64,000 nt of DNA from a virus: the IMG/VR virus record IMGVR_UViG_3300037483_000076, positions 1 through 64,000 of that record, one strand, 5' to 3'. Below the pieces are notes generated by a model. The model did no database searches. It was not told the origin of the DNA and saw only the letters and a program-made list of their open reading frames with translations. The position numbers and the translations under genes were made by a program. Below are positions 1 through 64,000 of the stretch, piece by piece; the stretch's first letter is position 1; each line of letters begins with the position of its first letter.

Positions 1-5
1 TAGAA

Positions 6-383
6 ATGGCTTATAATGAATTTGATATTAAAAGAACAGCATATGCTTCTATAGCTATTCCAAATGTAGCTACAACTGTATCCACTGGTAAATTTATTCC
101 AGCAGGTGCAATTGTAACTGGAATTAGAATGGTTGCTCCTTCTGCCGTAACTTTAACTGCTGCTTCGGCAACTGTACAGTTAATGGTTGGTGCAATTAGT
201 ATATTGGCTACATCTAATGTTTCTGCATTAGGTGCACAGACTGTTCCTTCAGTTAAAGCTCTGGCAACAACTGCTGGTAATTATTTAACTGTAGATAGTG
301 AAATTACACTTATAGCACAAGCTAGTAGTAACTCTTCTGCAAGTGCTTCGTATGATGTATATGTAGACTATATTATAGTTTAA
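6..383 (+). CDS. Putative virion structural protein (auxiliary capsid/decoration-like)
   Basis: 125 aa, Ala/Thr/Ser-rich, beta-strand-like (IPAGAIVTGI...YDVYVDY); first gene of the structural block and followed by a terminator. Confidence 0.45.
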   Translation: MAYNEFDIKRTAYASIAIPNVATTVSTGKFIPAGAIVTGIRMVAPSAVTLTAASATVQLMVGAISILATSNVSALGAQTVPSVKALATTAGNYLTVDSEITLIAQASSNSSASASYDVYVDYIIV

Positions 384-399
384 ATATAATTAACTTAAT

Positions 400-430
400 G
401 AGGAGGGATTAAATGTCTCTCCTCTATTTT
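400..430 (+). terminator. Intrinsic terminator
   Basis: GAGGAGGGA-TTAAATG-TCTCTCCTC stem followed by TATTTT. Confidence 0.65.
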
Positions 431-440
431 ATAATAGAAT

Positions 441-1145
441 ATGGAACCAAGAATTTTAGGAGAAAGTTACACAGGCTTACACAACTTAAATCTAGAGGAA
501 TCTATTGAGAAAGTTGAAAAATCTAAAATGTACAGAGATTTATCTACAATTATTATTTGTCCAACTAGAGGATTGTTTCCAACAAGGGTTGTGCAATCAT
601 GGATGAAATTAATTAGACCGATGAATCAAGTAGTAGCAGGTCCAATATTTGCAGAAAGTATGCAAGTGGATGAAGCTTATAATGCATTAATTACCTATAT
701 ATTGGGTAATAATTACTTAAAGAATTTTAAATATATACTTACTATTGAAGAAGACAATTTACCTCCATCTGATGGATTAATTAAACTATATGAAAATATA
801 GATAAATATGATGTAGTTGGTGGATTATATTGGAGTAAATCAGATAATGCTTTTCCTATGATGTTTGGAGATCCTAATTTAGGTCCTAATCATAGTGCCC
901 CACAAGTACCTAAAGTAGATGAGGTGATTAATGTAAACGCATTAGGTATGGGATTTAATTTATTTAAACTAGATATGTTTAAAAATATAGAAGGTCCTTG
1001 GTTTAAAACAGTAGAGCAAGAAGATAATATGATGACTCAAGATTTCTATTTTTATAGAAAAGCAGCAGAATCAGGTTATAAGTTTGCTTGTGATTGTAGA
1101 GTATTAGTTGGACACTTAGATAGTAAAAATGATAAAGTTTATTAA
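441..1145 (+). CDS. GT-A fold (GT2-like) glycosyltransferase
   Basis: YILTIEEDN (DxD-like), YDVVGGLY, GMGFNLFK, QDFYF..KA...GYK...DCRVLVGH. Confidence 0.8.
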   Translation: MEPRILGESYTGLHNLNLEESIEKVEKSKMYRDLSTIIICPTRGLFPTRVVQSWMKLIRPMNQVVAGPIFAESMQVDEAYNALITYILGNNYLKNFKYILTIEEDNLPPSDGLIKLYENIDKYDVVGGLYWSKSDNAFPMMFGDPNLGPNHSAPQVPKVDEVINVNALGMGFNLFKLDMFKNIEGPWFKTVEQEDNMMTQDFYFYRKAAESGYKFACDCRVLVGHLDSKNDKVY

Positions 1146-1148
1146 GTA

Positions 1149-1694
1149 ATGATAAATGAATTAAAAATTGACCTCGCATGTGGGGATAGAAAACAAGAGG
1201 GATTTAAAGGAGTCGATATAATCAAGACAGACTCTGTAGATTATGTAGTTGATTTAACAACATACCCCTGGCCAATAGAATCAGAAAGTGTGGAAGAAAT
1301 ATATTGTTCACATTATATAGAACATATACCTCATGATATTAATAACCTTAATGATAGGAGAGACGGATTTATCCAATTTATGGACGAAATCTATAGGATT
1401 ATGAAACCTGGAGCTAAGGCTACATTAGTTGCTCCATATTATACATCAGAAAGAGCATTTCAAGATCCTACACATCACCGTTATATAACAAAAGGATCCT
1501 TTCATTACTTTAACAAAGAGTGGAGAGATATGAATAAATTGAGTCATTATGGGATAAACTCTAATTTTGATATTAGTTATTCATATTATATAACAAATGA
1601 ATTAACCTTAAAATCTAAAGAAATAAGAGAACAAGCATTTGAACATGATTGGAATGCTATAGATGATCTTATTACAGAATTAATAAAAATCTAA
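1149..1694 (+). CDS. Class I SAM-dependent methyltransferase (Methyltransf_11-like)
   Basis: IDLACG motif I, GVDI, SHYIEHI, EIYRIMKPG, DPTH. Confidence 0.85.
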   Translation: MINELKIDLACGDRKQEGFKGVDIIKTDSVDYVVDLTTYPWPIESESVEEIYCSHYIEHIPHDINNLNDRRDGFIQFMDEIYRIMKPGAKATLVAPYYTSERAFQDPTHHRYITKGSFHYFNKEWRDMNKLSHYGINSNFDISYSYYITNELTLKSKEIREQAFEHDWNAIDDLITELIKI

Positions 1695-1697
1695 TAA

Positions 1698-2321
1698 ATG
1701 GCACTAGCTCTAAACTTATCAGTTGTTGAACGTAATGATTCTCAATTAGTCACTTTCACAGATACATCTACTGGATGGGGTACAGAAGGAGATCCGAATG
1801 TAACAAATTTAGATCCACGTACAGAACTTACATATTCATTAATAATGGATATTACTATTAATACATCAACTGAAGTAATAGTGTGTGATCAGATTGATCT
1901 ACGTGATTTATTTGGTCCATTTACAACTACAGCAGATCTAGTATTTCCATTAGATTATACTACAGTATTATTAAATCAAGTTACTGTAGCTACCAACACT
2001 ATATTACCAGATGGTATATGGGATATTACTTATAAGGTACAGGAGTATGTTACAGGTAGTTGGGTAGATATTGATTCATATGCATTCTCGGTACTTATAT
2101 ATGGAGATGTTAAAACACAAGTTTATAATAGACTTAGACAAGTACCTAATCTATATAACAGTAAAATACTAATGGGTAGAGATATTCAAGAACCTCTCCT
2201 CTATTATACATTCTTACAATCAATTGAAAAAAGTGCTTTTGTAGCACGTAAAGAAGAATTATTATCAATGTTAGAAACTTTAGAAAGACTCCTATTGAAT
2301 GGAAGCAATTATCCTTGGTAA
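1698..2321 (+). CDS. Putative virion structural protein
   Basis: Position in structural block; TFTDTSTGWG and LPDGIWDITY resemble crAss-like neck/tail proteins. Confidence 0.45.
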   Translation: MALALNLSVVERNDSQLVTFTDTSTGWGTEGDPNVTNLDPRTELTYSLIMDITINTSTEVIVCDQIDLRDLFGPFTTTADLVFPLDYTTVLLNQVTVATNTILPDGIWDITYKVQEYVTGSWVDIDSYAFSVLIYGDVKTQVYNRLRQVPNLYNSKILMGRDIQEPLLYYTFLQSIEKSAFVARKEELLSMLETLERLLLNGSNYPW

Positions 2322-3132
2322 TTATACAGATATCCCTATTGGATCAGCAATACCAGTTAGTGTTCCTGCATATGAAGCAGAGCAAGCTGTTATAAAATTA
2401 TCTGATGGATATAACCCTTATATAATAGGATCTGGAAGTACTGGAACATCTATTACTATACAAAATAGTACTGTTAAAGTATTTTCTGTAAGTAATGCTA
2501 TAACTACTCAACTTACTGTAGACGGTACAATTAATAATATAGTTATACTAACAGTTAATGGGTTAGAATATTATATAAATTTAGATTTTACATTTTCTGG
2601 AGCAATTATAACATTTATAGATGTTCTCCCATATGATAGTACATTTGGAAATACTACAGTTAAAGTTATATATAATACATTATCTACATCTCAAAATTTA
2701 ACAGCTTTAGCATTACTAAGTCCAGCTACTTTAATATCATTAGATACAACTACATTTGATAATAACTTAGATAGTACAGTGGTTAATGTACAGTTATTAG
2801 CAGAGGCAGTAGATGAATTAGTTGGTGGAGGAGGAACAACAGATCACTCTCTTCTTACAAATTTAAGTTATGCTACATCTGGACACACAGGATTTGCTCC
2901 AGCATTGGGTGTAGATGATAACTATGTAACAGATGCTGAAAAAATAGTTATAGGAAATACTAGTAATGTGAATACTGGAGATCAAGATCTGTCAGGAAAA
3001 CAAAATGTATTAATATCTGGAACTAATATAAAAACAATAAATAGTACTTCATTGTTAGGTACTGGTGATATAGTAGTATCTTCAGATACTTCAAGCGATC
3101 AATCAATTTTAGCAATACAAATATTTTCATAA
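2299..3132 (+). CDS. Tail fibre-like protein
   Basis: DHSLLTNL, NTGDQDLSGKQ and LISGTNIKTINSTSLLGTGDI fibre-type motifs. Confidence 0.6.
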   Translation: MEAIILGNYTDIPIGSAIPVSVPAYEAEQAVIKLSDGYNPYIIGSGSTGTSITIQNSTVKVFSVSNAITTQLTVDGTINNIVILTVNGLEYYINLDFTFSGAIITFIDVLPYDSTFGNTTVKVIYNTLSTSQNLTALALLSPATLISLDTTTFDNNLDSTVVNVQLLAEAVDELVGGGGTTDHSLLTNLSYATSGHTGFAPALGVDDNYVTDAEKIVIGNTSNVNTGDQDLSGKQNVLISGTNIKTINSTSLLGTGDIVVSSDTSSDQSILAIQIFS

Positions 3133-3140
3133 AGTAATAT

Positions 3141-3500
3141 ATGGCAACATTTACTAAAAAGATTTTAAGTGGCTCTACAGATGGAATGCCTATAAAAGTA
3201 GTAGCTACAGCAACCGCAGGAACTTTAATTCATACAGGATCTTCTACAGCAGCCAATCTACAAGAAATTTGGATATGGGCACAAAATAATCATACTGCTG
3301 ATGTAGTATTAACAATTGAATATGGAGATGCAACTGCTCCAGATCATAATATTATTAGTACAATTAAAACAAAAGCTGGACTATCATTAATTCTTCCGGG
3401 CATATTATTAAAAGGTAATACTACTCCAATAACTGTAAAAGCCTTTGCAGGAACAGCAAATGTAATAGTTTTAACAGGATTTGTAAATGAGATAGCATAA
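3141..3500 (+). CDS. Small tail/fibre-associated protein
   Basis: 119 aa beta-rich; TAATG coupling to next gene. Confidence 0.45.
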   Translation: MATFTKKILSGSTDGMPIKVVATATAGTLIHTGSSTAANLQEIWIWAQNNHTADVVLTIEYGDATAPDHNIISTIKTKAGLSLILPGILLKGNTTPITVKAFAGTANVIVLTGFVNEIA

Positions 3501-4579
3501 TGGCACATAATGTTTTTAGGAATAGAAGAGATTTAGGATCACAGTTATACTGTAGTCAGGTAATTACACAAGACTATAGAAGAAATTATCCAAATACTGA
3601 AATTCCATTAATTACATTTAAAACATCTAAATCAACAGGATTTTTTGGAGAAATAGCAAGGTTAAGTGGAACAGGATTAGCTAAATGGGATATGGGAGAT
3701 GGAACTATTCAAAACTCTAACTCTTTTATTTACAATTATGCAGATACTACTACAAAAACAGTTAATATATATTTAGGTACATTAATTGGAGAAACTGATA
3801 TAACATCTTTAAGAGTTTATTCTGATTTAATTTCAGGTACTTTGAACTTATCTAGGTTTAATGGATTAGTTGATTTACAGGCTTACTCTAACGCATCATT
3901 AAGTAGTGTTATATATCCGACTAATTCCACAAGTTTATGGACTAATATTTCTCTATATTCTACCGGATTAAGTGGGATACAAGATTTATCTAATATTGAT
4001 ATTGCCGGTACATTTCAAATATATTCAATTGCTGGAGTTACAGGGATTTTACATAAAGTAACATCAAGAACATTCTCAACATATTATGTTTCAAATAATA
4101 ATATGACAGGTACACATGATGTATCTATGTTAACTGGGTGGGGAGGAGATATAAGAGGAAATGGAAATGTAAATTTAACTACTTTAGTTTGTCCTACTTC
4201 TAGTACAATAATTTCAATTTTTTGGTGGAATGGCTGTAATCTGGGTTATTTAGATATATCAGGTTTATTAAATATAGGAGGTAACTTTCAAGTTCAGACT
4301 AATCCAAATTGTCAATATTTAACATTACCTACAACAATTAATAGACAATTTACTACATTCAATGCATCAGGATGTTCTTTGGATGTAACTTCAGTAGATG
4401 CTGTATTTAGTAAATTAAATACATGGTATACTGCTAACCCACCAACAGCAAATTTAACAATAAATCTTAGTGGAGGAACTAATGCCGCTTTAACAGGGGG
4501 ATTAGCTAATCCAGATTTAGTATCTTTAAATAATATATTTACAACAGCAGGAAGAATACTTTTTGCAACTTTTAATTAA
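3500..4579 (+). CDS. Leucine-rich-repeat-like protein with N-terminal PKD-like motif (candidate receptor-binding protein)
   Basis: WDMGDG motif then ~22-25 aa LxxLxxxxN-type repeats. Confidence 0.55.
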   Translation: MAHNVFRNRRDLGSQLYCSQVITQDYRRNYPNTEIPLITFKTSKSTGFFGEIARLSGTGLAKWDMGDGTIQNSNSFIYNYADTTTKTVNIYLGTLIGETDITSLRVYSDLISGTLNLSRFNGLVDLQAYSNASLSSVIYPTNSTSLWTNISLYSTGLSGIQDLSNIDIAGTFQIYSIAGVTGILHKVTSRTFSTYYVSNNNMTGTHDVSMLTGWGGDIRGNGNVNLTTLVCPTSSTIISIFWWNGCNLGYLDISGLLNIGGNFQVQTNPNCQYLTLPTTINRQFTTFNASGCSLDVTSVDAVFSKLNTWYTANPPTANLTINLSGGTNAALTGGLANPDLVSLNNIFTTAGRILFATFN

Positions 4580-4611
4580 TTTTTATTTACAAACAATTTA
4601 ATTTTTTTATT

Positions 4612-4851
4612 ATGCCAGGAATTGATATGAAGGGGGATGGCGTTAAATTATTCATCGCCATAATTAAAGAAGATCAAACACCACAATTAGTTGAAGTGTT
4701 TTCATCTGTTGAAGGATCTAGTGCTATATCTTCAAATAGTACATCGTTACCTAATCGTAAAACAATGATTAGAAGTGTTAAACAAGAAATTCTTGATTAT
4801 ATTACTTCAATTGGAGCAGTATATGATGAATCAGTTGTAATTCCTGACTAA
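4612..4851 (+). CDS. Hypothetical protein
   Basis: 79-aa ORF abutting next gene. Confidence 0.5.
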   Translation: MPGIDMKGDGVKLFIAIIKEDQTPQLVEVFSSVEGSSAISSNSTSLPNRKTMIRSVKQEILDYITSIGAVYDESVVIPD

Positions 4852-5145
4852 ATGTTAAATTTAGGAATTATAAAGCAGCAATTTCAAACTGTCGAGGACA
4901 ATTTAGGAATTGCAATTGATAATTTAAATGATTATCAATCTTATATGAATAAACAATTAGCTGAAAATTTATTAAGTTCGTTAGCAACATGGTATGAAAA
5001 TAGTACACCTACTGAAAACGTTATTTATAAATTAGATATTGCTATTGAAACTATTCAAACTAGTTTAAGTTTATTAAGAATTCAACTTGCTTTTATTAGT
5101 GCAGGAAAAACTTTTACATTATATTGTATAGGTGGAAATATTTAA
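4852..5145 (+). CDS. Hypothetical protein (helical)
   Basis: 97-aa ORF followed by a hairpin. Confidence 0.5.
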   Translation: MLNLGIIKQQFQTVEDNLGIAIDNLNDYQSYMNKQLAENLLSSLATWYENSTPTENVIYKLDIAIETIQTSLSLLRIQLAFISAGKTFTLYCIGGNI

Positions 5146-5148
5146 ATA

Positions 5149-5180
5149 GTTGGGAGCCAAATCTCCCAATTATTCTATTT
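5149..5180 (+). terminator. Probable intrinsic terminator
   Basis: TTGGGAG-CCAAAT-CTCCCAA hairpin with T-rich tail. Confidence 0.55.
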
Positions 5181-5198
5181 AAAATAATTTAATTTAGT

Positions 5199-7823
5199 AT
5201 GACATTAATAGAACAAATATTTGGATTAAGTGATAAGTTAATACCCTCTGGTGGAACTACTGGACAAGTATTATCTAAAGTTGATAGTAGTGATTATAAT
5301 ACACAATGGACTACTATATCTGGAGGAGGTACTGGTATTGAATTAGATCCAGTATTCCAAGCATCTGTAGCTTCAGCAATTAGTTTACAAGACTACACAG
5401 ATTGGACTATTGCATATAGTTGGGGTGATCATGCTACTATAGGATATCTAACTACTGAAACTGATCCAGTATTTTTAACCTCAGTAGCTTATACTATAAG
5501 CTCCACTAATGTTACTAATTGGAATACTGCTTATTTTGATAGTCATGTACACTCCAACTTTGATATAATAGAAGGAATTATAGACTCTGGTTTTGGAGAT
5601 CAATTCTTATCAGATGACGGTACATATAAGTCATTAACTGTATTACCTACTGGAACAGATGGATACGTTCTATTTAATGATCTAGGTACTATGGGTACAG
5701 ATAGTACCTTTTACTTTGATAAAGTAACCAGTACTCTGACTTATGAAGATGGTGATGTACAAGGATATTTATACTTTAATTCAACTGATGTATATATAAG
5801 AAATAATGGAAGTGGTGATTTAACATTCTTTGATGGGAATGCTGGGCTAATTACACTTTCAGATTTAATAACAGGATCGACTAATTACTGGACTCAAATA
5901 GGTTCAGATATACATTATAGTTCTGGTAATGTAGGAATCAATACAACTACATTTACTGAATCACTTAATGTTAGTGGTAATATATTAGCAGATGATTTTA
6001 ACAGTAAATATTATAGGTTTAACGCCTATGATAATATATGTATAGGAGATACTGCTGGAGACGGGATTACAACCACAAACTTATTATTTATAGATAATAA
6101 TGCGCTTGGTACAGCATCTACATTTCCACTTATCAAAGGGGACTTTTTAAGTAGGTACGTTGAGATTAATGGAGAATTAACTCTTAACTATGGGATACTT
6201 AATTTCGAAGATGCTAATCAGAAGATATACTCAGATTTAGGATATTTGTATGTGCAAGATCAGTATATCAACAGTGGTAGTCCAATAACATTCGTATCAT
6301 TTATAGATGGTACATATAACTCATTAAAGACAGATTTTGCATCTTACTTAAATGTAGCTGCTATAACTGCTGCTAATATATCAAATTGGAATAGTGCTTA
6401 TGGAGGAATACATAATCCTGTAACTATAGGAACAGCTAATGGACTATCACTAGCTACTCAGGCTTTATCCCTAGCACTAGCAAGTACATCTACCACTGGG
6501 GCATTATCTAGCACTGACTGGAATACATTTAATAACAAACAAGCTACTATAACAGCAGATGTAGATTATTTAACTCCGGGAACTGCTGCAACTACCTATG
6601 AACCTGCTCTAGGTAATCCAGGGACTACAGGATATGTATTAAGTTCTACAGATGCTGGAGTAAGAAGTTGGATAGCAGTATCTAGTGGAGTAACTCCTAT
6701 AGATGGAATACTTGATTGGTCTACTGATGTATATCAACCATATGCTGCACATCCAGGTTCTACTGTCTTGCAATTTTATTCAGGCACTACTACTCCTACT
6801 GGAACTACTCGATTAAATTTAAATGGAAATCTATATACTAATAATTTAAATTCTGGAGTATTAACTGCAACTGAAGCAAATATTTCAAAAGCAGATAGAG
6901 CATTATCAATATATGGAGGTAATGGGGCTGCTACATACCCATTAGTTAGGATATTAAATAATGCAACTTTAACAGCAAATGAATCTAATAATTCAATATT
7001 AAATTTAAGTAGAACATGTGATGGTCAAAGTTTATATACTGCTAATGGAAGTATGCTTCTTATAGAAGATAGTCCCGTTAATCAAGCATCTACTGTAATT
7101 GGTTCATCTATATCTATAGTTATTGATGGAAATGAAAAAGTAAGACTATATCCTCGTATAGTTAATTCTGGAACTAATAAGGCCTATGTATTTGATACAC
7201 GTAATACATTAAGTGGAACCACTAGATTATTATCAATACAAAATAACACAGTAGAAAGATTTAGAGTTACTCCAACAACTACAGATATGGGGGATATTAT
7301 TGGGGGTAATATAGTCACTGTAACAAATGGAGATTTAACGTCTACTGGAACAATTACTCCAGGAGGTAGATTAATGATACCAATGGGAGAAATTAGTTAT
7401 TTTAACACTACAGGAACAACAATAACTATAACTGGGGTGTCAGATGGATCAACTAATATGGTACTTGTTAATCCAACTACTACACTTAATAATGATATGG
7501 AATTTGATAATGGTGGTGGAAATACAGGTAGATTAAGGTATATAGGAACTGCAACTAGAACCTTTCATGTAGCGTGTAGTATATCATTTAGTGGAGCAAC
7601 TACAAATCAAGATGGAGTATTTGGTATAGCTAAAAATGGTACAATAGTTGCTGCAAGTAAAGTTATATCTTTTTTAGGATTAACTTCAGATACTAGATCC
7701 ACAGCATTACATCTCATGGTCTCTCTTACAACAAATGATTATGTCGAATTATACGTTGGAAATATGACAGCTACTAATAATGTAGTAGTTAAGACTCTTA
7801 ATATATTTGCAATGGGGATGTAA
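5199..7823 (+). CDS. Tail fibre protein
   Basis: GGTTGQVLSK, repeated E(L/T)DPVF..SVA..I...W..AY units, GALSSTDWNTFNNKQ, C-terminal C1q/BclA-like head (VSLTTNDYVELYV). Confidence 0.75.
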   Translation: MTLIEQIFGLSDKLIPSGGTTGQVLSKVDSSDYNTQWTTISGGGTGIELDPVFQASVASAISLQDYTDWTIAYSWGDHATIGYLTTETDPVFLTSVAYTISSTNVTNWNTAYFDSHVHSNFDIIEGIIDSGFGDQFLSDDGTYKSLTVLPTGTDGYVLFNDLGTMGTDSTFYFDKVTSTLTYEDGDVQGYLYFNSTDVYIRNNGSGDLTFFDGNAGLITLSDLITGSTNYWTQIGSDIHYSSGNVGINTTTFTESLNVSGNILADDFNSKYYRFNAYDNICIGDTAGDGITTTNLLFIDNNALGTASTFPLIKGDFLSRYVEINGELTLNYGILNFEDANQKIYSDLGYLYVQDQYINSGSPITFVSFIDGTYNSLKTDFASYLNVAAITAANISNWNSAYGGIHNPVTIGTANGLSLATQALSLALASTSTTGALSSTDWNTFNNKQATITADVDYLTPGTAATTYEPALGNPGTTGYVLSSTDAGVRSWIAVSSGVTPIDGILDWSTDVYQPYAAHPGSTVLQFYSGTTTPTGTTRLNLNGNLYTNNLNSGVLTATEANISKADRALSIYGGNGAATYPLVRILNNATLTANESNNSILNLSRTCDGQSLYTANGSMLLIEDSPVNQASTVIGSSISIVIDGNEKVRLYPRIVNSGTNKAYVFDTRNTLSGTTRLLSIQNNTVERFRVTPTTTDMGDIIGGNIVTVTNGDLTSTGTITPGGRLMIPMGEISYFNTTGTTITITGVSDGSTNMVLVNPTTTLNNDMEFDNGGGNTGRLRYIGTATRTFHVACSISFSGATTNQDGVFGIAKNGTIVAASKVISFLGLTSDTRSTALHLMVSLTTNDYVELYVGNMTATNNVVVKTLNIFAMGM

Positions 7824-7847
7824 TATTATAATTAATTAAACTAACAT

Positions 7848-8132
7848 ATGGCAGCAACACCTACTGAAATTAACAATTTTAAGGCCACTATTCAATCGAA
7901 ACAGTCTGAGATAGGAAATACTATCACTAATATATTATCTATCAATGGTAGGGCTGAAAATGAGGAAATATTAACTAAATTTAAACTCATTAATATATAT
8001 GGAAATATACTAATAGACTACTTTAGTCAAGATCCATATAACACATATAACTTTTTTACAACTGATGAGATATGGGATATAGTTCAACATTTCAATGAGT
8101 TGTCTAATACTGACTATAGCATAAATTTATAA
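7848..8132 (+). CDS. Hypothetical protein, probably tail collar/structural
   Basis: 94 aa between fibre and lysis genes. Confidence 0.4.
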   Translation: MAATPTEINNFKATIQSKQSEIGNTITNILSINGRAENEEILTKFKLINIYGNILIDYFSQDPYNTYNFFTTDEIWDIVQHFNELSNTDYSINL

Positions 8133-8167
8133 ACAAATAATAACTAATTCGCAATTCTCATATAGTT

Positions 8168-8476
8168 ATGATAAATACCGATTTGACAATAATGGACTAC
8201 ATGATAACCATATCAGGGTCATTAATATTAATACTACTAGCAGGAATAGGTTATTTCTTAAGGCAGTTTGCAATAAGTGTTAAAGACCTGAAATTTACAG
8301 TAGATCAATTAAGGATTGTTCTTTCTGTTGAACAAGAAAAGATACATAATATAAAAGAGACAGTATCCGCATCATTAGTTAATATAGATACAAAACTTAC
8401 AGGAATGTCTATTAAGATTGATCAACACGATAGAGATATCACAATACTTAAAACTATACATAGTGATAAAATTTAA
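8168..8476 (+). CDS. Putative holin/membrane protein
   Basis: One N-terminal TM helix (ITISGSLILILLAGIGYFL) plus coiled coil, directly before DUF5675 gene. Confidence 0.55.
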   Translation: MINTDLTIMDYMITISGSLILILLAGIGYFLRQFAISVKDLKFTVDQLRIVLSVEQEKIHNIKETVSASLVNIDTKLTGMSIKIDQHDRDITILKTIHSDKI

Positions 8477-8891
8477 AGTTGAGAGATCTCATCTCAAAGA
8501 TACTTATACAATAGGAGATTTCTATATAGATTATGGAAATGGTTGGGAATATTTCTGTAATACACTGGAAGATACTGTTCGTGATTTAAATCATGACGGT
8601 ATTAATGAAGTTAGGATATGGGGTAAGACAGCAATACCATATGGTACATACAAGATAACTTGGGCAATGTCCCCAACTTATAAAAAACTAATGCCTCTAT
8701 TGTGGGGGATTAATGGTTTTACTGGAGTACTCATCCATGTTGGGAATTTCCCAGAAGATACCTTAGGTTGTTTACTTGTAGGTGAAAACAAAGTAAAGGG
8801 TCAACTTATCAATTCCATTATAACTTTTAATAAGTTATATAAGATAATGCAAGATAGTAAACAAGAAGAATTCATAATAGAAATTGTATGA
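8463..8891 (+). CDS. DUF5675 family protein (candidate endolysin)
   Basis: YTIG, CNTLED, TAIPYGTY, GVLIHVGN..EDTLGCLLVG; in-frame GTG at 8463 is a more likely start than 8418. Confidence 0.75.
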   Translation: MIKFKVERSHLKDTYTIGDFYIDYGNGWEYFCNTLEDTVRDLNHDGINEVRIWGKTAIPYGTYKITWAMSPTYKKLMPLLWGINGFTGVLIHVGNFPEDTLGCLLVGENKVKGQLINSIITFNKLYKIMQDSKQEEFIIEIV

Positions 8892-11119
8892 CACCAGTAG
8901 ACTATATAAATCAATTACTTAGGAGTATAGATTTTACAGAAGAAGAAATTGTAGATTTCTCTGACATTATATATGATTCCGTACAGAAGATAAAGGATGT
9001 GGAATCTCAAATGGCTAATAGAGTTAATTCAAAGTATACAGATGCCTTAGCTTTAATATACAGTGTTTTTGATGGGGATCTAGATAATTTAATAAGAAAT
9101 TGGAGATATGGATTAAATGAAACAATCTATAATTATCCAATTGCTCCAACATCATTAAATCATATACTTAGTTTATCTGGGACAGAATTAGTTGCTACTA
9201 TAGATGCTCTTGATATACTACACAAAGCATCTACTAAGAATTTAGGGATATCAATTTATAAAACAGATATTGCTGGAAGAACAAATAGTTCATCTATATT
9301 CAACACATCTACTGGATTATATCAATATTCAGGACCTTGTGAACGATTGACTAAAGGATTAAATATTACAAATAGTAGAACATATTGGATGAATGAAGTA
9401 GGAAATGTTACTACTCGTTTAGATTATGCCCATCAAATATGCGAGAAGTTTAATATAGATCCTGCTACATATGTTATATGTTTAGATAAACCACAGCCAC
9501 AGGACACAGAAGGTGATTCTGCCCTACCTACTTCATTATATGAAGAAGCTGTTACATATAACTTAGCACAAGGATATGGATTTAAAATGTGGGAAATAGG
9601 TAATGAACCATTCTACTGTTGGGGAGTATACTCAACAGAGTCGGTATATGCTGCATATGTTATTGCTGTATCAGCAGCTATCAAAGCAATTGATCCTTCA
9701 GCTCTAATTGGTATATCTCCTATGAGAAAAGGAACTAATTGGGGGAACACTTGTTTAACTCTAGCAGCAGGATCGTACGATTTTGTTTCACCACATTGGT
9801 ATGCGTGGGCTAATTTAGATAATGTAACAAGTGATGCTGCTGTTCTAAGTGAAAACTATAGAACCATAGATTATCAATGTTATTTAAATAATACAATTAA
9901 AACACTAAATCCTACAAAAGAAGTATATCAATTTGATACAGAATGGAGAATATTTGCAGAAACCGCAACTACTACTGGAGAGAATGATATACATTGCGGT
10001 AATATACTTGGAGCAATGCATCTTGCTGTAAGGATGATATATACAGTAAGAGACGGATATTTAAGAGGATCTTCATCTTGGTCATTAAATGGAGGAAGTC
10101 CTGGATCTACAGTAGTTGCAGGAACTTATGTTCAAGATAGTGTTACATATGCAGCAGATGGTAGAACTTCAGTAGTATATTGGACTAAGTATTACTTTGC
10201 AAGATATATATTTGACAATGTAGTTAACTTTACAGGTACGTGTCCTTCTCATACAGGAACTGTACAAAGATATGTAGATGAAGGATCTGGTCCACTTACT
10301 GTGGAAGTAACAGGTCCTAGAACTCCTATGTTATGTACAATGAATTCAGCAAAGACAAAGTTAGGAATAATTGTTGTTAATGGTACATCAACTGCTACAG
10401 ATTTTAATCTTACATTATCAGGATTTGTACCTATAAATATAGAGGCTAAGAGTATAACTCAAGCTACTATAGATGATTTTCAACTTATTTCAGATCAACC
10501 AGAGATAGTATCTCCTTTAACTATAACATATGAATCAGATAGCTTAACAGGAACTCTTGCTGCTAATTCTATTAACTTTATTGAACTATCTAGAACAGAT
10601 ATCCCAGTTTTAGTTGACGAAACATATCAGATTAATTTTGGTTCGGCAGATTATGCTAATGGTTGGAACTCTATAATACAGATGACTGCTGGATGGAGAT
10701 TAGATATGTTAGAATCTACACAAGGTAATATAAATGTCGTAGGTGTTAAATTAGTTGATGCTTGGTTAGTTGGAAACAATGCTGGCATGACTGGGGGTAT
10801 TTATCCAGATCCGGTAAGTTTAAATTCATTCTACACCGCTGATGACATTGTACGTGAAATTCTAGTATATAATTTAAATCCAGATAGACTATATTCATTT
10901 ACATTCTTTGGTTCCAGAAATACAACTGGTACTAGAGTTTGTCAGTACACTATAGGAACTACTGTAGTAGAATTAGAAGCAATTCAAAATGCTAATAATA
11001 CTGTAACAATTTCTAATGTTACTCCAAATGCTAGTGGAGAGGTATCTATATTTGTTAATAGAAAACCAGGAAGTTCATATGGGTATTTAAATGCAATGGT
11101 TATTGAAACTTTAGTATAA
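8888..11119 (+). CDS. Clan GH-A glycoside hydrolase (GH51/GH39/GH79-like) with C-terminal beta-sandwich domains; candidate depolymerase
   Basis: WEIGNEP acid/base motif, AIKAIDPS, DFVSPHWY, DTEW nucleophile-like motif. Confidence 0.7.
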   Translation: MTPVDYINQLLRSIDFTEEEIVDFSDIIYDSVQKIKDVESQMANRVNSKYTDALALIYSVFDGDLDNLIRNWRYGLNETIYNYPIAPTSLNHILSLSGTELVATIDALDILHKASTKNLGISIYKTDIAGRTNSSSIFNTSTGLYQYSGPCERLTKGLNITNSRTYWMNEVGNVTTRLDYAHQICEKFNIDPATYVICLDKPQPQDTEGDSALPTSLYEEAVTYNLAQGYGFKMWEIGNEPFYCWGVYSTESVYAAYVIAVSAAIKAIDPSALIGISPMRKGTNWGNTCLTLAAGSYDFVSPHWYAWANLDNVTSDAAVLSENYRTIDYQCYLNNTIKTLNPTKEVYQFDTEWRIFAETATTTGENDIHCGNILGAMHLAVRMIYTVRDGYLRGSSSWSLNGGSPGSTVVAGTYVQDSVTYAADGRTSVVYWTKYYFARYIFDNVVNFTGTCPSHTGTVQRYVDEGSGPLTVEVTGPRTPMLCTMNSAKTKLGIIVVNGTSTATDFNLTLSGFVPINIEAKSITQATIDDFQLISDQPEIVSPLTITYESDSLTGTLAANSINFIELSRTDIPVLVDETYQINFGSADYANGWNSIIQMTAGWRLDMLESTQGNINVVGVKLVDAWLVGNNAGMTGGIYPDPVSLNSFYTADDIVREILVYNLNPDRLYSFTFFGSRNTTGTRVCQYTIGTTVVELEAIQNANNTVTISNVTPNASGEVSIFVNRKPGSSYGYLNAMVIETLV

Positions 11120-11124
11120 TTATT

Positions 11125-11376
11125 ATGACATTAAATTTAGACAATATAAATAGACCTTCTCACCCTAAGTGGAAGAAGATAGCTGATATAGCATTATATA
11201 TGCTTATGGCAGAATTACCACTTGTAGCTATGTTACCAACAAGTGATACAGTTAAATTATGGATAACATTAGGATTAACTCAAACTACAGTTATTATTAA
11301 AGCAATTAGTAAATTTACATTAGATCCTGATTATGTGGACAATACTCTTATCGAAGATTCAACAGATAATAAATAG
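11125..11376 (+). CDS. Putative holin
   Basis: 83 aa, two hydrophobic segments, PKWKKIAD N-terminus. Confidence 0.6.
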   Translation: MTLNLDNINRPSHPKWKKIADIALYMLMAELPLVAMLPTSDTVKLWITLGLTQTTVIIKAISKFTLDPDYVDNTLIEDSTDNK

Positions 11377-11923
11377 TAAATTATTCTTATATTTAATTAT
11401 AGGAGGACTTGTATATTTCTGGATTGTAGATAGAAAACAATTAAGAGATAATATAAGTAGATTGGAAACTAATCAGATTGCTCTCACTACTAATAGTTCT
11501 ATTCAGCAACAGGTATATCTTGGAGAGTTTAAAAAATTACATTCTAAGGAAGATAGTATAGCTAAGTTAGTTGGATTGAAACCTAAAGACATAACTAACG
11601 TAGTAGTTAATAATTATCATTATAAAGATACTACTATTGTAGAAGTACCTCTAATTCCTAAGGATTCAACTTCTAAAGATACCTTAACTTTTGTATCTCC
11701 AATTAAATGTGGGTATGTATCGGGAGAAGTATATCTTAAGAATATGACTATTAAGATAAAGGAAGTAGATACTAAAGATACTTTACATACATTTCTGTAT
11801 GAGAACTACAATAGATTCTTAGGATTCTTATGGAAACGTAATAAAAGATATGAGGCAGTAACTTATAGTGAATGTATGAATAAAGTTATCAATACAGAAG
11901 AAAACATTAAAATAATTAAATAA
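11333..11923 (+). CDS. Putative spanin (Rz-like)
   Basis: N-terminal TM, coiled coil, RFLGFLW near C-terminus; follows holin. Confidence 0.55.
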   Translation: MWTILLSKIQQIINSKLFLYLIIGGLVYFWIVDRKQLRDNISRLETNQIALTTNSSIQQQVYLGEFKKLHSKEDSIAKLVGLKPKDITNVVVNNYHYKDTTIVEVPLIPKDSTSKDTLTFVSPIKCGYVSGEVYLKNMTIKIKEVDTKDTLHTFLYENYNRFLGFLWKRNKRYEAVTYSECMNKVINTEENIKIIK

Positions 11924-12612
11924 TGGAATTTCAATCGTTACCATTAATTATAAGAGATCTAGTTCGAATTATCAGGGGAAGTGTAGAGACTCAATCTGAA
12001 ACTATATCTGATAGACAAGTAGAATATTGGATACATCAGTATAGAGCATTATTACTTAAACAAGATATAGATAAGAATAAAGTTCCTAATCCTGACTATA
12101 TACAAGAGATAAAAGGATTACATTTATCTCCAGTAGATGTTACTGAGATACCTAGTAAACCAATAAATAAGTATGTACTTAAGACAGATTTGCAATTACC
12201 TAAAACAATAGATTGTAACTTTAAATCAGGATTTACTTATATAGGTACATCTAATGGTAGAGAGATACAATTTGTCCCACAAGGAAGATCGTTCTGGCAG
12301 AAATATAAATTCTATACACAGAGTGACCCAATTGTATACTTAAAGAATAGGTACTTATATGTAGAAAATGGAGACATATTAGAGTACTTAGATATAAGAG
12401 GTATATTTGAAATACCTACAGAAGTATCTCAATTTATAAATCCTACTATAGGAACACCTAGTTATGATGTAACAACAGATAAGTATCCTATCCCAACTAA
12501 TATGTTACCAGTACTTAAACAAATGATACTTAAACAAGAGTTACAGATTATGACAAATCAAGTATCTGATATATCAAATGATAGTGCTAATAATACGTTA
12601 AAGAATGGGTGA
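11923..12612 (+). CDS. crAss-like tail ring/neck protein
   Basis: ISDRQVEYWIHQYRALL, IRGIFE.P, DKYPIP motifs; position before HU/IHF gene. Confidence 0.65.
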   Translation: MEFQSLPLIIRDLVRIIRGSVETQSETISDRQVEYWIHQYRALLLKQDIDKNKVPNPDYIQEIKGLHLSPVDVTEIPSKPINKYVLKTDLQLPKTIDCNFKSGFTYIGTSNGREIQFVPQGRSFWQKYKFYTQSDPIVYLKNRYLYVENGDILEYLDIRGIFEIPTEVSQFINPTIGTPSYDVTTDKYPIPTNMLPVLKQMILKQELQIMTNQVSDISNDSANNTLKNG

Positions 12613-13081
12613 AGAAGTTAAACAGAAGAGACATAATAAGATTCCTAATCCATATAATAAGAAACATTTGTATGATCACTACTTAACTACTATAGATACT
12701 ACATCTATGTATTATGTAGATTCAGAGACATATTATAAGATAATAAATCAATATTATCAAGCAGTAATGGATCAGATGATACATGAATCTAAGACTATAA
12801 AACTTCCTTTTAGATTAGGACATATCTATATAGAAAAGAAGAAACCTAAGATTATAACACATAGAAATGTTGGGATTGATTGGATTGAATCTAAGAAGTT
12901 AGGAAAATGGGTACTGTTTTCAAATGATCATAGTAGAGGATTTAAATTCCAGTTCCATTGGAGTAAGATGTTTTGTAGAGTAGTTAATAGAGAATATTAT
13001 AGATTTGTTGCTAGTAGAAATAACAAAAGGACTTTAGCAAAAGTAATTAAAGGTGGTAATGTAGATTATTTAGAAAGATAA
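12605..13081 (+). CDS. HU/IHF-like DNA-binding protein of crAss-like phages
   Basis: IKLPFRLGHIYI, IDW..SKK, YRF..SR.NKR.LAK; synteny with tail tubular gene. Confidence 0.7.
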   Translation: MGEEVKQKRHNKIPNPYNKKHLYDHYLTTIDTTSMYYVDSETYYKIINQYYQAVMDQMIHESKTIKLPFRLGHIYIEKKKPKIITHRNVGIDWIESKKLGKWVLFSNDHSRGFKFQFHWSKMFCRVVNREYYRFVASRNNKRTLAKVIKGGNVDYLER

Positions 13082-13759
13082 ATGAGACAAGAAAAAGTTT
13101 GTGGAATATATAGAATACTTAATAAACTAAATAATAAGTTCTATATAGGAAGCTCTATAGACATATATAAAAGATGGTATACCCATAAAAATGACTTGAC
13201 TAAAAATAAACATCATGCTAAAAAATTACAAAGAGCTTGGAATAAATATGGGGAAAGTCATTTTAGTTTTGAGATATTAGAAACATGCGAACCTATTAAA
13301 GATACCTTAATTTTACTAGAACAAAAATACTTAGATTTAAATCCTTGTTATAATAGTTCTAAAGTTGCCATAAACCTAATTGGATACAAACACTCAGATG
13401 ATGTGAATAAATGGAACTCTGAACGACAAATTGGAGATAAGAGTCATAGATGGGATATGGTTTTATCTAAAGAACTAAGAGATAAAATTAAAAAGTCAAA
13501 CGAGGAGTATCATTTAAATAAGTCAGGAAAATTAAAGATTCGTAGAAATTACAAATTACACAATTGTGTTTCTAAGATTGCTAAACCAGTAGTTATGATT
13601 GATGTATTAACAAATGAGATACTGAAGGAATTCCCTAGTATAATGGATGCAGCAAGATTTATCGAAGATGGACATTGTAGAAATAATATAAGAAGGGCTT
13701 TACGTAAACAATGTAAGACCGCTTATGGATATAAATGGAGGTTTAAAAATGATTTATAA
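13082..13759 (+). CDS. Free-standing GIY-YIG homing endonuclease with NUMOD-type DNA-binding domains
   Basis: CGIYRI...FYIGSS...KRW..H, LEQKYLD, C-terminal EFPSIMDAARF...AYGYKW (NUMOD1-like). Confidence 0.9.
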   Translation: MRQEKVCGIYRILNKLNNKFYIGSSIDIYKRWYTHKNDLTKNKHHAKKLQRAWNKYGESHFSFEILETCEPIKDTLILLEQKYLDLNPCYNSSKVAINLIGYKHSDDVNKWNSERQIGDKSHRWDMVLSKELRDKIKKSNEEYHLNKSGKLKIRRNYKLHNCVSKIAKPVVMIDVLTNEILKEFPSIMDAARFIEDGHCRNNIRRALRKQCKTAYGYKWRFKNDL

Positions 13760-14540
13760 TTTAGTATCTATTAAGAAAGTAATTGCAAAGGTAGCAACTG
13801 ATCTAAATTGGAACGAGGAAACACATAGGATAAGTGACTGCATAGAGTGGGCAGGAGAGGCGTTAAAGAAGGTGGGAGCCTACCCACAATTTGTAACAAA
13901 AGTTACAGGTAAGGACGAGGTTCCTTTATTAGTTATAGAGGATTATCAAGCTAAACTTCCTACAGATCTATATAGTATTAATCAAGTAGCTTATAGTTCT
14001 AGTATAACTGCTCCATATTATCCAATGAGAGCAGCAATGGGTAGCTATTCATCTAATCATGGAACTACATTACAATACGGTACAGTAAATGATGTACCTA
14101 GTAATACAACTAGTTCTGAAAATATAACTACATTTAGTGGAGATCGTCAGTATAGTATAGTTGGTGGATATATAAAAACTAATATCAAAGAAGGTTATTT
14201 ATTACTATCATATCAAGCTATCCCAGTTGATGACGATAACTATCCAATGGTTCCAGATGATGAGAGTTTCTTTGAGGCACTCTATTGGTATATCAATATG
14301 AAGTTAATGTATCCAAAGTGGGTAGCAGGACAGATTAGAGATGCAGTATATTATGATGCTAAATCTTCATGGAATTACTATCGTAAACAGGCTTATGGAA
14401 ATGCTATGATGCCTAATTCAGATGAATTAGAGACAATTAAGAATGTATGGATTAGACTTATTCCAGAAATTAATGCTAGTAAATCTTTCTATTCTAATAT
14501 AGGTGACCAAGAGTTTGTATACAATAAAAATACTCGATAA
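13749..14540 (+). CDS. Tail tubular (ring) protein
   Basis: IEWAGEAL, AKLPTDL, LSYQAIPVDDDNYPMVPD, EALYWYI; probable start ATG 13749 (track starts 13725). Confidence 0.75.
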   Translation: MIYNLVSIKKVIAKVATDLNWNEETHRISDCIEWAGEALKKVGAYPQFVTKVTGKDEVPLLVIEDYQAKLPTDLYSINQVAYSSSITAPYYPMRAAMGSYSSNHGTTLQYGTVNDVPSNTTSSENITTFSGDRQYSIVGGYIKTNIKEGYLLLSYQAIPVDDDNYPMVPDDESFFEALYWYINMKLMYPKWVAGQIRDAVYYDAKSSWNYYRKQAYGNAMMPNSDELETIKNVWIRLIPEINASKSFYSNIGDQEFVYNKNTR

Positions 14541-17500
14541 TGGCTAATGTAAATAAACAGTCTGCAATAAATACTTTTACTAAAGGTATGAATAAGGATT
14601 TAGATTTATCTGTTCTACCTAAAGAAGCTTATTTACATGCTCAAAACTTTCGACTTGTTACAAACGAAGGATCTACTACTACAGCGTTAGAAAACATAGA
14701 AGGTAATAGTTTACTATCTAGTGCATTACCTAGTGGGTATAGTGCTATAGGATCTGTATACGTAAGAGATGAAATTATTATATTTGCTACAAATAACACA
14801 TATAGTAGAATATATCTAGCTACATTATCTTCAACTAATACATTTGTATTAACTTTATTGTTCGACGATTCTACTACATCAGACGGGAGTAGATTAGATT
14901 TTGATACATCTAATCTAATTAGAGCAATAGGAAGATTTGAAAGTCCTACTATAAAGAAAGTCTATTGGACTGATAACAACAATAGAATTAGATTCTTTAA
15001 TTATGCTGATACAAATGTTATAAACTTTGTAGCTAGTCAATTTGATAGTATACCTAGTTATATTGCTTCTCCCATAGAAATAGATTCATTAGGAGTTGGT
15101 TCATTGAAATCTGGATGTGTACAATATGCTTATCAACTATATAATTTAAATGGAGCAGCATCATTCTATTCTGCTACAACTAATTTAATACCTTTAAGTA
15201 ATAGTTCGCAAACTGGATCAGATGCGTTATTTACAGGAAGTGACGAAGGGATAAATAGTGGTAAATCTGTATTATTTCATATAGATAATCTTGATGATAC
15301 CTTTAATAGAATAAGGATAATTAGATTACAACATAATACATTAATAGATCTTCCAGAAATAACTATTATAGAGGAAACAGTTTTAGCAGGAACTACTATG
15401 AGTTTTATAGATAGTGGAACTCAAAATATTGCTAATATAGTTGTTGAAGACTTTAATTTCTCTAACTATGATTTTATATGTAAAGAATTAGAAACTAAGA
15501 ATAACATATTATTTGCGGCTAATATAACAGAGAGTATATGGGATACAAATTATGATGCTAGAGCATTTAGATATAATAGTTTTGGGTATTGCGATATACA
15601 TAATGAAGATGGAGTATCAGAACAAATAAGGTTTACCTACTCAGATTTATCTGGAAATCCCCCAAGATATTATTATAATGGGAGTGCTACTCCAACAATA
15701 GGAGTTCCACCAGAAACACATGATAATTTTAATACTACTAATATATCAAGTATCACTACTTCTCCGGTAGATTTTATATATAAAGGAGATCATATTACAA
15801 TAGGAGGACAAGGAAGAAACGTAGCATATGAATTTTCTACAGAAGATATATTTGGTTACGGAGACTTAGGCAGTGCAGTTAATGAAACAAATCACGTAGG
15901 TAATACTAATTCACTAACTATATCAGAAAAGGTATCTCACATGAGAGATGAGGTATATGCATATGCTGTTGTATTATATAATAGTAAAGGACAAAAAAGT
16001 TATACTAAATGGATAGGAGATGTAAGATTTCCAACCATATACAATAGTACTTTATATAGTTTAGGTAATTTAAATGTTACAAAGAATTTATATATAAACT
16101 TTACTTTTAATAACTTACCGAGTGATTGTGTAGCAATACAAATAGTACGTTGTGAAAGAACTGCAAAAGATAGAACTATACTTGCACAAGGATTAGTAAG
16201 CGCCACTAGAACTTCCCAAAATGGAGATTTCTATTGTCCAACTCTTCCAGTAACAACTATATACCAATATCAATTAGGGACTAGTTATTTTTCAAAAGTA
16301 ATAAATAAAAACCTAGTTACTTTTTTATCTCCTGAAATATCTTTTGGAAATAATATAGAATTTGCTTCTGGAGATAAATTAGAAGTAAGTCATTATACTA
16401 AACAAAGGGTGGAATTGTATAATACTAATAATTCTTCAACTTTTGTACAAAGTCCTATATATAATTATAATACTGATACAGGTGTTGTAGTAATTAATGC
16501 ACATGGAGCATTTGCAGGAACTCTAACTAAACAATCTATATCTATAGATGATTTTAAAATAGCCCCGTATTCAAATACTCCTCCTGGTAGTAGTGAGGAT
16601 ATAGTAGCTTCAATGCAAACTAATGTAAATGGATATGACTATGAAAACTACATAAGGCAAGCAAATGGAACTGCTCAATTACAAGGAGTACATGGTACTT
16701 GTGGAGTAATATACTTAAATACTCCATTTTCAATGGTTGGAGTAGACGCTTCACCAGGACTTTACTATCTAATGGCAAATTATAAAAGGTATATTAAACC
16801 TTATGGAGGAGCATCTTATGAAGCTAGAACTAGAAGAACCTATCTACCTGTAAGTAATATATTACCTAAATCGGGGTCTTCTGTAACTACAGTTATCACT
16901 AAAGGAGATACATATATCTCTTTCTTTGAATATCAAAGAGGGATGATAGCAGCATTAGAAGGAACAGGACAAGTTACAAAAGAAGAGTTATTTTGTCAAG
17001 TTATTAGATTTCCAGTAGAAACTTCTATTAACACTAGGTGGAGTTCTAATAAAACATTTACTCAAGTTTATAGTAGTACTGCTAATACTCCTATTAATAC
17101 TAATGCAATAACTATACAAGAAAAAGCTGGGGTATGGTCAGCATCTGCTGGAGGAATTGACAGTTACACACAAGAGAAAAACCTGTATAGTTACAATTCT
17201 GTATACTCTAAACAAAATAACATTACTAAATTCTATCCTAAACCTATAGACATAACTACTAATAGAAATTACGATTCTAGAGTTATAGCATCAGATGTAA
17301 AAATTAATGGAGAAGAAGAAGATAGTTGGACTAAGTTCAGGCTACTTAATTTTATAGATGTAGATAGTAAATATGGGAAGATTAATAGTTTAAAAACTAA
17401 TGATAACAACTTACTATTTTGGCAAGATAAAGGATTTGGTGTACTCTCAGTAAATACTAGATCTCTTATATCAGATAATAACACTTCTGCTTTAACATTA

Positions 17501-18355
17501 GGTACAGGAGGTATATTAGACAGGTATGATTATATATCTACTGAAGTAGGTAATATCAGTCAGTTTGGTATAATAACTGGTAAGACTGGAGTATTCTGGT
17601 TTGATAGTTACAATAAAACATTTTATAAGTATTCTCAAGGATTGGAATCTTTATCTAAAGTTAAGGGTATTCAATCTTATGTAAATACATTTGCAAATAA
17701 AGAAACCATATGTATAGGATTACATGATAGTAAATATACAGAGAATATATTTACACTGAATAATGGAACTACCAAAACTACTATTGCTTATAACGAAATA
17801 GTAGATGCATTTACTTCTTTCTATAGCTATACTCCAAGTATATATATAGGATTATTTGATGGTAGATATATAACTCAGAACAATGCTGAATCGTTCTACT
17901 TACATAATAGTGGGATAGTTAGTGAATTCTATGGAAATACAGATAGTTCATATATAACATTTGTATCAAATGATAATTATCAATATACTAAAATATTCGA
18001 TAGTTTTAATTATAAGACTAAAGTAACAAATGGGAGCATGGAATTGTTTGCTCAAACATTTAATACATTTAGTGTATATAATAGTAAACAAAATACTGGA
18101 CTTACTAGTTTAAATACTAGTAATACAATTAAACGGGAAGGGTCATTTAGTGTAGCTATTCCTAGAAATGCTGTTAATAGTAATATAGAAACAAATGTAG
18201 ATATTCTTAATCCAGTTAATTTAAATACATCTAGATTATTTAGAGAACGTATTAGAGATAAATATTCAATAATAACATTAACATATGATAACACAGATGG
18301 TTATAAACTAAGTGTTCCGTATGTAATAACTAATTACCGTATATCATATAGATAA
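14540..18355 (+). CDS. Tail stabilization (muzzle) protein
   Basis: 1271 aa; NTFTKGMNKD, VYWTDNNN, GCVQYAYQL, RDEVYAY, GDTYI, DSWTKF...DVDSKYGKI, LGTGGILDRYDY. Confidence 0.85.
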   Translation: MANVNKQSAINTFTKGMNKDLDLSVLPKEAYLHAQNFRLVTNEGSTTTALENIEGNSLLSSALPSGYSAIGSVYVRDEIIIFATNNTYSRIYLATLSSTNTFVLTLLFDDSTTSDGSRLDFDTSNLIRAIGRFESPTIKKVYWTDNNNRIRFFNYADTNVINFVASQFDSIPSYIASPIEIDSLGVGSLKSGCVQYAYQLYNLNGAASFYSATTNLIPLSNSSQTGSDALFTGSDEGINSGKSVLFHIDNLDDTFNRIRIIRLQHNTLIDLPEITIIEETVLAGTTMSFIDSGTQNIANIVVEDFNFSNYDFICKELETKNNILFAANITESIWDTNYDARAFRYNSFGYCDIHNEDGVSEQIRFTYSDLSGNPPRYYYNGSATPTIGVPPETHDNFNTTNISSITTSPVDFIYKGDHITIGGQGRNVAYEFSTEDIFGYGDLGSAVNETNHVGNTNSLTISEKVSHMRDEVYAYAVVLYNSKGQKSYTKWIGDVRFPTIYNSTLYSLGNLNVTKNLYINFTFNNLPSDCVAIQIVRCERTAKDRTILAQGLVSATRTSQNGDFYCPTLPVTTIYQYQLGTSYFSKVINKNLVTFLSPEISFGNNIEFASGDKLEVSHYTKQRVELYNTNNSSTFVQSPIYNYNTDTGVVVINAHGAFAGTLTKQSISIDDFKIAPYSNTPPGSSEDIVASMQTNVNGYDYENYIRQANGTAQLQGVHGTCGVIYLNTPFSMVGVDASPGLYYLMANYKRYIKPYGGASYEARTRRTYLPVSNILPKSGSSVTTVITKGDTYISFFEYQRGMIAALEGTGQVTKEELFCQVIRFPVETSINTRWSSNKTFTQVYSSTANTPINTNAITIQEKAGVWSASAGGIDSYTQEKNLYSYNSVYSKQNNITKFYPKPIDITTNRNYDSRVIASDVKINGEEEDSWTKFRLLNFIDVDSKYGKINSLKTNDNNLLFWQDKGFGVLSVNTRSLISDNNTSALTLGTGGILDRYDYISTEVGNISQFGIITGKTGVFWFDSYNKTFYKYSQGLESLSKVKGIQSYVNTFANKETICIGLHDSKYTENIFTLNNGTTKTTIAYNEIVDAFTSFYSYTPSIYIGLFDGRYITQNNAESFYLHNSGIVSEFYGNTDSSYITFVSNDNYQYTKIFDSFNYKTKVTNGSMELFAQTFNTFSVYNSKQNTGLTSLNTSNTIKREGSFSVAIPRNAVNSNIETNVDILNPVNLNTSRLFRERIRDKYSIITLTYDNTDGYKLSVPYVITNYRISYR

Positions 18356-20475
18356 TGAAAAGACCTAATAAAAAAATAAAGAGGTATGCTGGGGGTGGTG
18401 AATTCACAATGCCTTATGAATTAACGAGTGCAGGATTAGATAATGAATTATCCAATCAATCTGTACAAATGAATAAATTAAGTGAAAAAGGAAACGGTAT
18501 TGGTGGATTTGATCCTATGTCTATGGCGGTACAGCAACTTAGTGGAGTAACTAATCAAGTTGGTGGACTAGTTGGATCTGCTATTGGTAAAGCCACTACT
18601 AATGCGTCTGGTGTACAATCTGGTATTGGAGCTTTTGGACAAGGTTTTGCTGAAAAAGGATTTGGTGTACAAGGACTAATAGGTGGGGTTTCTAATCTAA
18701 TAGGACTAAAGAAAAAGAATAAAGAAGCTGTAGCATTAGAAAGACAGCAAGAATTAATGCGTACTCAGCCAATGCGTAATCAAATAAATGCTAATATACA
18801 ACAGGGTTTAGTTCCTAATCAAGCAGTATTTAAATGTGGTGGTAAATCTAAACGTAAGATGAAATATCCAGGAGGTTCTGGATCAACACCATCTCCTCAA
18901 ATTACTCCATTACCAAAGTTAGGAGATATAGCAGGATTAGATACTACTAAGACTAATGAAATATTAAATAATGATAGGATAGCAATGTATAACTATCCAT
19001 CTGCTAATGACCCAGAACTACTTAAAAAGTATTCAGATCCTCAACAAGTTGGTAGAGCTAGTACAATATTTGCAGAGAGTAAAAATCCTCAAGTAAGAAA
19101 AGACTTTCTATCTGGATGGAATACAACTTATGGTAAAAACAATAGTTACCTATATGATCCTGAAGCTAGAGGACTAGCACCATTACAATCAGATGATCCA
19201 AGACCTTCTGTACAGAAAAGATATGGTGAATTATACAATCAATATTTCCCTACTCAACAGACTCAAAGTAAACGTCTTATGGGAGGATCGGCAGTAGGAT
19301 CATATGCTAAAGGAGGTTATGCAGTAGATGATAGAGGATTTGCTAATAGTGAATTGGAAGACAATGAAGTATATCGTACACCTAAAGGTACTATATATCA
19401 AGTAAATGGACGTACACATGCAGAAGGAGGTGAACAATTTAACCTTCCACAAGGTACTGAGATACTTGGTAAGAATATAGTTCCCGGTACTAACAAGTCA
19501 TATAAAGACTTTGGTGATAAACTAATGAAGGATTATAATAAGTTTACAAAGATATTATCTGAGAAACATACTCCATTGGCTAAGAAGACAGCTACTATGA
19601 TGTTAGATAAGACTCAGAAACAGTTCTCAGAGTTAATGCAACATCAAGAATCTATGAAAGGATCTCATCAAATGCCAGATGGATCAATGATGAGAAATGA
19701 AGATATGAACACTCAATATGCAAGAGGTGGAGTTAAACGATATGATGTAGGAAATACAACTGAAGATCCTCAAATTACTCCACAAGATTGGATGTATAAT
19801 TCAAGTAGTTGGCGAAATAAATTAGATCCTACTAATCCTGAATTTACTAATCTAGGTTCCAATAAGATGTCTACAGACCCAGATAGTAAACAACCTTTTG
19901 AATGGCAAGATGCATTAACTGAAGCAGGTACATTAGCTCCAATAGCTTATAATTTATCTCAAGGATTATTTGGTAAAGCACAGAAACTTGATCCTAAACA
20001 ATTCTATAATCCTAATGAGAATCAGTCTATGAATCTTATGAGAAGTAGACGTTATAATGCTAATCCAGAATTAGAAAATAATAGATTACAACAATCTACT
20101 TATTTACGTAATCTTAGACAAGGAGCCGCATCACAATCACAATATCTTGGTGGACTACAGGCTGGTTCTACTATGAAACAACGTGCTGATGCTGAAACAT
20201 ACGCTAGAAAACAAAATACTGATAATCAATATATAGGTCAGGAAGCAGAAATGTTAGGTAACTTTGGAGCACAAAGAGCTCAGACTAATCTAACTATACA
20301 AGATATTAATGATAGAAATGCATCTGCTAAGAAATCATATATACCTACAGCATTAAGTCAATTGCAACAATATTCACAAAATGCTCGTATGACTAAGAAC
20401 TTAAAAGGAAGAGATGCTCAATTAATGGACATCTATAAGAAGATGTTTAGAGGATATTCATTTGCAAAAAATTAA
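18355..20475 (+). CDS. Internal virion (cargo) protein
   Basis: ELEDNEV, GRTHAEGG, repeated [YF]xxGG motifs, Gly-rich segment; follows tail stabilization gene. Confidence 0.7.
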   Translation: MKRPNKKIKRYAGGGEFTMPYELTSAGLDNELSNQSVQMNKLSEKGNGIGGFDPMSMAVQQLSGVTNQVGGLVGSAIGKATTNASGVQSGIGAFGQGFAEKGFGVQGLIGGVSNLIGLKKKNKEAVALERQQELMRTQPMRNQINANIQQGLVPNQAVFKCGGKSKRKMKYPGGSGSTPSPQITPLPKLGDIAGLDTTKTNEILNNDRIAMYNYPSANDPELLKKYSDPQQVGRASTIFAESKNPQVRKDFLSGWNTTYGKNNSYLYDPEARGLAPLQSDDPRPSVQKRYGELYNQYFPTQQTQSKRLMGGSAVGSYAKGGYAVDDRGFANSELEDNEVYRTPKGTIYQVNGRTHAEGGEQFNLPQGTEILGKNIVPGTNKSYKDFGDKLMKDYNKFTKILSEKHTPLAKKTATMMLDKTQKQFSELMQHQESMKGSHQMPDGSMMRNEDMNTQYARGGVKRYDVGNTTEDPQITPQDWMYNSSSWRNKLDPTNPEFTNLGSNKMSTDPDSKQPFEWQDALTEAGTLAPIAYNLSQGLFGKAQKLDPKQFYNPNENQSMNLMRSRRYNANPELENNRLQQSTYLRNLRQGAASQSQYLGGLQAGSTMKQRADAETYARKQNTDNQYIGQEAEMLGNFGAQRAQTNLTIQDINDRNASAKKSYIPTALSQLQQYSQNARMTKNLKGRDAQLMDIYKKMFRGYSFAKN

Positions 20476-20477
20476 AT

Positions 20478-22238
20478 ATGGGAAATATAAGTCGCTACGA
20501 TAAACCTGCTGAATCACATGTATCAAACACATTTTCCCCCATTCCATTTGATGAAATGATGAAGGCTGGGCAGATTATGGCTCAACAAGCGGATCAAGGT
20601 GCTAATGCATTACAAAAGGTCTATGATGATACTTATAATATTAAGTATATTCCTGGATCAAGAGATGAACAATATGTGAAAGAACAGGTACTTCCTGCTA
20701 CTAGGAAGATATTTGAAAAGTATATCTCTCAGGATATGGGTAATCCAATTATTCGTAGACAAGCTATGAGAGAACTTAGTTCTAATGTAGATAAAAACAG
20801 GATAGGTAAGATACAGGAATCATGGCAAGGATGGGCAGAAAATCAGAAGTGGAGACAAAAGTTACAAGCCGAAGGTCAATATGCTGACTATTTAGATACA
20901 CCAGATACTGGATATGATACTGATACAAATGGAGTATACAGTAAGTTAATCCCTGCTAAACAAGACTTTAGAAAAGAGGCTGAAACCTATTTTAATAATT
21001 TAGAACCAGATTCTTATATTACTCCAGGTGGAGAAGTTAAATTAACTATCAATAATCAGAAATTACAAAACACTGCTAAAGGGAATGTACAGTCATTTTT
21101 AGATAGTACTGCCGGTAAACAGAAGTTAATAGAATATAGGAAACGTACTGGTGATACCGAAAGTGCTCCAGAAAAAGTAGCCTATGACTATCTACTCGAA
21201 GTTGGTAAAGAAAAACTAATGAATCGACATGCAGGGTTTGTACCAGAATATATGACAAGAGGTAAAGATGATTCTCAATATTGGAAAGTAGAGAAGACTC
21301 CAGTTGTAGCATTAAAAGAAAGAGACATTAACTCTAGTGATTTTGATATAAAGTCAGGAGTGGAAAAAGGAGGACTTCCTTCATTTAGTCCAATGGGAGC
21401 TACCTTATTAGACAATAAGAGTCAAGATAGAAACAAGAAATATAATTATTATAACGAATCTTTACTGGCAAATAAAGAGATAAAAAATCTTGTTGGTATA
21501 ATGCCTAAAGAAAACCAAGATCAGTATGCAAAATTACTAGATGGTAAGTATAAGAGAGAGAATCCAGAGGAGTACAAAAAATCAATTGGAGAATTCTACT
21601 CTAAATTACAGAATACCTATAAACAAATAGAACAGGATTTACAAGAAGGCTCATACTTAAATGCTTATTATCCAGATGAAATATCTGGTATACCTGAGTC
21701 TAAACTTAATAACGTAGATACTCAAACTAAGTATATGTTTAGAACTAATAAGTTAAAAGAATTAGGATCAGGTATTATACAGAATAGAGAGTTTATAGAT
21801 CCAGAATCTGGTAAAGTATATAATGGTAAAGACTTCTACGATAGTGTAATTAAGAAGGAAAGTAAAGCTAATGAAGATGGTTTAATTTCTGTAACAGGAA
21901 AATATCATTATGAAAATCCATTTACAGCATTGACAGATAATAATAATTTCGGTAATTCGTACCAAATTAGTGTTAATGGTAAACAATATGTAATGTCTGG
22001 AAGTGCAGGAGATTATTCAGATCCTTTGTATAAGTACAACGCTAATGCTAATAAGTCTTTTAGTCAAGTTAAATATAATCCAGGAGTAGCAATTGATGAG
22101 GGAGATGGTACAGAAAAGTTATATCAAGATGGTATATACTATATTAAAGATAAGGATAGTGACCAAGTAATTGGTAAATCCAGACAATTTGAAGATGCTT
22201 ATAATGCTGCTAGAGAATACTATAAAAATAAGAAGTAA
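20478..22238 (+). CDS. Internal virion (cargo) protein
   Basis: N-terminal RYD...F.PIPFDEM motif; position before RNA polymerase gene. Confidence 0.6.
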   Translation: MGNISRYDKPAESHVSNTFSPIPFDEMMKAGQIMAQQADQGANALQKVYDDTYNIKYIPGSRDEQYVKEQVLPATRKIFEKYISQDMGNPIIRRQAMRELSSNVDKNRIGKIQESWQGWAENQKWRQKLQAEGQYADYLDTPDTGYDTDTNGVYSKLIPAKQDFRKEAETYFNNLEPDSYITPGGEVKLTINNQKLQNTAKGNVQSFLDSTAGKQKLIEYRKRTGDTESAPEKVAYDYLLEVGKEKLMNRHAGFVPEYMTRGKDDSQYWKVEKTPVVALKERDINSSDFDIKSGVEKGGLPSFSPMGATLLDNKSQDRNKKYNYYNESLLANKEIKNLVGIMPKENQDQYAKLLDGKYKRENPEEYKKSIGEFYSKLQNTYKQIEQDLQEGSYLNAYYPDEISGIPESKLNNVDTQTKYMFRTNKLKELGSGIIQNREFIDPESGKVYNGKDFYDSVIKKESKANEDGLISVTGKYHYENPFTALTDNNNFGNSYQISVNGKQYVMSGSAGDYSDPLYKYNANANKSFSQVKYNPGVAIDEGDGTEKLYQDGIYYIKDKDSDQVIGKSRQFEDAYNAAREYYKNKK

Positions 22239-22240
22239 TT

Positions 22241-25200
22241 ATGCCAATAGATATTTACGACATAGAACAAACACCTGTATCTGATAGATATAAAACACAA
22301 TACGATGAACAGTTTGAGACATTACCAGAAATGTCTCTTTCTGTTGATAGAAGTAAGTATGACGAGGGTTATATCTATAATGAAACAGATCCATATAAAT
22401 CACTTAATAAACAGAGGGCTTCTAATCAATCTACATTTGCACAATTTGGTTCAGCATTGAATCAGGCAGTTGTAGGAGAAGTAATAGGAGGTACAATAGA
22501 AGGATTAGGATATCTACTTGATGTAGAACAATATGCTAATCTAGCTAAAGGTACTGAACAAGAGTTTGGTAACTGGTTTAGTGATATAGGTAAGGGATTA
22601 CGTACATGGTCAGAAGAAGAAACTCCTATTTATGTAGATCCTGATCAAGATGCTTTTGCACCAAATAAAGCTAGTTGGTGGATGAGTAATATACCTTCTG
22701 TAGCATCTACTCTATCATTAATCATACCTTCTGCCGGGGTAGTCAGGGGACTATCATTATTAGGTAAAGCTACTAAGATTGGTGAAGAAATGGGATTGGC
22801 AACTAGATGGGCAGCTAAAGGATTAACTCAAGCTGTAGTATCCAGACATATGGAAAATGTAATGGAAGCATCTGGTACATTCAATGAACTATATGAAGAA
22901 GGTTTATCAGAAGGATTAAATGATGTAGATGCTAAACGTAAGGCATCAATTGGAGCAGCTAACTCATATGAAATGAACTGGGTTATGTTAGCACAAGACA
23001 TACCTCAATATCTCCTACTTAATAGAGCTTTTAGTAAAGCATCTCTAGATAATACTATCGCTACTGCTCGTGCTATGGGTAAATCTGTAGCCCCAGTATT
23101 TGGTAAGAAAGGTGCTGCAATTACTTGGGATATGTTAACAGAAGGTGGTGAAGAAGCTTATCAATATATAGTTGGTGAAGAAGCTAAGTATCAGGCTCAG
23201 AAAGCATTTGATCCATCTATAGAATCATCCTTTGCAGATAGATTAGATAAATACTCTAGAAATGGAGAACTATGGACTAGTGCATTCTTTGGAGCACTAG
23301 GAGCAGGTGTAACTCAAACTGCTGGTAAAGCTATAAATAAACTTACTCAAGGAATTAAAGATCCTCGTGTAGAAGATATAAGATCTTGGGGTAGTCAATT
23401 TAGTTACTGGAATCAACGATTGAAAGAAGCTCAGGAATCAGAAGATGAGTTATCTGAAAGATATATCAAAGATAATCTATGGAGTACTATAGGTACTAAA
23501 TCTGCATCAGTTGGAAATACTAGAAATGCTATGGACTTCTTAGAAGCTATGCAGAATCCTACCAAAGAAGATTTAGAAACATTCGGAGTAAATGAAGATG
23601 ATCTCAAAGTATTTAAGTCAGAGATACCAAAAGGTGTACAACAATTAAAACGTATAGGTGAGTTATATAACTTTAATTCTAAGAAGTATGAACCTAATCG
23701 TGCAGCATTAGTAACACAATTACAATCTCAATTAGAGAATGGAGTTAAACATAGGGAAGAATTAGTTCGTAAGATTAATCAAAAGAAACAGGAACTTAAT
23801 TATTTAGATGATTTATATAAAACTCCTTTCATAGCAGAATATGTTACTGATAAGACAGAGTATTTAAATCTAAAGAAGTCTATCAAGTTATTTGAGAAAC
23901 TATCTTCTAATGAAAGGACTCCAGAAAGAGAAAAGACTGCTTATGCAGAAGCTCTTAATAGATCTAAAAAGGAACTAGAAGTCTTAGATAAGAAATTAAA
24001 GGATACTCGTTCTTCATTTGATTCAAAGATTGAGAAGGGAGATTCAGAAGAAGTTAAAAGTACTAAGAAAGCTAAACAAGAGATACTTGCTCAGATAGAT
24101 AAGATTACTGCCCCAGCATTAGACGAATATATGTCTACTAAGCAACAGTTAGATCTATTTGACAACCATATTAAATCATTACAGAAGTCTCTATTTGATA
24201 TAGAGAGTGGGAAATCTATATCTACTAAGGAAGAAAGAGATAATTATGCTGAGCAGAAAGCTACTGAAAAAGCTGAAGCTAAACAGTATCTACCAACTAT
24301 AGATGATCTTGTAGAAGATGATAATGGTGTATATAAAGTTATATCAGAGAATGACGAGGATGATACTATTGAATTACATCAATTAGACGAGAAGGGAGAG
24401 ATGATACCTGGATCTCCTACAAAGATTGTACCTAGAGCATCAGTTAGTATATATGCCAAAAAAGGGGATAAAGAAGCTCTAGATTCAACGGAACCATTAA
24501 ATGATATAGATATACCAGAAGATATAAAAAAACCTGACTATGAGCCTAAAAGAGGCCTTAAATCAATTGCTGAGGTTATAACATATCGTGGAGTTAATTA
24601 TAATGAACAAACTGGAAAGTTTACAACAGATACTCGTAATGCTGAATTAGACAATTATATATCCAATCCTACTAATACTTTAGAAGGAGATGAGGTTAGT
24701 ATGTCTATTGATACTAATACTACATTCTCTAGATTCTGGAATATCAATAAATCTATTAAAGACAAACTTGATAAAGGAGAATTTCTTACTACAGAAGAAG
24801 CTAATAAGTTATTAAACTCTAGTCATCTTGTAAGTGGTAAAGAAGTATATGATCAAGTAGTTGACAAGATGCCTATACAAGTTGCTTATAAGACTAAGGA
24901 AGGTAAAGAGTTTAAAGGTGGGATATACTACCATGATACAGATTACGTAGACAAACACTTAATTATTCCAGAAGCAGTAACTAATGTTGAGGAATATAAG
25001 ACTAAGGAAAAAGAATTAGTTAGAGATACTCGTAGAAAGATACTATATACATTACTTACTGGAAATAATGTAGTAATGTCTAATGTTAAACGTACTCAAG
25101 GTATACCTAATAATACTAAGAATAAGAACAATATTGCCGAGATACTTAAACAAGATTCTAATAAGATTGAATTAGGTATAGTAGATTCAACTACTCATGC

Positions 25201-28200
25201 TTGGACTAGTGATGGTAATTACTTATCATCTGGTAAACTTCCTTACAAAGGATATGCTGGGAATGTAATGTTCACTACAGATAAGACATGTGATGGTACT
25301 AGAGGTGCTATCAAAGCTAATATATCTAAACTTAGTCCTGAACACGCTGAAATATTATGGGATGCAATCTATTTAAAGAATAAGAAAGGGTCTGGTGGTA
25401 GTCAACTACAGTTTATAGACGATAGAATTAAAGGACTTACAGTTGGTGAAGTAATAAACTTATTAGTATTAGAAGGAAGTAGATTAACAAACCCTAGTCA
25501 TCCAGAGAATGCCAATAGAAATATGAAACATCTGGAAGAAAAGAAACTTTATATAGAAAAAGGATTCTTACATTTTGGTACAGAGGTTATCAACTTAAGT
25601 GGTTTATACAAAGGATTAGGTGATATCAATAAAGATAAGGCTAGATTTATAGAATGGGCTACTAAGAATAAGAACTATATAGTATCTAAGAAACCATTTG
25701 GTAAAACTGGACCAAATACTAATTCATCCTTAAACAGAGAATACAAACTAGGTTCATGGGAAGCTACTAAGAAGGATACACAATCTGGTATACTAATCAA
25801 ATACAATGCTATAACTACAGATGTTGAAGAGTTTGAAGATACTGGATCTCTATATCATGCCCCAGTAGTTATAATAGATCCTAAGTCATTAAAAGCAGTT
25901 CCTGGTATGAAGGCTAAGAGTACTGCTAAAAAAGCTACTACACAAGTTAATGCTGTACAAGTTAAGGAATCTAAAAAGGAATCACATAAAGTTAAACCTA
26001 ATACAGAAGGATTAATTGTAATTAGAGATAAGAATATTGATTTAGATGATACATTAATTCCTAATTTATCTAATGAATCTGTTGTATACAACATATCATC
26101 TACTAAATATGAAGTAAGTGCTGGAGTATATGAAACAGAAACTAAACAAGATAAGTTATTTGAAATACAAGATGGTAAATACTTATTATTTAGTAAAGCA
26201 CTTAGAGATACTCTAGGATTAGAAATGAGTGGTGAGAGTGAAGCTGTTGAAATAACAGATACTATTACTACTAGAATAAATAGATTTCTATCTAGACAGG
26301 CTAATGTACAAGTAGATACTAAGAATACAAAGGAATCTATAGTTGAGGAAGTTAAGGAATTATCTAAAGTAGAAACTAATAAAGAAGAAGATGTTGTTAT
26401 ACCAGAAGACTATGATCCTACTCTAACATTTGAAAATAAAGGTGGATTTGGTAGTGCTTTAGCAGATATGTTAGTACCATCAACTACTCCTATTAAATAC
26501 ACTAAGTGGAATCAGAAGAAGGAATTAGGTTGGTTATCAGACAAGTTAGGTGATGTCCCTGTAGAAGTAATAGATGGATTAATCTATATAGCAAAGGGCA
26601 ATAAGAAGGCATTTGGACAATTACAAAGAGACAGTATATTATTGTCTAATGTAGCTTTATCGGGTACTACTTATCACGAGGCATTCCACAGAGTATCAAT
26701 GTTATATCTAGAGGAATCTACTAGACAAGCTTTATATACAGAAGCTAGAAGTAGATACAAACTTAAGGATTCTACTGATAAAGAAGTAGAGGAATTCCTA
26801 GCTGAAGAATTTAGAACATATGTTATAACTCAAGAGAATATGACTGTCTTAGGTAAGATAGGTAAGTTCTTCAAAGAGTTGTACCAATTAGTAAAATCAG
26901 TATTTACTGGAAATAAGTCATTGGAAGAATCTGATATAGATAAACTATTCAATGGGATACAAGGTGGTAAGTTTAAATACAATAAAGTATTATCTGATAA
27001 TCTAGCTAAATGGATTGATAATCCTAACTTAGAATATAGAGATACTCAATTACATCAGATAGATAGTTACAAATACTTTAAACAAATTGTTAAAGGATTA
27101 TCTGCTGAACTACTATCTGGGGTTAGAGAAAAGTTATTTAGAGAAGCTACTAGTAAGTATGAGGTAATAGGTGTAATAGAATCTGTAGAACAAATAGATT
27201 TTGATAAACTAAAGAATAGTATACAGACTGGTCAAGTAGGTCATTATACCAAATTAGCTAAGAGTAATCTGGCACTAATTGATATGTTCAATAAAGGGCA
27301 AATAAGCACAGAATTAGCCTCACTGTTGAAAGATCGGTATAAGACTGATAATATGAATCAGATAAAAGAGAACGTGTCACAGGAAGCCTCTAATGCCACT
27401 AAAATCAAGGATCTGTATAAAGAAGTTATAGAACACTTTGATGATATCTATAAACCAGCTATTACCGATTATATCTATTCAGAACTATCTATTAAGAAAT
27501 TAGAAGATGGTGAACAAGATGAGGAAATAGGTAATGAGATAGTTAAGTTTGATAAGTCTGCTTATGAATATAGTGCCAAGGAAAATATGCAGAGTTCTAT
27601 CAAATTCTTAGTATCTAATTTAAAGTTATCTGACAAAAGAAATGCAGTTACTGGACTAGTTGAAATAGCCCCAATGGGAGAGGTGTGGAGTAAGTTATTA
27701 ACTAACTTATCTCATCTAGATACTGTTGAGGATATGATAAAAGTATTAGATGTAATAGGAGATACTAATGGATATCAACCTTATAAAGACTTATCTAAGT
27801 ATTTGAAGATGTCTAGTGAATTAACTAGGACTCAGTTTCAGACTACTATGAAACAACACAGACATACTTTTATAAATACTATAGTAGAAGTTACTGATAA
27901 TGATGGTCAATTAAACTACGAATTTAGATTTATGGATGCAGATTTACATTCTGCTTCTCAGATGTTACTAAAAGAATGGACTGAAAACTTTATTAAAAGT
28001 GATTTCTTCTCACAAGATAAATTCAATGATAAAGGATTTAAGAAATTACAGGATGATTACAATAAGGCTTTAAAGTTATTCAGAGATGACATCAAAGGAT
28101 CTATTGAAGTTGAACAAAGTGATTATAATAAACATTTAGATAGATTTACAGAGTTATTCAATAGATTAGGTATAAATATCAATAAGGAAACCTTAGCGTT

Positions 28201-31200
28201 AGGAGCTACTGATATAATTGAGGTGGGTCAAGCGTCTAATAAAGAAGAAGCTTTGTATAAATTAATGAGTGCTGATTTATCTTACATATTTAGTAATGAT
28301 AGTAGTATTCAACAGTTTATCAATAAGAAAATAGATGATTCTAAGAAAGTCCTATCTAATGAAAAGATTGTAGATAAATTAGCTGAATTATATTCTATTG
28401 TTAATCCAATGGATCTGTCTGATACAGTATTAGGTCCAGAAGGTAATAAACACTACAAGTATTCACTCCCTACTTATGTAACAGATATCGTTAAGAAGTT
28501 AAGGGAAGATCCTGACTTTAAAGAGAAGTTACTGAAAGATCCTTTTAATAGAGGATCATATATACTCAATGGGGATACTAGTAATTTATCTATAGGTACC
28601 TTCAACACTATACTTATTAATAATACTGGAGATGAAGGTAGAGACTATTTATCAATGTCTCCAACTGAAGACTTCCTATATAAACTTAGTGCTACTAGAG
28701 CTGGATATTTTATGTTACCTACTCTTGCAGATAGGAAAACATATCCACCAATTAAAGGGGTTAACTTACCTGAAATTAAATATGAGATTGGTCCAAATGG
28801 TCCAGTATTACCTGAATGGGTACTAGATATATACTTTAATTACGCTAAAGCTGAGAGAGATAGGATAACTACTGCTCAACAGTTTATAGAAGATAGTAAG
28901 GTATCCGATGAGAAATATAAGTCTTTAAGTGATACACAAAAGAATAGACTATCTTTGTATCAAGAAGGCGGTAAGGATAAATATATTGATGTAGAAAAGT
29001 TAGTAGAAAATTACCATTATAAAACTAGTGGTAAGTTTGTTATTATAGATGCTGAAAAAAACATATTCTCTAAACCTAATTCTCTTAGGCATATTTTATT
29101 TCCAACATTAGAAGGAAAGAAAGAGGAAGACTTTAGAAATCAAATTAGAAAGGACTTAAAGCAACGTATTGATGATACCTTCAATGAAGCAAAGACTTTA
29201 AATATATTAGATAATAATACTAATTTCCTACTTAATCAAGCAATTGTAACTAAGTTAACTAATGAGTTTAATGGTGATACTAAATTAGCTTTATCTTCAA
29301 TTATTGCAGACTTTGAGATTAAAACTCAGATTGCTTCTATTGAAACTATGATGTTGTTTATGGGAGATGTGGCTTTCTATAAGTCTGGTGAAATAAAGAA
29401 TAAAGAAGGCAAGGTTGTTGGAAGTAGTCCATTTGAAGAATATGTAAAACGTTTATCAGTTGTTACATCTAGTGGTGGATTACTTAGAAGGGAAGTTCCT
29501 GGAGAGTTTGAGAATACTCAGTACAATGTAACTACTTTATATGACCAAGAATTAACTAGTGCTTGGTATGACATACTATATAAGAAACAAGAAGAGATAC
29601 TTAACAAGAAATATACCGATAAAGAATATGTTAAGAAGTTGTTAACTAACTTACTTAGAGATTATAAAGGTAATATTAATCCTACAGATGCTCAGGTATT
29701 CATATCTCCAGAAATGCATAGAGAAATTGCTATACGTAAAGGAGAGTGGTCAGATAAGAAACAAATTGCTTATGAATTATTACAATCAGATGAAAAACTT
29801 ACTCCTGAACAGGAACAAGACTCTCTTAATGTAGTGATGCAACCATTAAAGTATGTTTACTTTGATAGACTATCAGAAGATACTACTAGTACAGACTCTT
29901 TAATGATACCTACATATGATAAAATGTCTATGGCTACCTTATTCAGACGTTTTACTAAAGGAACTCAATTAGATGAGTTACTGGATAGAATGGAAGGAGT
30001 AGGTAGATATCAGGGATCTGATAAGATCCACATGGTTAAGTTTGAATCTGCTGTTAAAGTAGGTAAAAGACGCAGAATTAACTTATTAGAAAACACTGAA
30101 GGAGGTAAATTAGATATTACTAAACCTACTAAAATTACTGATTTATCAAATGCATCTACTTATAAACAGAACTTTGAATATCTAAGACATCAAGTTGTTA
30201 CTGACCCTCATGATACGGAAGATACTTTATTTGGATCACAAGTAAAGAAAGTACCTCAAGGTAATGTATTACAGGATGCTGACTACACTATAAATGGTGA
30301 ATCGGTTAAAGGTAAGGATGTACTTAATGCTATTAACAAATCTCTAGGATTACTATCTGATAAAGGTATAACTAAGTTATTAAATAAATTAGGTGTAGAT
30401 AAAGATGGGATTATAGACGAAGAGTTATTCTATAAGACTCTACAAGATGAAGCTACTAAAGCTGGAATGCCTGAAACAGTTATAGAGTATTTAAGGAAAG
30501 TAGATAATAAAGGTAATCACATTCCTATTGATCTATTACCAGATAGAAAGTGGATATATCAGAGATTGATATCTCTAGTAAATAAACATGGGATTGACTT
30601 AAAGCTTCCTGGTAATCAATTAGTACAACAATCTGGTTTTGCATCAGGTAATTTAGATTCTACATTTAAAGATAAGAGTAATAACCTTAGATTCTTATTT
30701 AATGATAATGGTGAAATTAAAGGTGTAGAAGCTGCTGTATCTGTGCAACTATTTAAAAGTGTTATTCCTGATTATAAGAATAAATCGTATCAAGAAAAAG
30801 TTGATTGGTTAAAATCTAATGAAGGTGTGTTAGAAGGATTGGGTTATCGTATTCCTACACAAGGTCAGAACTCTACAGTACCTATTACAGTTGCTCAGTT
30901 CTTACCAGAGAATATTGGGGATGTTATAGTCCTACCTAATGAGTTTACAGCACTTACAGGATCTGATTTTGATATAGATAAATTATTCTTTGTAAGATAT
31001 AACTATACTACAGATAAAGAAGGGGTTGCTCATAAAGTTAGTATGTCTACTGGTACTACTAAAAAGGATGTACAAGATAGGTATAATAATTTAGCAATGG
31101 AGATATTTGATGACGCTCCAATTATTGATAATGAATCTCATATTAAATTATTATATCTTAAAAAGAGTAGGTTTGAATTTAAAGGTAAGAATGCTGATTT

Positions 31201-33910
31201 ATATGGTGAGCAAGGTGCTATATATCAGGTTTTACTAAATCAATATACTACATTATTAGATGTTGTAGATAGTGCAATTAGAGCTAATGATATTAAATCA
31301 GTGGATATTTATTTAGAAGAAGCTAAAACTATTGAATATAAGTTAATTGAATCTGAAATTTACCATAATGGATTATCAGAAATACAAGATGAAATAGTTG
31401 TGCAAAAAGAATTGATAAAAGAAATATTAATTAAGAATGAAGTACTTCCAACAATTGATGACTTTAGGACATGGGGAATTGAGAAGCAACAGACAAGAAA
31501 AGCCTTACAGAATCATTTACTTGATAATTATAGGGGTATCCTTCTCAGTGAGCATAATTTTACTTACGCTAGCATTCCTCTTGGAACAATAACTAACAAA
31601 TTAAAAACTTTATCTAGTAGTATAACTCCTATTGAAGAAACTAAACCTCTCTGGCAATTAGGTGCTGTAGCACAAGCTAGAATTAAGTATAAATACTCTG
31701 GTGGTAAAGGAGGGGTAGGTCCAGAATCTCTTAACAACGTACATCATATCATGTGTCAAGTTGCTGGAGTATCCTTTAACTATAATGTAGGATTAGGTAA
31801 AGTTGATGAAGATGGTAATACATCTCTACATGATATAGATAGTTTACCAGAAGAAGATGGTCAAATAATAGCTATATCAGACTGGTTATCAGCTTTGATT
31901 GATGCTCACGTTGATATCGCAAAAGACCCTTATATTATTAACTTAAATGTTGTAAGTGATACATATGATGTAGCTAACTTATTAGTTCGTATAGGTATGG
32001 GATCTAAAACATTTCAATTCTTACCACAACCTATTCTTAAAGAATTAGTTCACGAACTTGATAGTGAAAAAGGTGAGATAAAAGTATCTAGTGTAACTAA
32101 ACCTATAGATAAAATTAGAGAGAAATATGAGAAATTAGCTGGGAAAACTAGAGTAGGAAGTGGTTATAATCCTTTCAATGATGATTTAGTTGGATTAATT
32201 ACTCTGGATAAATCAGAGAGGAATGAGATGTGGCATGCTAAACAATTAGCTATACTTAATTTATTTGATACTCTAGATAAAGGTGCTGGCAAACAGTTAA
32301 ATGGACTAGTAATGTCTTCTAGGGTTGATACAAAGAAATATGCTACTGATTTAATATCTAATGAATTATACATCCAGGCAATGAAGGATATGTATAAGGA
32401 GGATAACTTCACTAATTTAGATAAGCTATTAGGATTTGATCCAGAAAATGAACTATCTACACAATCTGATTATAGTACATTCTTAGGAACATATTATAAT
32501 AATGGTCCTGCAATGTTAAGACAATTATTTGGTAATAAGAGTATTACTGGCACTAAGTCATTTCAAACCGCTCTCTATAGAATAGGTAATTTAGCTGGTA
32601 TAACTAAGTTTACTAAAGATAGGAAGGGTAAGTTAAATAGGATTGGTGATGAAATATACTCAGCGTTAATGGGTAAGTTCTTTACAGAAGAAATAGGATT
32701 AACTGAGGATGATGTAAAAACTATCATGACTAGTGTCCCAGCTTTTGTAAGAGATGTAAAGACTAAACATCCTGAATTATCTGAGAATGTATTAATGGAG
32801 TCACTTGTAAAAGGATTAGAAACTATTGATGATCTAACATTTACTGGTATACCATCTATCAAATCTGACGATAATAGAGAAGATTATATGTTTGCTTGGA
32901 AAGAATTGCTACAATCTAATAATAAAGATGTAGTAAGTTTTGCTAAGAGATTATATGTATATTCATATTATACATCTGGATACAGACAAGGACTATTTAG
33001 TTTATTTCAATATGTACCTGTTGATCTACATATGAAGTTTCAAATGAATGACTTAGAAGTTAGTTTTAAAGACTATGCTGCTAAATTACTTGAAACTATG
33101 AGTGATGAAGAAAAAGGTGGAATTGAATTAGGTGACGTAGCTAATACTATATTTAAGAATAATTGGATGAATACATCCTTTACTCCTAGAGTATACGAAA
33201 GAGCCATAAGTGCTCCTATTACTATTGGTAAAGATAAGGATAAACAAACTATTGGATCTACTATATTTACTAGAAAGAAGAATCCTAAGACAGGTAAATG
33301 GGAAGTTAATGTAGCTAAAGTTGGGAATAATGCAGATGGTAATCCTATTTATCAGCCCACTATACTGTATCAAATTGATAAAGATAATAGTATTCTTATG
33401 GAATACATAGGATTTATTGATGATAAGTGGCAAACTCCTGTATATAAAGCTATTCAGAAATTAGGTTATAATAATAAAGGTAGGAGAATTGTTGAATATG
33501 GGTTCACTAAATCTATAATTAAACGTAATAATAGTATTAAAGAAATTGATGATAGTAAATTTATGAGTTTAATAAAAGATAAGAGTGCTTATAGTGACTT
33601 TGTATATATACCTATGGAAAGTAGGGTAGTTGTAGAAATGCCTATTATAGGCTCACCACAAGAAGATACTACTGAAAAGACTTATACTGTCACTGAAGAT
33701 AGATCGTTGAATGTAGGGGCTGAAAATAGCCTAGAATCAAGTCCTATTACTCAAGAACAACTAGATGCTATTAATGAACAATTAAAGAATTCAAGTCCAT
33801 TTAATACTGTAGGGACAACTGTTGAAATAGATTACTTCACTCCTATTACAATGGATGAATGGAATAGTATGACAAAAGATGAACAAGATAACCTATTAAA
33901 CTGCTTATAA
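22241..33910 (+). CDS. Virion-packaged DNA-dependent RNA polymerase polyprotein with zincin-like domain
   Basis: 3889 aa; GYRIPTQ and TGSDFDIDKL (DxDxD at 30965-30979), TDAQVFI, LIDAHVDIAKDP; HEAFH...EEFLAEEF at 26675. Confidence 0.93.
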   Translation: MPIDIYDIEQTPVSDRYKTQYDEQFETLPEMSLSVDRSKYDEGYIYNETDPYKSLNKQRASNQSTFAQFGSALNQAVVGEVIGGTIEGLGYLLDVEQYANLAKGTEQEFGNWFSDIGKGLRTWSEEETPIYVDPDQDAFAPNKASWWMSNIPSVASTLSLIIPSAGVVRGLSLLGKATKIGEEMGLATRWAAKGLTQAVVSRHMENVMEASGTFNELYEEGLSEGLNDVDAKRKASIGAANSYEMNWVMLAQDIPQYLLLNRAFSKASLDNTIATARAMGKSVAPVFGKKGAAITWDMLTEGGEEAYQYIVGEEAKYQAQKAFDPSIESSFADRLDKYSRNGELWTSAFFGALGAGVTQTAGKAINKLTQGIKDPRVEDIRSWGSQFSYWNQRLKEAQESEDELSERYIKDNLWSTIGTKSASVGNTRNAMDFLEAMQNPTKEDLETFGVNEDDLKVFKSEIPKGVQQLKRIGELYNFNSKKYEPNRAALVTQLQSQLENGVKHREELVRKINQKKQELNYLDDLYKTPFIAEYVTDKTEYLNLKKSIKLFEKLSSNERTPEREKTAYAEALNRSKKELEVLDKKLKDTRSSFDSKIEKGDSEEVKSTKKAKQEILAQIDKITAPALDEYMSTKQQLDLFDNHIKSLQKSLFDIESGKSISTKEERDNYAEQKATEKAEAKQYLPTIDDLVEDDNGVYKVISENDEDDTIELHQLDEKGEMIPGSPTKIVPRASVSIYAKKGDKEALDSTEPLNDIDIPEDIKKPDYEPKRGLKSIAEVITYRGVNYNEQTGKFTTDTRNAELDNYISNPTNTLEGDEVSMSIDTNTTFSRFWNINKSIKDKLDKGEFLTTEEANKLLNSSHLVSGKEVYDQVVDKMPIQVAYKTKEGKEFKGGIYYHDTDYVDKHLIIPEAVTNVEEYKTKEKELVRDTRRKILYTLLTGNNVVMSNVKRTQGIPNNTKNKNNIAEILKQDSNKIELGIVDSTTHAWTSDGNYLSSGKLPYKGYAGNVMFTTDKTCDGTRGAIKANISKLSPEHAEILWDAIYLKNKKGSGGSQLQFIDDRIKGLTVGEVINLLVLEGSRLTNPSHPENANRNMKHLEEKKLYIEKGFLHFGTEVINLSGLYKGLGDINKDKARFIEWATKNKNYIVSKKPFGKTGPNTNSSLNREYKLGSWEATKKDTQSGILIKYNAITTDVEEFEDTGSLYHAPVVIIDPKSLKAVPGMKAKSTAKKATTQVNAVQVKESKKESHKVKPNTEGLIVIRDKNIDLDDTLIPNLSNESVVYNISSTKYEVSAGVYETETKQDKLFEIQDGKYLLFSKALRDTLGLEMSGESEAVEITDTITTRINRFLSRQANVQVDTKNTKESIVEEVKELSKVETNKEEDVVIPEDYDPTLTFENKGGFGSALADMLVPSTTPIKYTKWNQKKELGWLSDKLGDVPVEVIDGLIYIAKGNKKAFGQLQRDSILLSNVALSGTTYHEAFHRVSMLYLEESTRQALYTEARSRYKLKDSTDKEVEEFLAEEFRTYVITQENMTVLGKIGKFFKELYQLVKSVFTGNKSLEESDIDKLFNGIQGGKFKYNKVLSDNLAKWIDNPNLEYRDTQLHQIDSYKYFKQIVKGLSAELLSGVREKLFREATSKYEVIGVIESVEQIDFDKLKNSIQTGQVGHYTKLAKSNLALIDMFNKGQISTELASLLKDRYKTDNMNQIKENVSQEASNATKIKDLYKEVIEHFDDIYKPAITDYIYSELSIKKLEDGEQDEEIGNEIVKFDKSAYEYSAKENMQSSIKFLVSNLKLSDKRNAVTGLVEIAPMGEVWSKLLTNLSHLDTVEDMIKVLDVIGDTNGYQPYKDLSKYLKMSSELTRTQFQTTMKQHRHTFINTIVEVTDNDGQLNYEFRFMDADLHSASQMLLKEWTENFIKSDFFSQDKFNDKGFKKLQDDYNKALKLFRDDIKGSIEVEQSDYNKHLDRFTELFNRLGININKETLALGATDIIEVGQASNKEEALYKLMSADLSYIFSNDSSIQQFINKKIDDSKKVLSNEKIVDKLAELYSIVNPMDLSDTVLGPEGNKHYKYSLPTYVTDIVKKLREDPDFKEKLLKDPFNRGSYILNGDTSNLSIGTFNTILINNTGDEGRDYLSMSPTEDFLYKLSATRAGYFMLPTLADRKTYPPIKGVNLPEIKYEIGPNGPVLPEWVLDIYFNYAKAERDRITTAQQFIEDSKVSDEKYKSLSDTQKNRLSLYQEGGKDKYIDVEKLVENYHYKTSGKFVIIDAEKNIFSKPNSLRHILFPTLEGKKEEDFRNQIRKDLKQRIDDTFNEAKTLNILDNNTNFLLNQAIVTKLTNEFNGDTKLALSSIIADFEIKTQIASIETMMLFMGDVAFYKSGEIKNKEGKVVGSSPFEEYVKRLSVVTSSGGLLRREVPGEFENTQYNVTTLYDQELTSAWYDILYKKQEEILNKKYTDKEYVKKLLTNLLRDYKGNINPTDAQVFISPEMHREIAIRKGEWSDKKQIAYELLQSDEKLTPEQEQDSLNVVMQPLKYVYFDRLSEDTTSTDSLMIPTYDKMSMATLFRRFTKGTQLDELLDRMEGVGRYQGSDKIHMVKFESAVKVGKRRRINLLENTEGGKLDITKPTKITDLSNASTYKQNFEYLRHQVVTDPHDTEDTLFGSQVKKVPQGNVLQDADYTINGESVKGKDVLNAINKSLGLLSDKGITKLLNKLGVDKDGIIDEELFYKTLQDEATKAGMPETVIEYLRKVDNKGNHIPIDLLPDRKWIYQRLISLVNKHGIDLKLPGNQLVQQSGFASGNLDSTFKDKSNNLRFLFNDNGEIKGVEAAVSVQLFKSVIPDYKNKSYQEKVDWLKSNEGVLEGLGYRIPTQGQNSTVPITVAQFLPENIGDVIVLPNEFTALTGSDFDIDKLFFVRYNYTTDKEGVAHKVSMSTGTTKKDVQDRYNNLAMEIFDDAPIIDNESHIKLLYLKKSRFEFKGKNADLYGEQGAIYQVLLNQYTTLLDVVDSAIRANDIKSVDIYLEEAKTIEYKLIESEIYHNGLSEIQDEIVVQKELIKEILIKNEVLPTIDDFRTWGIEKQQTRKALQNHLLDNYRGILLSEHNFTYASIPLGTITNKLKTLSSSITPIEETKPLWQLGAVAQARIKYKYSGGKGGVGPESLNNVHHIMCQVAGVSFNYNVGLGKVDEDGNTSLHDIDSLPEEDGQIIAISDWLSALIDAHVDIAKDPYIINLNVVSDTYDVANLLVRIGMGSKTFQFLPQPILKELVHELDSEKGEIKVSSVTKPIDKIREKYEKLAGKTRVGSGYNPFNDDLVGLITLDKSERNEMWHAKQLAILNLFDTLDKGAGKQLNGLVMSSRVDTKKYATDLISNELYIQAMKDMYKEDNFTNLDKLLGFDPENELSTQSDYSTFLGTYYNNGPAMLRQLFGNKSITGTKSFQTALYRIGNLAGITKFTKDRKGKLNRIGDEIYSALMGKFFTEEIGLTEDDVKTIMTSVPAFVRDVKTKHPELSENVLMESLVKGLETIDDLTFTGIPSIKSDDNREDYMFAWKELLQSNNKDVVSFAKRLYVYSYYTSGYRQGLFSLFQYVPVDLHMKFQMNDLEVSFKDYAAKLLETMSDEEKGGIELGDVANTIFKNNWMNTSFTPRVYERAISAPITIGKDKDKQTIGSTIFTRKKNPKTGKWEVNVAKVGNNADGNPIYQPTILYQIDKDNSILMEYIGFIDDKWQTPVYKAIQKLGYNNKGRRIVEYGFTKSIIKRNNSIKEIDDSKFMSLIKDKSAYSDFVYIPMESRVVVEMPIIGSPQEDTTEKTYTVTEDRSLNVGAENSLESSPITQEQLDAINEQLKNSSPFNTVGTTVEIDYFTPITMDEWNSMTKDEQDNLLNCL
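24464..24557. repeat. Dispersed ~95-bp phased-GC pseudo-palindromic element, copy 1 (inside RNAP gene)
   Basis: GC at 24476 and 24544 (GC-N66-GC); left arm on - strand CGTTGAATCTAGAGCTTCT resembles the 40.7 kb arms. Confidence 0.55.
27306..27397. repeat. Dispersed element, copy 2 (inside RNAP gene)
   Basis: GC at 27317 and 27386 (one nt longer spacing), outer patches GCAC and GCC. Confidence 0.45.
33640..33731. repeat. Dispersed element, copy 3 (inside RNAP gene)
   Basis: Right arm ATAGATCGTTGAATGTAGGGGCT nearly identical to the 40.7 kb left arm read on - strand; GC at 33651 and 33719. Confidence 0.65.
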
Positions 33911-33911
33911 T

Positions 33912-36900
33912 ATGAACAAATGTGTTAACAAATCTTCAAAAGAGTTCATTGAACTAGTTAGACAATCTGGTTTAAATCCAGCTATATTAGCAGCTAAGAT
34001 GGGTGCATACATGACATCCAAAGATACTGATGAGTGGCCTAGTTTGGAAGAATTAGGTATTGCTCCAGCTATTAACCCTATTAGTCTAGAAGAAGTATTA
34101 GAAAAATATCCTGAATTAACAGAAACTACTACTGAGGAAGAGACTCTTATTTCAGATTTATCTAATCCAGATAGACTTACAGCTCTTAAAGAACAGATGA
34201 TTAAGTCATTAGAGGCTAGATATGAAAGAAATAGACGATTTAAGAATGCTTCTAGAGATGATCTTATTAAACAAGAAGAACTTATTAAAAAGATTAATGA
34301 GTTAGAGACTAAACAATCTATTGCTTTATTTATAGAACAAGCTAGTCAGTCTACTAATAAAGTATTTAATACTTGGAAAGATCAATATAGAGATAAAGTA
34401 AATGCTATAATTAGTGGGAAATCTGATAAATCCCTTAAAGATGTACTTAAGCCAGGGTTATTATACATATGGAAAGATTATATATCTACATATGATGATA
34501 TGGATGACTATGTTAATTATATGACAGAAAACGGGTTAATTGACATAGATTCCGAAGAACATAAGAAACTATTACTAGTAAGTAAGAAAAAAGATACTAT
34601 TAAGTCATTATACACTACATATGGGCAACAGATATTAGCTGAGGAATTAACTCCTTATTATAATGAGATTTATAAGAAGTTTGAGAATAACAAACGTAAA
34701 GTATATAGGTCATTACCAGAAGTTGAAAAAGCTAAATATACTGAAGAGCAGTATATAGATATGCAAAAAGATTTAGAAGCCACTAATCTTAGACAACAGA
34801 CTATTAATCTATTACAAGGAGAGCTTATTACAGCATCTAAAGATATAGGTTATATGACTAGATGGTTTGCTAGTGCATTAGAAACTAGTGACCCTATATT
34901 TGCAGCATTAGTAGAGAAGTTTCAGTTTAAAGAAATAGAACGTAGGACTGAGAAGATATTACCTATGCGAGAAAAGTTAGTTCATTCTCTTCGTAGATTG
35001 GAAGAATATGCTAAAAGTAAAACTAACTTTAAACAGTTATATAATTCTATCTTAGAAAAAGATGAGAAAGGTAATTTAACTGGTAAACATGTTGATCGTT
35101 TTGGTAGTGCCTTCTGGAGTGCATATGATAAATTTAAAGCAGATACTGCTGCTAATATTAAATTAGACGATGATGAGAGGGGTAAGGAGATTAAAGCTTG
35201 GTTAAATAAGAACGCTCCTCTTAGACGTACAGAGTTTAATACAGATAAGTGGATTAATATAGATGCTCTTCATAAAGAAGGAGTGATATCTGATGAAGAA
35301 TTAGCTGTATTAGAAGAGAATGAAATGACATATGATTTCCAATCTTATTGGGATCTAAAGGAATCTGGACGATTAAGTGCTGAAACATCTAAAATTCTAT
35401 CTGATTGGCAATTTGATAATATATGGAACTACAGAGATCCAGATGCTAAATGGTCTAGTAAAAATAAGTCATGGTATGAGTTTAAACGATTACCAAAACA
35501 TGATTCAACAGTAGAATTATTTGATTTATTACTGGAGATTAAGAACGAAGCAAATGAGTTACTTCCTCCTTCAATGAGATTAAAACATGGAGATCTACCA
35601 AATATACTTGCTAGTAATGAGGAAAGATTGGTAGATGGAGATGTAATGGGAGCATTTAAGAATGCTATAGCTAGACAACTTGATGTTCTAGTCGACGATG
35701 ATACTAGAGGTAATCAACCTTTAGAGGATGCCCAAGGTAATAAGATACATATGGTTCCTATCTATTATACTGGTAAAACTAATACTAAAGTAGGTGATGA
35801 ATGGCAATATGATCCGACTAAACAATCTTATGATTTAGCTAGTATATTCTTTAGATATTACGATATGGCTACTCTACATAATATCAGAAATGAGATGAAA
35901 GTAGAAGCTGAAATGGCTAAGTATTTTGTTCAAAATAGAGATATAACTTTAATTGATGATAAAGGTAATCCTGTTAAGAAAACAAAAGGTCAAGTAACTA
36001 AAGGTACTAATCAAACTCAAGAAAAACTTAAGAATAGAGTAGCTGAACAATTAACTGATTGGATAGAAGAAAATATATATGGTATTAAAGAATTAGGATT
36101 AGGTCAAGCTAATATCCTTGGATTAAAGGTTGATAATGCTAAGGCAGCTAAATTACTAAGTAAGTATACATCACTTAGTGTAATGGCATTAAACTTTAAA
36201 ACTGCCGTATCCAACGTAATGATGGGTGAGATGCAACAAATAGGTGAGTCGTTTGCTGGTCAACATATGACAAAGAAATCACTTCATAAAGCTACTATAA
36301 TGTATGATAAGAATTTTGCTGGAATAGTTGCTGATACTACATCTAGACTTCCTAAAAATATAGTTTCTTTATTAGATGAAGAATTTCAAATTAGTATGGA
36401 ATCATTAGATCCTAAGTTTAAAGATAGTAATAGAATTAAACAAGTTGCTAAAACTAGTTCCTTATATGTAATGCTTAGAATGGGTGATCACTGGATGAAA
36501 AATAGATTCTTCTTAGGTATGTTAAATGAGAAGAAAGCTTATGATAAGAATGGAGTAGAATTAGGTAGTATCCTTGATATGTATACTGCTAAAGATAGTA
36601 AGTTAATACTAGATTCTAGAGTTGATTTAGATAAGTCTAAGTGGAATAAGGAAGATAAGTATAGATTTACTATGAAAGTACAAGGAGTACTATCTGGTAT
36701 ACATCAAGAAATATCTCCATTAGGTAGAGCTGCTGCTGAACGTAATGCTCTATTAGGATTAGCTTTATTATTCCGTAAATTCATTGCACCAGGAGTAGCA
36801 CGTAGATATAAGAAAAAATCTTATGTAGAACGAGTAGGTGATTACACTGAAGGATATTATAGAACTACAGGTAGATTCTTTAATAACATAAGAAAAGAAC

Positions 36901-37361
36901 TTAAGATTTACAAATTTGCTGTGTTATCAGAAAATTGGAGTAAGTTAACTAAAGAAGAGAAGTCTAATATAATTCGTACAGCTAATGATGTAGCTTTCTT
37001 AGCAATAGCTATAGCAATGACTGTGTTACTATCTGGTGGAGACGATGATGACGATAATGCTTGGATTACAGATTTTACTATTTATCAGATGACACGATTC
37101 CAAACAGAAATCTTATTCTTTACACCAAAAATTGATGAAACAATGACATTACTTAGATCACCATTTGCATCACTGCAAGTAGTAGAAAATATAGGTAAGT
37201 TATTATATCAATTATCTGATAATCCAACTGAAGTATATGTGAGAGGACCTTGGAAGGGACGACTTAAAATAGAGAAACCATTCTTTAGTTTAATACCAGT
37301 TATGAAAGGATTTTATTCAACTAGAGATATTAAAGAACAAACTAAGTTCTTAAACCAATAA
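33912..37361 (+). CDS. Large internal virion (cargo) protein
   Basis: 1149 aa helical; N-terminal KCVNKSSKEF, FRKFIAPG..RRY, EGYYRT, hydrophobic segment followed by GDDDDD. Confidence 0.7.
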   Translation: MNKCVNKSSKEFIELVRQSGLNPAILAAKMGAYMTSKDTDEWPSLEELGIAPAINPISLEEVLEKYPELTETTTEEETLISDLSNPDRLTALKEQMIKSLEARYERNRRFKNASRDDLIKQEELIKKINELETKQSIALFIEQASQSTNKVFNTWKDQYRDKVNAIISGKSDKSLKDVLKPGLLYIWKDYISTYDDMDDYVNYMTENGLIDIDSEEHKKLLLVSKKKDTIKSLYTTYGQQILAEELTPYYNEIYKKFENNKRKVYRSLPEVEKAKYTEEQYIDMQKDLEATNLRQQTINLLQGELITASKDIGYMTRWFASALETSDPIFAALVEKFQFKEIERRTEKILPMREKLVHSLRRLEEYAKSKTNFKQLYNSILEKDEKGNLTGKHVDRFGSAFWSAYDKFKADTAANIKLDDDERGKEIKAWLNKNAPLRRTEFNTDKWINIDALHKEGVISDEELAVLEENEMTYDFQSYWDLKESGRLSAETSKILSDWQFDNIWNYRDPDAKWSSKNKSWYEFKRLPKHDSTVELFDLLLEIKNEANELLPPSMRLKHGDLPNILASNEERLVDGDVMGAFKNAIARQLDVLVDDDTRGNQPLEDAQGNKIHMVPIYYTGKTNTKVGDEWQYDPTKQSYDLASIFFRYYDMATLHNIRNEMKVEAEMAKYFVQNRDITLIDDKGNPVKKTKGQVTKGTNQTQEKLKNRVAEQLTDWIEENIYGIKELGLGQANILGLKVDNAKAAKLLSKYTSLSVMALNFKTAVSNVMMGEMQQIGESFAGQHMTKKSLHKATIMYDKNFAGIVADTTSRLPKNIVSLLDEEFQISMESLDPKFKDSNRIKQVAKTSSLYVMLRMGDHWMKNRFFLGMLNEKKAYDKNGVELGSILDMYTAKDSKLILDSRVDLDKSKWNKEDKYRFTMKVQGVLSGIHQEISPLGRAAAERNALLGLALLFRKFIAPGVARRYKKKSYVERVGDYTEGYYRTTGRFFNNIRKELKIYKFAVLSENWSKLTKEEKSNIIRTANDVAFLAIAIAMTVLLSGGDDDDDNAWITDFTIYQMTRFQTEILFFTPKIDETMTLLRSPFASLQVVENIGKLLYQLSDNPTEVYVRGPWKGRLKIEKPFFSLIPVMKGFYSTRDIKEQTKFLNQ

Positions 37362-37381
37362 GACAAACTTTATAAAATGAT

Positions 37382-37419
37382 AAAGGGATTACTGCCTCAA
37401 CACAGTAGTCCCTTTTTTA
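37382..37419. terminator. Terminator between the convergent gene blocks (clear U-tract on +, possibly bidirectional)
   Basis: AAAGGGATTACTG-CCTCAACA-CAGTAGTCCCTTTTTT. Confidence 0.85.
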
Positions 37420-37425
37420 TTTAAC

Positions 37426-38559
37426 TTAATCAAACTTTAATAAGAAATCTGGATTAATTACTTTAAATGAAAGTAATTTCTTACCATTCTCAATACACCT
37501 AACTACTATACCTTCTCTAGGAATATCTGCTAATACAGATTTACCTTTACTAAATTCAACTAGTTCTTGAACTGTTGAACCTAATTCTGAAAGTTTACAT
37601 TTTTTAATTAAAGGTACTCTTTCTAATTTATTATCTCCACAAAATTTAGTAATTTCATCATAGTCATAAAAATAATTTGTAACATAGTCAATAATATTAA
37701 ATACCCACATCTTTGTAGTATTTAGTTTATACTTATTTCCCTGTACTTGAGGAGCACCTTGCTCACCTTGGATTGTTAATGAGTTATATTTTTCCCTAAT
37801 TAATAGTTTCTCAATGCTATATTTATTAGCAATTTGTTGGTATAAACTATTCTTACTATTGTTAACAAAGTTTCTACTACATACTATAAATTTAAACTTC
37901 TTTGGTAAGAATTTACCAATTATTGGTATAGTATTAGGAATCATTTTACCAGTAAACGTAACACTCTGGTAATCTATTTTCTCAGTAACATATACTTCAT
38001 TATCTGCAAATTGGTGTAATACTTGAGGAATATTTTGAATACGTTCTTCATCAGTTTTACTTACCCAATATGGAAATCCAGACTTTTGTTTCTTAGTAAG
38101 AAATAATTTTCTAAACCAAGAATATCTCATCATAAACTTCTTAAGTCTATTCTTTTCTAACTTAATCTTCTCTTCTTCTCTCTGTAATTCAGATTGTTCA
38201 AAAGGAGATAAGTACTTAGTTATACCTAATTCTTCAGTTACATCAGATCCTATAGAACATTTATCGTTTCTTTTTACTGTCCAATCTTTAGGTAATGATA
38301 GGATTAAACCTTGACTAACTTGTCCTCTAAGTTTAATAGTTTTAACTCTGAATTTCCTATCTCTAAGGAATTCGTATTCTGGTTTTTCAGGCATTACAGA
38401 ATCTACTTCTACATAGATTACTTTGTCACCTACTTTAAAACCATCTGTTTTTGCTACAACACATTGCCAACCAAGTACAGTAGCTACTTCAATCTTATCA
38501 GCTCCTTCAATTGGAGATAAACTAAGTATCTGTTCAATATGTGCTAATTTTCTATCCAT
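37426..38559 (-). CDS. RNA ligase, DRB0094/Rnl5-like family
   Basis: RKLAHIE..PIEGADKIE.A...GWQCVV OB domain, LRGQVSQG, KTDEERIQN, TEKID, REGIV, SFKVINPDFLLK. Confidence 0.88.
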   Translation of the reverse strand: MDRKLAHIEQILSLSPIEGADKIEVATVLGWQCVVAKTDGFKVGDKVIYVEVDSVMPEKPEYEFLRDRKFRVKTIKLRGQVSQGLILSLPKDWTVKRNDKCSIGSDVTEELGITKYLSPFEQSELQREEEKIKLEKNRLKKFMMRYSWFRKLFLTKKQKSGFPYWVSKTDEERIQNIPQVLHQFADNEVYVTEKIDYQSVTFTGKMIPNTIPIIGKFLPKKFKFIVCSRNFVNNSKNSLYQQIANKYSIEKLLIREKYNSLTIQGEQGAPQVQGNKYKLNTTKMWVFNIIDYVTNYFYDYDEITKFCGDNKLERVPLIKKCKLSELGSTVQELVEFSKGKSVLADIPREGIVVRCIENGKKLLSFKVINPDFLLKFD

Positions 38560-38570
38560 ATTATAAAAAT

Positions 38571-38603
38571 AAAAAAGGAGCTACTACCTCAATAGTAACT
38601 CCT
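38571..38603 (-). terminator. Intrinsic terminator
   Basis: Minus strand AGGAGTTACTA-TTGAGG-TAGTAGCTCCT then T-run. Confidence 0.75.
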
Positions 38604-38626
38604 CTAATTAACTTAATCTATGATCT

Positions 38627-39577
38627 TTAATTTAGTTGTATATCACTTACTTCAAATGCATTATCATCTGGTGTAGGATAACTACTTAGTAAATCATGTA
38701 ATTCCATTATTTCATCTGCTGGAGATATAAATCCAACAGAACGTTTCATTTCAAGAGGACTAGATATAGTAATATCTATAACTTCTCCAGTTCTTTCAAA
38801 TGTTAGTTGTGACGCAATTACATCTCGAATAATATGTCTTATTCTATCTATTGACATATTTTTATGACCTTTTAACTTAGTCATAAGTAATTCTGTATCT
38901 AATTTACTTCTATAGGATTCTGGAATAAGATTATTAACAATAGTTGCTAACACAATATCATCATTAAATGTAAATTCAAATATCTTTTCAAATCTACTAG
39001 GTCTATCATGTATAAAAGATGGGAGTTGCGAAGTATCATTTACAGTAGCTATAATAATTACATTATCTCGTTCTTTAGCTCCACTTAAAAATGATAACAT
39101 ATCTGTATCATATGATCTAAATGTTTTTTCAAACTCATCCATTATAAGTATTATCTTTCTATCTGGATCATCTGATCGTACTCCATCAATAATAGTACTG
39201 TAATCACCAGATTTAGTAGCTAATATACCTACAGCATCATATTGGTCACATAGTTCTTCGGCAATTTGTCCTGCAAGAAAAGTTTTTCCTACTCCAGGTT
39301 CACCATTAAACATTACACCTAATTTATTCTTCATACCAAGAATACTACGAGCTTGAACCATAGATTCAGAAAAGAAGTCATTGAGAAATGTTCTAGCTTC
39401 TTTAAATATACCATGATTAACTAAAGTACCTTTTTTATAATCATTGTTCTTAGAGAACATTGGTGGAGCATTCTGAGATAGAGTAATATTGTACATACCT
39501 TTCTCTAATCTTTTCATAGTACTACTAGAAGAGTGTCCTAATAGTACAAAATCATTTGTTTCATTTAGTAAAAACAT
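38627..39577 (-). CDS. AAA+ ATPase
   Basis: GEPGVGKT, ILIMDEFEK, ATVN, DRPSRF. Confidence 0.9.
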   Translation of the reverse strand: MFLLNETNDFVLLGHSSSSTMKRLEKGMYNITLSQNAPPMFSKNNDYKKGTLVNHGIFKEARTFLNDFFSESMVQARSILGMKNKLGVMFNGEPGVGKTFLAGQIAEELCDQYDAVGILATKSGDYSTIIDGVRSDDPDRKIILIMDEFEKTFRSYDTDMLSFLSGAKERDNVIIIATVNDTSQLPSFIHDRPSRFEKIFEFTFNDDIVLATIVNNLIPESYRSKLDTELLMTKLKGHKNMSIDRIRHIIRDVIASQLTFERTGEVIDITISSPLEMKRSVGFISPADEIMELHDLLSSYPTPDDNAFEVSDIQLN

Positions 39578-39610
39578 ATACGTTAATTTTGTTAAATTTG
39601 TAATTGTAAT

Positions 39611-39748
39611 TGGACTCTAGACAGGATTCGAACCTGTACGACTAATCCCACCTCAATCTTTCGATATATAGTATTCGTGAATCATAGTCTAAGCGAATAC
39701 CTAGCGTCTACCACGACTGGGTAACCCAATCCTTTCACCACTAGAGTC
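39611..39748 (-). ncRNA. Enlarged tRNA-like RNA (tRNA-Leu-like scaffold with inserted hairpins)
   Basis: Acceptor GACTCTAG/CTAGAGTC, T-arm ACAGG-TTCGAAT-CCTGT, TGGTG...GGTAGACGC D-arm remnants; no canonical anticodon arm. Confidence 0.7.
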
Positions 39749-39799
39749 TTTATACTGTTATAAAAAGATACTATCTCTTTAACATCACAGTCAGTGTTA

Positions 39800-40126
39800 T
39801 TATGCAGTTACTACTACTGAAGTAAGATTAAATTCATATTTAGGTTCTTCACCAAATAAGTCTTTAAATGTTTCCAATGCTTCAGTAAATGACTTAGTTG
39901 CCATCTTAACTTTAAGGGCTAATTTAGCAATTGTACTAAAATCTGGTTTGTTCTGTGAATCAACCTTAGATTTACGAAGGTCTGTTTCAGAAGTTTTAAC
40001 TTCTTTATACATGTTGAACAATTCTCCTTCTGCTTGAATTTGAAGTTCTAATGCCGATTCTTCTAATTTAGTTACTTCAGCTTTGTCGTTTTGTGCTTTC
40101 CAAAAAGATACTAAAAAATTTGTCAT
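39800..40126 (-). CDS. Hypothetical protein (helical)
   Basis: 108-aa ORF in block orientation. Confidence 0.6.
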   Translation of the reverse strand: MTNFLVSFWKAQNDKAEVTKLEESALELQIQAEGELFNMYKEVKTSETDLRKSKVDSQNKPDFSTIAKLALKVKMATKSFTEALETFKDLFGEEPKYEFNLTSVVVTA

Positions 40127-40147
40127 ATTATTTAAGTTTTATATTAT

Positions 40148-40450
40148 TTATATTAATAAAATTAATGTATCTGCTTCAGGTGCAGAAATAACCTTTAAAA
40201 ATACCTTTTCAGTGGTAAAAATATCAATATTTGAATGATTATCGTTCCATTCTTCTTGATCAGTACAACCACAATCGTATTCATCACAATAATAACAATA
40301 TGGAGTGTAACATCCTTTTATATTATTTATAGTTATCCAATAATCTCCAGAAGTATAGTTTACTACTATTCCAGTAGAACCTTCTTCTAATCCATGATAA
40401 CCTCCAGTTAATTGTACAATACAACCATTTTCTATTTCGAGATTTTTCAT
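40148..40450 (-). CDS. Hypothetical SH3/KOW-like Cys-containing protein
   Basis: IENGCIVQL...GSTGIVV; Cys cluster; C-terminus DTLILLI. Confidence 0.5.
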   Translation of the reverse strand: MKNLEIENGCIVQLTGGYHGLEEGSTGIVVNYTSGDYWITINNIKGCYTPYCYYCDEYDCGCTDQEEWNDNHSNIDIFTTEKVFLKVISAPEADTLILLI

Positions 40451-40671
40451 AATAGTAGGATTAGTATGTCTTGGGATGGACTAATTAATTCTAATTCACT
40501 TGGAGTATACCAATATCCATGTCCACTTTTACATGTATATGAACAATGATGTCCCATCATATAATCATCATGTTCTACTCCAAGTGTATCTCCTTCTTTA
40601 CACATAATTATACCAGGTGAACGAGTTGTGTAAATAATAGACTTAACTCTATCTCCAACTTTAAATTCCAT
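40447..40671 (-). CDS. Hypothetical SH3/KOW-like protein
   Basis: FKVGDRVK...GVEHD...GHHC...GHGYWY...ELELI; C-terminus DILILLL. Confidence 0.6.
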   Translation of the reverse strand: MEFKVGDRVKSIIYTTRSPGIIMCKEGDTLGVEHDDYMMGHHCSYTCKSGHGYWYTPSELELISPSQDILILLL

Positions 40672-40677
40672 ATATTT

Positions 40678-40770
40678 AGCTATTTAGAAGCCCTACATTA
40701 AACGATCTATACGAAGTAATAGTTTATATCACTTTATATAGATCGTTTAATCATGAGGCTTAAAATGGGT
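40678..40770. repeat. Dispersed element, copy 4 (intergenic, 15-bp perfect inverted repeat)
   Basis: ATTAAACGATCTATA (40697-40711) / TATAGATCGTTTAAT (40737-40751); GC at 40690 and 40758. Confidence 0.75.
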
Positions 40771-40773
40771 TAA

Positions 40774-41577
40774 TTACCAACTTATACCGAAAGGAATAAA
40801 CCAATCGTAATTACCACTTTTTTTACTACGATTTAACCGTTCTTGTTCATCGCGATTTTTACGTAATTCCTGTTCTTTTTCCTGTATCTCCTTTTCAGCA
40901 GCTACACGAACAGCCTGATTAGTAAGAGCTAACCATATACGTTTAAAGATGTTCATACCAATAAACTCATCAACTTGTCCTTTAAGTTTCTTAATTTGAA
41001 GTTTCAGAGTAGCTATTTCCTCAGTACGAAGTTTTTCTAACTGTTCATCAGTCTTATCTTCTTTTACTTTAGTAATCTCTTCCTGTAATTCTTTAATTTT
41101 AAGATCTTTCTTAGTAGTTCGTTCTTTATAGTCACGTTCTAGTTCTTCACCACGAAGTGTGTATAATTGACGAGTATTAGCTATTTCTGAATCCTTGTCT
41201 TTACGGAATCTCTCAATTTTATCGTTATGATCTTCAACAGCTTTCTTAGTAGTCTTTAATTCAGACTCTAATTTTTCTATCTCAGATTTAAATTTCTTTT
41301 CAGTAGCCTTTTCTATATCAAGTTTAACAGAATCAAGATTACGATATTCAATTATATTAGCTGGGACATATCCAAAACGATCTACTCCTTGTTGAATTAT
41401 ACGAACTTCAGGTTGTTTAGATTTAAGTTCTTCAATTTGACGTTCAAGAGTACTAATATGAGATTCCTGAGTACCTATTTCACGATTAAGTGATTCTACA
41501 TTAGTTTTAGAACTATTTAATTCTTCAGTTAATTCTAATACTTTATTTACTAAAGACATATCTTGTGTATTTTCCAT
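40774..41577 (-). CDS. Coiled-coil protein
   Basis: 267 aa, E/K-rich heptads. Confidence 0.65.
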   Translation of the reverse strand: MENTQDMSLVNKVLELTEELNSSKTNVESLNREIGTQESHISTLERQIEELKSKQPEVRIIQQGVDRFGYVPANIIEYRNLDSVKLDIEKATEKKFKSEIEKLESELKTTKKAVEDHNDKIERFRKDKDSEIANTRQLYTLRGEELERDYKERTTKKDLKIKELQEEITKVKEDKTDEQLEKLRTEEIATLKLQIKKLKGQVDEFIGMNIFKRIWLALTNQAVRVAAEKEIQEKEQELRKNRDEQERLNRSKKSGNYDWFIPFGISW

Positions 41578-41629
41578 AATTATATTTGGATTATTTGTTA
41601 TTATTTGTAAATTGTCAAAATTGATGTAA

Positions 41630-42178
41630 TTATTTTATATAGATATATTTGTCTATATTTATATAAGTAATTATTGATTTAATTATAGAATCTAAATCAG
41701 TAACTTGAATTAATTGTAATCTAGTTTCTAAATCTAATATAATTGGATTAACTACTGACCAATCGTATTGGTTAATGTTAAGAATTCTTAGTGCTTCATT
41801 AGAATTACTTCTTTCTAAAGAAATTAATTCATCTTTTTTAAGTTCTTCAATTAATTCATTAGATGCATTTGCTAACCAATTGATTACAGATGTATCTCCA
41901 CTCCAATCTGATTCTGTTTTTACATATTTTTCATCTATATCTTTAAGTTTACGATATAATTCGGCTACTTCAAGATTAGTCTGATATTCTTTTTCAATAG
42001 AATCAACTTTGTTTTTGTAATCATCAGATTCTATTATTTCAACTAGTGCTTTCTTATAAGCATCAGAAGATTTAATTTCTTCCATTTTGGTTTCTAACTG
42101 TGGTTTGATATAATCTCTTTTAATTATATCTAATATATTGTTAATCTGATTGTCGTTCAACAATTGGATCTCTGTCAT
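41630..42178 (-). CDS. Hypothetical protein
   Basis: 182-aa ORF in block orientation. Confidence 0.6.
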   Translation of the reverse strand: MTEIQLLNDNQINNILDIIKRDYIKPQLETKMEEIKSSDAYKKALVEIIESDDYKNKVDSIEKEYQTNLEVAELYRKLKDIDEKYVKTESDWSGDTSVINWLANASNELIEELKKDELISLERSNSNEALRILNINQYDWSVVNPIILDLETRLQLIQVTDLDSIIKSIITYINIDKYIYIK

Positions 42179-42653
42179 TTTCTAAAAGTTTAAAATTAAA
42201 CATGTTGTATAACGATCCCATATTTCTAGTCTCCTGTTGGAGATTAAATTTGGGCCAGTACTCCTTCTCTAAGGAAGGATATAGAACTTTGTTAGCTTTT
42301 GCTGACCAGTAATCTAATATTTTTTGTGTCTTATATAAAACACTGTGAAAGTAAGAATTTTTATCTTCTTGCCAAAAGTAAAGTATCTGTTGTTTTGATT
42401 TATCTGATAATTTTGAATATTTACTTCTGGTTATTAAGTCTCTTTCTGGTATGATATCTTTAGGTAGTCTGAATCTAGCTATATTGTTATCATACTCTAT
42501 AATTATACTATTTTCTGGATCTATCATTTTACTATCAGAAATATAGCAGTTTGTAAAATTGTCGAAAATTAAGGCAGTGTAAGTTATCTCTGGATATAGT
42601 AATGGAAGTAAGAATATAGTAGTTTTACTCTTCTTTATATCTATAATATCCAT
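42141..42653 (-). CDS. Hypothetical protein
   Basis: SKTTIFLLPLL, SKYSKLSDKSKQQIL; coupled to exonuclease gene. Confidence 0.6.
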   Translation of the reverse strand: MDIIDIKKSKTTIFLLPLLYPEITYTALIFDNFTNCYISDSKMIDPENSIIIEYDNNIARFRLPKDIIPERDLITRSKYSKLSDKSKQQILYFWQEDKNSYFHSVLYKTQKILDYWSAKANKVLYPSLEKEYWPKFNLQQETRNMGSLYNMFNFKLLENDRDPIVERQSD

Positions 42654-43624
42654 TATAATATCTCTACTCCATTATTAATATAGTACTCTTGTCTATGTTC
42701 CCATTGGTTATTATCATAATGCCATTTAATCTTAGGGAGCACTTCTTCTATTTCATTTAATCCTCTAGATAACCAATCTTCAGATATTTCTAATACTCTA
42801 CATTCAGGAAGATCTCCTTTCTGTAAACCTACTATATATGTCTTCTTAGTATATTCATCTACATTGATATCCTTATCTTTACAGAATTGATGTAATGCTG
42901 CCCAATAGAATGCCATTTGTCGATAATAACTAAATTCTTCAAATGAATGAGAGAATTCACCTAAATTAGATGTAGTTTTTATATCTACTAGCTTAATTAT
43001 CTTATTAGTATGATCTATTACTAGTCTATCTAACATAGATTTACATGGTATTCCAAACCATTCAAAGAATATGATATTTTCATTATATTCTTCTATGTTC
43101 ATCATTCTATCCTCACCTGTAAGATATAGAAGTTTACTAGCTGCAATATGTGTTTTAGTATATTCTGCTAAATCTTCTATTAACTTATTGTCAGTATATG
43201 TCAATACATCTTTAACTTCAGATCTTTTCTTAAGGTAACTAATATATTTACTTAATTGTTTCTTAAGTTCCGTTGCTTTCTCAAGTATTTTTTCATCCGA
43301 TATCTTGTCTGAGGTATAGTTACTTTTATATGCAAAAAGTAATCTCTTGTCTGCTGTCTTGGATCTACAGGTGATGTAGTCTTCACAAAATTTACGCTGG
43401 TTCTCGGACTTAGGAGTGTCATAATCCAAGAATATATAATTTTTATCAAACTCATTTGGCTCTAGTATTTTCATGTGAATCTTCTTACCTATCTCAAAGT
43501 ATCTTTTAGTTTCCTGTTCTATTTCTTTATCAAGCATTTTCTTGAAGAATAGAGGAGATTGTTCAAACCACTTCAGTGATGATGAAGATACTCGTTTCTC
43601 ACTATAATATTCTTTCTCTGTCAT
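42653..43624 (-). CDS. PD-(D/E)XK exonuclease (exonuclease VIII/DUF3799-like)
   Basis: VSSSSLK, G..IH..ILEP, KSMLDRL, VDIKTT, YYRQMAFY. Confidence 0.85.
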   Translation of the reverse strand: MTEKEYYSEKRVSSSSLKWFEQSPLFFKKMLDKEIEQETKRYFEIGKKIHMKILEPNEFDKNYIFLDYDTPKSENQRKFCEDYITCRSKTADKRLLFAYKSNYTSDKISDEKILEKATELKKQLSKYISYLKKRSEVKDVLTYTDNKLIEDLAEYTKTHIAASKLLYLTGEDRMMNIEEYNENIIFFEWFGIPCKSMLDRLVIDHTNKIIKLVDIKTTSNLGEFSHSFEEFSYYRQMAFYWAALHQFCKDKDINVDEYTKKTYIVGLQKGDLPECRVLEISEDWLSRGLNEIEEVLPKIKWHYDNNQWEHRQEYYINNGVEIL

Positions 43625-43776
43625 TATATATCATATAAATCGTCGATTAATGTATCGACCGGTAAATCTACTAATGCTTGAATTATCTCATCTTTTATAA
43701 GTAATAATGTAGCATCTGGTAAATCATCTATATGATAGTTTAATATTTCTAATATTAAATTGTCTACTATTTTCAT
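43624..43776 (-). CDS. Small acidic protein (50 aa), not in ORF track
   Basis: MKIVDNLILEILNYHIDDLPDATLLLIKDEIIQALVDLPVDTLIDDLYDI; ATGA overlap with upstream gene and TAATG overlap with downstream gene. Confidence 0.75.
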   Translation of the reverse strand: MKIVDNLILEILNYHIDDLPDATLLLIKDEIIQALVDLPVDTLIDDLYDI

Positions 43777-44219
43777 TTATTTGACTGTATTAATTCTATA
43801 CATTGATCTACCTGTTTTTGATTCTTTGGTAAATATAAGTCAAATTTGATATTGTTGTCAGTTAGATATTTCTTAAATATTTTCCACCGAAGTAAAAATG
43901 AGTCTGTTGCAACTCCTTTAGTTTCTATTAACCATCCATTTCCTACGAAATCCGGTGTGTATTTCATAGATTGATATTTAGGGGTACGCTTAGATAATAA
44001 AGCACCTCTTTTCTTATCACTTTCATATACAAGATATTGATATGTAAATGGTAATTGTAATACAAAACTTGTAGGTGTATATTCAAAGACTAGTTCAGCT
44101 TTCTTTAATGCTTTGTAACAATATACTTCTAAATTACTATCAAAAGTAATTCCATCGTATACAGGTTTATCTTTACGCTTACTAGGACTATTTATTCTCT
44201 TTTTTCCTAGTTTCTTCAT
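43773..44219 (-). CDS. PD-(D/E)XK endonuclease (DUF1064/endonuclease I-like, candidate resolvase)
   Basis: YDGITFDSNLE, YTPDF, IETKG. Confidence 0.8.
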   Translation of the reverse strand: MKKLGKKRINSPSKRKDKPVYDGITFDSNLEVYCYKALKKAELVFEYTPTSFVLQLPFTYQYLVYESDKKRGALLSKRTPKYQSMKYTPDFVGNGWLIETKGVATDSFLLRWKIFKKYLTDNNIKFDLYLPKNQKQVDQCIELIQSNK

Positions 44220-44550
44220 TACAATCTAAAATTAGTAATTCATTTTCAGCAGATAATTTATCTAACCATTGTTTCCATTCGTAATGATATTGCCAAAACA
44301 TTGCATTTGCCATAATATGACCTATATGTCTTTGTTGAGATTCAGGATCTATAATTTCACCAGACATTAGTGCAAATAAGTGTCTACTTAAAGACTCCAG
44401 TACTTGATTAAGGTCTAATCCCTTTTTCCAATTTTCTCTAGCATATTTTTGTGCCCCATATTCCATAACTCTTACTAATGGTTCTAGTGATTTAAAATCT
44501 ATTAAGCTCCATTGTAGTTTACCTTCATTATATCTTAGACTTTGTTCCAT
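44188..44550 (-). CDS. DUF5664 dATP/dGTP diphosphohydrolase-like protein
   Basis: RYNEGKLQWSL, VMEYGAQKY..ENWKKG, SLSRHL, DPES...HIGH...NAMF. Confidence 0.85.
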   Translation of the reverse strand: MEQSLRYNEGKLQWSLIDFKSLEPLVRVMEYGAQKYARENWKKGLDLNQVLESLSRHLFALMSGEIIDPESQQRHIGHIMANAMFWQYHYEWKQWLDKLSAENELLILDCNEETRKKENK

Positions 44551-45514
44551 CTAATAAATTATTTAATAGTTCTTTACTATTATCTAATCCATATTCTTTT
44601 GTATAATCTGAAATGTCTTTAGGTTTATCTTCTGGAATAAATATTGTTGTTAATTCAAATTTGTTAACTATCTTATTAGCACCATTACGTCCAGCTTGAT
44701 CGTTATCATAGAAGACGATTATCTTAGTGAATCTATCTTTTAATGTAGTTATAACTTTCTCTGGAATAGAGTGATTCTCTCCTTGTGGAGCAATAGCTTG
44801 ATACCCTAATTTGTGGAGTACCATCACATCTTTTAATGCCTTAGTAATTATTAGGAGATCTCCTTTCATAGATAGTTGTTCATATCCTTGAATATCATAT
44901 GATCCACAATTACTAATCCATTTATATTTCTTTTCTGATAAGGGTTTATATATCTTAAACTTATTGTATAATTCATATGCATACCCTGGATTTGCCTGTT
45001 TATAGGACCAAGGTTGAATTATCCCATTTAACCAGTATTCAGATATAGGATATACACTAAAGTGTCTTAAATCGTCTCTAAATAGGCTAAATTGACCCCA
45101 GTACTCATCATCAGCTTTACAGAAGGGTTTCTTCTTAACAGATATAATAGTACTTATAGTCTTATAATCTTGTTGAATATCTATACCTTCTACAGAGTAT
45201 GTTAGATTATCATTCTCTATATCAATAAGTATTCTTAATACCGCTTCTCTATATGATATACCAAACAATTTGGATACAAATGTTATACAATTACCAAATA
45301 TACCAGTTGCCTGATCTTTGAATAGTAATTGTCCATATTTCTCTGATTTGAATATACCAAATGAGGGGTGTTTATCTTTTCTTAAAGGTGATAACATTAT
45401 CTTACCAATTTCGAAGAAATCTCCTATATAATATGAGTATATGTCATATTCTGTAGTAGATTCTAGTATAGTTTGTAATGATAGTTCCTCATCTATTAAT
45501 CTTGTATCATACAT
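44528..45514 (-). CDS. dnaG: DNA primase (TOPRIM)
   Basis: SPLRKDKHPSF, IITKALKDVM, APQGE, FYDNDQAG, KPKDISD. Confidence 0.88.
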   Translation of the reverse strand: MYDTRLIDEELSLQTILESTTEYDIYSYYIGDFFEIGKIMLSPLRKDKHPSFGIFKSEKYGQLLFKDQATGIFGNCITFVSKLFGISYREAVLRILIDIENDNLTYSVEGIDIQQDYKTISTIISVKKKPFCKADDEYWGQFSLFRDDLRHFSVYPISEYWLNGIIQPWSYKQANPGYAYELYNKFKIYKPLSEKKYKWISNCGSYDIQGYEQLSMKGDLLIITKALKDVMVLHKLGYQAIAPQGENHSIPEKVITTLKDRFTKIIVFYDNDQAGRNGANKIVNKFELTTIFIPEDKPKDISDYTKEYGLDNSKELLNNLLDGTKSKI

Positions 45515-45780
45515 TATCCTGCATTAAATGATGATATTAATATAAATGGTTCTACTTCTTCTCCTAAATATGTACCGACTAATTCTATTGTAGTCTTATC
45601 TACATTTGTCCAAAAAGATATTTTGACATAATAACTATTTTCATCCCAATTATGGGATTCATCTGCACCACTTTCTTGTGCCATATTTCTAACTTCTTCT
45701 TCAGAATTAGCTACTATACAAAATGAATCTATTGAATCATAATCTACCGATTCGTTTGCTGTTATAAGATATATATTCAT
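45514..45780 (-). CDS. Hypothetical protein
   Basis: YDSIDSFCIVANSEEE...SSFNAG small phage protein. Confidence 0.65.
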   Translation of the reverse strand: MNIYLITANESVDYDSIDSFCIVANSEEEVRNMAQESGADESHNWDENSYYVKISFWTNVDKTTIELVGTYLGEEVEPFILISSFNAG

Positions 45781-45792
45781 AATATTAAAGAA

Positions 45793-45823
45793 TAAAAGGA
45801 CTAGTCTGTTACAACTAGTCCTT
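45793..45823 (-). terminator. Intrinsic terminator
   Basis: 10-bp stem AAGGACTAGT/ACTAGTCCTT with T-run on - strand. Confidence 0.7.
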
Positions 45824-45845
45824 GGGGGTAATCTATATATATTTA

Positions 45846-46424
45846 TTAAAAAGGAATTTCTGATGTTATAAATGGATTTACAGTAGTAGACTGTGTATCT
45901 GGCTTTCTTTCCATAGTGTCTATACCCATGATCTTAATAGAAGTTTCTTTATTGTTATCTCCTAAGTTACCATTTGTATCCATTCTTTCAATGAACCTAA
46001 ACTTCCAGTAATTTGGTAAACTAGTGTATTTGGTAGCACCAGAATATACAAATTTTACACGAAGTTTAACTCCAACATATTTATCACCAATTAGTGATAT
46101 AGTTTTCTTAGCAAAGTATTCAAATGAAATTGCACTAAATACAAATTGTTCCTTTGTAATAAAACATAGGGCAATTTGTTTAATACGACTCATTTGATTC
46201 ATTTCTTTTTCAGCTAACTTTTCTGGAGTTTCTGCCGATGCTTTCCATTCTGTGTGAGATCCTTTCGAACCTTTACTATCTACAAAATAGAAGGCTAAGA
46301 ATTCTTTACCATTCTTGCTAATTCCATACTCTACTTTTGTCATTTCGACATTTTCATGGATACCAGCATCAATAAAATTGGCTCCTTTTTCTTCAAATGG
46401 GGTATCTAACGTAACGTTGTACAT
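45846..46424 (-). CDS. Putative single-stranded DNA-binding protein
   Basis: Between AAA_24 ATPase and primase; FIDAGIHENV; SSB-like C-terminus EIPF. Confidence 0.65.
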   Translation of the reverse strand: MYNVTLDTPFEEKGANFIDAGIHENVEMTKVEYGISKNGKEFLAFYFVDSKGSKGSHTEWKASAETPEKLAEKEMNQMSRIKQIALCFITKEQFVFSAISFEYFAKKTISLIGDKYVGVKLRVKFVYSGATKYTSLPNYWKFRFIERMDTNGNLGDNNKETSIKIMGIDTMERKPDTQSTTVNPFITSEIPF

Positions 46425-46510
46425 ACTTAATTTATTTTATAAGTAGTATTCACAACTTTAATAAGGCATTTCTGATAACTTAGTTATTTTTGCTTGAATA
46501 CTTATTGTTA

Positions 46511-47167
46511 TTAATTATTATTGTTTAAAATTGTTCTTACGTATTGAAGTAATTCGTTTGCATCATTTGGAATAGAATCTTCTCCATCTTTCATAAAGAT
46601 AGGTGGAGTTTTGGCACTTGTTTTTCCATCTGATAATAAATCTAGTACATATTCCCTTTTACCTGTTCCCATTTTCACTTCTGCAAATGTTACTATAGTA
46701 AATTCTTTTTCTACACCAGTTTTATTCCATTCATTACCTTTTATTGCAATACGTCTTTCTGCTACACCATTCTCTGTTTCTACGTTTGCTGAATGAGCAG
46801 TTACAATGATATCTTTAGGATATTTTTTAATTATAAAAAGTAGTTTTCCCACCTCTTCGTTAAACATATTCCATATATCAAAGTTCTTTTTAGTTTCTCT
46901 ACATGTTTTTAATAAACTATCTGTGTATGCAGAAAAACTATCTAATACTACTTCTGTAATGGTTGTATCTTTGGCAAATTCGAGAAGTTTTTGGTAAGTT
47001 TCTTGCCAACTTATAGGAGTAGCGTAGTGTTCGAATTTATTTATAAAAGGAAGAGGTTTACCTTCAGCATTTATAAATCCACAAGTTTTAGAATTCATGT
47101 TACGGAGAGACATTGTCTTTCCCTTACCTGACATTCCTACTATCGCTATTTGATAAGGTACAATCAT
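46511..47167 (-). CDS. AAA_24/Sak4-like ATPase
   Basis: GMSGKGKT, EGKPLPF, VVLDS, VTAH, SAKTP. Confidence 0.85.
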   Translation of the reverse strand: MIVPYQIAIVGMSGKGKTMSLRNMNSKTCGFINAEGKPLPFINKFEHYATPISWQETYQKLLEFAKDTTITEVVLDSFSAYTDSLLKTCRETKKNFDIWNMFNEEVGKLLFIIKKYPKDIIVTAHSANVETENGVAERRIAIKGNEWNKTGVEKEFTIVTFAEVKMGTGKREYVLDLLSDGKTSAKTPPIFMKDGEDSIPNDANELLQYVRTILNNNN

Positions 47168-47181
47168 TAATTGTTTTTATT

Positions 47182-47281
47182 AAAAAAGACTATTGGTTAA
47201 CTAGATACATCTCTTATTATCGGGCAAGTCTAAATTGTCCGGTTAGTTTGAACTAACTTATCATAATTAACCAATAGTCTT
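47182..47281 (-). other. Structured intergenic element (15-bp closing stem with internal hairpins, terminator-like)
   Basis: AAGACTATTGGTTAA (47186-47200) / TTAACCAATAGTCTT (47267-47281). Confidence 0.6.
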
Positions 47282-47290
47282 ATGGGTTAA

Positions 47291-47866
47291 TTATATTAGT
47301 TGTAAATAGTAACCTTTATAGTCACTTAATACTTCAAATTTCTGACCACGAATTTTTACAGTTTCTTCACCATAAAAATTTGTATGAATATCATACTGGT
47401 CATAACCAACTTTAACATAATTGTTAAAAATAGTTACTTTTTCTTCTTTACGATTAGAAACCCATTCACCATCACGAATGATAGTGTCACGTCGACACTT
47501 TGTATTAAATGGACAGTAGTCACAAATATCACAAGTTGTCTTTGGTTTATAGATGTTTGTAAAAAAGTTGTTGATCAGTTTTTCAACTTTATTGAAGTCA
47601 TCCGAAAGTTTATATATAGGAAGATCTAAATCCATAGCGTCATTAGTGCTATTTTCTAGATAAACATCTTTTGTTTTAAATACTAGGTAATCACCATATT
47701 TAAGTTTAGTACTTACTTTATCGTATTTATTGATCAATTTAACTAAAGCTGCTATATATAAAGGTCCACGATCGTTTACCTTAACTACAAATTCTTTAGC
47801 TAATTGTTCTTTTTTCGGAACTTCTGTCAAAAATGATAAAACTGATAATTCTATGATATTAATCAT
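47291..47866 (-). CDS. Hypothetical protein
   Basis: 191 aa; CDICDYCPF..KC cluster. Confidence 0.6.
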   Translation of the reverse strand: MINIIELSVLSFLTEVPKKEQLAKEFVVKVNDRGPLYIAALVKLINKYDKVSTKLKYGDYLVFKTKDVYLENSTNDAMDLDLPIYKLSDDFNKVEKLINNFFTNIYKPKTTCDICDYCPFNTKCRRDTIIRDGEWVSNRKEEKVTIFNNYVKVGYDQYDIHTNFYGEETVKIRGQKFEVLSDYKGYYLQLI

Positions 47867-47878
47867 AATTATTAATTA

Positions 47879-48826
47879 TTATTGGTTTGATATTGGTATA
47901 TACTCATCTATTGAGTTATATTTCAAATTATTAACAAAGGATAAGATCTTTGGTTCCCCATCTCGTACCTTGAGTAGATGCATGTATATCATATTAGCAA
48001 CTGGCCAATGGTTGCTACCATATGTTTTCAATCCTAAAATTTCTGGACGATGTAGTACTATTACATAATCTGAACCTTGATATACACTATCTGATGAAGA
48101 CAAATCTCTCCTTTGTGGAAAATGTAGAAGCGGATTGTTAATGCGTTCTGTAGCTTCTATTTCCCGGTTTAACTGTGATAATTGAATTATCGTTGTTAGA
48201 CCAATTTTCTTTTGTTCAATGAATAATCTTTGTAGTTCTACTATTGTTTCACGCTCTCCTTGTCCAGGATTAGGTTTTAATAATAAAGTATGATCTAGTA
48301 TTATTACTAACCATTTTTCTTTACTAATTAATTCCCTAAACACGTTAATTGTATTACTTATTTCAGTAACTGAGCCGGGTGTATCAACATAGTAAACTGG
48401 GTAATTTCTTATTTGTTTTGATTCTTGTATTACTCTATTAAAATCATAATCCGAGAGAGTTTTTTCTGCAGTATATAATTCAGAAGTTGTCTTTTTGAGT
48501 TTATAGGATAGCTTTCTACCCACAACTTTGCTCGAAAGCATTTCTAAACTGAACGATAATACTACAAAATCTATATCTGGATTTAGATCAAATAAATCTG
48601 TTTCTAGGGAATTGACAAAAGCCGATTTCCCTGCTCCACTAATACCACATGCTGTAATTACAACATTTGGTTCTAATCCCCCATTACAACTATCATTAAA
48701 TTTCTTCCATTTCGTCTTTAAACTTCTGCTAACTCCTAAACGTCTGTTATTAATGTATGAAACTATATCGTCAGTTGCAATAGATATATGTTTAAATGTT
48801 AAACTTTTATTCGAGGTTGTTTCCAT
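47879..48826 (-). CDS. dnaB: DnaB-like replicative helicase
   Basis: GISGAGKS, FSLEM, ILDH, LSQLNR, KVRDG. Confidence 0.9.
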   Translation of the reverse strand: METTSNKSLTFKHISIATDDIVSYINNRRLGVSRSLKTKWKKFNDSCNGGLEPNVVITACGISGAGKSAFVNSLETDLFDLNPDIDFVVLSFSLEMLSSKVVGRKLSYKLKKTTSELYTAEKTLSDYDFNRVIQESKQIRNYPVYYVDTPGSVTEISNTINVFRELISKEKWLVIILDHTLLLKPNPGQGERETIVELQRLFIEQKKIGLTTIIQLSQLNREIEATERINNPLLHFPQRRDLSSSDSVYQGSDYVIVLHRPEILGLKTYGSNHWPVANMIYMHLLKVRDGEPKILSFVNNLKYNSIDEYIPISNQ

Positions 48827-49394
48827 ATCCTAGATCCCCACTATTAGTAAGAGAGTCGATAGTTGATTCAGTTAGAGCTTGTTCGTATATTTTCCACTCT
48901 TCACTAACTAACCATTTAGATAATCTCTTGAAATAAGACATCTTCCCCTCTTTCCGTTTGAGCGCTACTTCATACTTCAAGCACTCTAGAATATGTTGAT
49001 GTATAAAATACTTATTCTTAGTAATCTTTGAATAAGATACTTTACAACGTTTTAGATCATTTCTTAGAAAATCTTTAGTTCCATCAGGTCTTACAACCGA
49101 TGCTGGAAACACTTGTACCAACTCATCGAAGAAGTCGCCATTTGCGATTATTCGTAAAAAGTCAGGTTCTAAAGTTATCTTAATTGGATCATACTCATTT
49201 AAACTATTTGTGTTTGTTACAAATCCTAATAGATTGAATTTATCAAACAATCTCTTTTTCTCTTCACTATTATACAACAATAGGTATTTAGAGACTAGAT
49301 CATATTGTTTATCATAAATTAATTGTAATACAACGAATTCATCAACTTTAATAAGATTATTAATTAATGAATTTACATCTATTTGTATTAACAT
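48807..49394 (-). CDS. Putative replication initiator/helicase-loader partner
   Basis: Directly upstream of dnaB; FDEL...FP, L.KWL..EEW motifs. Confidence 0.5.
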   Translation of the reverse strand: MLIQIDVNSLINNLIKVDEFVVLQLIYDKQYDLVSKYLLLYNSEEKKRLFDKFNLLGFVTNTNSLNEYDPIKITLEPDFLRIIANGDFFDELVQVFPASVVRPDGTKDFLRNDLKRCKVSYSKITKNKYFIHQHILECLKYEVALKRKEGKMSYFKRLSKWLVSEEWKIYEQALTESTIDSLTNSGDLGYGNNLE

Positions 49395-49507
49395 TATAAT
49401 TGTTATTACTTGCTCATGTCTGCATTTTAATGCATTAAATAGATGTTTGTGAATTATGTAAGGCGTTATGAGCTGTTGTTTATTAATATTAGTTCCATAC
49501 TAAAAAG

Positions 49508-49825
49508 TTATTTGTTAACTTTGCGAAATTGATAAAATAAATATTTTTTTTTACCTCTGTTATTTATACAGAGACGTTGTTTATCCCTTAATTTAATAAG
49601 TCTATCTGGATCTATTTTAACTTTATAGTCAAATATTTCCATTATACTTACTGAATCAGCATCTGGGATAGATGCTCTATTAGATTGACCTCTTTCAAAG
49701 AATGTATATCCTTTAGGAGATTTAAGATCTCGTACTATATCTTGTAGAATAAGTAGTTCTGTGTCTGTAGGTTCGTAATCATCTGATATTATTGCGAATA
49801 CTACATCTATAGTAATGTTTGTCAT
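49508..49825 (-). CDS. Hypothetical protein
   Basis: 105-aa ORF in block orientation. Confidence 0.55.
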   Translation of the reverse strand: MTNITIDVVFAIISDDYEPTDTELLILQDIVRDLKSPKGYTFFERGQSNRASIPDADSVSIMEIFDYKVKIDPDRLIKLRDKQRLCINNRGKKKYLFYQFRKVNK

Positions 49826-49826
49826 T

Positions 49827-50216
49827 TTATTTGTTATTTATTGATAATTCATATTGAGCTTTACATATACTAATTAAGTCAGGATCATTAAATGAGTACA
49901 TATCTGGGATATCTAATACTACACATTTATTAGTAAATCCTAATTCTTCTATCTCATTTTTAACTTTGTTATAATTCTCAGAATTAACAAAAACTATTTC
50001 GTCTGCCCATGTTACAAGAGCTTCACTAATTGGAATTAATGCATATGATTCCTCTGTACCACAATTTCTTACATTATATCCATATTCTCTAATGAGAAAA
50101 TTTTGTAATGTAGCAGACCTTAGTAATCCAGCAGAACATACAGTAAGTATTTTCTTAATAGTTCCTTGATAAACATTACTAGTAGTAGCTAATTGATTTT
50201 TTGTTCCCTTTATCAT
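49827..50216 (-). CDS. Low-molecular-weight phosphatase-like protein (LMW-PTP fold)
   Basis: ILTVCSAGLLRSAT (CX5R P-loop), WADEIV, LDIPD. Confidence 0.85.
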   Translation of the reverse strand: MIKGTKNQLATTSNVYQGTIKKILTVCSAGLLRSATLQNFLIREYGYNVRNCGTEESYALIPISEALVTWADEIVFVNSENYNKVKNEIEELGFTNKCVVLDIPDMYSFNDPDLISICKAQYELSINNK

Positions 50217-52692
50217 TTCTCTATTTTGTTAATAATTTTATTACATTCATTGATATAATAGTTATAATTAATATCATATTCTGACATAGATAATTTCTTA
50301 TATCTATTGAATACTGTGGATAAATATCCTTTTTCAACACTAGTTTCTCTACCATCTTCATTACATTTAATAAATGTTTTTCCATTAGTAGATACATAAT
50401 ATCTAACGTTTTTTGATAATTTGTTAGCTATTTGATAAGTTTTTTTAAGTTCGTCAATAGATTGATTTAGTGCTGTGGATAATCTAACTCCTTTTTCCAT
50501 TTCTGGTTTAGTATAGAGATTACCAAGTTCGATCCAATCATATTCTTTTATAAACTCTATCTTCTCATCTTTATCATTAAAGATTGGGATAATAGGTTCT
50601 TGATCGTAATATCTTTCTTCTAACCACCATCCTTTAACGGTTTTAACTCGTTTACAGAAATGGTATATGTTACCATGATTTAGTATAGTTTCTTCAATAG
50701 GTATGTTATTTATGAAGTAATTTGTTAATGCTATACGAACTATGCGCATAGAGTTATTCTTATGAATCTCTGACTCTATTTCAAAGTCACCTTTACGTTT
50801 AATCTCATTGTTATTATCTAAAGCAATGTAATCGTTTACAGATGTTTGAATTAAGAGTTTGTAATCTTTGTATTCAAGTTGACCTGATTCACTATTACCT
50901 ACTTTCTTTTCCCATTCATGACATATATCATAATACTTATTATTGAGATGTTTATCAAATAGACACACTATACCATCTGTATTAGCAGATACTACATGTA
51001 TATTATTTAACTCCATATCTTCTATAAGCATTAGAATCTCAAATTGATTACCAATTGTACAAGAGAATTGTACTAATGGATCAAATTGCCATGAATTTAT
51101 TTCATTGGTTTTACCAAAACCTCCCATACCACTATAGTTTTCACTACCGATCAAATACATTCGCGTTCACGTCTATGCCTAATTGTTTGTGGTCTGGACT
51201 ATATCTTAATAAACTGAAAGCCAACTTTTACTGCCCTTTGTGGGGCAAGCGACAGGACTCGAACCTGTTCTTAATAGTTTATTTTCCTGCATTTCTATTA
51301 TTTCTAATAGGTCTCTCGACAGTCTCTACGGCTGAATCTAATAAATCCCATATTTGTAATATCCGAATCATACGATCCGAATATAAAATTTATTAACCTA
51401 TGCCTCGGTATTAGCTTGTTATATTTAAGTGTTTATAGAAAGTTGCGAACTTCATATAACTGGTACACATAATTTAGCTTTCACCGATATTCAGGAATTT
51501 AAAAACGGCAGCTACGTTTACCGTTTAAAGCTAATTTAAATACCTCTTGTATAGAGTTATATTTAGCTTTCTTTGTTTTCTTATAAGTAGATTTAGCATC
51601 TAATCTACGAGATATATTATCTTTATATCCTTGTATCCATGCTTCACCTAAGTGTCTAGGATAGAGATTACGTTTGACAATAGCATTTGGGTATTGACTA
51701 CCTACATCTGCGTCACGAAGTATTTGTGACTCAGTGGGAATTAACTTCCTAGGCTTATCAACAGAATGTAATCCTCCTCTAGCTATAGTATAACTAGTAT
51801 CTTTAAATTCTAAATTAAAGATCTGTTTCTCTCCGTCTGTATCTTGTATTACAGGAGTATCTCTAATTAGATTATAAAAATCATTAAGTTCTTGTGTCTT
51901 AAAGTGTACGTAATTAGGAATACATTGTCCAAATGTAAAATTATCTATAAACTTAGGAAGTACTTTAATTTGTTTCCAATCTAATCCTGAGTTCTTAGAG
52001 TAATTAAGCTTGTTTAGTTCATCACCAATCTTAACATCATTGTAGTTAATACAATTGATACCAAACTCAGCTTGTATATCCTTACGTAATTGTAATTTAT
52101 CCTTACCTTTATATAGAGGATTTTCTGTATCTCCTATAGTAATCTTATAGAATTCATATGTAGCTAATACATCATTTAAGTTATAAGATAAGATATCAGT
52201 TACTTCTTCATCTGTAACATAATGACTAGGTTCAAATGGCATATCCTCGACATTTTCAAAGTCCATAGCTATTTCTACAGCCTTTAACGAGGTATGTTTA
52301 GCTTTATTATCAAAATGCCAGATCTTAAATAGATCTAATTGAGGAATAAGAGTTTTCCATTCAGGTATACTAGACCATTCTGTATTAATTACTTCATTAG
52401 ATTTGTTATAAATTAGATTAGTTAAATAATCTGGATATTCTGATATAGAATGTCCAAATAGTTCTAAATCTTTATATGTTAACAAATAGTGTAATATAGG
52501 GTAGTCATAATTTATATTATTAAATCCTATTAATCCCAAAACTTCGGTTTGTAAAAATTTGATATATTCTGAAAAGTCATTTCTGGATTTATGTATTACG
52601 AATTGTCTAATCTCCTGATTATCTATTGCTAAAAATGTAGCAGTATGAATATTCAACAGTACCTCAATATCGTAGACCCAGACTCTCTTCAT
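50213..52692 (-). CDS. polB: Family B DNA polymerase, two exons (52692-51520 and 51124-50213; 694 aa spliced)
   Basis: Exo motifs YDIE, GFNNINYD, YNLND; motif A DVGSQYPN; motif B KLALNG|GGFGK joined across intron; motif C NTDG. Confidence 0.9.
51125..51519 (-). mobile_element. Group I intron (IA2-like), 395 nt, no endonuclease ORF
   Basis: P1 AAACGGU/GCCGUUU with U-G at splice site; P ATATCGGTGAAAG, Q GCTAATACCGAG, R CGTAGAGACTG, S AAGATATAGTCC; P3 TTCCTG/CAGGAA; terminal G; removal restores frame. Confidence 0.92.
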
Positions 52693-52696
52693 ATTG

Positions 52697-53140
52697 TTAT
52701 CCTTTCTTTATAACGTTTTGGAAAGCTTGTTTCATATTTTCAGATAGTCTATTAGGTATTTGTTCTAATATTCTATTTATATGACTAACATCCATATCCT
52801 TTACTAATCTAGTGATTGGTTCATCTAGTATGACATTGTCTTTATCGTACAGAGAAGTCCAATATAGACATTCTTCTGGAGCAATTCCTTGATCAATAAG
52901 TATATCTGATTCTTCATCAATCCATGCTTTCATATTATCAGGAATTAGAGTTAGATTAATCAGAGCTTGACCAATACGTTGATCTGAATTATCTACCCAG
53001 TAGTCTAAGAAGTTAGTGTACAACTCTGTATTATACTCCTGTGACTTTTCTAGGAAATGTAAATCCATACTCCATCTTTCTCCTAATTGCTTCCAACTAA
53101 CTTTTCGTAAAAAGTTGTCAATTCTTTCAATAGGTCTCAT
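52697..53140 (-). CDS. Hypothetical protein
   Basis: MRPIERID...DQRIGQ.LINL; KDMDVSHINRIL. Confidence 0.65.
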   Translation of the reverse strand: MRPIERIDNFLRKVSWKQLGERWSMDLHFLEKSQEYNTELYTNFLDYWVDNSDQRIGQALINLTLIPDNMKAWIDEESDILIDQGIAPEECLYWTSLYDKDNVILDEPITRLVKDMDVSHINRILEQIPNRLSENMKQAFQNVIKKG

Positions 53141-53670
53141 TTCATTATTTCTTTTAATTGATCTAGACTGATAGGAGTATAATTATTTACTTCTACAGAA
53201 CAGTCAAATCGTTTAGTTCCTATGTTTTTATCCTGCATACTACCGTGAGTATGTCCATGTAGATGCCAAGCACCTTTTTCTTTGTGTCTCCAACTTATCA
53301 TTGGGTAATGACATAATACAATCTCTTGTACATAACCTTTATCGTCTATAAAATCAACTTGTTTTATATCTGATATAGATTCCCAACAATTAACAAATGT
53401 ACTAGCAATCTTATAGTCATGATTACCTTTTATCAAATGTTTATGTCCATTTAATTGCCAGAATATGCTTTCAGCAAATAACTTAGAACACTTGTAAGCA
53501 AAATCACCTATAAAGTATGTAGTATCTTCTTCTTTAACAACTGAATTCCAATTGTTAATCATTTGTCGGTTCATCTGATGTACAGACTGGAATTCTGGTC
53601 TAACTGAACCATTATCCCATTTAAGAGCTCCTTGGTGACCCCAGTGGGTATCAGATATAAAGTACTCCAT
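53137..53670 (-). CDS. Calcineurin-like metallophosphoesterase
   Basis: SDTHWGH, GDF, GNHD, LCHYP, HLHGHTH; start re-assigned to MEYF at 53670. Confidence 0.88.
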   Translation of the reverse strand: MEYFISDTHWGHQGALKWDNGSVRPEFQSVHQMNRQMINNWNSVVKEEDTTYFIGDFAYKCSKLFAESIFWQLNGHKHLIKGNHDYKIASTFVNCWESISDIKQVDFIDDKGYVQEIVLCHYPMISWRHKEKGAWHLHGHTHGSMQDKNIGTKRFDCSVEVNNYTPISLDQLKEIMK

Positions 53671-53671
53671 A

Positions 53672-53779
53672 TTATTTGTTATTAAAATTACAATGAGGAC
53701 ATATATATCCCCAATCTCTTTTATCAAATGATATACCACAATTACTGCAAGTACACCATAGTTCGTGATTATGTAACAT
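53672..53779 (-). CDS. 35-aa zinc-ribbon protein, not in ORF track
   Basis: MLHNHELWCTCSNCGISFDKRDWGYICPHCNFNNK (CxxC-x12-CxxC); stop 1 nt before phosphoesterase ATG. Confidence 0.75.
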   Translation of the reverse strand: MLHNHELWCTCSNCGISFDKRDWGYICPHCNFNNK

Positions 53780-53875
53780 ATTAATTGAAATTTCGAAATT
53801 TTATGATTTGTATTAGTACCACTTGTTGAATCGAACATACATTCTTATTATTTCGGATTAACCGTTAGTGGTATA

Positions 53876-54017
53876 ATAAAAGATTATCTATTCTCAAGGT
53901 TTCTGAATAATTCACTACTACAAACCTTTTTTTGCTTTTGATGGGATGAATGGCCCTAGAATTATTTACAGTTCTCCTTAGTATTTCTACTTTAGTGTGT
54001 TTTGAATAGATAATCTT
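53876..54017 (-). other. Structured intergenic element (14-bp closing stem, 110-nt loop)
   Basis: AAGATTATCTATTC (53880-53893) / GAATAGATAATCTT (54004-54017); inner AATAATTC/GAATTATT. Confidence 0.55.
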
Positions 54018-54023
54018 AAATTG

Positions 54024-54707
54024 TTAATAAGTAATATCGTCAAATATTACAGGAACTTTACTCTTTATTTCTTCTAATAAAGGGATAGTTAATTCTCTCA
54101 TTTGTGGATGTGCTGCTTTTGCACAACGTAATCTAAAGAAATGTCTCCATTCTCTAAGATTCATTTTAACATTTATCTCTGTTTTAAGAGAATTAGGAAG
54201 TACAGAACGAGCTTGTTGTGGTTGCCATCCTTGTTCTATTAGATATAAATAACTTGCTTCAGATTGAAGTAAATTAAATCCATATCTTCCAATAGGAGTA
54301 TTATCTTGATTTTTCATATTATTGAATTTCAAGAAATCATCTACATTATTAAATTCACCCTCTTGTATATCTAACCAAGATGGTATTATAAATGTCAAAT
54401 GTCCACCAAATTGTCCTTTAGAATAATTTACATATCTAGTACTTTCTTGAGCAAATGATGCAATACGATGACGTACTAATTCATGTGATACTCCTCTATC
54501 ACAAACAAATTTAACTGTAATATCAAAGAATTCAATCATTGCTTCATGACCTCTTTCTATTAAAGCTTTAACTAATTTAGGAGCAGATTCGTTTGTTATT
54601 TTGTCTTCTGATTTATAACAAGTTCTAGCTACTTTTTCAAGTGTTTTTAGCACTTCTTCTCCATTGATAGGAGTTAGAATTTCTGTTGATGGTTTGATTA
54701 ATTTCAT
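54024..54707 (-). CDS. thyX: Flavin-dependent thymidylate synthase
   Basis: RGVSHELVRHRIASFAQESTRY, ARSVLP, NLREWRHF..LR...AHPQ. Confidence 0.96.
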   Translation of the reverse strand: MKLIKPSTEILTPINGEEVLKTLEKVARTCYKSEDKITNESAPKLVKALIERGHEAMIEFFDITVKFVCDRGVSHELVRHRIASFAQESTRYVNYSKGQFGGHLTFIIPSWLDIQEGEFNNVDDFLKFNNMKNQDNTPIGRYGFNLLQSEASYLYLIEQGWQPQQARSVLPNSLKTEINVKMNLREWRHFFRLRCAKAAHPQMRELTIPLLEEIKSKVPVIFDDITY

Positions 54708-54708
54708 A

Positions 54709-55146
54709 TTATTTGATTATTTCTTGAGCATGTTCCCCATCATCAATACTTTGAAAATGATAACTTTTATTTTCAGCTTCTAACCATTCAAGCCTAATTC
54801 CATTGAATAGATCAACTAAATACTCCATATTATTGGTTTCTTTATATAAAGTTAGTCTTCGTTGAAGAAACTCTTTATAATCATATTTACCAATATTTTC
54901 CCTAGTTTTACTACCATATCTAAAGGTTCCTTGCATCATTCGATGATCGGCTAGTTTATTTACAATTTCTGTAGTTTTTTGTAGAAAATCTGGAATAGAT
55001 AAGTTAATTAAATCTTCTATTGATTTTATACTACCTGAATCTATTTTATCACGTTTATCATAATCAATCTCAGATAAACCACATTTCCACTTCCAAGCAT
55101 TGTCCATGAAAAATTCGTTAATTCTTATTTTCTTATCCATGTACAA
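54709..55146 (-). CDS. Hypothetical protein, possibly all-alpha nucleotide pyrophosphohydrolase-like
   Basis: RMMQGTFRYG...YKETNNMEYLVD..N pattern; next to thyX. Confidence 0.4.
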   Translation of the reverse strand: MYMDKKIRINEFFMDNAWKWKCGLSEIDYDKRDKIDSGSIKSIEDLINLSIPDFLQKTTEIVNKLADHRMMQGTFRYGSKTRENIGKYDYKEFLQRRLTLYKETNNMEYLVDLFNGIRLEWLEAENKSYHFQSIDDGEHAQEIIK

Positions 55147-57337
55147 TTTTTATAGTATTTTTAACTTTTAAATATTTTTTTGTCTTAACTTCTGGAATAG
55201 GAGTTACCCATTTCTTTGTTTTCTTAAACGGGCTTCTCAAAGGATTATACCTTCTAATCCATTTAGTAAATTCCCAGATATTCTCACTAATTATAGTGGA
55301 ACTAGTTTTGTCAAATCTCTTCTTTATAAGAGGAGACGGTTGTTCTACACCTTTCTTAATAACTCTAGGTATTACCACTGTTTTGGCCTCTAGGAAGCCT
55401 CTAGTTGAACTATCTTTCTTTTCTGGTATAAGTACCTTATCTGATAGTATCTCTTCACTACGGTGCTTAAATAGGGCAAAATCAAGGACTTCTGTTACAG
55501 ATGCTTGTAATTTCTTATAAGATCTATTAATAGCCTTTTCCATATTTGGAGCAATAACTGTAGATATAAATTCAGCAGTACCTGTTTTATCAGGAATATG
55601 TTTGTCTATAGTTACAATGTAGTTATGAAGATCTTTCTTTGATAATTTGTTAGAATTACCATTGTGTTTTTTAATACGTAAAGGTTTCTTCTGACTAGTA
55701 GCTCTTACCTTTTTAGTGATTACTAAATCCGATGTAATTGGAACAAATATCATTTCATATGTAGGTGGAGTACCTTTTATTGGATCAGCTTTAACAATTA
55801 TAACATTGTTAAATTTACCTAAACACTTTTCACCATATACAGGATCAAAATCTTGAGTGACTTCATTCCATTCCCAATCAATAATAGGACTACCTTTAAT
55901 TAGATCTTTTCTATCTTTAAAAGGAATTACTTCTATAATGGTCTTTATATCATTGTGATTAGAAGATATTTTTCTAGGAGATTTCTCTCTAGGAATGTAT
56001 ATACCGTTGTCTCCTAATGCAGGAGTAAATGATTTACCTAGTTTTACTTTCTTTAATTTCTTTACCTCAACTTTACTAAAAAACTTATATTTAAATGGAG
56101 ACTTCTTAACTAACTTATCAGCTAATCTCCAATACACTCTCTTAATCTTACTACCATCCATTGTTCCTACATAAACTAGTCTATTTTCAGATAATTCATG
56201 TTTAGTAACTTTACTAGGACTCCACTTATACGAAATTTTAGGAGGAAAGGATGCCGCTTTTAATTCTTCCTCTGATTTTGTTATTAATTGAACTTTTAAT
56301 GTACCAATTTTTTGCTTCTGTTTTCTTTGAGTAACAGGATACATTCTATCTTTTTCACCTTGAATAAATAATTCATTGCCCAATGAATCTTTAACTGGGA
56401 CTATTGACTTTTTTTTAGTCATAATTTCTTTATGTTGCGATTTGTATAATTCCGAATCTACTAACTTATCTGGAATGTCTTTTTTAATTGTTCCAGAATT
56501 TACTAATTCCATCCATACTTGTTTACGAAGTACTTCATCTGTCATTAGTACATCTTCTTTTTTATAGTCTGTGAAGATATAGACTTGATCTTTTGAATTT
56601 ACGTGATCAAATGGAGTAGCATACTTCGAGTTATTCTCTATTTCAAATTCACATCCACCACCAGTGATTCTATATAGTGCTCCATTTATCTCTAATATTT
56701 TTCCCATTCGTCTAATATGATGATTAGATTCATCTGGATATATATCTTGATCTAAAGTCATATTAGTTAATAACTCTTCAGCTTGATCAGTACTATATAT
56801 ACCACTAGATCTATAGATATTGTCTTTATTATAACCAGGAACTATAATTTGTCTAATAGGATGAGATGAATGAACCCCCATTCCAATCCATTTATTTGAA
56901 TCACTTTTTATTCCTTCTACATAGAAGTAATAGAGTTTCATCTTTGATATTTTTTGATTGATTGTTTCATAACTATAATCTTTATAACCTCTCCCATATC
57001 TATTTTTGGATAGTTTATATGACCAATAACTCCATTTTACAGTAATAGGAAATCGAAATGAACAATTATTACGTAATTCTGCTGTTTTTGTTGGAATATT
57101 TATATATACAATAGTGTCATCACGAACTACTCTAGTATATCCAATCTCAGTCATTTGTTTAATTCGATCTATTGTTAAATCTTCAAATCCTTTTGTCTTA
57201 GTCCAAAATATAGTTTTAACTATTCCTTCAGTTTTTACTAAGGATATATATTCGAACTCAAAGTTATCTGTAAATTCATCAATAGTTGGAAGTCGATAAT
57301 CATCGAATTTATTCCAATTTACTATTTTTTCTTGCAT
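55133..57337 (-). CDS. Large Lys-rich hypothetical protein
   Basis: 734 aa, strongly basic C-terminal half; no motif recognised. Confidence 0.65.
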   Translation of the reverse strand: MQEKIVNWNKFDDYRLPTIDEFTDNFEFEYISLVKTEGIVKTIFWTKTKGFEDLTIDRIKQMTEIGYTRVVRDDTIVYINIPTKTAELRNNCSFRFPITVKWSYWSYKLSKNRYGRGYKDYSYETINQKISKMKLYYFYVEGIKSDSNKWIGMGVHSSHPIRQIIVPGYNKDNIYRSSGIYSTDQAEELLTNMTLDQDIYPDESNHHIRRMGKILEINGALYRITGGGCEFEIENNSKYATPFDHVNSKDQVYIFTDYKKEDVLMTDEVLRKQVWMELVNSGTIKKDIPDKLVDSELYKSQHKEIMTKKKSIVPVKDSLGNELFIQGEKDRMYPVTQRKQKQKIGTLKVQLITKSEEELKAASFPPKISYKWSPSKVTKHELSENRLVYVGTMDGSKIKRVYWRLADKLVKKSPFKYKFFSKVEVKKLKKVKLGKSFTPALGDNGIYIPREKSPRKISSNHNDIKTIIEVIPFKDRKDLIKGSPIIDWEWNEVTQDFDPVYGEKCLGKFNNVIIVKADPIKGTPPTYEMIFVPITSDLVITKKVRATSQKKPLRIKKHNGNSNKLSKKDLHNYIVTIDKHIPDKTGTAEFISTVIAPNMEKAINRSYKKLQASVTEVLDFALFKHRSEEILSDKVLIPEKKDSSTRGFLEAKTVVIPRVIKKGVEQPSPLIKKRFDKTSSTIISENIWEFTKWIRRYNPLRSPFKKTKKWVTPIPEVKTKKYLKVKNTIKIVHG
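55385..55477. repeat. Dispersed element, copy 5 (inside 734-aa gene)
   Basis: GC at 55397 and 55465; outer GGCC and GGGC patches. Confidence 0.55.
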
Positions 57338-57528
57338 AGCTTTTTAAATTGCTTTCTGCCCATCCCTGGAGTACTGATAATTGTACCGGAAACTGTAAAT
57401 TTCATAAATACTTTTTCAGGTCTGTTAGTATCATATAATTTTATAGCATCATCTCTAATAATACTATATTTATCCATAAGATATTTAGTTTTTTTACGGA
57501 GATTATGTTTCTTTCTATTTTTTGACAT
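57322..57528 (-). CDS. Small basic hypothetical protein
   Basis: 68 aa; C-terminal IISTPGMG. Confidence 0.5.
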   Translation of the reverse strand: MSKNRKKHNLRKKTKYLMDKYSIIRDDAIKLYDTNRPEKVFMKFTVSGTIISTPGMGRKQFKKLCKKK

Positions 57529-58078
57529 TTTTTATATTTTTTAAATACCATTCATATCCAAAGAATCTACCTTGTTTAAAATTGTGATTTACAATAGCTC
57601 CTACCTTAAGTCTAGCTTTTCTTCTTTGTTTACAATTTAATTTCTTTTCCATTGTTGATTTTCTATGTATAAAACAATTTGAATTTTCTGGTTGACAAAT
57701 ATTTGGACTTAGTTTAACTAATTTATCAAATTTAATACAAGCTGACCCCTCTCTGTTTAAGTATTTACAGTCATTACAATTTGTATCTATTAATTGACAC
57801 TCATATGATTCAAATTGTTTAGATTTTTGTAATAGATCTTTATGGATAGGTTTCCATATAAATGGAGTCCAATAACTTATTCTTACTGCTATTGTATCTA
57901 TACTTAATAATACTCCAGATTCACAACAATATTTAGATGGAATCCAATATTTATGAAAAAGATTATTAAAGAATTGTTGTCTATCTGGTTTTTCTTTTAT
58001 CCACTTTTCATAGAATTCACTTAAATTATCTGAAAAACATGCTTGGATAAAGTAATCTTTTTCGGATAACTGTTTCAT
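57515..58078 (-). CDS. Cys-rich hypothetical protein
   Basis: ECQLIDTNCNDCK...C...CQPEN..CF.HR. Confidence 0.6.
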   Translation of the reverse strand: MKQLSEKDYFIQACFSDNLSEFYEKWIKEKPDRQQFFNNLFHKYWIPSKYCCESGVLLSIDTIAVRISYWTPFIWKPIHKDLLQKSKQFESYECQLIDTNCNDCKYLNREGSACIKFDKLVKLSPNICQPENSNCFIHRKSTMEKKLNCKQRRKARLKVGAIVNHNFKQGRFFGYEWYLKNIKNVKK

Positions 58079-58079
58079 A

Positions 58080-58832
58080 TTACCAATTTATTATTGATTT
58101 GTTCTGACTCTCTAATATTTGATTAGTCTTATAGAAATGTTTACATCCAAAGAATCCTGTATAAGCACTAAATGGACTTGGATGCGCTGCTTCCAATATA
58201 TAGTGTTTAGATTGATCTATTAATCTCTTACATTTTTGAGCATGTTTACCCCATAGTATAAATACTATTCCTGATTCACTAAATTGTGATATTCTTTGTA
58301 TAGTTACATCAGTTAATATATTCCATCCTATATCTAAATGAGAATTAGGTTGTCCTTCTCTTACAGTAAGACTAGTGTTAAGTAGTAATACTCCTTGTTC
58401 TGCCCATCTAGTTAAATCACCATGTTCTGGGATAGATTTACCTAAATCACTATCTAATTCTTTAAATATGTTTTGTAATGATGGAGGTATTTTACAACCT
58501 TCCTGTACACTAAATGCTAATCCATGAGCTTGATTTGGACCATGATAAGGATTTTGTCCTATTATAACAACTTTTACTTTTTCAAATGAAGTTGTATTAT
58601 AAGCGTTAAATATATCTGTAAAATAAGGATATATCTGTTTACCAGGAGTAGTTCTAGTATCGTATTTAAGATTATGAGGTAATAAGTTAGATAGTTTAAC
58701 ATCTATTGATGGTTGCCAACCTAATTCTTCTTTTAATGCTTTCATTGTAGCACTAAAATAAGGAGACTCGAAGTAATCCTTTAATAAAGAGTACCACGAG
58801 TCTTCTATTTGTAATATATCAACTTGTTTCAT
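58080..58832 (-). CDS. ung: Family 1 uracil-DNA glycosylase with GQNPYH in place of GQDPYH
   Basis: VKVVIIGQNPYH, AHGLAFS, PPSLQNI, QGVLLLN, LWG, HPSP. Confidence 0.93.
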   Translation of the reverse strand: MKQVDILQIEDSWYSLLKDYFESPYFSATMKALKEELGWQPSIDVKLSNLLPHNLKYDTRTTPGKQIYPYFTDIFNAYNTTSFEKVKVVIIGQNPYHGPNQAHGLAFSVQEGCKIPPSLQNIFKELDSDLGKSIPEHGDLTRWAEQGVLLLNTSLTVREGQPNSHLDIGWNILTDVTIQRISQFSESGIVFILWGKHAQKCKRLIDQSKHYILEAAHPSPFSAYTGFFGCKHFYKTNQILESQNKSIINW

Positions 58833-59059
58833 GAGTTAGATATAATTAATTCAAGTTCTTTTTTTCTACTCCAATAATAATCAGAATTTAGATAATCTTT
58901 AGCTAATTCTAATTCTTGTAGTTGTATAGGAGCTTCACATCTTGGGCAAATAGCTATATCAGTTGATTCTAGCTTTGTCCAATCTTCACTTGTCATGTTT
59001 CTTGTACTTCTTATGAGTGAATTACAAAGATCACATAGTATTCCTGATAATTTTTTCAT
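58829..59059 (-). CDS. Small zinc-finger-like protein
   Basis: CDLC...CPRC. Confidence 0.6.
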   Translation of the reverse strand: MKKLSGILCDLCNSLIRSTRNMTSEDWTKLESTDIAICPRCEAPIQLQELELAKDYLNSDYYWSRKKELELIISNS

Positions 59060-59060
59060 A

Positions 59061-59279
59061 TCAATATGATTTTGTTCCTTTAACTATTAGTTTAGTTAGA
59101 AAGTTTTCTTTTAATTGATTATTAATTACTTTAATACATTTTTTACAAATATGGATGTCAGCGGTTGTATTAGTAACAATAGTTAATTGTTCCAAGCACA
59201 TTGAATATCCTGAATAAATATCCTTATCAAGTACATTGTTCATACAAAGATTACATTGATACATATAATTCTTACTCAT
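59061..59279 (-). CDS. Small zinc-finger-like protein
   Basis: CNLC...HICKKC. Confidence 0.6.
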   Translation of the reverse strand: MSKNYMYQCNLCMNNVLDKDIYSGYSMCLEQLTIVTNTTADIHICKKCIKVINNQLKENFLTKLIVKGTKSY

Positions 59280-59281
59280 AA

Positions 59282-59380
59282 TTATGTAAAGTTTAAGTCA
59301 TTATCATCTCCAGTATTACCTGATAGTAGGTAGTAAAATAGTGCTATCACTAATACTGACACTATAAATAATTCTGTCAT
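59282..59380 (-). CDS. 32-aa single-TM protein, not in ORF track
   Basis: MTELFIVSVLVIALFYYLLSGNTGDDNDLNFT; starts right after upstream TAA and fills the gap. Confidence 0.65.
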   Translation of the reverse strand: MTELFIVSVLVIALFYYLLSGNTGDDNDLNFT

Positions 59381-60385
59381 TTAAAAGTCCTCCAATATAA
59401 TTGGTGTATTTGTAGTGTAGCCACGTTTCTTATCAAGAAGTTGAAATTGCATCATAGGAACTTCTGGAGTAAATCCAAATGCTCTACTCATTTCGTTATA
59501 TCCTATTACAGCTCCGTTGATACGAACTTTAGGACTAACAATGTATCTATGCCAATGACCTATCCAAGCCATATCGAAAGGCATTACAGCGTTTTCACGA
59601 TAAGACCATTTATTTAAGCCTACTTCTATTCCACCTATTCCACCTTGGTAATTAAAGTGATTTCCATGAGAGAATTTGTTTATTTTACCATAAATATTAT
59701 AGTAGATATATGGAGATTCAGATATGATAAATTCTATGTTTGTGAATCCAGCATTCTTGAAATAGTCTGATAAATGTTGATATATAATTGCTTCAAATGA
59801 AGTATCGAATGTATTCTTAAAGTGATTCTTTTTAGTAGTTCTACTATGATTACCTATGGAACAAGGTATTACTATCTTTACTAGATCTCCCATTTCAGCA
59901 ATAGTCTTAATACCCCTAGTTAATAACTGTTCTACTAAAAGAGTGGCTCTTACGGGAGTCATTGAATTTGTTTCAATTAATTCGTCATGTATCCATCCAG
60001 AGATGAAGTCACCTACTAAATGAAGAACCAGATTGTCGATTCTAATTCCTGCTCTACGTTGAAGTCTTATCATATAGATAAGTCTAGTGAAATATCTTTC
60101 TAACCGTAATTCAGCAATTTCTGGATTATAGGAATTAAGTTTATTAGTAATATTAGGATTAACTATCTCATCAATATGAACATCTCCTAATTGTGTAATT
60201 ACTGTACACTCTTCTTTATAGGATCTATTAGCTTTGATTACATAGGAATCTAAATTAGTTAAATTCTCTATTTTAATAGATTCTATTACAGATCTAGCAG
60301 CTTTAAGTTCATCTACCTCTTTCTGTAATATTCCTATTTGTTTTGTCTGTCTTTTATCTACTAATAGTTTTTTTGATTTTGCCAT
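59381..60385 (-). CDS. Calcineurin-like metallophosphoesterase/nuclease
   Basis: GDVH, GDFISG.IH, GNHSR, SHG, GHWH. Confidence 0.85.
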   Translation of the reverse strand: MAKSKKLLVDKRQTKQIGILQKEVDELKAARSVIESIKIENLTNLDSYVIKANRSYKEECTVITQLGDVHIDEIVNPNITNKLNSYNPEIAELRLERYFTRLIYMIRLQRRAGIRIDNLVLHLVGDFISGWIHDELIETNSMTPVRATLLVEQLLTRGIKTIAEMGDLVKIVIPCSIGNHSRTTKKNHFKNTFDTSFEAIIYQHLSDYFKNAGFTNIEFIISESPYIYYNIYGKINKFSHGNHFNYQGGIGGIEVGLNKWSYRENAVMPFDMAWIGHWHRYIVSPKVRINGAVIGYNEMSRAFGFTPEVPMMQFQLLDKKRGYTTNTPIILEDF

Positions 60386-60401
60386 TTCTGATAGATTTTA
60401 A

Positions 60402-60611
60402 TTAAATACTCATTGTTGATTTAAGGATATTGTATATATTCTTAGATTGTTTTGTAATTGATTTTTTATCAACAACTTTTATAGTGTAAAATCCTCCTGC
60501 TCTTACTCCAAGATAGTCAATTTTTAAATCTTTTGTTGTAGCATTATCTGAAGCTAGTTTAAGAGTCTGTTTGATTATAGATTGTAACTTTCTTTTTGAT
60601 AAATTTGTCAT
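60402..60611 (-). CDS. Hypothetical protein
   Basis: 69 aa, ATGA overlap. Confidence 0.5.
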   Translation of the reverse strand: MTNLSKRKLQSIIKQTLKLASDNATTKDLKIDYLGVRAGGFYTIKVVDKKSITKQSKNIYNILKSTMSI

Positions 60612-60826
60612 TTTCTTAAAGATTTTTGTTTATCTTCTTCATTAGATGGAAAGAATTTCCAATCTCTTATATTCCAACTATTAAATAATTTGTGAAGGAA
60701 TCCTATTGATTTAAATCCTTGTTCGCTTGATTTAATGAACTTACGGATTTGTTTATTAGCTGCTCGTTTATCTGAACGATGTGCTTTGTCTGTAAATACA
60801 GCAGTCTTTTTAGTGGAGTTGCTCAT
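60608..60826 (-). CDS. Small basic hypothetical protein
   Basis: KRAANKQIRK...KLFNSWNIRDW. Confidence 0.6.
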   Translation of the reverse strand: MSNSTKKTAVFTDKAHRSDKRAANKQIRKFIKSSEQGFKSIGFLHKLFNSWNIRDWKFFPSNEEDKQKSLRK

Positions 60827-60834
60827 ATTATTTA

Positions 60835-61203
60835 TTATCTGGTAAATCCTTCGATAATTCTATTTAGGTTATTAAAAGAACGAATATACTGAGGATCTTT
60901 ATGTTTTAATTGTAATTCGGTACGATTCTTATTATACCATATTATATTAGTCCTACCTGTATATCCTAATAATGTCATAATTTCAGAATGTTCTAATTTA
61001 AACATACTAACTAAGTAATAAGAAATAAATCTTCTACAGAGTACATGTTCCATTTTTCTTAATAAAGGGAAAGCTATAATTTCATCTAATGTAAGATTAA
61101 AGTAATTCAGTACAATAGATACTATATCTTCTTTTGTTAGACTCTTTTTTGATAATATCCGACATGAATTGTCGTCTAAGTCTATTTCTACTATGAGTTT
61201 CAT
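60835..61203 (-). CDS. DnaA C-terminal-like helix-turn-helix protein
   Basis: IVLNYFNLTLDEI...RKMEHVLCRRFISYYL...SEIMTLLG. Confidence 0.55.
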   Translation of the reverse strand: MKLIVEIDLDDNSCRILSKKSLTKEDIVSIVLNYFNLTLDEIIAFPLLRKMEHVLCRRFISYYLVSMFKLEHSEIMTLLGYTGRTNIIWYNKNRTELQLKHKDPQYIRSFNNLNRIIEGFTR

Positions 61204-61221
61204 AAGTTTTGATAATTATGA

Positions 61222-61319
61222 TAAATAAAAATAGGACTATAATATATTAAGTTCCACCTCCCTATAAACTTCTAGTTAACTAAATAGTTCATATTAAGCT
61301 TAATATACTATAATCCTAT
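61222..61319 (-). terminator. Terminator-like 21-bp stem with 47-nt loop
   Basis: 61231-61251 pairs with 61299-61319; both + strand mismatches are G-U pairs on - strand; T-run follows. Confidence 0.65.
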
Positions 61320-61326
61320 AAATGTT

Positions 61327-61785
61327 TTAATCGAGAGTTATTGTGATTTTTTGTAAAAGATCTTCAGATATTTCTATTTTGACCTTCTTTTCGTTGTTAA
61401 ATTTGCTTAACTTATTAGACAAGTTATCTCTTTCTCTGTCTATATTTTTGATCTTTGTTGTATGATCAACATTGTATTTCTTGTCACTAATTTTTAAATC
61501 ACCTAGAAAATTACGAAATATTGTAAGTTCAGATAATAACTTTATGTTATCACTGTTACACCTATCTTCCCCCTTACCTTTCTTGAGATTAACTTCTTGA
61601 ATAGAAGTATTTAGAGTTATAACTAGTTCAGTTATTTCATCTCTGATAAGCTCTAATTCTACAATCTTGGAATCTGTTGGATTTTTTTCATAAATTTCTC
61701 TTATTTCTACATAAGTCTCGTTTCTAGTGTTTTCCAGCGCTTTCTTAAGCTGCACTGCTTTCACTAGACTGATTGTCTTCTTCAT
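61327..61785 (-). CDS. Hypothetical coiled-coil protein
   Basis: 152 aa; ISLVKAVQLKK...LSKFN. Confidence 0.6.
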   Translation of the reverse strand: MKKTISLVKAVQLKKALENTRNETYVEIREIYEKNPTDSKIVELELIRDEITELVITLNTSIQEVNLKKGKGEDRCNSDNIKLLSELTIFRNFLGDLKISDKKYNVDHTTKIKNIDRERDNLSNKLSKFNNEKKVKIEISEDLLQKITITLD

Positions 61786-61818
61786 TGATATCGTGTTACT
61801 ACGGGCTTTAAAATGCCC
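61727..61818. repeat. Dispersed element, copy 6 (spans a start codon)
   Basis: GC at 61737 and 61805; right arm ATCGTGTTACTACGGGCTTTAAAATGCCC. Confidence 0.55.
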
Positions 61819-61851
61819 TTATTTGACATATATGATAATTGTATTAATCTT

Positions 61852-62541
61852 TTATAGCATTGACATAAATAGATTGATATCCTTAATTGTAATAAGACTA
61901 TCTTTATTCATATCAACAATCTTGTTTTGTCTGTATACTTTTTTAGATATATCTACTTTTTTACCATTGTATATTCTATCTTTTCCTATGACTGTACTAT
62001 CATGTTTATGTAAGTCAATTGGACTGAATATAGCTAAATAGACATCAGATGCTTTATGCATCTTTTTGTTTCTTAAAGCTAGTTTGAAGTATTTGTGAAC
62101 ATAATCTAACTGTTGTAGTACAGTCATTTCTTGTAGATCTTCAGTTGTTGTTCCAAGACGTACGGCAGTACTAGGTAAAAATCCTATTAAACCTACTGCA
62201 CCAGAATGGATGTTTGGTCTACCTTTTAAAATAGGTCGTCCATACTTATCTTTATCCATCTCAATGTAGAATATCTTGTAAAGCCACTGTGACCTTATTC
62301 CTAAATCTTTAGCAATACTTCTAATCTTCTTTCTGTCTTCCTTAGTAAATGTAGAGGACATTTTGAAGTGTTTGACTGTTTTCATATCTATAGAATCTAA
62401 ATAAATATCAGATGTACTTTCTATAGGTTCTTGAACTGTAATTGCTATTTGGTTTAATTGTTTCCTCTCCATCTTTGATAGATTGGGAGCAAACGTTGTA
62501 TTAAACCAAAACATTAGGAATACAAATATGTACTTTTCCAT
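61852..62541 (-). CDS. Lysozyme-fold/lytic transglycosylase-like protein
   Basis: N-terminal hydrophobic segment; IE, N..SGAVGLIGF.P.TA..LG, QQLDYV.KYF, YLAIF.P, YRQN...D.NKD..IT. Confidence 0.75.
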   Translation of the reverse strand: MEKYIFVFLMFWFNTTFAPNLSKMERKQLNQIAITVQEPIESTSDIYLDSIDMKTVKHFKMSSTFTKEDRKKIRSIAKDLGIRSQWLYKIFYIEMDKDKYGRPILKGRPNIHSGAVGLIGFLPSTAVRLGTTTEDLQEMTVLQQLDYVHKYFKLALRNKKMHKASDVYLAIFSPIDLHKHDSTVIGKDRIYNGKKVDISKKVYRQNKIVDMNKDSLITIKDINLFMSML

Positions 62542-62769
62542 ATTATTTGTTTTGGTTTGACATGATTCTCTATTGCTAGAAAATCGTTAACGGTGTAATT
62601 ATACGTAAGGCTTTAGATAAGGGTTATTTATAATCACGTAGTTATATTTGCTTCTAAGCTTTGATGCATAGCTCACCTATATTTGATATATAGGGTGATA
62701 GGACTACCTCGGAAAGGTCATAACTTTAGTCCCAACCCCAGATATTTGAGTATCTGAGGCCAATTTGTG

Positions 62770-62803
62770 ATTAGTTTAAAGTCCAAGTTCCCCAACTTAG
62801 ACT
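62770..62803 (-). terminator. Probable terminator hairpin
   Basis: Minus strand AGTCTAAGTT-GGGG-AACTTGGACT overlapping the stop codon. Confidence 0.5.
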
Positions 62804-63338
62804 AGGTATTTATTAGAGATATGAAGCGAAATCTGTCATTTCTATCTTGTTTATTCTCTAGGTTTAATCGCCTTATATAATTAAAAGCATCACCTAATCC
62901 GTCTTTTAAAGTAGTATGAGTAATTCGCAAATTACTTATAACTTCACCAATTGTTATTTTATCTGAACTACTTTGAGGTAATTCAAACTGAGATCTTTCT
63001 ACTAACAGCTCGACTTTAGAGCTATTTCTTATTTTTACAAATTCGAAGTATATATAATCAATGATGTTTTTACGGGAAGATAATATATCTCGTAAATACT
63101 CATTATATACTACATAATAGTTTTGATTTCCATTCCTATAATTACTTAATCTCTTACTTAGATCAGTAAAAGCTAATTCAAAAATATTTACTTTACTTCC
63201 AAAGGAAATCCAGTGTTTCTTGAATCTTATGTTACCACTATTTGAGATAGTGATATAACTATATTCAGGAAATAACGTTTTTAAGATAAGCAATATTCGT
63301 TGCTTTCTAAGACTCGTGATTTCTAATTTTGATTTCAT
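62802..63338 (-). CDS. Hypothetical protein
   Basis: 178 aa; LKTLFPEY motif. Confidence 0.6.
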   Translation of the reverse strand: MKSKLEITSLRKQRILLILKTLFPEYSYITISNSGNIRFKKHWISFGSKVNIFELAFTDLSKRLSNYRNGNQNYYVVYNEYLRDILSSRKNIIDYIYFEFVKIRNSSKVELLVERSQFELPQSSSDKITIGEVISNLRITHTTLKDGLGDAFNYIRRLNLENKQDRNDRFRFISLINT

Positions 63339-63378
63339 TTTATGTGTATGATTTATGAAATACTGTTGATCCAGTAAG

Positions 63379-63804
63379 TCAAGTTCGTCCTAACTTATTC
63401 ACAGAGTGATATAAGTATAGGTTAAAATGAAGTCTACTCCTTATTTCTTGTAATCCAACCGTCTTTACGTCTGAGATAGAAACAGATTCATATGTTGTTA
63501 CAATAGAAGTATACACTTTACTTATTCCAAATATAGGAATTAGTAAGTTACTACTATTTAAATTTGTTGAATGATTATTACTATATATATTAGCAATACT
63601 ATTCACGTAATAATGGATGTTTGTTCCACTATTGATGAAAGAATAGTTTGTATCTAATACATTTGTTGCTAGCACAACATTGTTATCAGTACATGTAGCT
63701 AATACAGTAATATCATTCTTTTTTATTGTGTCTGTTGAGGTTGTTATATTTGATAGAAACATACCTATGAACAAACTGATTAAAAGAACGATAAACTTTT
63801 TCAT
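63379..63804 (-). CDS. Hypothetical protein with N-terminal signal/TM
   Basis: MKKFIVLLISLFIGMFLS; Asn/Ser/Thr-rich. Confidence 0.45.
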   Translation of the reverse strand: MKKFIVLLISLFIGMFLSNITTSTDTIKKNDITVLATCTDNNVVLATNVLDTNYSFINSGTNIHYYVNSIANIYSNNHSTNLNSSNLLIPIFGISKVYTSIVTTYESVSISDVKTVGLQEIRSRLHFNLYLYHSVNKLGRT

Positions 63805-64000
63805 GATTTTAATTTATTAGTTTTGTAAAATTTAAGATATTTTGATAATCTCGATTAAAACAGTACGATAATATGTCGTACAAATGATTTTGAAGTAGAA
63901 TTACACTTATGGTAAATACTATAGTAATAACCATTGTTCCTTGCCAATTCATAGAGTTTTTAGCATAGGAAAATAGATAGTACACTCCTGATATTAGTAA

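Follow-up and report, generated by a model that had tools for sequence, protein, structure and literature searches.

A tRNA-type T-arm hairpin in the P8 loop of a phage DNA polymerase group I intron and its possible use as a peripheral folding module

We find that the P8 loop of a group I intron interrupting a phage DNA polymerase gene holds a tRNA-type T arm, and that T arms of this type are strongly and strand-specifically enriched in the variable arms of related introns. The explanation that we place first, and to which we give an even chance of being right, is that a tRNA-derived T-loop hairpin has been reused as a cis-acting peripheral structural module of the intron. The insert that carries it would be a lineage-specific extension of the P8 arm of an IC3-like group I intron, with a core, the T-arm hairpin, that probably came from the 3′ part of a tRNA. 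Acting in cis, the hairpin would be stable and its loop could dock a purine or a loop from elsewhere, and docking would help the intron periphery to pack; the T-loop fold and the contribution to folding are both what we infer. Because hairpins of this kind are also found in other side branches of related introns, the most likely reading is that a piece of tRNA was borrowed and retained as a module for folding, and that it is not a functional tRNA mimic.

The DNA analysed here (the window) comprises the first 64 kb of a 95.5-kb phage record in IMG/VR and has a GC content of ~30%. The phage is of Bacteroidota type with a genome of ~95 kb, and the only nucleotide match of its polymerase among GenBank phages includes Cellulophaga phage phi14:2. 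Two adjacent minus-strand open reading frames match one phage DNA polymerase family, phrog_1252, and the split falls exactly between profile positions 409 and 410. The intron site lies in the KLALNG-GGFGK motif of a phage B-type DNA polymerase gene, and the exons rejoin in frame to restore it. In ~19 related phages the polymerase is uninterrupted, with the junction KLxxNG-G(G/S)(F/Y)GK or similar, variants of the polymerase-B K-x3-N-(S/G)-x-Y-G motif. Because these homologues read straight across the junction, the intron is fixed at 51519-51125 (395 nt), and the first 12 codons of the listed exon 2 reading frame (51160-51125) are intron sequence. The gene is laid out as follows.

51520 to 52692, minus strand: DNA polymerase exon 1, ending ...KLALNG (phrog_1252 profile positions 52-409; uninterrupted homologues continue straight into exon 2).
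51125 to 51519, minus strand: group I intron of 395 nt with a predicted IC3-like core, extra P7.1/P7.2 and extended P5, P6, P8 and P9 (model R1; homologous intron at the same site in phage L002).
50213 to 51124, minus strand: DNA polymerase exon 2, starting GGFGK... (phrog_1252 profile positions 410-652; homologues align from residue 13 of the reading frame).

By its sequence the intron is an IC3-like group I intron, for which self-splicing is predicted. Its identity was established with R1, a covariance model built from an alignment (A2) of 21 short members of the intron family. This alignment contains compensatory changes in P2, P4-P7 and P9, and the P8 stems also covary in the family comparison. 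The whole length of R1 matches the window (75 bits, E 6e-18 to 3e-20), and the 3′ end of the match, 51125, is exactly the inferred 3′ splice site. One family member used for R1, L052, matches the Rfam model Intron_gpI with 66 bits. Searched with the Rfam group I model RF00028, the window intron gave no match even at E<=10 and did not reach the gathering score, a miss for which its large insertions are the likely cause. A search for terminator-like sites found none, and promoter-like sites occur at chance level.

The intron shares with the IC3 introns of bacterial tRNA genes (RF00028) the core blocks P4 UCGGUGAA, P6/P7 GUAGAGACU and J8/7 AAGAUAUAGUCC and the P9 GAAA hairpin, and we take its core to resemble those of the IC3 introns of Azoarcus tRNA-Ile and cyanobacterial tRNA-Leu(UAA). 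Short relatives of it are found in the anticodon loops of phage tRNA genes, one of them a match to RF00028; many short family members sit in such loops, as in a tRNA-Arg(UCU) gene split between positions 34 and 35. Unlike the IC3 tRNA introns, the window intron lies in a protein gene, lacks P2, possesses P7.1/P7.2 and large extensions of P5, P6, P8 and P9, and reaches no Rfam score. In crAss-like phages, PolB and further core genes have been described as containing group I introns, which were recognised through their endonuclease reading frames (Yutin et al. 2021, PMC7886860). In contrast to those PolB introns, the window intron has no reading frame of its own, and no tRNA-like peripheral element is described in that work. 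The elements of the intron, all on the minus strand, are the following.

51503 to 51526, minus strand: P1, exon AAACGGU (51526-51520) with internal guide GCCGUUU (51509-51503), read from the sequence and paired in the fold.
51329-21, minus strand: 5′ strand of P7 (R element), GUAGAGACU, a block conserved across the family.
51320-11, minus strand: P7.1, GUC-GAGA-GAC, a block conserved across the family.
51310-295, minus strand: P7.2, CUAUUA-GAAA-UAAUAG, a stem that covaries between the introns of L084 and L111.
51289-84, minus strand: 3′ strand of P3, CAGGAA, with its partner UUCCUG at 51497-92, a block conserved across the family.
51208 to 51283, minus strand: P8, an 8-bp stem AAUAAACU/AGUUUAUU (51283-76 with 51215-08) closing a 60-nt loop (family comparison; minimum free energy fold of the isolated domain).
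51185 to 51207, minus strand: J8/7-P7′ block (S element), a 23-mer present without any change in 58 IMG/VR contigs.
51125 to 51148, minus strand: terminal P9 hairpin with GAAA loop, P9 closing strand GUGGU and terminal G at 51125, the conserved 3′ end of the family.

P1 contains a U.G pair at the 5′ splice site, the guide begins 11 nt into the intron, and the last base of the intron is the G at 51125. The stem that we assign to P8 lies between the P3 3′ strand (CAGGAA) and the J8/7-P7′ block, so the preliminary description of this DNA had placed the tRNA look-alike correctly when it assigned it to the P8 loop of an intron. A terminal stem is found at the P8 position in 40 of the 41 distinct family members examined, with many different sequences and loops of 3 to 66 nt, and in a family relative, L069, the P7-P7′ interval holds an HNH/NUMOD4 endonuclease reading frame. 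P8 is a permissive, variable arm. In the window intron its loop runs, in order, through AUUAAGA, the T arm, CGCU, hairpin H2, GUA, hairpin H3 and a final C.

51216 to 51275, minus strand: P8 loop insert, 60 nt (alignment with the L002 intron; composition).
51252 to 51268, minus strand: tRNA-type T arm, 5 bp plus the loop UUCGAGU, preceded by AUUAAGA (51275-69), a lead-in common to the L084 and L111 modules (read from the sequence).
51241 to 51251, minus strand: look-alike of an acceptor 3′ strand, CGCUUGC (51251-51245), C (51244) and CCA (51243-51241), in register with tRNA 3′ ends.
51231 to 51248, minus strand: hairpin H2, UUGCCC-CACAAA-GGGCAG (51248-51243 with 51236-31), pair probabilities 0.96-0.98, four G-C pairs.
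51217 to 51228, minus strand: hairpin H3, AAAG-UUGG-CUUU (51228-25 with 51220-17), weak (minimum free energy fold of the isolated P8 domain).

The sequence at 51268-51241 of the minus strand is what had been reported for it, a T stem and loop followed by 7 nt, a discriminator and CCA. The T arm reads ACAGG (51268-51264), UUCGAGU (51263-51257) and CCUGU (51256-51252) and carries the full T-arm consensus, with G53, U54, U55, C56, R57, A58, C61 and a 5-bp stem; at the sequence level it also has the five-base T-loop motif U-U-C-G-A closed by G-C, which could form a U-turn and the U54-A58 reverse-Hoogsteen pair. It differs by one base from the T arm at 39637-39621, again as described. With up to one mismatch the 11-mer GGTTCGAGTCC occurs twice in the window, with 0.14 occurrences expected, and the second copy (39634-39624) is in a tRNA-Leu-like RNA. 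Thermodynamic ensemble folding of the whole intron gives the T stem a pair probability of 0.85. The two hairpins noted after the CCA are present, and the pairing given as TGCCC/GGGCA extends by a U.G pair to UUGCCC/GGGCAG. H2 occupies U69 to C74, most of the acceptor/CCA look-alike, so that the 7 nt, discriminator and CCA, spaced as in tRNA, lie inside the intron in a stretch for which pairing is predicted. H3 has a pair probability of only ~0.03 in the unconstrained ensemble of the whole intron and, like the AU-rich P8 stem, it forms only if the P8 domain is folded by itself.

No 5′ acceptor strand accompanies the insert. When the minus strand of the 95.5-kb genome is scanned in full, the pattern GC[AG][AG]GCG occurs only at 78338, in line with the earlier failure to find a matching strand nearby, and the AUUAAGA that occupies the 7 nt before the T stem cannot pair with CGCUUGC. 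No acceptor/T minihelix can therefore form, and the mini-tRNA pattern of acceptor helix, T arm and (A)CCA in 44-48 nt is absent. ARAGORN reported no tRNA gene in the window, and at gathering thresholds no Rfam family was found over the region, nor did any tRNA match appear there at E<=10. The Rfam tRNA model, applied to 106 nt alone, gives a truncated match of 14.3 bits against a threshold of 29, within which the variable region, the T arm and the acceptor strand all fall in register.

The missing helix also bears on a reading in which the insert descends from a small mobile element, as what is left of a mini-tRNA insert after decay or as the scar of a homing-endonuclease cassette that has been lost. 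The same genome has a mini-tRNA at ~72.2 kb, and the HNH reading frame in the P7-P7′ interval of L069 would suit such a cassette. However, the acceptor helix that defines a mini-tRNA is missing, the insert resembles the 72-kb mini-tRNA in the T loop and nowhere else, and no remnant of a reading frame is found; an antisense reading frame of 113 aa over the intron has no family match. We regard this origin as very unlikely.

The origin of the insert is likely to be a tRNA, as judged from its matches and composition. When the insert was compared with GenBank phages by BLAST, a check that the preliminary description had proposed, it matched only tRNA genes (Arg, Thr) and one unannotated place. A 24-mer of the insert is identical at 22 of 24 positions to the 3′ exon of an intron-bearing tRNA-Arg(UCU) gene in the phage that carries intron L109, and tRNA-Arg(UCU) genes matching the insert host introns of the same family. 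The 21-mer GGTTCGANTCCTGTCGCTTGC has exact matches in six GTDB genomes; four of the six lie in register at tRNA 3′ ends, three of these in tRNA-Arg(ACG). GC content is 48% in the insert and 60% in its core (T arm to H2), compared with 33% in the rest of the intron. The matches to tRNA, the 22/24 identity to tRNA-Arg and the contrast in GC together make a tRNA origin likely, and the earlier proposal of a captured tRNA fragment is thus upheld as an account of where the insert came from. The best matches are to tRNA-Arg, and tRNA genes are frequent hosts of the intron family. The 7 nt, C and CCA that stand in register may be a leftover of this origin or a coincidence; they would be folded into the next hairpin and would not function as a tRNA 3′ end.

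A pure chance resemblance to tRNA is, in our estimation, exceedingly improbable. Given a T arm, a CCA in register is expected by chance in ~1-2% of cases; five T arms of related introns were examined and only that of the window intron is followed by CCA, so the CCA alone is weak evidence and leaves some room for coincidence. Against coincidence, the 28-mer from T arm to CCA never arises in shuffled sequences, the 17-nt T arm agrees fully with the tRNA consensus, and T arms are enriched across the intron family.

This enrichment speaks for a module. The family was sampled by exact-pattern scans, so the sample is not random, and the T-arm motif was defined as G53 to C61 with at least 4 stem pairs and the loop UUYRANN. 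In 48 distinct family introns (17.4 kb) the motif is found five times on the sense strand and never on the antisense strand; dinucleotide shuffles of the same introns yield 0.16 on average and never more than 1. The five T arms lie in P8 (window intron), P7.2 (L084 and L111), P9a (L103) and P6 (L055), and L099 possesses a version with a 3-bp stem in P9a. All of the sibling modules keep U54, U55, Y56, G57 and A58, and none is followed by an acceptor-like strand or a CCA. At one helicase P-loop site the T arm is in P7.2 in one intron (L084), in P9a in another (L103) and absent from three (L067, L053 and L078), and since introns at the same site differ in this way, T-arm hairpins come and go. When the introns were compared by BLAST with 102 phage tRNAs, the clearest matches (E 3e-5 to 0.04), in four introns, were to T-arm regions; two introns also match the anticodon region of tRNA-Met.

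The window module and the P7.2 modules of L084 and L111 have more in common than the T arm itself. The AUUAAGA lead-in is shared by all three, and TTAAGA directly 5′ of a T stem is found in these introns only among 233 unbiased T-arm contexts from all the DNA fetched. The second stem pair (50-64) is C-G in the window intron and A-U in L084 and L111, a compensatory change. The 3′ strand of P3, six bases long, lies between P7.2 and P8, so that the same module stands on either side of one junction. The insert was also compared with those of L084 and L111 as a possible circular permutation, and neither relation was significant (p = 0.12 and 0.32). Of the three readings offered in the preliminary description, a T-loop module in the ribozyme periphery is the best supported, on the strength of the T-arm enrichment and the lead-in common to L084 and L111. 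The recurrence of T arms could also reflect repeated capture of a stable, harmless hairpin and not selection.

The closest homologous intron tells against a large role for the insert. In the closest phage (L002/L104), whose polymerase exons are 90% identical, a homologous intron occupies the same site with the same P1, P3, P4, P7 and J8/7; it has a plain P8 hairpin and lacks P7.1/P7.2 and the insert. The preliminary description had named absence from homologous introns as grounds for giving up its proposals, and from the closest same-site intron the insert is indeed absent. As judged by this comparison, the insert would be dispensable for splicing and catalysis. The nearest intron presumably splices without it, so any benefit that it confers is small or specific to its context.

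Nor did the searches yield a second copy. For the insert in IMG/VR, scans with a 24-mer, a 17-mer and a 21-mer found none or two chance matches in coding DNA, and the pattern ATTAAGAANNGGTTYGANTCC found three unrelated matches, one of them a real tRNA-Thr. Searches of GenBank phages with the whole intron and with the insert returned no copy; what they found, if anything, was tRNA genes and a single unannotated place. In the records of five related phages, the one match to the insert was the 3′ exon of tRNA-Arg in L109's phage. A metagenome scan with a 16-mer of the P7-P7.1 region produced mostly chance matches and no further family member. As no collection searched holds a homologue of this insert, neither covariation nor conservation speaks for the insert as a whole. 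This singleton status counts against a module, as does the fold of the P8 domain, which is not exceptional (z = -1.5), and no docking partner for the UUCGAGU loop was identified.

These results suit the main rival of the T-loop module, a neutral passenger, which we rate as possible and somewhat doubtful. The 3′ fragment of a tRNA gene would have been inserted into a permissive L8 by illegitimate recombination or repair and would have no function, persisting since a terminal loop can hold a closed hairpin without harm. A singleton without homologue, missing from the closest intron at the same site, is what would be left by such an event, and the P8 loops of the family are highly variable, with even a reading frame tolerated in L069. 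The GC content of the insert is foreign to the intron, its 22/24 identity is to 3′ exons of tRNA-Arg(UCU) in phages with the same intron family, and a CCA in register is expected of a fresh capture from a CCA-encoding gene. However, a neutral passenger does not account for T arms being the clearest tRNA matches in sibling introns, for a 30-fold enrichment strictly on the sense strand, or for a lead-in that is not typical of tRNA and is common to modules in different arms.

We also considered whether the T arm and CCA of the excised or processed intron might act in trans as a tRNA mimic that binds tRNA-specific proteins, serving as a decoy, as a processing or CCA-related signal, or as a handle for T-arm enzymes. 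In favour of this idea, the T arm matches its consensus perfectly and lies at exactly the right spacing from the CCA. The genome also contains two other T-arm RNAs of non-canonical type on this strand, and it has no canonical tRNA. TruB- and TrmA-type enzymes need no more than an isolated T-arm hairpin as substrate. However, the insert lacks a 5′ acceptor strand and so cannot form the acceptor/T minihelix that RNase P, the CCA-adding enzyme and synthetases need, its acceptor/CCA stretch is predicted to be sequestered in H2 (pair probability 0.97), the sibling modules have neither acceptor nor CCA, the tRNA covariance model stays at 14.3 bits with 29 required, and ARAGORN finds nothing. A mimic of this kind is unlikely, and the evidence thus speaks against the released mimic, decoy or processing signal of the preliminary description, whose three readings stand in part, as regards the module and the tRNA origin. 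T-arm-specific enzymes of the TruB or TrmA type have RNA-chaperone activity, and the intron and its siblings might display the T arm to recruit such host enzymes, which would aid ribozyme folding, or the excised intron might soak up a tRNA-directed host factor. This joint proposal we hold to be decidedly unlikely; if true, recruitment of T-arm enzymes would give self-splicing introns a new means of enlisting proteins of the host.

Among known systems, the plant virus 3′ tRNA-like structures and mascRNA resemble the insert in that tRNA mimicry occurs within a larger RNA. They mimic the whole L-shape or at least an acceptor/T minihelix, and they are processed or charged by tRNA enzymes, whereas in the window insert only the T arm can form. 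T-loops and their receptors are also known from RNase P, from rRNA and from the riboswitches for FMN and cobalamin. In these riboswitches, long-range docking through T-loops that occupy 7-nt terminal loops is well established (bioRxiv 10.1101/2022.12.26.521914). The 7-nt loop of the window intron likewise begins with U, U, C, G and A, and it is likewise carried on a short, G-C-closed stem in a peripheral arm. Compared with the degenerate T-loops of riboswitches, RNase P and rRNA, the window hairpin keeps the full tRNA T-arm consensus, and no receptor for it was identified.

T-loop modules are well known, as are group I introns of phage polymerase genes. A limited literature search found no description of T-loops in group I intron peripheries, nor of recurrent, movable tRNA-type T-arm hairpins there such as our sequence comparisons suggest. 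The peripheral contacts known for group I ribozymes form a small set, tetraloop-receptor pairs and kissing loops. T-arm elements such as this one can mislead the annotation of tRNAs or attachment sites. If the insert is neutral, it still records a transfer of sequence from tRNA to intron in phages that carry the same intron family in their tRNA genes. If the T-arm module aids folding, the T-loop would join the known peripheral contacts of group I ribozymes, and the window intron would be a concrete example of a ribozyme that recycles a piece of its usual host gene, a tRNA.

All three T-arm elements of the 95.5-kb genome lie on the minus strand, and no canonical tRNA is found in this genome. 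In addition to the T arm in the P8 loop of the polymerase intron, they comprise two tRNA-like RNAs, the second of which, located outside the window, is the third and last such element.

Window 39611-39748, minus strand: tRNA-Leu-like RNA of ~138 nt.
Genome 72180-72240, minus strand: mini-tRNA of ~48 nt, GGAGU...GAGAG-UUCAAGU-CUCUC-A-ACUCC.

The tRNA-Leu-like RNA has a perfect acceptor stem (GACUCUA/UAGAGUC), an equally perfect T arm and big insertions, and it was detected by neither ARAGORN nor Rfam. Long tRNA-Leu-like genes resembling it are present in related phages: one is found ~650 nt upstream of the polymerase at locus L008, and at L107 five form a tandem array with the identical ACAGG/CCUGU T stem.

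Introns of the same family as the window's group I intron also split phage tRNA genes, tRNA-Arg(UCU) among them. These introns, of ~206 nt, are inserted within the anticodon loop at six loci (L109, L063, L066, L068, L081 and L094), after U34 in the case of L109, and none of the split tRNAs was reported by ARAGORN. At five further loci (L084, L067, L103, L053 and L078) the introns form one subfamily and share a common insertion site in a helicase-like gene, at its Walker-A (GxGKS) region; the peripheral arms of these same-site introns differ strongly. Two other loci carry the following features.

L069 1876-2454, minus strand: homing-endonuclease ORF of 192 aa (NUMOD4 + HNH_3), within the P8 region (P7 to P7') of an intron from this family.
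L111 2650-4070 (6.4-kb contig), minus strand: several matches in a row to the intron covariance model.

An insert similar in size to the L069 ORF is also present in L054 and L057. In the T-arm-bearing intron of L111, the P1 pairing of UUAAACGGU with GCCGUUU is that of the window's intron, despite flanking exons that are unlike those of the latter.

Two ORF calls overlap the window's intron: the exon-2 ORF has an apparent ATG start at 51160, within the intron, and the other is antisense to it.

Window 51055-51396, plus strand: ORF of 113 aa with a TTG start.

Both the antisense ORF and the intronic start are by-products of mechanical ORF calling.

Polymerase homologues in other phages (L024, L026, L029/L045, L032, L036/L037, L041 and L044) contain inserts of 0.3-2.7 kb at positions that differ from the window's intron site. 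None of these inserts is recognized by R1, the covariance model built from related short phage introns, and they are therefore other intron types or inteins.
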